Below are positions 1 through 64,000 of a stretch of 64,000 nt of DNA, piece by piece. The stretch lies in assembly GCA_964106645.2 (NCBI GenBank), contig OZ067046.1, one strand, 5' to 3'. Within the stretch, counting starts at the first letter, position 1, and every line of letters begins with the position of its first letter. The translations under genes and the position numbers were made by a program. The notes beneath the pieces are model-generated. The model was not told the DNA's origin. It did no database searches and saw only the letters and a list, made by a program, of their open reading frames with translations. The stretch is from Podarcis pityusensis. Lineage: Eukaryota.

Positions 1-25
1 CACACACACACACACACACACACAC
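1..25. repeat. (CA)n microsatellite, truncated by window edge
   Basis: Perfect CA run at window start. Confidence 0.95.
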
Positions 26-2656
26 CTGCACTCACCATATCACAGAACGACAAGCCATAGTTTGGCATTAAGGGATTGAGCCCTGTGCTTGTATACTTTC
101 TCCTCCTTCCTTCGGATGCTCTGCTTAATTATTTAGTTTCTGGCTTGCAGCTAACCATCATTTGCTGTTGCAGCCAAGCACCAAAACTACATTTTGATCC
201 TGTCTTTCAGTCTTCTTTGACAAGCGTAAACCACAGCCTTCCTGTTCAGATGCATTGGCAAACAGATTTGCTGCAAATCAGAAGTTTACTAATTTCATGT
301 ATTCCCCCTGTACAAAATTGGCAAACACCAGCATGACTAACTTGGCTTCCTATAGCATCACACTGACGTTTTGTGAACTTTTTTTGCTGTTTAAAACAGT
401 GTACATAAGCTGTTTCTCTTCTCCAGTGCTAAAGCATACAATTGATTAGATATGCTTTGGTGCAAACAGAATCCTCGTTTAGCAAGACTACCTTCTTCCA
501 CTGCAGACGGAGAGAACATTGCATCGTTGATGCTGGATCAACTCTAGTGCCAATTGTAGCACTAATTGAAAAATGTGGGCTTGTAGAAATTGTCTGGTAT
601 GACCCTCCTTTGTCATATCATTGACCTTTTTATTGTTACTTTGTAAAATATCAGACCTGCAGTTGCCTTATTCAAATATCAAGAAAATTTGAGTATCCTG
701 ATGTGAACCATGGTATTATTTCCACCTTTACACACAGGTATTAAGGCTGTCATAGAACCATAAAGGCTTATATTACCATGTTCCTAATTGTGGTTGCCTT
801 GCTAACTATAGCCAAACACTGGAGTACATTAGCAGGCAATTTAATCACAAGTTAAATCAGTTATCCCATATACAGGTAATTTAATGATGGAATGGACTAC
901 CCAGATAAGGAACTTGGCCTTGATAGAAAGTATAACACACACAAAATGGTGCTCTGCAGACTGGGAAAGTTTATTTAACTTGGTGAAGCTTGATAGCTTA
1001 TGTGACTATGAAGAAACATGATTTTTGTCTGCCTGGCTCCCATGGTTGCATGTGGAAAAGTACTCTGGGTTGATTTTTAATCTTTTATTTCATTGATGGC
1101 TGGCTGACCTGTCTGGGGTGTGTGTGGAGGTTGTGCAGAGGGGGCTTGTTTCCTTCTTCTTGCTTTATTTACCTTGTGTTCTTTCTGTATTCTGTGAAAA
1201 CAATTTAAAAATGCAGTTTGCGCCTGCAAAATATTCAGTGTGGACATGCTGCTTCATCAGTGCATGTCCCATAATATCCTGCTGAAATCCACAAATGTTC
1301 TCTGTGTGTCTTTCCTGCTTTTGTTGTGTTTTAGTGCTTCTCCAGACGCCAATAATGTGAAAACACTGGGGATGCATTGCATAACAAGTAATAAAACTAA
1401 ATGATGTGTAGGTAGTCCTGTATAACTCCACCACTGATGCACTGTTATTGTGTGAATGACAGCTTGCAGAATAAACCCACACTCGTTGGGGGGGAAGGGA
1501 CATGACTCTTCTCTATTGTGGACTCTGTTAGAAGTGGATGATGGCCCTTCTCTCAAGCATGTATATAGTCATCACTCATTTGAAGGCATAGGTGGGATGG
1601 CATCGACCCTTAGCTTCTTCCAGTCAGCAATGTGTGTGGTTTTTTTACTCCATGGGAGGAGGCAAAGATGCCCTGCTTTCACAAACATACTGCCTGCAGC
1701 CTTGGCTGTAGCTGAGCCTCCTGCTGCTCTGCTTCTCGCTGGCGTGGGAAGACATGTTAGAGGTCACTGCTGCTTTCTTTCTACCATCCATCTATATATC
1801 TTCTTAATAGGCTGTTAATTTTGAAACCTAATTATGATCACATAATTGCCAGTGGCATTAATTGCATCTTTGACAATTAACCACTTTTCCTGGCATAAGA
1901 TGTTTATTAGCATGGTGCTCCAGTTGCCTTCAGAGAGATGGCTGGAGCTCATAAAATGATGCTTGGACTTTAGTATCTCTTTGGATGTATGTGCAGGAGA
2001 GTGTTTTTGTTTTGCGTACACTTAGCAGCAAAACTGTAAATAAAATAAACTGCACTGTAAAGAAGTCTTTGTTAGGTAGTCTGACTTCTTTGGTATACTG
2101 TTCTATAAAAATACTGTCATGTACTTTTAAACCATTTCCACAGATACAGCTAGTTTTATATTGATATAGAGAAAAAAGTTCAATGGGAAAACAAAATTGC
2201 ATTGGAAATGTAAGAAGGGAGTGCAAAAGGCATAGGCATTAAAATATATATGTATTTTGTTGACCTGTTACTTAGTTCATGAATTGTGGTTATTCTACAT
2301 TGTATGGTTGCTTTAACTGAGTAGCACTTGAAAGTGGAAACTGAATAATACAAATGGAATACAAAGGCAGTTTGCAGTGTAGAACAAACTGGCATGCCTT
2401 TGTTGGTGGGAATGCAATGATTAAATGCTGTAAGAATTATAACTTTAAAAAAAATTCCTCATGATATGTGCCATTAGTATCCAATCTTTTGTCAGTCACA
2501 GCAAGTCTTATATGGAAGAAGCTGTTAGAGATTCTGCACTTTGTCAAAAATGCCTACAAATGAATTAGTCTGTTATTTTCTGAAATGCATAATACAAACA
2601 TCTTTTATCTCAGGCTGTGAATATGAGTTTAAAATATGTATCTTTTGTGCTTCCAG

Positions 2657-2839
2657 GACTTCTAGTAGCAGCCAGACTCTGTCATCGTGTCATACGATGG
2701 AGCCTTGTACATCCGATGAATTTTTCCAGGCTCTTAACCATGCAGAGCAAACCTTTAAAAAGATGGAAAACTACCTGAGACACAAACAGTTATGTGATGT
2801 AGTATTAGTTGCTGGTGACCGTCGGATTCCAGCACACAG
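2657..2839 (+). CDS. KLHL5: KLHL5 coding exon (exon 2 equivalent), start of BTB
   Basis: ttccag|GACT...CACAG|gtaaat; [31 protein letters not shown]...IPAH. Confidence 0.95.
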
Positions 2840-5800
2840 GTAAATATGCAATTAGACTTTTCTTAAGTTATAACAAACTTCCCAAATTGACTGTTTGAAA
2901 AAGTTCCATAACTAGTCCACTTGCAATATGTTCATGTGGTGATTTGAACCAAAGATATTTTTTTCTAACAGCTGTCAATGCAGAAATCTTGTCCAAAATA
3001 AATATTTGCAGTAATTTGAAAATCATAGAAAAATTAAGCATATGGGTAGTTTTTATATAAACGTTTCACTGCTTGTGAAAAAGGAGCTGCTGGTGCATAT
3101 TTGTCTGTAGGTAAGGTAGTAATTTTATTCATTTAGCTAAAAGCCATAACAAAGCACTTGGTTGTAAACACATCTGCTTATAAATGGCAAATTTTATTTA
3201 TTGATTTGTTGCTAGCCTTTTGTTTATTTTTCATTCATGAACTTCCCCATACCATTTGGTTTCTATTATTACTACTAGGAAGTAGATGTTTTCACCCATT
3301 AGGGCTGGGCGATAAATGGTTTTCAATATCACAATATATCACCAGCTAAACATCACAATATATCATGATATCTGAAATAACGAAGGAACTACGCAGAGGC
3401 GAACTGCTACTGTTACTACATAAGGGTCTAAAACTGATAAATGATGATATTATCAATCACCTCATGGTCACTTTCAGCAGCAGGCAAGCCAAAATGCGTC
3501 CAAATGGGACTTTTGGTTTTGGGCTTGGCTACCAAATGGTGATATTCATGGCAATCCAAAGTATGGTGATGAGTGAATACAAATAATCTGGGACTGCCAG
3601 CAGGCCTACTAGGCAGTGGCAGCCTAGCAGCGGCAGAATCAACGTTGTTTGGGGGGGGGGGGAGAAGCAGCGGCAGCCTGGCAGTAGTGGCACAATAATC
3701 AGCAGCCTGTTAAGCCTCACCATGGCAGTGGGCAAGGTTGGCAGAAGTGGCGGCAGCCTGCAAGGTCTTCCTGTGGTGGCAGCAGTAGTGGTGGTGGTGG
3801 TCTTGCAAGGCCTTGCGGCAGTGGCAAAAGCAGCAATGGCCTGCAAGGCCTTGTCATGGCTGTGGCAGTAGCAGCGGCCTGTGAGGCCTTGTGGTGGCAG
3901 CAGGAGACAGTGGCAGAAGCAGAGGTGACCTGTAAGGCGTTGCTGAGGCAGGCTGCCACAGCTTCTGCCACTGCCTCCCACTGCTACCACGAGGCCTCGC
4001 AGGCTGCCACTACTATTGCTGCCATCTCTTGTTTTCGCCGTAAGGCCTCGCAGGATGCCGCTACTGCTGTCACCTCCAGTCATAGTCACGAGTTCCTGCA
4101 GGCCTCTGCTGCGAGTCCCTGCAGGCCATCACTGCTTCTGCTGCAACTTTGAATTGCCGCCGTGAGGCCTTGCAGTCTGCTGTTGCTGCTATCATTCCCT
4201 GTCACTGCCATGAGGCATTACAGTCCCAGATTATTTGTTTTCACTATGTCTCATCGCCGTACTTTGGATTGTCCTGAATACCACCATTTGGTAGCCAAGC
4301 CCAAAACCAAAAGTCCTGTTGGGTTGCATTTTGGCTTGCCTGCTGACGAAACTGTTTGTGATGATTGATAATATTGCCATTTATCTGTTTTAGTCCCCTA
4401 AGTACTAGCAGTTGCCAGGACATTTTGCCTCTGTATAGTTCCATCCTTATTTCTGACATTGTGGTAGGTTGCAGTGTTTAGCTGGTGAGTTATTGCGATG
4501 TTGAAAACCAGAGGTTGCCTAGCCCTTACACACATTGTAATTCACAATATATTGCCAGCTCAAATATTATGAAACAGTTATCATGATGTGAACTTCAAAC
4601 TGGTTTTGGATGATATATTGATATATTGCCCAGTCCTAGCACCCATTGAACTGCATTTCGCCAAAAAGTTCTCATTTTTGTCTCAAAATTCAGATTAGCT
4701 TTAAGTGGTATTTTTTACTGGGCAGTGAAGTTATAAAGCACCAAAGAGGTAGGTTAAGAAACATATTGAGAAGTAGATGATATCATAGTTTGTCAAGTTC
4801 AAAATGTTTTCAGAAATGACATTAATGTGAATGTCATTTTCACATCTTTTGTTTCATATGGTTACAGATTAGTGTTGTCTTCTGTCTCGGACTACTTTGC
4901 CGCCATGTTTACTAATGATGTAAGAGAGGCAAGACAAGAAGAAATCAAAATGGAAGGTGTTGAGCCAAATGCACTATGGGCTTTGGTGCAATATGCATAT
5001 ACAGGTAATGAAAGTGGCTGGTAAAGTTGTCTAATGTATGTACATTTGTTTATTTTATTAGCTTTCTCACCTGCTGTGAAGGGAAGGGGCTGTTTACTCA
5101 AATATCAACAAAACCCAACTCCTGATACAGTGGTTCCCCCAAATCTGTACTGTCTCATTTATTTCCTCTTAACTCACCAATAACCTGGTAACTGTGGGGT
5201 ATAGGCCACAAAGCCAACCAAATATAGATGTTTATTCTGTTTTGCGGTATTGGTGTTTATTGTTAACCATCCTGATAACTTCAGTTATTAGCAGTGTGAA
5301 AGTATAAGTAAATATATAAATAGGGAAGACTGCAAAAACTCCTTTTTGTGGCCCAGGAAAGGATTTGAGTGAAAAGGCCTTCCTTTTGACCTGTCTGAGC
5401 CAGTCTCATCCCTGTACCAGCCAGGACACAGCTCAGACTTGTAGTGGATGTAGCTGGAAACCTGGCAGTTAAAGTGGCAACACAGCTTCTTTCCTCTATG
5501 CACCTCCAACCTCATGAACACAAAGTTGTCCTTTCTGGAGGTTAGGAGTCTAGCTTATGAGAAAAGACTAGGTGCATTTGGGGTTTCTTCATTTAGAATA
5601 AATATGACTTAGGAGAACATAACAGATAGAGGTTTGTTAAATGTTGAATGGTGTGGAGAGAGTGGGTTGGATTCAGACTAATTTGCACTTCCACTAAATT
5701 CCCATTGAAATCAATATAACTGGTCATGACTAACTTTTCCCATTGATTTCACTGGGACCCAAGTTCCACTAATTTAGTCTGGGTCCACTCCAGAGAGCTT

Positions 5801-8800
5801 TCTCTCCCCTCCCTTAGATTGGTCTGATCTAGCAGAGTTGCTCTTGTAATATTATTATTTCCTAAATACCTTAAACTTCTTTCTGACTCTTCTAGGTCGC
5901 CTTGAATTAAAAGAAGATAATATTGAGTGCCTGTTATCTACAGCATGTATTCTTCAGCTCTCTCAGGTTGTAGAAGCTTGCTGTAAATTTTTAATGAAGC
6001 AGCTTCATCCATCAAATTGCCTTGGAATCCGGTCCTTTGCGGATGCACAGGGTTGCACGGATTTGCACAAAGTAGCCCACAATTACACCATGGTAAGTTG
6101 TTTATATGTGCATCTACTGTCAGTTTATTAAGGAACATTGCTTTAAGGTGATCATTCTGTCAGAGCAAGTATTTTGGCTTGCCAGACCTAATTATCCCCC
6201 CCCCACACTGTTGTGCAAGTTCTCTGACTCACAAAAACCAATTTTAGTGGTTGCAGGGGAAGGAAAGGGACAGAAAGTCCCACTGCTCAAGCAGAAGCTC
6301 TTGTGCAGGGCTTCCATTGGTGGGACCCATTGAATTCTGCCCTCTGGATTTATTTTATTTTATAGGGATCTAGGGAAGAGAATAACAATGTTTTGGGTAC
6401 TGCAGAATATGTCCCCTGAATACCTGGCATGGCTTATGGATAAGATAGTGATCTGGAAACTCCCAGCTCACATAATCTCTGCTGTCAACTGATTTGCTTT
6501 GGGCAAGCTGCTCTATGTCTGACATGAAAAATAAATTTGCCTACCCTAGGGGTCTGATGATTGCTGGGATAATGATATTTGTGGTGATGATATCTGAAGT
6601 GCTTTTAGCACTTAGAAAGAGCGCTCCTGTATACACACACACTTGGGATGGGTCAGTCAGTTCTGACATTCGTTTGGTATTTTCTGTTCCACTTTCATCT
6701 GGTATTTTCCTTTCTGATGCAATTGGTTTATCACACTCACTGGCAAAGCAATCCAAAGTTTCAGTTGCTGTCGCTGAGGCTTTCTGGAGCTAAGTTGCTC
6801 ATTGCAGCAGCAGTGGAAGGGTGGGCAAAGGGGACAGGCAAATCAGGCACGATCCTTGCACCAGCAGTTGGTCTCGCAATGAGCCTGTGCCAGGTATAAG
6901 AGCAGCTCAGATCAAGTGGATTTGAGGCCAGCTCAGTTCCACCTTCAGAATGCCCTGTTTTGGGACTTTCTGTCAGCAGGAATACTGCTGGCACGCCTTC
7001 CACCTTCCTGCACTTTCAGGCAGAAGGGAGAGGTCTGGGCCAGTGGAGTGCTGCTTGCTTGCATCATTGTACTGGTAAGAGGCTGGCAGAAGCAAGCAGA
7101 GGAATGCCGCTGCTCAGTCCAACCCTCCCTTCCAGCCTGATATGTGTATGGGGGTTTGATTGTAATCTAAACAATAAATATTTTTCAGCTGATTTAATTA
7201 TATATAAACTTTTGATGTTCTTATTTTAAAAATTTTTCAAATACGTTATCTTTTATTTTTATTGTGTTTTTTTTATACTAGTTCTCTGTTTTCCACCCTG
7301 CGCTCCTTTGGGATGAAGGGCAAGTTATGTATTTAATAAATTATATCAGTATATTCAGAACAACTTGGCAGATGTGTGGTACAGAGATAATCTCTGTGTT
7401 CTACCACTCACCTGCCATCTTGCTCTCAAGTTGGGTTACTTTTGCAAAATATGAAATTGGTCCTCAGTGCTTCCACAGATTTGTAGCTATACGGTGAACC
7501 TGTTGTAATGTGTAAAGTACATGCTCTGAGCATCTATACAAGAGAGCTTAGTGGTGCCTGGTATTCAGAAGTATGTATTCTATTTGGCTATAATAGCTAG
7601 TTGCCATTGGTAGACCCTTTCTTCACGAATGTCTCTAATCCCTTTTGAAACCAGCAGCCGTCCTTGCATCTTCTGGCAGGGAATTCCATAAATCAATCAT
7701 CTTATGCAAGTAAGTACTTTCTTTTGTCTGCCCTGACCTGTTGCCAGTCAGTTTCATTGGGGTAATCCAATGCAGGTCTAGTGCTTTGCACTTGATCCTT
7801 CACCTTTACTTGCCCACATAATAATAAGTAGGTTTGGACAGTTCTCCAGTAGCACACTTTGAGCATAATGTACTCTGGCACAGTTTCAGAGTACAAATAA
7901 CGTAAGATTGAACTGATTGGGGGAACAGATCCTGCTACACTTCCTGTGCATGTGTGCATAGGCCGAGAGAGTAGACAGTACTCTGTTGAGCCTATGAGAA
8001 TAATCCATGCACAGATGCAGTATCCGCAGTAGACTAGTTTGTTTCCTTTCTATCTGTCTGAGTTCTGCCTAGAGTAATGTTAGACTTAAACTGTTAAAGA
8101 ATTGTTCCTACTCTTGCTAAAGATTTCACCTCAAGAATTCAGACAGGCAAGGTATATCCTTTCTGTTTTTCTCAGTGGTTCGTGATCATTTGCCTTTCTA
8201 CCTTTTGTATGCTTTTGATGCACCATTTCCTCCTCTGTTGTTAAGAAGCTTTTGAGACGTATTATAAAGCTGTGGCCATTGAAATAGCTACCTTGAAGCT
8301 ATTGACACTGCAATAAACAGTGACACAATTATAACCTTTAATAGTTTGACAGGAATGAAATTTAAATTAGTTGGATTTTAGAAAGCTATTTTCCAGAGTA
8401 ATTAGTTGTGCTAGATGAACCCTTCCAAGGGCCTTTTTTAATGTTGTTTAGTTCCAACAGAGACGTGAAATTCAATTTTAGTAATAATGGTTTGAAACGA
8501 ATGTTGCCATGGAAACAGAATAGAAATCTGTAGTTCAATTGAATGTTCATGTAGAATAAATCCCCTACTAATTTCATTTGCTTAAAAACTGCTTTAACGT
8601 AAGGAAATGTTGGCACTAAAAAAGCAACCATTTTATGTTTATTTTTAAAAGTATTATAATACGTGTGCAATGTACCTATACCAATGCTAAAACACTGTAC
8701 CTTATTAAAAGCAGTTTATTGTGCATTGTGCTTCAAATGGCGGTAAATAGCAGAAAAGGCAAAGTAGGGAGCATTTGTGCATGCTTGCTTCATTTGCTTA

Positions 8801-11800
8801 TTTAAAATATTTACACTCTGCCTTTCCTCAGCGTCCTTTAAGGAGGGTAATTAGTAAAATACAACTCAATACAAACAGTACAAAGCTGTGTTCAGAGAAA
8901 TGTTACCCCATGCAGCACAGGTTGAACTCCTATTTCTAGACCCCCTATTCTATGTTGTCTTGTCTGGATTAAGTTGTAGTTTTCTTTCTATCTTTCAATC
9001 TATTACCAACTTCATACACTGGTTCAGCACTTCCACAGCTTCCCTGGAATGCGATGGAAAGCAGGGAGGGAGGGAGGGAGAGATGAGTGTCATCCACACA
9101 TTGGTGGCACAGATTCCAAACATCTTTATGACATCCCAGCATGGCGGACAAACAAAAACCCTGTGGAACCCCACAGGCCAACAGCCAAGGGGGTGAGCAG
9201 GAGTCCCCCCCCAGAGCCTCTTTCTGTTGCATCTCCACACTGTTTTGCTTCTTATGAAGGCTTAAAAAATATTAATGTACAATGAATGTGAAATATTTCT
9301 AGTTCCATTTAAACCTGTTTTGGCATTCCAGTTGGCCCTGTTCATATGTAGCCTTATCTAAGGAGCTGAGCTGTTTACTTCATGTAGGATGTATATATAT
9401 GCAGTTAAAGCATCCAGTCTTATAAAAAGCTCTTTCGTAAGGCTTTTATATGAAACTAGGAGTTGTTCAATAATGTAACTTCACAACTAATTTTAAACGA
9501 AAACAACTGTGTGTGGGCCTGCCAAAGATTCAGTTGAAGTATTTCTTGGTTTACGAGATCTTCGAGCAAGTAATCTCAAGGGGACTGATCTAAACTAATA
9601 GGCTTTCATTAATGGAACAATGCATTTAGTGTTTCTTGAAAAGGTTGGCATGGTTTCGTTTCACGTACTAAAGCTTGACATATAAATAAGTAAGACAGAT
9701 TTCAGTTCTGTGTCACTTCAGTTTACAAGAGGGTGTTGCTCCTGTATTAAAATAATATAGTGTTCCTCAATTTTTATACTCTATTCATTGCACTATTCAT
9801 TTTAAGCAATAAGATTTATATCTTTATTATATTTTTAGAAGCCCGAGTGCAGAATGTGATGTGTTATACAAAATTCAGTGTTCCACATTTTAGCCCTTAT
9901 GGTGACCAATAGGAGCTTGAAGTATATTTAGCCCTTATGGTGACCAATAACAGCTTGAAGTATATGAGATAGTTGATTTTACTTGCAATGTTTTTGCAAA
10001 TTTTCTGTAGGTGTGTTGGGAAATGGAGCTTGGGCTGAAGTCATCTATCTATACTCACTTGCTAGGGAGTAACCCCATTGAACATAATAGGAATTGACTT
10101 CTAAGTAAATATGTATAGATTGCATTGCAAGAGGGAATTTGATGACAGTAAATGGGAGGCATGAATTCATTCAAACCAAGTGCAGTCACTAAGTACTAGG
10201 GTGTAGGAGCTGATCTGCAAAACCTAATCCTAGTACCTCTCATTCTCTTCGAAGCTCAGCATATTCTCTGCTTGTCTTCAGGCAGATCAGGGTTATGGTC
10301 TGCCTTAGCTTAGCAGATCTGGATCTGGTCAGTGCCAGGATAGGTGTACTACATGCATGGCACCATGGGTTCCATGATAGAGTAAAGGTGAGGTATAAAT
10401 GTGAGAAAAATAAATAAATGTTGGGCAGATGGTTAAGAGTCTAGAGCTTTCATCCACATTGTGGTCTTCTCCAAGTATCCTAAGATTTCAGTGACAGACT
10501 TTTAATTGTTCGTTTGGGAGGTCAGTGATTTATGATGCATCCTGGCACAAGTATTTGAGGACTATCTCCATGGATACTTTCTGACCCATGCTTTAAGTTC
10601 TACACATGTGGTCCTACTAGTTCTGTCATTAGTGGACAAAAGCCATGGCCTTTCTTCTGACAACACCCCATCTATGAGACTCCCTCCTGCTCAAGGTCTA
10701 ATTTCTCCCCACATTGGTGGCATTAGGAATCAACTCAAAATGTATTTATTTTGCCAGGCTTTTGATGGTTATGTGCAAATTGTAATAGAAATGTTTTGAC
10801 TCTGTGTTGTTGATTTGTTCATGAATTTTAATTTCTCTCTGTGTGTTTGATTTGAGCGCAAGGAAGCAGTACCACACAAGGGCCTTACCTCCCATCCAGT
10901 GACAGCAGCTAGGATAGAAATAGCAGTGCAGTGGAAAGAAGATCCCAATCTCCAGTGACATTGTGATTTTATACAGACAGACCTGAGGCATAGGAAGCTG
11001 CCCTATATCAAGTCTATTTGCCCAAGTAGCCATCTACTCTGACTGGCAAAGGCTTTCTGAGGTTTCAGATAGAAAAGATTTTTCACCATTCACATAACCT
11101 GCTACCTGATCCTTTTCCTTTTCTGTTCTGTCATTTCTGTTGTAAGCCTTTGGGTAAGGTCTTGTATTTTTAATCTGTGCACTGCAGTTTATAAATGATT
11201 AATAATAATATAGTTTAGCTTCTCTTTATGTCAGTTTGTGAACCCTATATATATTATGGGAGATTTGTCCCCAGTTTATAATTTTATTCTTTACTCTTTC
11301 TCCTATTTTGTTCTATGTATTAAATGTATCTTTCATTATTTGATGTAATGTTGAAAACACCAAATAAAAATTAAAGATGTGAAAAGAAAATACATGGGCC
11401 ATATCTGATGACTCTTAAAACGCTTAAGTAATGACTGAATAAGATTTCCAAGAAGTGTGTGGTATGCTGCAGACTATTACTATTAACCCTAGAATAGTGG
11501 GCATCTGTCTGTCTCAAGAGACAATGGAGTGTGCCTCCAGGGGTGAAGTCAAACTGCTGTGTTAGCAGCACCAAAATGACCTGCCCGTGGCACAAGCCTG
11601 GGCAGTATGTATGGAGCTCCAGGGCTACCCACGTCCCAAGAAGATTGTTGCTATAATGTCCCAAGGTTATCAGTCAGAGGGAATGCTCGTTCTCTGGACC
11701 TGCTCCATAAAACATAGTGCCTTCATTTATCTTTCTTCTTGCCAAAAATTCCAAATTTTGCACAAGCCTTAAACACACTGGCTCAGGGAAGAAAATGCAA

Positions 11801-14800
11801 ATCCCTGTACAACATTAAAAAAATTCACAAAGGAACATGTAGCTTCTGCTACTTTCTGCAGACAAATAATTTATCTGGGTAGCTTTTGAGTGCTGAATGA
11901 AGCTTCCTCTGTTTGCTTTCTTTATATACTTCCTTTCTTCCATGCCACCCAAGGCAGTTTACAATTTTAAATATACATAAATGCTACATATGTTACAAAA
12001 TAAAGAACAGGGTTCTCTCAGGAGCTGAGAGCATGAGATTGCTGGCCTACGTCTTCTTGCTTCTGCTTTCCTTCAAGGACACACAGCCCTTAAGTACCTC
12101 CAGCGAAAGGGGAGGCTACCCCAACTTTTCTTAAGCAACTCTTTAGGAGTTGCTGTTATGTGCATCCTGACCTGGACTTCTGCCTTTCTTCAAGGCACAC
12201 AGGTCTTCGCAAATTTAAGATGGGTTTGTATGCTTGTTGTCTGGCCCACCACTGTTTCCACCACTGCAGTGCCATGCCTACCAGCACTAACTCCAGAGCC
12301 ATGGTGGCAGCAGTTTCCTGCCACAAGGGACTGAGGCTGAAAAGAGGTAAAACTTCTTGGCAAAACTGGAGTGGGAAGTTACATAACAAGCAGTGCTTAT
12401 TTTCCAGCATACATATCCATTTGCAGTTATACTTTACAAGGTCTGTCTCCCCATTAATATCCAGATGTTTTGTTTGTTAAACTTTGTAGGATCATTTCAT
12501 GGAAGTAATTAGAAACCAAGAATTTTTATTGTTACCAGCCACTGAAATTGCAAAGCTTTTAGCAAGTGATGATATGAATATTCCAAACGAAGAGACCATC
12601 CTCAATGCATTGCTTACATGGGTGAGACATGATTTGGATCAAAGAAAGATGGATCTCAGCAACCTCCTGGCATACATCAGGCTGCCATTACTTGCACCAC
12701 AGGTAAATAAATGGCTGCAATCTGTATAGCTGTTCTTTCATCTTTCACCCATTGATACCAGTAAATTAAGGTGATATGGTTTGGTTGCCTCCCACTTGGA
12801 AACCTCTGCATTCATGCAGGGAATCAGCTTACCATTAATACAGTGCCACCAGTAACACACTGTGGTAATGTAAGCTTTTAACAATTAGGGAGCGGTTTCC
12901 CCGATGACCTATAACTGAATTGGTTCTTTTATAAATAAATGTTTGTTTTGAACATCTTTCATATTTTACATTTACTCAGTGTTCTTAAGACAAAGATTCT
13001 GATTAATTTTGTATATGGGTCTTGTGTAGGAAAAGAAACTAATTGCATCCATGGTTATTCTAGAGCAGCGGTAGGGAATTTTTTGGTTCGGTGGGGCAGA
13101 TCTATTTCAGGATTGACATCAAGGGGGGAAATTTGACATGTGGGCAGCCCCACCTGTTGGATCACCTGATGTCACAATGTTGTCAGATGATTTGGCACTT
13201 TGAAGTTCTGATATCTGGACTTCCAAGCACTGTGCAGACAGCAAGGTGCATCTGCCCCCATCACCAATCAGAAAGCAGATTTGGCTTTCCTGTTTTATCA
13301 GTTGTCCATCCTTGCTCCAGGAGTGATTTTCACTGAAACCACAGCTAAAATTGAGCGTGTCCCCCATTTTAGCAGGGGTTTCAATTATCAGGAAGTGGTT
13401 TGTATCAACTGATGCCTGGCGAGTTCAGTCCTGCTTTCTTCAGGAAAGGCCAAAGCTGGCCTGTATGCTGGAATTTCCCCATCCCTGTTACAGAACAAGC
13501 CAGTGCAAATTGTTTTCTCTTTACCCTGCCCTTCAAAACCAAGTCCCAGGACAGCTTGCAAAAGAAAATCAAAATTTAGTAAAACAATTAAAGCTAATGA
13601 AGCAGCATATTCAAACATGATTCACCAAGATGAAGGCCACCTGCCATGAACATCTTTCTAAAAGTATGCCTTGTAGCATGTGATAAGAAATAACAAGATG
13701 AAATTATTTTTTTTAATAATTCCAGTGGCACCTTTAAGATCAACTAAATATAAGCTTTCAAGGTATGAGCTTTCGTGTTGTAATACACACTTCATCAGAT
13801 ACTCATTACCAAACTAAAAGCTATGGAGAGATATGGTCTGAATAGGGATACTGGATTCATGTCCCATTATACATACTAAAGCTAATTTTGGTCATCTATC
13901 CCCTTAAAAATCCCTTGCCCTTCCCTATGGAACCAACTGCCATAACAGTCATCAACAGTTATAAGATTGAAGCGACCTCTGCTTCAGAGTATCTGAAGAT
14001 GATTTTTTCATCTTTCATCTTGTTATTTATTATGACTATGACAGATCAACACGGCTATCCACCTGAATTTGTAGCATGTGGTTGAAAGTGACCAATATCA
14101 AAACTAAGATAGGCAGTATGCTGAATTATTAATGGTTTGCATACAGCAAATGTTACATACTGCAAACTGAAGCAAGATTCACTAAATCAAGAATCACAAT
14201 AATTTATTCAAAGGAGCCATAACATTATGGGAGAAGTGTTATGTTGCAGCCAGTACAGGTATGTTAGGAACAAAGCATGCCAAGTCAACCTTGACCAAGG
14301 TTTATTGGTCTTTGTTGAAGACTGACACAGTACAATGTGATTTCATTCTGTATTCTGTTCCTTTCATTATAAAGTGTTATGGAGGATGGCAGTGGTTGGA
14401 GTCTAGCAACTAGATAGCAGTACTGTATAAAATTTTATCTGTATGTTTGAAAGATCATAACAATAGGAAGAAAGACTTAAATGCTGTTCCAAATGATGTG
14501 CATGCACACACAAAAACCTGTGTACATGTAATTTCCTGTAACAGAACAAATAGCTGATTGGGGTGTGTGTGTAAATTTTAATCAGGAAAACAGCCTTAGT
14601 ACTGCAATACTGATCCAAATGCCCACCCAGGGAAGGTATTAGCTAAACTTTAAAGAGACAGAAGTCGTGCTCATTTATCTCTGTAATCTTCTCTATCAAA
14701 ATCCATGCCTTTACACAGACATTTTACACTCTCTATTGATTGTAGGTTAGTTGTGTTAATTTGGCATTTTATGTTCAGAATATTCCTGTTAATTTATTCA

Positions 14801-17800
14801 AGTTCAGCACATCGTCTTCTCCTTTTTCTAGTTTTTAGCAGATATGGAAAACAATGCACTCTTCAGAGATGACATTGAATGTCAAAAACTCATTATGGAA
14901 GCAATGAAATACCATCTGTTGCCAGAGAGGCGGCCCATGTTGCAAAGTCCTCGTACGAAACCTAGAAAATCTACAGTTGGTGTGTTGTTTGCAGTTGGAG
15001 GCATGGATGCGACTAAAGGTATGGATTATAGGATGTCTGTACTACAGATGAAAATGCGCATATCACTTCAGGAGTTGAGAGGCTAATTTGTAAGTGTTTT
15101 CACCGGTTCAGTGAAAAGTATATTTTTTGCTCTTCGTGCAAGAGCTGAAAACTGGCCCTACGAATGTGTGACTTAGTTTCTTTTTTTTTTTAAATGATAT
15201 TTATTAAGCATTTTAAAATTACAGAAAAGACAAAGAGACAAAGAAGAAGAAAAAAGAAAAAAAACAAGGGAAAAGCAAACAGCAGTCAAACAGTACAAAT
15301 CAGTAAAAAGCAAAAAAAGCAAAAACAAAACACATCAAAATCCAAAAAACAAAAGTAAACCACAAACATTTAAAAACAAATCCAATATTCCCAAATCCTT
15401 AACTGTCATTGCCTTATTTCATCAACCTCCTCACACCTCCCTTTTTTGTATTCCAGTTATTACTTATAACAGCAAATCCTTCCCATTTTTCATAATATTC
15501 TGTCATTAAATTACCTTACTCTATTTTAACCTTATCTTACTATAAAAGACCCTAAAACTTAAAGCTTAAATCTTACTTATACCAATTTCTCATAACCATA
15601 ACATATTCTTGCATAGTTCTTTTTAACATTTCTGCTAGAGCCAAATAGTTTCGTTCCAACATTTTTCTGATACTCATTAATTTTGGAAAACAATCCTAAA
15701 TAAAAAAAAAATTAAACTTTCTTCCAATCTTCATCCAACGTCTCTTCCTCCTGGTCCCGGGTTTTGTCAGTCCTTTCTGTCCCATCCATCTAGTTCATTA
15801 ACCTGGTAATCTTATGTCCAAGGCCCTTAAGTCTCTTCCATGTCCCTTCCGCAGATCTTCTTCATATTTATACCTGTACTTTACTTTGTCTCCTGGTCCT
15901 TTCACTCGTGGAAACTCCAACTTGACAGTATTTTTGTCCCTTCTCGACAGATCAGCCCCTTTTCCATAGTCCACACTGAACTCCATGTAGTATTTAAAAG
16001 CATGTTTCAAGGTCCCTCCAGAGTTGAGGACCCCCACAACCCCAAACTCCTCACGGCCCATTGCCAGACTTGAAAAGGCAAGACATCCCTGCATAGGGGG
16101 GTCTATCCAGCCCCCCATCTCCAAGCCCAACAAAACTCTATCTCTCCAAATCTGGCTTTTTCCAAGTTCATTTGTCAAATCCAACAACTCATGTTCCTGC
16201 TGGGCCACAGCTCCCTCCATCTCTGCCACCCGAGGTCCAACAACAATCTCCTCCATCATCTGATCTGTCAGAGCACACTCCTGAGTTGATTCCTGGGTGG
16301 GTTCTATATAGGTACCCACTACGTATCCAAAATTTCTAATCGCAACAGTCATCAAATCCGTCTTCTCATGTAACTGTTCCAATAAAGCACTTGTCTTACA
16401 GAAGGCACGCACCAGAGCCTCTGAATACATTGTTATGCAAGGTCAGAAGTCTGTTCCCACGATCTTAATCTGTTTGCAGCTGCGAAGCTCCCCAGTTCAA
16501 GTTTAATAACAGTTTCACAAGCTCCCTCTAGGGGAAGAACTTCTATTTGTATTAATCTCTTTTCTTTTTATTTTTTTTACCAGCAGATCTAACAACAAAG
16601 TTTCCTTTTTCAGATATTTTGTCAGTATTTGTTCCTTTAAAATGCGAAAGAGAACAATGGAATCACTATGTTTCTCTTCTTTTAACTGTCTGTCAAAAAC
16701 ATTTGTCTATAGTCAATGAACTTTCCAAAAACGTCTGTCCTGACACCCCGCTCCCAGGTTCAAGACGGTGGAAAATTACTTTTCTTTACACTCTCTCCTG
16801 CAAGTTTAAACAATCCGGAAAAAATCCCCCCTCTTCTCCTGCTTCCGAAGGGGGTTCAGTAGTTTTAGATGATGAAAGTTGATCCTTTACAAACGATTTT
16901 CTGAACTCTAGTTTGCCATGTCTTTGCTTTAATCTATCTACAAGAAACGGAAGGCTGACTTCCTGTTTAGACCTTCCCGCTTCAGTGCCAAATTAAGAAG
17001 AATTTCCTAATCCAAATTTTCCCTTCTACTCACAGATCGTTGTTTAAAGTCCAATTGTCCAAATTTGATCTGCTCATGGGTAGTTGTTTTTGTAACCAAA
17101 TTGTCCCAGGAAAAAGGTAGCGCTCTCCGGCAACGGCTGTGCAGCTTCGCTCCATGGAAGAAGCAGTTGACTCTCAGCACCGCGCCACTAGCCCCTCTTC
17201 GCTCCGGAGCCCGTAGTTGGGTTCCTTTACGGATTGGGGGGGCGCGAAAGGTGCCCGCCGAGTCCCATGGTCACAGGCTTCCTCCGCCTGTGATTTTTTG
17301 AAGGGTCCCCGCTTCGCCGTAGCGGAACAGACCCGTTTTTCGTGGAGCCAGTCCCTCCGGATCAGAGGGAGTCCGCCATTACCGATGGCGCCACCCCGGA
17401 AGTCCCAAATGTGTCACTTAGTTTCAGCCAGATAAAAGCTGGCTGCAAGGATGCCTGTTAGCTAGCATTTTGTAACTACCACCCTGTTCTCTTCTCTCCC
17501 CCCAAAGGAAAATCTGTGAAGCACTATGCAACTGTGTTTAAAATATTTGTGGCTTATAGTAATAAGATTAAGTATGAACATATAAATATATATGAACCAC
17601 GTAACTCCACCTTCCTGTAAACCCACATGAGGGTGGGGTTTGGGTGGGTGGAACTGAAGGGTTCAGCTTGCTGGAATGTATGTGTTCCATGAAAATAGCA
17701 CACCTAGGCTTACAATATGGATGCAGAACTTCTCATTGCTTTTACAATCTCATATCTTTCTTAACCTAATAAATGATCAATGGAAACATAACCACATGAT

Positions 17801-20800
17801 GGCCATTATATTATTGGTGAAAATATACCAGCCTTACCTTAATCAAGTTCAACAAGCTTGCCTGTTTTGATTAAGAAAAAATGCAAGTGAAAAAGAAGTT
17901 ATAGTAAACTATTACATGATATTATTTCACCTCTGTGCACACAAATATTCAATGAAATAAGACAAAAAATAATCCTAGAAATTAATACTGTTAATAAAGG
18001 TGTATATATACAATGCTGTGTATTCGTAGTTCAAAAACCCCCGAAGCTATCTCAGTATATTTAAATAATTACTAGTTACCAAAGTATTTTATTTAAAAGT
18101 TCTTGTAATGATTGCATAAGTGGCCTTTCATGCTGTGTTGAATATGGATTCTGAATGTACAGCTGAACTTGCAGAACGTTTTCTTTCTAGCTTCAGTTAG
18201 TATTTCATATTGCATGAATGAAGAAATTATGTTACACATATTGAGGAGAGAGCAAATATAAATTCCAGGAAAATGAGACAGATCATAGTTCTACAAACTA
18301 GTTGATTTTATATCTGTCCATAAATTGTTGTTAACATTCTGTTCAGATTTGGTAGGACAAAATATTTAGCAAATGATTATTTGAAACCTTATTTATGTAA
18401 TCGCTATTGACACCACATCTCAAGTATGCACTTCGAAACTACATGAGAACTAATGTATCGTGTGTGTATGTTGGGAATAATTATTTTTGTAAAGAAGTAA
18501 TCAGATTGTTTATCACTATCTGAACCAAATCTATTGTATTTTTGTGGATAGCGATCACAAAGATTTGAGTTTTTAAATTAATATTATTTTATACTACTGC
18601 TAAGGAGCAACAAGCATTGAAAAGTATGATCTCCGTACCAATATGTGGACTCCTGTAGCAAACATGAATGGAAGAAGACTACAATTTGGAGTAGCAGTAT
18701 TAGACGATAAGTTGTATGTTGTTGGTGGTAGAGATGGACTGAAAACACTGAATACAGTGGAGTGTTACAACCCAAAAACAAAAACTTGGAGTGTGATGCC
18801 ACCTATGTCCACTCACCGACATGGTCTGGGTATGTATCTTTTTTTATAACTAAAAGCAAGATATGTGGCTGTTGATTTAAAGCAGAGTCCCGTGCCCAGC
18901 GGAAGGATGAGGAGTACGTGCTGCATACTCTTGGTTGCTTTATTTATAGTTCAAAGCTGGTATATTACAGAAAGACATCTTGCCTCTGCCGGAGCAGAAA
19001 ATGCATCCTCTCTCCCTGACAGCTCGGAGAGAGTCACAAAGTGAAAAACAGGAAACCAGTGTACGTCACATCCAGTCTCCCTTTCCCGTGAGAAACTCCA
19101 ACAGTACAGACTGTGGAATGTAAACACCTGTCTCGTGACAAGCCCTTTCGCTGCACAGTGAAGGTAAAGCAGAAACCAACATCCTCCCCCTTTCTGTGAA
19201 CATCACTGGGCAGCGTGTTCGTACAATATCAGTACAAACCCAACTTCTGCACATAGGTACAGTGTTGATCCCTCGATACAATCTTGGACAATACATCAGC
19301 AGGAATTTCATTACCTGGCATATAGGACACCGTTATGAGTCCCTTCTGAATACATTCCCTAGCATGCTGCAACTTTAATTGCAAGTGCTTCGTGCTTTGC
19401 TTACAACCTTCAGACTTCAGCAAAGCCAAACATGCTTTGTTGTCCTGGTAAACCTGGATTGGACATTTGACAGGAATTTTCATATCTTTGCACAATTGTA
19501 TTAACCATTCACAATCCTTAAGTGAATACGATAGTGCATTCAGTTCGGCTTCACAAGTACTTAAACTAACTGTTGTTTGCTTCTTGCATGACCAATCAAA
19601 CAGACCTTGATTGTACATGTAGCAAACTCCAGACATACTTTTCCTGTCTGTAGTGTCACTTCCAAAACTTGCATCTGCAAATATCTCAAGACCACCAGAC
19701 TTCTGATTGTTAAATCTCAGTCTGTAATGCATAGTGCCTTTCAAATACCGCGCTATGCGTTTCAGAGCTTTCCAATCCTTGACACTAGGATTGTTGACTT
19801 GTCTGCTTAGCAAATTACAGCTAACAGCAATGTCTGGTCTTGAACATCTGGCAATGAAGTTTAGCTTGCCTAGCACACTTCTGTACAGTGTAGTGTCAGA
19901 AAATGCTTCTTCAGTGTCATCTACCTGATAACCTGTTGTCATCGGTGTGTCTACAGGGTTAGCATCCATCAGATTTAGTTTGCTTAACACATCAGCAATT
20001 TTCCGTGACTGGTGTACTAGAATGTTACCATCTTGATCTCTCTCTATTTCCAGAGAGAGGTAGTTGTTTACCTCACCAAGATCTTTCATGTCAAAGTGCT
20101 CTTTCAGTTGAGCTAGGGCGTTATTGTACATTGCGACATCTTTCCAAAAGAATAATAAATCATCAACATAAAACAAACAGTACAGTTTCTTTTGCCCCTC
20201 CTCTTTGACAAATACACATGGATCAGCTTTTCCTTGCTGAAAACCTAGAGAAAACAATACTTCAGTGAGTTTTGTGTGCCAACACCGTGCACTTTGTTTG
20301 AGACCATAAAGGGATTTCTTCAGAGCACAAACAAATCCCTGTTTTACCTGTACGCCATCAGGTGGAAGCATATAAAGTGATTCATCTAGAGATCCGTACA
20401 GAAAAGCTGTATTAATATCATGGTGACTAATGTGTAGATTTTCCTCTGCAGCTAGCTTGAGCATAAGCCTAATGCTTTCATATCTCACTGTGGGTGAATA
20501 GGTCTCGTGATAGTCTTCACCTGGTACCTGTGCAAAACCTCTGGCTACCAATCTGGCTTTGTGTCTGACTATCTTGCCATTTTGATCTGTCTTCGCTTTG
20601 AAGACCCATTTGCTTCCAAGCAGTTTCATTCCTGGAACTACTGGAACTAGCTCCCATGTTTTGTTCCTTTCTAAGGAATCAAGCTCAGCCTTCATGGCAT
20701 TTAACCATGGCTCAGCTTCCTTTGAATCCAAACCCTGGATTTCTTGGAAACTTGAAGGTTCAAATACCTTCTTGGAGCTTTTAACAGCTGTTACTGCTAT

Positions 20801-23800
20801 CGTAGCAAACTCATCAGCAAATCTCTTTGGAGGTCTGCCTTTTGTGGCTCTCTGTGACCTACGAATTAGCCTTAAGTCTTCAACACTCTCCTCTTCCTTC
20901 TTAGGAGAAAAACGACCTACTGTGAACAATGGTTCCTCCAATTCTTGATCAGAGCTTTCAGAGGGTCGCATAGAGGCTTTCGCACTCTTGAAATCCTCTG
21001 AATCACCCGATTCAGTTTCAGATTCAGACTCAGAACCTTCATCAGTGGGTGTGGGTTGTTGTGGTTGCTTTTGACTATCCTCAGTCTCATCACCGTCATC
21101 AGGATAACATTGGAAAATTCCCACATTCTCCCCCCACTTTGCATTGTACTCAACACTTCTCGTGAGCTTAATTGTCTTAGAGTCAGTCATCATTATTCTG
21201 TAAGACCCTTTCTGATAACCTAGAAAGATACCATGCAATCCACGCTTGTCTAACTTGGAGTTTTGTGGTGAGCGAACCCACATGTCAGAACCAAATATTT
21301 TCATGTGTTTGATGTATGGCTTCTTGCCAAACATCTTCTCATAGGGGGTACAACCAATCGCTGAAGATAACCTGCGATTGTAAGTGTAAACAAAACACGA
21401 GAGAGATTCGGCCCAATAACTCTCTGGAAGATTGGCATCATGCAGCAAGGTTTTTAACCCTTGAAGCAATGTCTGATTTGCCCGTTCCGCAAGTCCATTC
21501 TGCCATGGCGAGCGAGGACTAGACAAATCGTGTTGAATTCCTTTCTCAGTCAGAAAAGCTTCAAACTGCTGAGAAGTGAATTCTCCCCCGCGATCAGTGA
21601 AAAGAGTCTTTATCTTCTTACCATGCACATTTTCCAACCAAGCACAGAATTCCTTGAACCTAGGAAAAGCCTCTGATTTCTGCTTGAGATTGTACACAAA
21701 AATATATCTAGAAAATGCATCAATGAGAACCATGAAGTACCTATTTCCACCCAAAGAGGGCGCTAGTGGTCCAACTAAATCAGCATGAACAACCTGGTAT
21801 GGTTCTGTAGCTTGCCTACTAGACACCTTACCTTTCGCAGCCATTTTCACCTTGTTTGCTGCGCATGCTTTGCACTTCATGTGGTACCTGCAGGGTTTAA
21901 TAGTCATACCTTCAACCAAGGCAGGCATTTTAGATACTGCCTCAAAATGCAAATGACCAAATTTTCGGTGAAAATCATGAATACATTCTGCATGCAAACT
22001 TTTGTTAGAACCTGCAATGCAACAAGTGTCATCCTTTTCAACATCATCATAATACAAAACAAACAAACGATCAACATATTCAGCATGCAATACATAATCA
22101 TTTTTCTTTGTGATGATGCACTTCTTGTTCTTGAAGGAAACGTCAATGTTCCGCTCATTCAGCTGTCCAACGCTGAGCAGATTATGTTTGGCGTCTGGCA
22201 CGTAAAGCACATTTTGTATCGATAAGTCCAAACTGTGAAGAACAACAGTTCCGTAGCCTTTACTGGGAATAGTGTGGTCATCCGCCTGGTGAATCGCACC
22301 TTCCTGCGGTGTAAAAGACACAAACAGTCTCTTATCGTTGCACATGTGGTGGGTTGCCGCTGAATCAACAACGAAGAAAGATCTAGACGTCTTCTGGACC
22401 TCTGCAACCTTTGGAGTGAAGCGTGAAACCATAGCCTTGTGCTGCGTTGTCCTAGACACCGGACCTTTGCCTTTGCCTCGGCCTTTTCCGCGCGATGAGC
22501 TTTCGCTGCGCTGCTCTGTCTTGGCCCTGGGATATCTGCATTCCCTCTTCATATGGCCTAGACGTCCACACGAGTAGCATTTCACTGCCTTCAAAGCTTT
22601 GGCGCCATCTGGTGGTTCCACTGCACTATGGGATGACGTCTGTGAAGACTCCCCCTTGCCCATGCAGCTAGCACCCCGGCGATCTGCTTCATTTAAAATC
22701 ACGGCAGTTACATAGTCCACTGTTAGCTGAGCGGTTGGTTGCACAGCAATCTGGGTTGCAACAGACTCCCAACCTGAACCCAAAGATTGTAGTATCATGA
22801 AAGAATACACAGCCTCTGGAAAGTTGAGTCCTCTCTGTTGCAGCTCATGTCTCAGATTTTGCATCTCCATCAGATGTAAACGCACATCTCCACCTTCAGC
22901 AAGAGCCATATTATGCAGCTTGTTAAAGTAAAACATAGTGGACCCAGCTTCTGTCCTTAAGTGAGCTTCTCTCAAAGCTTCCCAAATTTCTCTGGCTGAG
23001 GTCTTATCACGCAATAGACAGAGCTCTTCTGGGGATACTATCAATGTAAGAGTTCCCCTTGCTTTGGAATCCTTAGCTTCCCATGCATCTGTAACTGGAA
23101 CTGGGGGGGTTTCTGTAATCACCTCATACAAACCCTCTTTCCGCAGAATTGCCTCTGCATACAGAACCCAGTCCGCGTAATTTTTCTTGTTGAGCTTAGG
23201 AATCCCACAAGCATCCTGAAGGGCCATCATGACTCTGGCATTAGCCTTCAGCGTCATATATGCTGCTTCAAATCTTGCTGCGTCACTGCTGCAGCTGCCT
23301 TATTCCAAAAGCGCACTTAAAAGTTACTTTCGATTTCCCCAGCATAGTAACTTGTGCCTGGGAGCCTTTTGCCTATTCCCGGCAAAACCGGCTTTGAAAG
23401 TTCAAAGTCCAGCCATAAAGCCATTAACTAGAAGCTGGCAGGCTGCCCGGAGCAGTAGCACATACCTCATCAATCACTTTTACGCGCAGAGCAGATTCCG
23501 ATCCGATCTGTCCCTCTGCATTCCGATCCTTTGCCGGCACTCCGATTCGACTTCTGGAGCCCATAACCACGTGTTGATTTAAAGCAGAGTCCCGTGCCCA
23601 GCGGAAGGATGAGGAGTACGTGCTGCATACTCTTGGTTGCTTTATTTATAGTTCAAAGCTGGTATATTACAGAAAGACATCTTGCCTCTGCCGGAGCAGA
23701 AAATGCATCCTCTCTCCCTGACAGCTCGGAGAGAGTCACAAAGTGAAAAACAGGAAACCAGTGTACGTCACATCCAGTCTCCCTTTCCCGTGAGAAACTC

Positions 23801-26800
23801 CAACAGTACAGACTGTGGAATGTAAACACCTGTCTCGTGACAAGCCCTTTCGCTGCACAGTGAAGGAAAGCAGAAACCAACAGTGGCGTGATCAGCTCAT
23901 TTCAATGAAATGCTTCCTTGAAATTGCTACCGTATTTTTCACCCTATAGGACGCACTTTTCCCCCTCCAAAAATGAAGGGGAAATGTGTGTGCGTCCTAT
24001 GGGGCGAATGCAGGCTTTTGCTGAAGCCTGGAGAGCGAGAGGGGTCGGTGCGCACCGACCCCTCTCGCTCTCCAGGCTTCAGGAAGCTATCCGCAAGCCT
24101 TGGGAGCTCCGCGGGAGTTTGTGTCGGGCTCCCAAGGCTTGCGGATAGCAGCCTCCCAACCTGACCTGGTTTGGAGGCTGGCGGTGGGGAAAGCAGCGCT
24201 TCTCCCGACCGCCAGCCCCACAAGCTCGGGGGACAGCGGGGAGGCGGAGCGCGCCTTCCCGCTGTTCCCCGACCTGGTTTGCAGGCTGGCGGTGGGAGCT
24301 GCCTGCATCCCGAAGCCTGGGGCGCACTGAGCCACGCGCCCCAGGCTTCGGGAAGATATCCACAAGCCTGGGGAGACCGGCGCAACTTCCCGCCGGGCTC
24401 CCTAGGCTTGCGGTTAGCAGCCTGTTCTGGGGGCTGGGGTCGGGGGAAGCTTGGGCTTCCCCCACCCCAGCCCTGCGCCTGGGGGGGAAATATTATTTCC
24501 CCCCAAAAAAACTAGGTGCGCCCTATGGGCCGAAAAATACGGTACTTGGGCTTCTTTGGTACATTCGATATCAGTAGTAGGCAATTTGTAATAGACAAAA
24601 ATCAGAAACAAACTTTAAAGGTTTTAATTGTCATCTCCAGCATTATGCTTTGTTATGTGTCATGCTTGGGAAGTAAAAGTATGGTCACTATGTTGCATGT
24701 AGGTATGTGTAGTTATCTCAGACACTTTTTATATGGCATATACCCCATATTGAGATTGACTTTCCTTTGAAGAGTGGGAGAAAGTCACTGGACCTTCTTT
24801 TGACAGAAAGAAGACTGGAAACATTATAGCAGTCAAAACCTAATGGTGCCAAAACCAAGAGACAGTCTTCACCCCACCCCTTTTTCCATTTCAGTAATTT
24901 TGAGTGAGGAACCGAAGAGTTTTCATATTCTTAATTGGCAGTTGCAGGATAGGGATATTATAGAAATATTGTGATATGTCTGCCTGTCAAGGCTCAAGTG
25001 TTTCTCTGTTCCTGTACATCAGCGGCTTTTGAACTTTGGGGCGAAATTATCAGGATTCTTAAATGAGGTGATCAATGAACAGTAGGCAGGCTTTCCTGAG
25101 AGGCAGTTTATCCATCCCCATAAACATTGCAGCCTCGGTTCCTTTGGCAGAAAATTAATGAATTAATTACTAAAGGAATGAATGAATGATCCTTTGAAAA
25201 TATGTTGTAATGTAGTGGAGATACGGATGGACAAGATGTTGAATGTATTGTAGGATGCCTTTCAATAGTTTGGCCAGGGTTCCATCTGAGTCTCAAAATA
25301 CTCTGTAGAAGCCCTAGTTCTGATTTCCTCATCAGAAAAATAAATGAGGAAAGCATTTTTGATGATGTGACCGTTTGAAACCACTGCGGTATGTCATAAA
25401 CAATTGGGCCATTTCACATTCTGAAATAATAGTGTCTTCTTAACTCAAAGGGGTGGCAGTACTGGAAGGTCCTATGTATGCTGTAGGAGGACATGATGGC
25501 TGGAGCTATCTGAATACCGTCGAAAGATGGGATCCACAGGCACGTCAGTGGAACTTTGTGGCTAGCATGTCAACCCCAAGGAGCACAGTGGGTGTAGCAG
25601 TATTAAGTGGAAAGTAAGTAGGACTAAAGAGAGAAATAAGGGCAAATATTCCATAACATTTTACTCAAAACTCGTATATATAAAGGAAATTTAGTAACAC
25701 TGGAATGATGTCATCTACCAGAAGTTCAGAGTGTTAGGCTTTTGAATGATGCTGCGTATGCTTGTTTTTGTCCTATCCACTTCTTGTTAACATATTCATT
25801 GGGTATCAGGAAACATCCAGTACTCATTAAATCCTTACTGTTAATTTCCTCTTGGATGTTGAATGGTTTCAGGACTGCAGGCGGGACTTCTTTTGTCCTA
25901 GAAATGGTTCCAGTAATTTGACTTAGTCAAATCCAGCAATGTATTTTTAATAACAAATTGATAATGCTGTATAAAATCCTGAAAACTCAAATGGTAACAT
26001 AAGCAATTGTCTCTAGCAGTAAGATGGCTGAAGAGAAACTGAAAATTTTATCCATTTTAGGAAAGAAAATCAACAAGTTCTTGTTTTTTTCTGAGAAATA
26101 TTATTCCTTCCTTGAAGTATCGGAATAGCTATCATTGTGGGAAACCCTCTTACTGTGGTTTTTTTATAATGCACTTTTTCCTAAATTATATGCTTCCTTT
26201 TTTGATATTTTTGAATTTTTTTGCATCTTTGTTTATTTAGAAATAGAAAAGGACCACACAAGTAATGGGATGAAAAATGTAACATATATAAAACTTTCAA
26301 ATCTGTTGTATAAATGAGCCCATAAATGTGGTTAGAATTACATTATTACTTTCAGTTTTAAATGCAACATCAGAGGACAAGCTGCACCACCTACTGAGGT
26401 GGAAATGAATTGAGACAAAGCTGTTGTTTAAAACTGCTACTTTGTTACCAAGAAACTATAGGTAGGTTTTAAGAGAAGCATCAGAAAATGGGTGAGACTC
26501 TTTCAGAAATAGGATCCCAAGAGAGTTCTCTTTGAAGCAAAGGCAGCAGCAGATTTCGTTGTCCCTGAGGAAGATTTTAAAGTGTTAGACTTAATGCTAT
26601 TTTTATTCTGCAGTAAGCCATCTAATTCAATGCCTACTCGAATATTTTGTGTGTGTGTGTTCAGAAAGTATTTCAACCATGTATTTGTATGCTTACAGGT
26701 TATATGCAGTTGGTGGTCGAGATGGAAGTTCTTGTCTCAAATCTGTAGAATGCTTTGATCCTCATACTAACAAGTGGACACTCTGTGCTCAGATGTCAAA

Positions 26801-29800
26801 ACGAAGAGGTGGCGTTGGGGTAACCACCTGGAATGGGTTTCTCTATGCTATTGGAGGCCATGATGCACCAGCTTCTAACTTGACATCCAGGCTGTCTGAC
26901 TGTGTGGAAAGGTATTAACGCCATAAAGTGTTGCTATGAAGATACTTAAGGTTCTCACTGTCCCATTTCCCTCATTTACAGCATCTTAAAATTATCTGCA
27001 TTTAACACTTGAGCTTATAGTGCAGGAGGATGCAGAAAAGGAGGTAAAAAAATAAAAGATACAGGTTATGTAGAAGCAATTGATTTGGAGTATTTCTGCA
27101 GTGGTAGCACTTTTTATAGAACAGTTGCAAGAGACACCATTCAGAGAGATTTGGCATGGGCTAGGGTTTGTGTTTCACCACAACTGGAGATTTGTTGTGT
27201 GGCTCTGGGCAAGATGCTGTTAACCAAAAGGATAGTAGTAAAAATCCACCAACTTGGGTCAGAATGTCAGTAAACAAAGACATTAGTTAACCAAAACAGA
27301 AGTGCAAATTCTATGGAGGATATTAATTTTAAAAATAAAGCAGCAAAAAAGAAATTACATGAGAGATGTCAAATTCTATAAAGAATTTGTTTTCAGAAGC
27401 AGTCTGCAACAAGAGAATCTATCATACGTCTCGCCCAGCTCAGATGTAGATTCCTGGCTTGCTAAGTCAGTTTAGTAAGCTGGCAATGAGCACCAGGTTT
27501 GTGCTTTCATTCCTCTGCTCTCCTTTTTGTATTCATATCTTGGTTAGCTTAAAACTACAGTTCTCTATTATGTCCAGAATGGGGAGACGTGGCTCAGTGT
27601 CTGAAAACATTATGTCGGACCATGGCATTAAACCACAGATCTTCATTTTGGACAAAATGGGGAAAAGTGGATTAAGCTGATTCAGATAAATGTGTTAAGG
27701 GGTAGGATGAACATGTTCTCAATTGACAAATAGCTTGCCGGGAATGCACTTCCAATCAGGGTCTGTGTATGTGTAAGAACGGTACCAACAGTGATGATAG
27801 AAAGCAAAAGATCTAAGTGAAGTTACAATGAAATCCGTCAGAAGAAGTTCTGAAATACTATACGGGGTGTAGAGTAACAGGAAAAATTAGAATAGCATAT
27901 ATAATACTCTCTTGGCAGAACTTCAGACATATGGAACTAACCCTTACGTTGCTGTTTTTAATTCAGGTATGATCCCAAAACTGATATGTGGACTGCCGTA
28001 GCTTCCATGAGCATCAGCAGAGATGCAGTGGGAGTCTGCCTTCTTGGAGACAGATTGTATGCTGTTGGGGGATATGACGGACAGACCTACCTTAACACGG
28101 TGGAGTCTTATGACCCCCAGACAAATGAGTGGACACAGGTATTGCTTAAGGTTTGGAGGGTTCATACATCAATGGTGGGTTGAATTTCTGGCATCTTCTG
28201 TTCAAGGTGATCCCATAGCAAGTCTGGCTGGCAGAACTCTCTGTGACCTTGGGAGAGCCACTCCAAGTCATAGTAGTCAATAGCAGGTAGTTGGCTCCAT
28301 CATCTCAGTTAGTAGAAGGCAACATCAGTGTTCAAATGTTGCTGTTTTTAAGAGTAATCTCAGCCTCTTTTGGAAGCCTGCCTTCAGCTCAAATTCAGTC
28401 ATCCCAGGTGAGTAAGTGAAACCATGTGTAAATAAGAATCACAGAACTATAGGGCTGAAAGGGACCTTGAGGGACATCTAGTCCAAACCCCTGCAATGCA
28501 GGAATCTTTTGCCCAATGTGGGGCTTCAACCTATGACCCAGAGATTAAGAGTTTCATGCTCCACTGACTGAGCCATCCATCATGAACAGACTTCTGATTG
28601 TTCTGCTACTTCCTGCCCCTCCCTACATATGATTTGAGCAGCATGGCAAACATCTTCTTTTCCTGGTGCAACCAAGCCTCTGTCCTTTCCTACATGCTTT
28701 CTGAAAGAAAGGTGGAAGAAAAGGGAAATGCGATTATTTAAAATGGGAAGTACTGGAATTCTATGATTCAAGCCTACCAAAAAACTGATTCCATATCTCA
28801 AATATTCACCATCTGTATGTGACGACAGATATGTGGTGAAAGCATTCTACATATATGCAGAATCACTCCCATTTTTATCCAACTTGGGAGCACACAGCAA
28901 ACCTTACCATCTGCCACAGGATAGGTAGCCACTTCATATCCAGTGGCTACCACCGGAAAGTGCAAATGAAATCTAAACTTAGAAGTAGCTCTTTTTGTTC
29001 TAGCTAAGTAATCAAGTTTTTCTCTGTAAACCCAGCAGAATAATTCTAATGTGGGGGCACCTCATGCCCAGGGGCTAAATGCAATAGTCCAAGCCTCTCT
29101 CTGGCCACAGCTCCTCCTTGGCCATGCATCCTCCATGTTTTTGGCTCGATGGAATATGTCCTTGAACTCTGGTAATGCCTCTTGCTTGTCCGAATGAAGA
29201 ACAGAGTTGCTCTGTCCATTTTTACCTCTGGAAAGAAGAGCTCTCTAACAGTAAGAGCTGTTAGTGGAACAGACTCCCTTGGGAAGTGGTAGATTCTCTC
29301 CTTCCTTGGAGGTTTTTAAACAGAGGTTGAATGGCCATCTGCCACAGATACTTTAGTTGAGATTGTTGCATTGCAGAGGGTTGGACTAGTTGACCCCTGG
29401 GGTCCCTTCCAACTCTATGATTCTGTGATCCTAACCATGGCTGGAATGTGGCCCCTGAAATCCTAGAAGGTAGTGTACCCTTGATCTGATGTATACAAAA
29501 GGTGACATAAAAAGTATAATCTTCCTGTCCCTGCTAACAGGAAACCTATGCCCTGTATCAATATCCTGCTCCATAATTTATATAATTGAGCGTTGACATT
29601 GTATATTAAAAACGATGGGGTTGAGTCCAGGTGACCTCTGGCTCAAATTAAGCGCTGATTGAAAAACAGGTAGCAAGTGATTTATTCTCTTGCTCAACAT
29701 TCATATTATTGTGGCTCTAATTTTTTAAAATATAATATTTGCGACTCTAGCAAGTGTGCTTTGTCACTGACCCTTTTCCACCTTCTTCTCACCATTACAG

Positions 29801-29857
29801 GTTGCACCATTGTGCCTCGGAAGAGCTGGGGCCTGTGTCGTGACTGTAAAGCTCTAA
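2657..29857 (+). CDS. KLHL5: Kelch-like protein 5 (BTB-BACK-Kelch), spliced CDS, 5' part outside window; exons 2657-2839, 4868-5004, 5896-6092, 12490-12702, 14832-15018, 18605-18829, 25451-25613, 26699-26911, 27967-28138, 29801-29857
   Basis: Ten GT-AG exons (1747 nt) join in frame: BTB ([30 protein letters not shown]), BACK, Kelch GG repeats, C-terminus [18 protein letters not shown]. Adjacent to WDR19 as in other amniotes. Confidence 0.96.
3300..4638. mobile_element. Non-autonomous hAT-type DNA transposon with foldback (long inverted repeat) structure
   Basis: TIRs TAGGGCTGGGCGATA / TATTGCCCAGTCCTA; 8-bp TSD tcacccat / gcacccat (7/8); ~300-bp inverted arms (3300-3600 vs ~4220-4530); GC-rich degenerate internal repeats. 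Confidence 0.8.
4868..5004 (+). CDS. KLHL5: KLHL5 coding exon (exon 3 equivalent), BTB
   Basis: ttacag|ATTAGTG...ACAG|gtaatg; [45 protein letters not shown]. Confidence 0.95.
5896..6092 (+). CDS. KLHL5: KLHL5 coding exon (exon 4 equivalent), BTB/BACK
   Basis: tctag|GTCGC...ACCATG|gtaagt; [53 protein letters not shown]. Confidence 0.95.
8503..8516. promoter_or_regulatory. Candidate RFX X-box (GTTGCCATGGAAAC) in KLHL5 intron
   Basis: Matches palindromic consensus GTTNCCATGGNAAC exactly; function inferred only. Confidence 0.45.
9890..9965. repeat. 38-bp tandem duplication (2 copies, 2 mismatches)
   Basis: ttagcccttatggtgaccaata(gg/ac)agcttgaagtatat x2. Confidence 0.9.
12490..12702 (+). CDS. 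KLHL5: KLHL5 coding exon (exon 5 equivalent), BACK
   Basis: tgtag|GATCAT...CCACAG|gtaaat; [35 protein letters not shown]...IRLPLLAPQ. Confidence 0.95.
13722..14090. mobile_element. Degenerate Penelope-like element terminal-repeat remnants
   Basis: Motifs gtggcacctttaagatcaact...gagctttcgtg...cacttcatcagatac and inverted gagtatctgaagatg...aacacggctatcc resemble reptile Penelope ends (recalled, not searched). Confidence 0.4.
14832..15018 (+). CDS. KLHL5: KLHL5 coding exon (exon 6 equivalent)
   Basis: ttctag|TTTTTAGCA...AAAG|gtatgg; [62 protein letters not shown]. Confidence 0.95.
15181..17407 (-). mobile_element. Non-autonomous L1-derived retroposon, ~2.2 kb, apparently full length
   Basis: 18-bp TSD aatgtgt(g/c)acttagtttc at 15163-15180 and 17408-17425; poly(A) tail with AATAAA on - strand; CpG-rich 5' end GGACTTCCGG...ATGGCGG; degenerate L1 ORF2-like tail ([14 protein letters not shown]) near 15715-15800. 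Confidence 0.75.
15798..16430 (-). CDS. 210-aa ORF of unknown function within the L1-derived retroposon (possibly ORF1p-derived)
   Basis: ATG-initiated uninterrupted ORF in the element's sense orientation; E/Q/L-rich helical N-terminal half; no domain recognised. Confidence 0.4.
   Translation of the reverse strand: MYSEALVRAFCKTSALLEQLHEKTDLMTVAIRNFGYVVGTYIEPTQESTQECALTDQMMEEIVVGPRVAEMEGAVAQQEHELLDLTNELGKSQIWRDRVLLGLEMGGWIDPPMQGCLAFSSLAMGREEFGVVGVLNSGGTLKHAFKYYMEFSVDYGKGADLSRRDKNTVKLEFPRVKGPGDKVKYRYKYEEDLRKGHGRDLRALDIRLPG
18605..18829 (+). CDS. KLHL5: KLHL5 coding exon (exon 7 equivalent), Kelch
   Basis: ctaag|GAGCAACA...CTGG|gtatgt; [56 protein letters not shown]. Confidence 0.95.
18870..19181 (-). 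repeat. 3' LTR of copia element (312 bp)
   Basis: Identical to 23572-23882 except one extra T at 19165; AATAAA on - strand at 18939-18944. Confidence 0.96.
19182..19192 (-). other. Polypurine tract (AAGGGGGAGGA) of copia element
   Basis: Purine run directly abutting the 3' LTR on the - strand. Confidence 0.9.
19229..23257 (-). CDS. Copia Gag-Pol polyprotein, 1342 aa (Gag, CCHC zinc knuckle, aspartic protease, integrase, RT, RNase H)
   Basis: [14 protein letters not shown] knuckle; [10 protein letters not shown] protease; HHCC plus D,D(35)E integrase (HADL, TDRGGEF, NGLAE); RT DINTAFL / YGLKQS / YVDD; RNase H ADASF / EAE / DN / AD; no stops or frameshifts. Confidence 0.97.
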   Translation of the reverse strand: MTLKANARVMMALQDACGIPKLNKKNYADWVLYAEAILRKEGLYEVITETPPVPVTDAWEAKDSKARGTLTLIVSPEELCLLRDKTSAREIWEALREAHLRTEAGSTMFYFNKLHNMALAEGGDVRLHLMEMQNLRHELQQRGLNFPEAVYSFMILQSLGSGWESVATQIAVQPTAQLTVDYVTAVILNEADRRGASCMGKGESSQTSSHSAVEPPDGAKALKAVKCYSCGRLGHMKRECRYPRAKTEQRSESSSRGKGRGKGKGPVSRTTQHKAMVSRFTPKVAEVQKTSRSFFVVDSAATHHMCNDKRLFVSFTPQEGAIHQADDHTIPSKGYGTVVLHSLDLSIQNVLYVPDAKHNLLSVGQLNERNIDVSFKNKKCIITKKNDYVLHAEYVDRLFVLYYDDVEKDDTCCIAGSNKSLHAECIHDFHRKFGHLHFEAVSKMPALVEGMTIKPCRYHMKCKACAANKVKMAAKGKVSSRQATEPYQVVHADLVGPLAPSLGGNRYFMVLIDAFSRYIFVYNLKQKSEAFPRFKEFCAWLENVHGKKIKTLFTDRGGEFTSQQFEAFLTEKGIQHDLSSPRSPWQNGLAERANQTLLQGLKTLLHDANLPESYWAESLSCFVYTYNRRLSSAIGCTPYEKMFGKKPYIKHMKIFGSDMWVRSPQNSKLDKRGLHGIFLGYQKGSYRIMMTDSKTIKLTRSVEYNAKWGENVGIFQCYPDDGDETEDSQKQPQQPTPTDEGSESESETESGDSEDFKSAKASMRPSESSDQELEEPLFTVGRFSPKKEEESVEDLRLIRRSQRATKGRPPKRFADEFATIAVTAVKSSKKVFEPSSFQEIQGLDSKEAEPWLNAMKAELDSLERNKTWELVPVVPGMKLLGSKWVFKAKTDQNGKIVRHKARLVARGFAQVPGEDYHETYSPTVRYESIRLMLKLAAEENLHISHHDINTAFLYGSLDESLYMLPPDGVQVKQGFVCALKKSLYGLKQSARCWHTKLTEVLFSLGFQQGKADPCVFVKEEGQKKLYCLFYVDDLLFFWKDVAMYNNALAQLKEHFDMKDLGEVNNYLSLEIERDQDGNILVHQSRKIADVLSKLNLMDANPVDTPMTTGYQVDDTEEAFSDTTLYRSVLGKLNFIARCSRPDIAVSCNLLSRQVNNPSVKDWKALKRIARYLKGTMHYRLRFNNQKSGGLEIFADASFGSDTTDRKSMSGVCYMYNQGLFDWSCKKQTTVSLSTCEAELNALSYSLKDCEWLIQLCKDMKIPVKCPIQVYQDNKACLALLKSEGCKQSTKHLQLKLQHARECIQKGLITVSYMPGNEIPADVLSKIVSRDQHCTYVQKLGLY
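23554..23569 (-). other. Primer-binding site complementary to the anticodon arm of tRNA-iMet (half-tRNA priming type)
   Basis: - strand TGGTTATGGGCTCCAG starts 2 nt after the 5' LTR; pairs with CTGGGCCCATAACC of initiator tRNA with a 1-nt bulge. Confidence 0.8.
23572..23882 (-). repeat. 5' LTR of copia element (311 bp)
   Basis: TG...CA termini with 5-bp inverted ends; direct repeat of 18870-19181. Confidence 0.96.
23930..24542. mobile_element. Tc1/Mariner-superfamily MITE (613 bp), GC-rich, built from hairpins
   Basis: TA TSD on both sides; 27-bp TIRs CCGTATTTTTC...CGCAC (4 mismatches); internal perfect palindromes. Confidence 0.88.
25451..25613 (+). CDS. KLHL5: KLHL5 coding exon (exon 8 equivalent), Kelch
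   Basis: caaag|GGGTGGCA...GGAAA|gtaagt; [53 protein letters not shown]. Confidence 0.95.
26699..26911 (+). CDS. KLHL5: KLHL5 coding exon (exon 9 equivalent), Kelch
   Basis: ttacag|GTTATAT...GAAAG|gtatta; [26 protein letters not shown]...RLSDCVE. Confidence 0.95.
27967..28138 (+). CDS. KLHL5: KLHL5 coding exon (exon 10 equivalent), Kelch
   Basis: ttcag|GTATGAT...ACACAG|gtattg; [57 protein letters not shown]. Confidence 0.95.
28433..28578 (-). mobile_element. tRNA-Lys-headed SINE with CR1-type 3' tail
   Basis: Reverse complement closely resembles 36850-37001 (tRNA-Lys-like head, ttcctgcattgca junction, attct tail). Confidence 0.75.
29231..29430 (+). mobile_element. CR1 LINE 3' fragment
   Basis: tggaacagactccct...tccttggaggtttttaaacagaggttg...gggttggactag...cccttccaactctatgattctgtga, typical CR1 3' end. 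Confidence 0.75.
29801..29857 (+). CDS. KLHL5: KLHL5 last coding exon (to stop); AU-rich 3' UTR follows
   Basis: ttacag|GTTGCA...CTC TAA; [18 protein letters not shown]. Confidence 0.95.
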   Translation, partial: VAPLCLGRAGACVVTVKL

Positions 29858-31519
29858 TTACAAAGATATCCTTCTCTTCTATAGACTCGGGGGGTGCCCC
29901 CAAGTTACTAAATTATAATCATATAAGGTACTGTGTATCTTCACAGGGCAAAGAGTTTGGTCTTAATCTATTAGCTAAAATGTTTTTTAATTCAAAACGG
30001 ACCAACATTATGCACTTTTTAAAAATGAGTAATGCAATTTATGTACATTTATTTGTAATGGAATACTCTGCAGCCAGCTGGCAGGTTACATTAGAAATGC
30101 GGCAACTGAAAAATAATTGGCGCTTACAAATTTTGGTTCTTGCTCTAGGAGGCCCTGAGCTCTTTGTTGTAATAAGCCTGGGCACAGTACCATTTCCTTT
30201 CCATTTCCATATATGTTTTTGGCATGTTCAGGATGCAGGTATTGACATTGCTTTCATTCCAAATAATTTGTCTTGACTATTGGAATATTATTGTTACTAT
30301 TTTTACATGGTACAAAGACAAACCAAATGCAGATGGAATCAGAGTATCAAGGGTACCTCTTGCGTGGGAAATGCTATACATTTGATGCTTGAGCTCTTCT
30401 CACCACAGCCGACATTTTGCAGCCTTTGTTTTTTAACCAAAGCCTCACTTTCATTATTGTCTTAGTATGCTATGGAAGTGTTTGTTCTATAGGATACTTT
30501 ATTCAAGAGCTTTTCAGCATCCACCACACTTACTGGATTTTCTAATCTTTTATGGAACTTTATTCTATAAATATTTATATATCATTTCATCTTTCTGAGC
30601 CTGGTTGCAGTTTCACTGAGTGGATCTCTTCCTGAAAGAAATTCAGAAGTTGGAGTTGGGGGGTGCATTCCAATGCATCATTAAAAGTGACTTTCATTTG
30701 TGGTTTCTGAAGCATTCCATAATCTGAAATTATATGTAGCTAACTTTAATTTACTTTGAAAGAGGAGTTTGCACAAATCTTAATACACTTTTATAAGGTG
30801 AAAACTCGTGCCATTTTAAGCAAGTGTTCCTTTAGCAAAAAGTGGGCATTACCCTACAACTGGTGCATCCTTTCGGGTTGCTCAGCTACTTCCAAAAAGA
30901 CTGACAGTCTTTCCAAGGATCAGACTTGCGTAACTAAATTATTTAATACTGTAATAGATTTTCTTTAGTATTTGCCTTATGTTGACTTGTTACACTACTC
31001 AGAATTACTTGGGTGTTCCAAGTGCTCTATGAAACTTTTATATTTTCTTTTGTGCCTTGTTTCTTACGTGTTCAAATATGTTATGTAACATTCTGTTGTA
31101 CTTTATCTTGAAAAAAATCTGAATATGTAAACTAAAGGATTTCTTTTTTTCTGAAAGTAAATGGAATGTGTCTGACGAATAGTCTTTGCACACTTGTAAT
31201 TTTTTAATACAGTTCTGAACTTTGAAGTTCACAATTAACTATTAGTTTAAAGGGGAAGTGGCATTCTACTTCAGTGTATAGGTCCTGTCCTGTTTGTTAT
31301 CATTTTACAAATGATTTTGTGATGCCTTATTCATACACACACACAAATGAGAAGTATCATAACCAATACCCAAATTTAGCAAGGGGTGAGCTGGCATGAG
31401 GTAATTAAGTGTTGTGGCTGTCTTACATTAAACCTGCTTGGTAAAAAAAATGCATTGGCATAAATATACACGTATAAGGTTAGTTGTCCAAAAACAGATG
31501 TTTGCAGAGTCCGATGTAT

Positions 31520-32150
31520 AGATGTGGAAAAGGTTCCCCAAAACACTGCTCTAAATTATATAGGGTGATCTACTTTATCAAAACAGAAGGGTGGCACTGA
31601 AGCACGTGAAAGTATAGATGGTACCCACTTAGAGTGAATAAGGATCAGGCAGACACAGCTTTGGAGAAAGAGAAGGTGAGGTTTTATTGCCAAGCAGTAA
31701 GGACCCAGTTGGAATCTCTTCCAAAGAACTGGGACCCCGAACGACAGAAATCCTGAGGTCTTTATACCTGAGCAAATCACAGATCATGAGACAATCACGA
31801 ATCGCCAGCAAAAATTAGCCAATTAGCGTGCTTCTTGCCATGCTTACGGCTCCTGGTCAAGCGCAGAGTTCTACTCCCAACTTCTGCTTTCCGTTGCCTG
31901 TAATGATGCGCTGTCTAACCTTTCCCCTAGTTCTGACAGAATAGGGAGTTTTGGAGTTTTTGTGGTTTAGCCCTTCCTGTTCTGTGGATTAATTTAGCCT
32001 GCATTTGAGGGGGATTTTGTACCAGTGTCTCTGATTCATGTCTTCCCCTTTGTTCAGGGTACAAGGATGTTTCTAGGGGAAAGGTTGGTTCTAAGTTGCT
32101 GTTCCAAGCAGTTTGCAGTTAGCTTAGGCAAAGCTTTCCTTTGATTCAAA
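31520..32150 (-). mobile_element. Possible solo LTR (boundaries uncertain)
   Basis: On - strand a TATA-like GTATAAA precedes CAATAAAAC by ~80 nt; composition differs from flanks; no TSD located. Confidence 0.3.

Positions 32151-64000: not shown

What the first reader, a model, noticed from the sequence alone, without database searches (positions are those of the whole stretch)
18870..23882. Intact, very recent and potentially active Ty1/copia retrotransposon in a lizard genome
Seen: LTRs of 312 and 311 bp identical except one indel, a perfect GTGGC TSD, PBS, PPT and one uninterrupted 1342-aa ORF. The CCHC knuckle, integrase HHCC and D,D(35)E, RT YVDD and RNase H acidic residues are all present in copia order (PR-IN-RT-RH). 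Established: copia elements are common in plants, fungi and insects but scarce in vertebrates and effectively missing from mammals and birds. Inference: a transposition-competent copy of a recently active amniote copia family. It may be polymorphic in the population, and is a candidate for horizontal acquisition or for a poorly described squamate lineage.
Basis: partly seen in the sequence, partly recalled or inferred. Interest (0 to 1): 0.85.

Follow-up and report, generated by a model that had tools for sequence, protein, structure and literature searches.

The report
Intact young copia retrotransposon in lizard
This is a real, structurally complete and recently inserted Ty1/copia jumping gene in a wall-lizard-type genome. 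It belongs to a copia lineage shared by distant lizard families, and such elements are already known to be active in squamates, so it is a well-preserved but ordinary find.

Summary
A 5,013-bp LTR retrotransposon lies on the minus strand at 18870-23882. Its LTRs are 311 and 312 bp and differ by one extra A. It has a 5-bp target-site duplication (GTGGC on the + strand), a primer site, a polypurine tract and one open 1342-aa Gag-PR-IN-RT-RH frame with all catalytic motifs.

- A 96.9%-identical but older, frameshifted copy sits in Podarcis lilfordi. A near-complete relative (60% aa identity in RT-RNase H) sits in the anguid Elgaria.
- These two, with two unnamed contigs, form one clade (support 100) on a long stem.
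- A search of 1.84 billion protein representatives found one hit above 41% identity: a member of that clade (80%). So recent horizontal acquisition has no support.
- Papers already report polymorphic Copia insertions in Anolis, a Copia insertion behind corn-snake amelanism, expressed Copia in sea snakes and over 1,140 full-length copies in tuatara.
- Identical 311-bp LTRs only bound the age to under about 2-6 My.

The scan's notes list another intact copia and RT-less copia derivatives elsewhere in this genome. I did not check those notes.

The parts
18865..18869 (.). Target-site duplication, copy next to the 3' LTR (GTGGC on +, GCCAC on the element's strand)
18870..19181 (-). 3' LTR, 312 bp, TGTTG...CAACA termini. 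It carries one extra A relative to the 5' LTR and to both LTRs of the P. lilfordi copy. The only TATAAA and the only AATAAA overlap at 18939-18948.
19182..19195 (-). Polypurine tract AGAAAGGGGGAGGA, directly upstream of the 3' LTR
19229..23257 (-). Single uninterrupted 1342-aa Gag-PR-IN-RT-RNase H polyprotein ORF (stop codon included)
22673..23155 (-). Gag capsid domain (aa 35-195, Retrotran_gag_2). It matches the solved Drosophila Copia VLP protein 8vvw at E 2e-8.
22538..22579 (-). CCHC zinc knuckle (aa 227-240)
22148..22375 (-). Aspartic protease (aa 295-370, Pol_BBD), active-site D-S-A at aa 298-300
21143..22066 (-). Integrase (aa 398-705): HHCC finger (H430, H435, C462, C465), core D493 / D555 / E591 (D,D35E) and an SH3-like domain. 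Its best solved relative is Ty1 integrase 7z0h (E 2e-15).
19937..20665 (-). Reverse transcriptase (aa 865-1107, RVT_2, E 1.4e-69), YVDD at aa 1030-1033
19283..19690 (-). RNase H (about aa 1190-1325) with acidic residues D1195, E1237, D1272, D1321
23554..23569 (-). Primer-binding site TGGTTATGGGCTCCAG. It is complementary to the anticodon stem-loop region of initiator tRNA-Met rather than to its 3' end. The P. lilfordi copy has the uninterrupted 14-nt match GGTTATGGGCCCAG. This copy carries one extra T inside it.
   Evidence: antisense tRNAiMet probe sequences in PMC5648532 and 10.1101/2024.01.30.575011
23258..23571 (-). 314-nt leader between the 5' LTR and the start codon (contains the primer site and 7 upstream ATGs)
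23572..23882 (-). 5' LTR, 311 bp; TATAAATAAA at 23641-23650
23883..23887 (.). Target-site duplication, copy next to the 5' LTR (GTGGC on +)

Best explanation
Window 18870-23882 (minus strand) is a genuine, structurally complete and evolutionarily young insertion of an autonomous Ty1/copia (Pseudoviridae-type) LTR retrotransposon in a lacertid, Podarcis-like genome. Its family also occurs in Podarcis lilfordi. It belongs to a copia lineage found in distantly related lizard families, which is most simply explained by vertical descent within squamates.

Inferred mechanism, which is the standard copia cycle:
1. The 5' LTR drives a genomic RNA that ends in the 3' LTR.
2. The single ORF yields a Gag-PR-IN-RT-RNase H polyprotein, which the protease cuts.
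3. Gag, a homologue of the Drosophila copia capsid, forms particles.
4. Minus-strand DNA is primed at a site complementary to the anticodon region of initiator tRNA-Met, that is, by a 5' tRNA half as in Drosophila copia.
5. Plus-strand DNA is primed at the polypurine tract.
6. The D,D35E integrase inserts the DNA with a 5-bp staggered cut, which made the GTGGC duplication.

Shown here: the anatomy, the intact frame and motifs, the youth of the insertion, its relatives and purifying selection on the family. Inferred: every step of activity, including whether this copy or its family still moves.
For: Anatomy: with motifs.

Family assignment: Pfam RVT_2 1.4e-69, Retrotran_gag_2 and rve in PR-IN-RT order. 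Solved-structure relatives are the Copia VLP protein 8vvw and Ty1 integrase 7z0h.

Youth: 0 substitutions and 1 indel between the LTRs.

A real family with a history:
- A P. lilfordi copy at L002:15505-20506 is 96.9% identical over all 5,013 bp.
- That copy has its own CTGGT duplication, an LTR pair with K2P distance 0.023, and a frame broken by frameshifts.
- dN/dS between the two copies is 0.25.

Squamate lineage:
- Elgaria L003:2901-7852 has LTRs 97.1% alike and tblastn cover of aa 19-1342.
- In the tree, the window element, P. lilfordi, Elgaria and two unnamed contigs form one clade with SH-aLRT 100 on a stem of 1.11.
- Other hits are 43% identical or less. In the exhaustive search one representative exceeds 41%, P0161 at 80%, and it lies inside the clade.

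Primer site: it matches antisense tRNAiMet sequences printed in PMC5648532 and 10.1101/2024.01.30.575011. Drosophila copia is primed by a tRNAiMet 5' half (Kikuchi 1986, as cited in PMC10275265).
Against: - Both junctions, polymorphism and expression are therefore unverified.
- Only one copy lies in the window.
- Identical 311-bp LTRs resolve age only to about 0.7-2 My per substitution. 'Very recent' may therefore mean up to a few million years, and an intact frame is expected at that age without any current activity.
- This copy's primer site has one extra T that interrupts the 14-nt tRNA complement seen in the P. lilfordi copy. The effect is unknown.
- The only TATAAA and the only AATAAA in the LTR overlap, so U3/R/U5 cannot be assigned from motifs.
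- The hosts of two clade members (an ENA metagenome contig and a Logan contig) are unknown.
- Reference copia families of Anolis, snakes, tuatara, fish and amphibians were not available for the tree.
Confidence: 0.9

Rival explanations
1. Intact relic. The copy is structurally complete only because it is young (up to a few million years old). It is fixed and silenced, and the family no longer transposes.
For: Zero substitutions in 311 bp is compatible with ages up to about 2-6 My at the 95% bound, under assumed rates of 0.8-2.4e-9 per site per year. The only other same-family copy examined, in P. lilfordi, is dead with several frameshifts. The primer site carries an extra T relative to the tRNA complement. 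No transcript or polymorphism data exist.
Against: dN/dS of 0.25 shows that the lineages leading to the two copies were replicating under selection. The scan's unchecked notes list another intact young copia and recently mobile RT-less derivatives in this genome. Copia is demonstrably active in other squamates (PMC7561263, PMC4657000, PMC8872380).
Confidence: 0.35
2. Recent horizontal acquisition of the family by lacertids from an arthropod, a parasite or another non-squamate donor.
For: The nearest non-squamate neighbours in the tree are from a fly, a spider and a nematode. The distribution of copia across tetrapods is patchy (PMC4350176).
Against: Those neighbours are only 37-43% identical in RT-RNase H and are separated by a stem of 1.11 substitutions per site. 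The search of 1.84 billion representatives found no donor-like sequence: the one hit above 41% lies inside the squamate-associated clade. Relatives at 60% (Elgaria), 70% and 80% identity give a graded series, as expected from long residence in squamates.
Confidence: 0.05
3. Assembly artefact: a chimeric or duplicated join that only mimics a full-length element, or LTRs made identical by polishing.
For: No reads could be laid on the locus. The single LTR difference is a 1-bp indel, a typical long-read error class.
Against: A perfect 5-bp duplication flanks exact TG...CA LTR ends. The internal order is colinear over all 5,013 bp with an independent copy in another assembly. The flanks are unique sequence.
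Confidence: 0.03

Closest known systems
Drosophila melanogaster copia (type element of Ty1/copia)
   Same: Single Gag-PR-IN-RT-RNase H ORF, a 5-bp target duplication and TGTTG...CAACA LTR termini (the copia termini are from my own knowledge). The primer site is complementary to the anticodon region of initiator tRNA-Met, implying priming by a 5' tRNA half. Gag is detectably homologous to the solved Copia VLP protein 8vvw.
   Different: The host is an amniote. Identity to any insect copia-type protein in the databases is about 40% in RT-RNase H. Whether Gag excess is made by splicing, as in copia, is unknown.
Copia families of Anolis carolinensis (Repbase Copia-n_ACar) and the Copia insertion in corn-snake OCA2
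   Same: Squamate hosts, the same superfamily, and documented recent activity: 1,962 polymorphic insertions in Anolis (PMC7561263) and a 5.8-kb Copia insertion behind amelanism (PMC4657000).
   Different: The family here is documented only in Podarcis.
Copy in Podarcis lilfordi chromosome OX395128.1 (L002:15505-20506), partly annotated as hypothetical protein CAI5771367.1
   Same: The same family: 96.9% nt identity end to end, with the same primer-site type.
   Different: It is older (LTR pair K2P 0.023) and its frame is split by frameshifts. Its LTRs differ from the window's by 8.0% while the ORF differs by only 1.56%.
Mtanga-like Ty1/copia of tuatara
   Same: An abundant full-length copia in a lepidosaur (10.1101/867069).
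   Different: Clade assignment of the present element to Mtanga, Hydra, copia or another GyDB clade was not testable here.
Yeast Ty1
   Same: The same superfamily and domain order. The integrase is the closest solved relative (7z0h, E 2e-15).
   Different: Ty1 uses a +1 frameshift between gag and pol and the 3' end of tRNAiMet. This element has one ORF and an internal tRNA site.

Membership tests
Ty1/copia LTR retrotransposons (Pseudoviridae) | Pol domain order PR - IN - RT - RNase H (integrase upstream of RT) | tested here: met
   Pfam hits along the ORF: Pol_BBD 295-370, rve 484-584, RVT_2 865-1107. RNase H motifs 1193-1323.
Ty1/copia LTR retrotransposons (Pseudoviridae) | Copia-type reverse transcriptase (RVT_2) and copia-type Gag | tested here: met
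   RVT_2 E 1.4e-69 and Retrotran_gag_2 E 9e-28, both above the curated cut-offs. Copia VLP protein 8vvw E 2e-8.
Ty1/copia LTR retrotransposons (Pseudoviridae) | Long terminal repeats with TG...CA ends flanked by a 5-bp target-site duplication | tested here: met
   311- and 312-bp LTRs, TGTTG...CAACA, GTGGC duplication.
Ty1/copia LTR retrotransposons (Pseudoviridae) | Primer site complementary to initiator tRNA-Met next to the 5' LTR, and a polypurine tract next to the 3' LTR | tested here: met
   The primer-site core matches antisense tRNAiMet, with one extra T in this copy. The polypurine tract lies at 19182-19195.
Autonomous, currently active (transposition-competent) element | Intact ORF with all catalytic residues | tested here: met
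Autonomous, currently active (transposition-competent) element | Sister copies with near-identical LTRs, insertion polymorphism, or full-length transcripts | not testable with these tools
There is no second copy in the window. The exact protein is not on record. Only unchecked scan notes mention other young copia copies.
Horizontally transferred TE | Much higher identity to a sequence in a distant host than host divergence allows, or a patchy distribution that conflicts with host phylogeny | tested here: not met
   The one representative above 41% identity belongs to the lizard-associated clade. The clade holds both Lacertidae and Anguidae. Limit: TE proteins are under-represented in protein databases.
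Named GyDB copia clade (Mtanga, Hydra, copia, 1731, GalEa and others) | Placement with reference elements in an RT or pol phylogeny | not testable with these tools
The tree of database hits only places it among animal copia.

The most novel reading that the evidence does not exclude
This copy represents a currently mobile, autonomous master family in Podarcis. It would still be generating polymorphic insertions and supplying RT in trans to the RT-less copia derivatives noted elsewhere in this genome. It would use the Drosophila-copia mode of priming by a cleaved 5' half of initiator tRNA. If so, that unusual priming mechanism would be an ancient, conserved option of animal copia elements, and it would switch within the squamate clade: a sister element uses the tRNA 3' end, and the Elgaria element uses neither.
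Probability: 0.3. Interest if true: 0.4.

Novelty: new member of a known kind. Interest (0 to 1): 0.2.

Why it matters
It adds a cleanly delimited, full-length reference copy of a lacertid copia family. The Podarcis genome papers I could read report only a bulk 'LTR elements' percentage (PMC10214862, PMC12860763). The P. lilfordi annotation has turned a dead copy of the family into a spurious spliced gene model (CAI5771367.1). The copy could serve as a marker for insertion polymorphism in wall-lizard population genomics. It also gives a vertebrate example of half-tRNA priming to compare with Drosophila copia. It does not change the known picture: copia elements are lost in birds and mammals but alive in squamates.

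Tried and rejected
- An exact-sequence look-up of the 1342-aa protein found no gene on record and no cluster.
- A scan of metagenome contigs with the RT-RNase H part matched 77 patterns, but none was a confirmed relative.
- I searched for a paralogous 'empty site' by joining the two flanks and comparing them with the window, L002 and L003. Nothing matched, so the flanks are unique.
- I looked for other copies or solo LTRs in the window and found none.
- I looked for host genes around the insertion. Eight ORFs of at least 184 aa had no Pfam hit. ARAGORN found no tRNA gene. Rfam gave two weak tRNA-like hits, probably SINE heads.
- The bacterial-type promoter and terminator scan is not informative for a vertebrate LTR.
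- Endogenous retrovirus or Ty3/gypsy was rejected, because the RT is RVT_2 and the integrase precedes it.
- The host species of the window could not be fixed. Shared interspersed repeats with P. lilfordi are only 88-92% identical and do not decide it.
The broken copies were only described.
Full report
**Observation**

The repeat finder returns one family in 18000-24800: direct repeats at 18870-19167 and 23572-23869, 100% identical. Reading both ends on the minus strand and aligning them gives full LTRs of 312 bp (18870-19181) and 311 bp (23572-23882). They begin TGTTGG and end TCAACA. They differ only by one extra A near the start of the 3' LTR.

The five bases outside each LTR are the same: GCCAC on the element's strand, GTGGC on the + strand, at 18865-18869 and 23883-23887. 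A purine run, AGAAAGGGGGAGGA, abuts the 3' LTR (19182-19195). A TGG-initiated primer site starts two bases after the 5' LTR.

The only long ORF is 19229-23257 on the minus strand, 1342 aa. The element lies on the minus strand.

**Identity**

Pfam places Retrotran_gag_2, zf-CCHC, Pol_BBD (protease), gag_pre-integrs, rve, SH3_retrovirus and RVT_2 (E 1.4e-69) along the protein in that order. A motif scan finds:
- the CCHC knuckle (227-240);
- protease D-S-A (298-300);
- integrase H-x4-H and C-x2-C;
- D493, D555 and E591, with exactly 35 residues between the last two;
- YVDD (1030-1033);
- four RNase H acidic residues.

Among solved structures, the integrase is closest to Ty1 integrase (7z0h, E 2e-15) and Gag is closest to the Drosophila Copia VLP protein (8vvw, E 2e-8). 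All tested defining features of Ty1/copia are met.

**Relatives**

The gag-protease part hits a Podarcis lilfordi 'hypothetical protein' (CAI5771367.1, P0121). The pairwise alignment shows that this protein is a mis-spliced gene model built from pieces of the same element, with blocks nearly identical.

Its locus is GCA_947686815.1, OX395128.1, fetched as L002. It holds a full-length copy at L002:15505-20506 that aligns with the window element over all 5,013 bp at 96.9% identity. That copy has its own CTGGT duplication. Its LTRs differ by K2P 0.023. Its frame is split into several pieces by short indels. It is an older, dead member of the family.

Between the two copies the LTRs differ by 8.0%, the leader by 4.5% and the ORF by only 1.56%. 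In the ORF dS is 0.039, dN is 0.0097 and dN/dS is 0.25. The coding part has therefore evolved under purifying selection, as expected of a replicating family. The LTRs have turned over about five times faster.

More distant relatives are:
- an intact 1338-aa polyprotein on an ENA metagenome contig (P0001 / L001; 56% identity overall, 70% in RT-RNase H);
- a 286-aa fragment on a Logan contig (P0161, 80%);
- an element in the anguid lizard Elgaria multicarinata (L003:2901-7852). Its LTRs are 97.1% alike, and tblastn covers aa 19-1342 in two frames at 45% (gag-IN) and 60% (RT-RNase H) identity.

In a maximum-likelihood tree of RT-RNase H these five form one clade (SH-aLRT 100) on a stem of 1.11 substitutions per site. 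The clade sits inside a group of animal copia sequences from a fly, a spider and a nematode.

All other database hits are 43% identical or less. An exhaustive HMMER pass over 1.84 billion representative proteins listed one sequence above 41% identity, P0161 at 80%, which lies inside the clade. I found no candidate donor for a recent horizontal transfer. A graded series of relatives in Lacertidae and Anguidae is what long residence in squamates predicts. The limits are these:
- TE proteins are under-represented in annotated proteomes.
- The hosts of two clade members are unknown.
- Reference copia families (Repbase, GyDB) were not available, so the element could not be assigned to a named clade.

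**Age and activity**

With no substitution in 311 aligned LTR positions, the 95% upper bound on divergence is about 3/311. I assumed neutral rates of 0.8-2.4e-9 per site per year. These come from my own knowledge, not from a tool. They give an age under about 2-6 My, and one substitution is expected only every 0.7-2 My.

'Very recent' is therefore justified only at that resolution. An intact frame at that age is not independent evidence of current mobility.

The window holds no second copy or solo LTR. The exact protein is not on record in the protein collection.

The scan's own notes list another intact young copia and three RT-less copia derivatives on other pieces of this genome. These notes are unchecked and I treat them as leads only.

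**Primer site**

After the 5' LTR the window reads CG-TGGTTATGGGCTCCAG. The P. lilfordi copy reads CG-TGGTTATGGGCCCAG.

An antisense probe to human initiator tRNA-Met, printed in PMC5648532, contains GGTTATGGGCCCAG internally and starts TGGTAGCAGAGG. A zebrafish anti-iMet probe contains the same core.

The Podarcis family's site is therefore complementary to the anticodon stem-loop region, not to the tRNA 3' end. This is the arrangement known from Drosophila copia, which is primed by a 5' half of tRNAiMet (Kikuchi 1986, as cited in PMC10275265).

The ENA relative instead carries TGGTAGCAGAGG, the complement of the tRNA 3' end. The Elgaria element shows neither.

The window copy has one extra T inside the 14-nt complement, and its effect is unknown. 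This agrees with the separate scan note s1-711432.

**What is known**

- Copia is absent from birds and mammals but present in other vertebrates, including reptiles (PMC4350176).
- Anolis carolinensis carries 1,962 polymorphic Copia insertions (PMC7561263).
- Corn-snake amelanism is associated with a 5.8-kb Copia insertion in OCA2 (PMC4657000).
- Copia is expanding and expressed in hydrophiine snakes (PMC8872380).
- The Podarcis genome papers give only bulk LTR percentages.

The claim that such elements are scarce or poorly described in squamates therefore does not hold in general. This particular lacertid family has not, to my knowledge from the searchable papers, been individually described.

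**Verdict**

This is a real and very well preserved young copia insertion, a new member of a known kind. Horizontal transfer is unsupported. Current activity is plausible but untested.

Noticed in passing
window 24018-24085, with inverted copies of a GTGCGTCCTAT...GGG motif at about 23930-23957 and 23990-24013: A 68-bp near-perfect spacerless palindrome lies about 130 bp outside the copia 5' LTR. It may be a fold-back fragment of another mobile element. The scan's notes mention Penelope-derived palindromes elsewhere in this genome.
   Followed up: partly
window 18870-23882 versus L002:15505-20506: Between the two Podarcis-family copies the LTRs differ by 8.0% and the leader by 4.5%, but the ORF differs by only 1.56%. 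This suggests fast LTR turnover, or recombination between subfamilies that share one coding region.
   Followed up: partly
L001:480-510, L002:15816-15835, L003:3313-3340: Primer-site type varies within the lizard-associated copia clade. The Podarcis family uses an internal (anticodon-region) tRNAiMet complement. The ENA contig uses the tRNAiMet 3'-end complement. The Elgaria element has no recognisable tRNAiMet site.
   Followed up: partly
L002:3001-19192 (P. lilfordi gene model CAI5771367.1) and L003:6001-12163 (Elgaria LOC134395383): Two annotated 'proteins' are spurious spliced models stitched from transposon pieces: copia fragments in both, and LINE endonuclease/RT domains as well in the Elgaria model.
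   Followed up: partly
window 23641-23650 and 18939-18948: The only TATAAA and the only AATAAA in each LTR overlap (TATAAATAAA, LTR positions 233-242). Promoter and poly(A) signals cannot both be read from motifs without leaving almost no R region. RNA ends are needed.
   Followed up: no
window 60644-60717 (+) and 36858-36914 (+): There are two weak tRNA-like Rfam hits (34 and 31 bits), while ARAGORN finds no tRNA gene. They are probably tRNA-derived SINE heads.
   Followed up: no
window 38162-38877 and 61285-61669: An interspersed repeat is shared with P. lilfordi L002 (90-92% identity) and with Elgaria L003 (70-72% identity), so it is an old squamate-wide repeat family.
   Followed up: no
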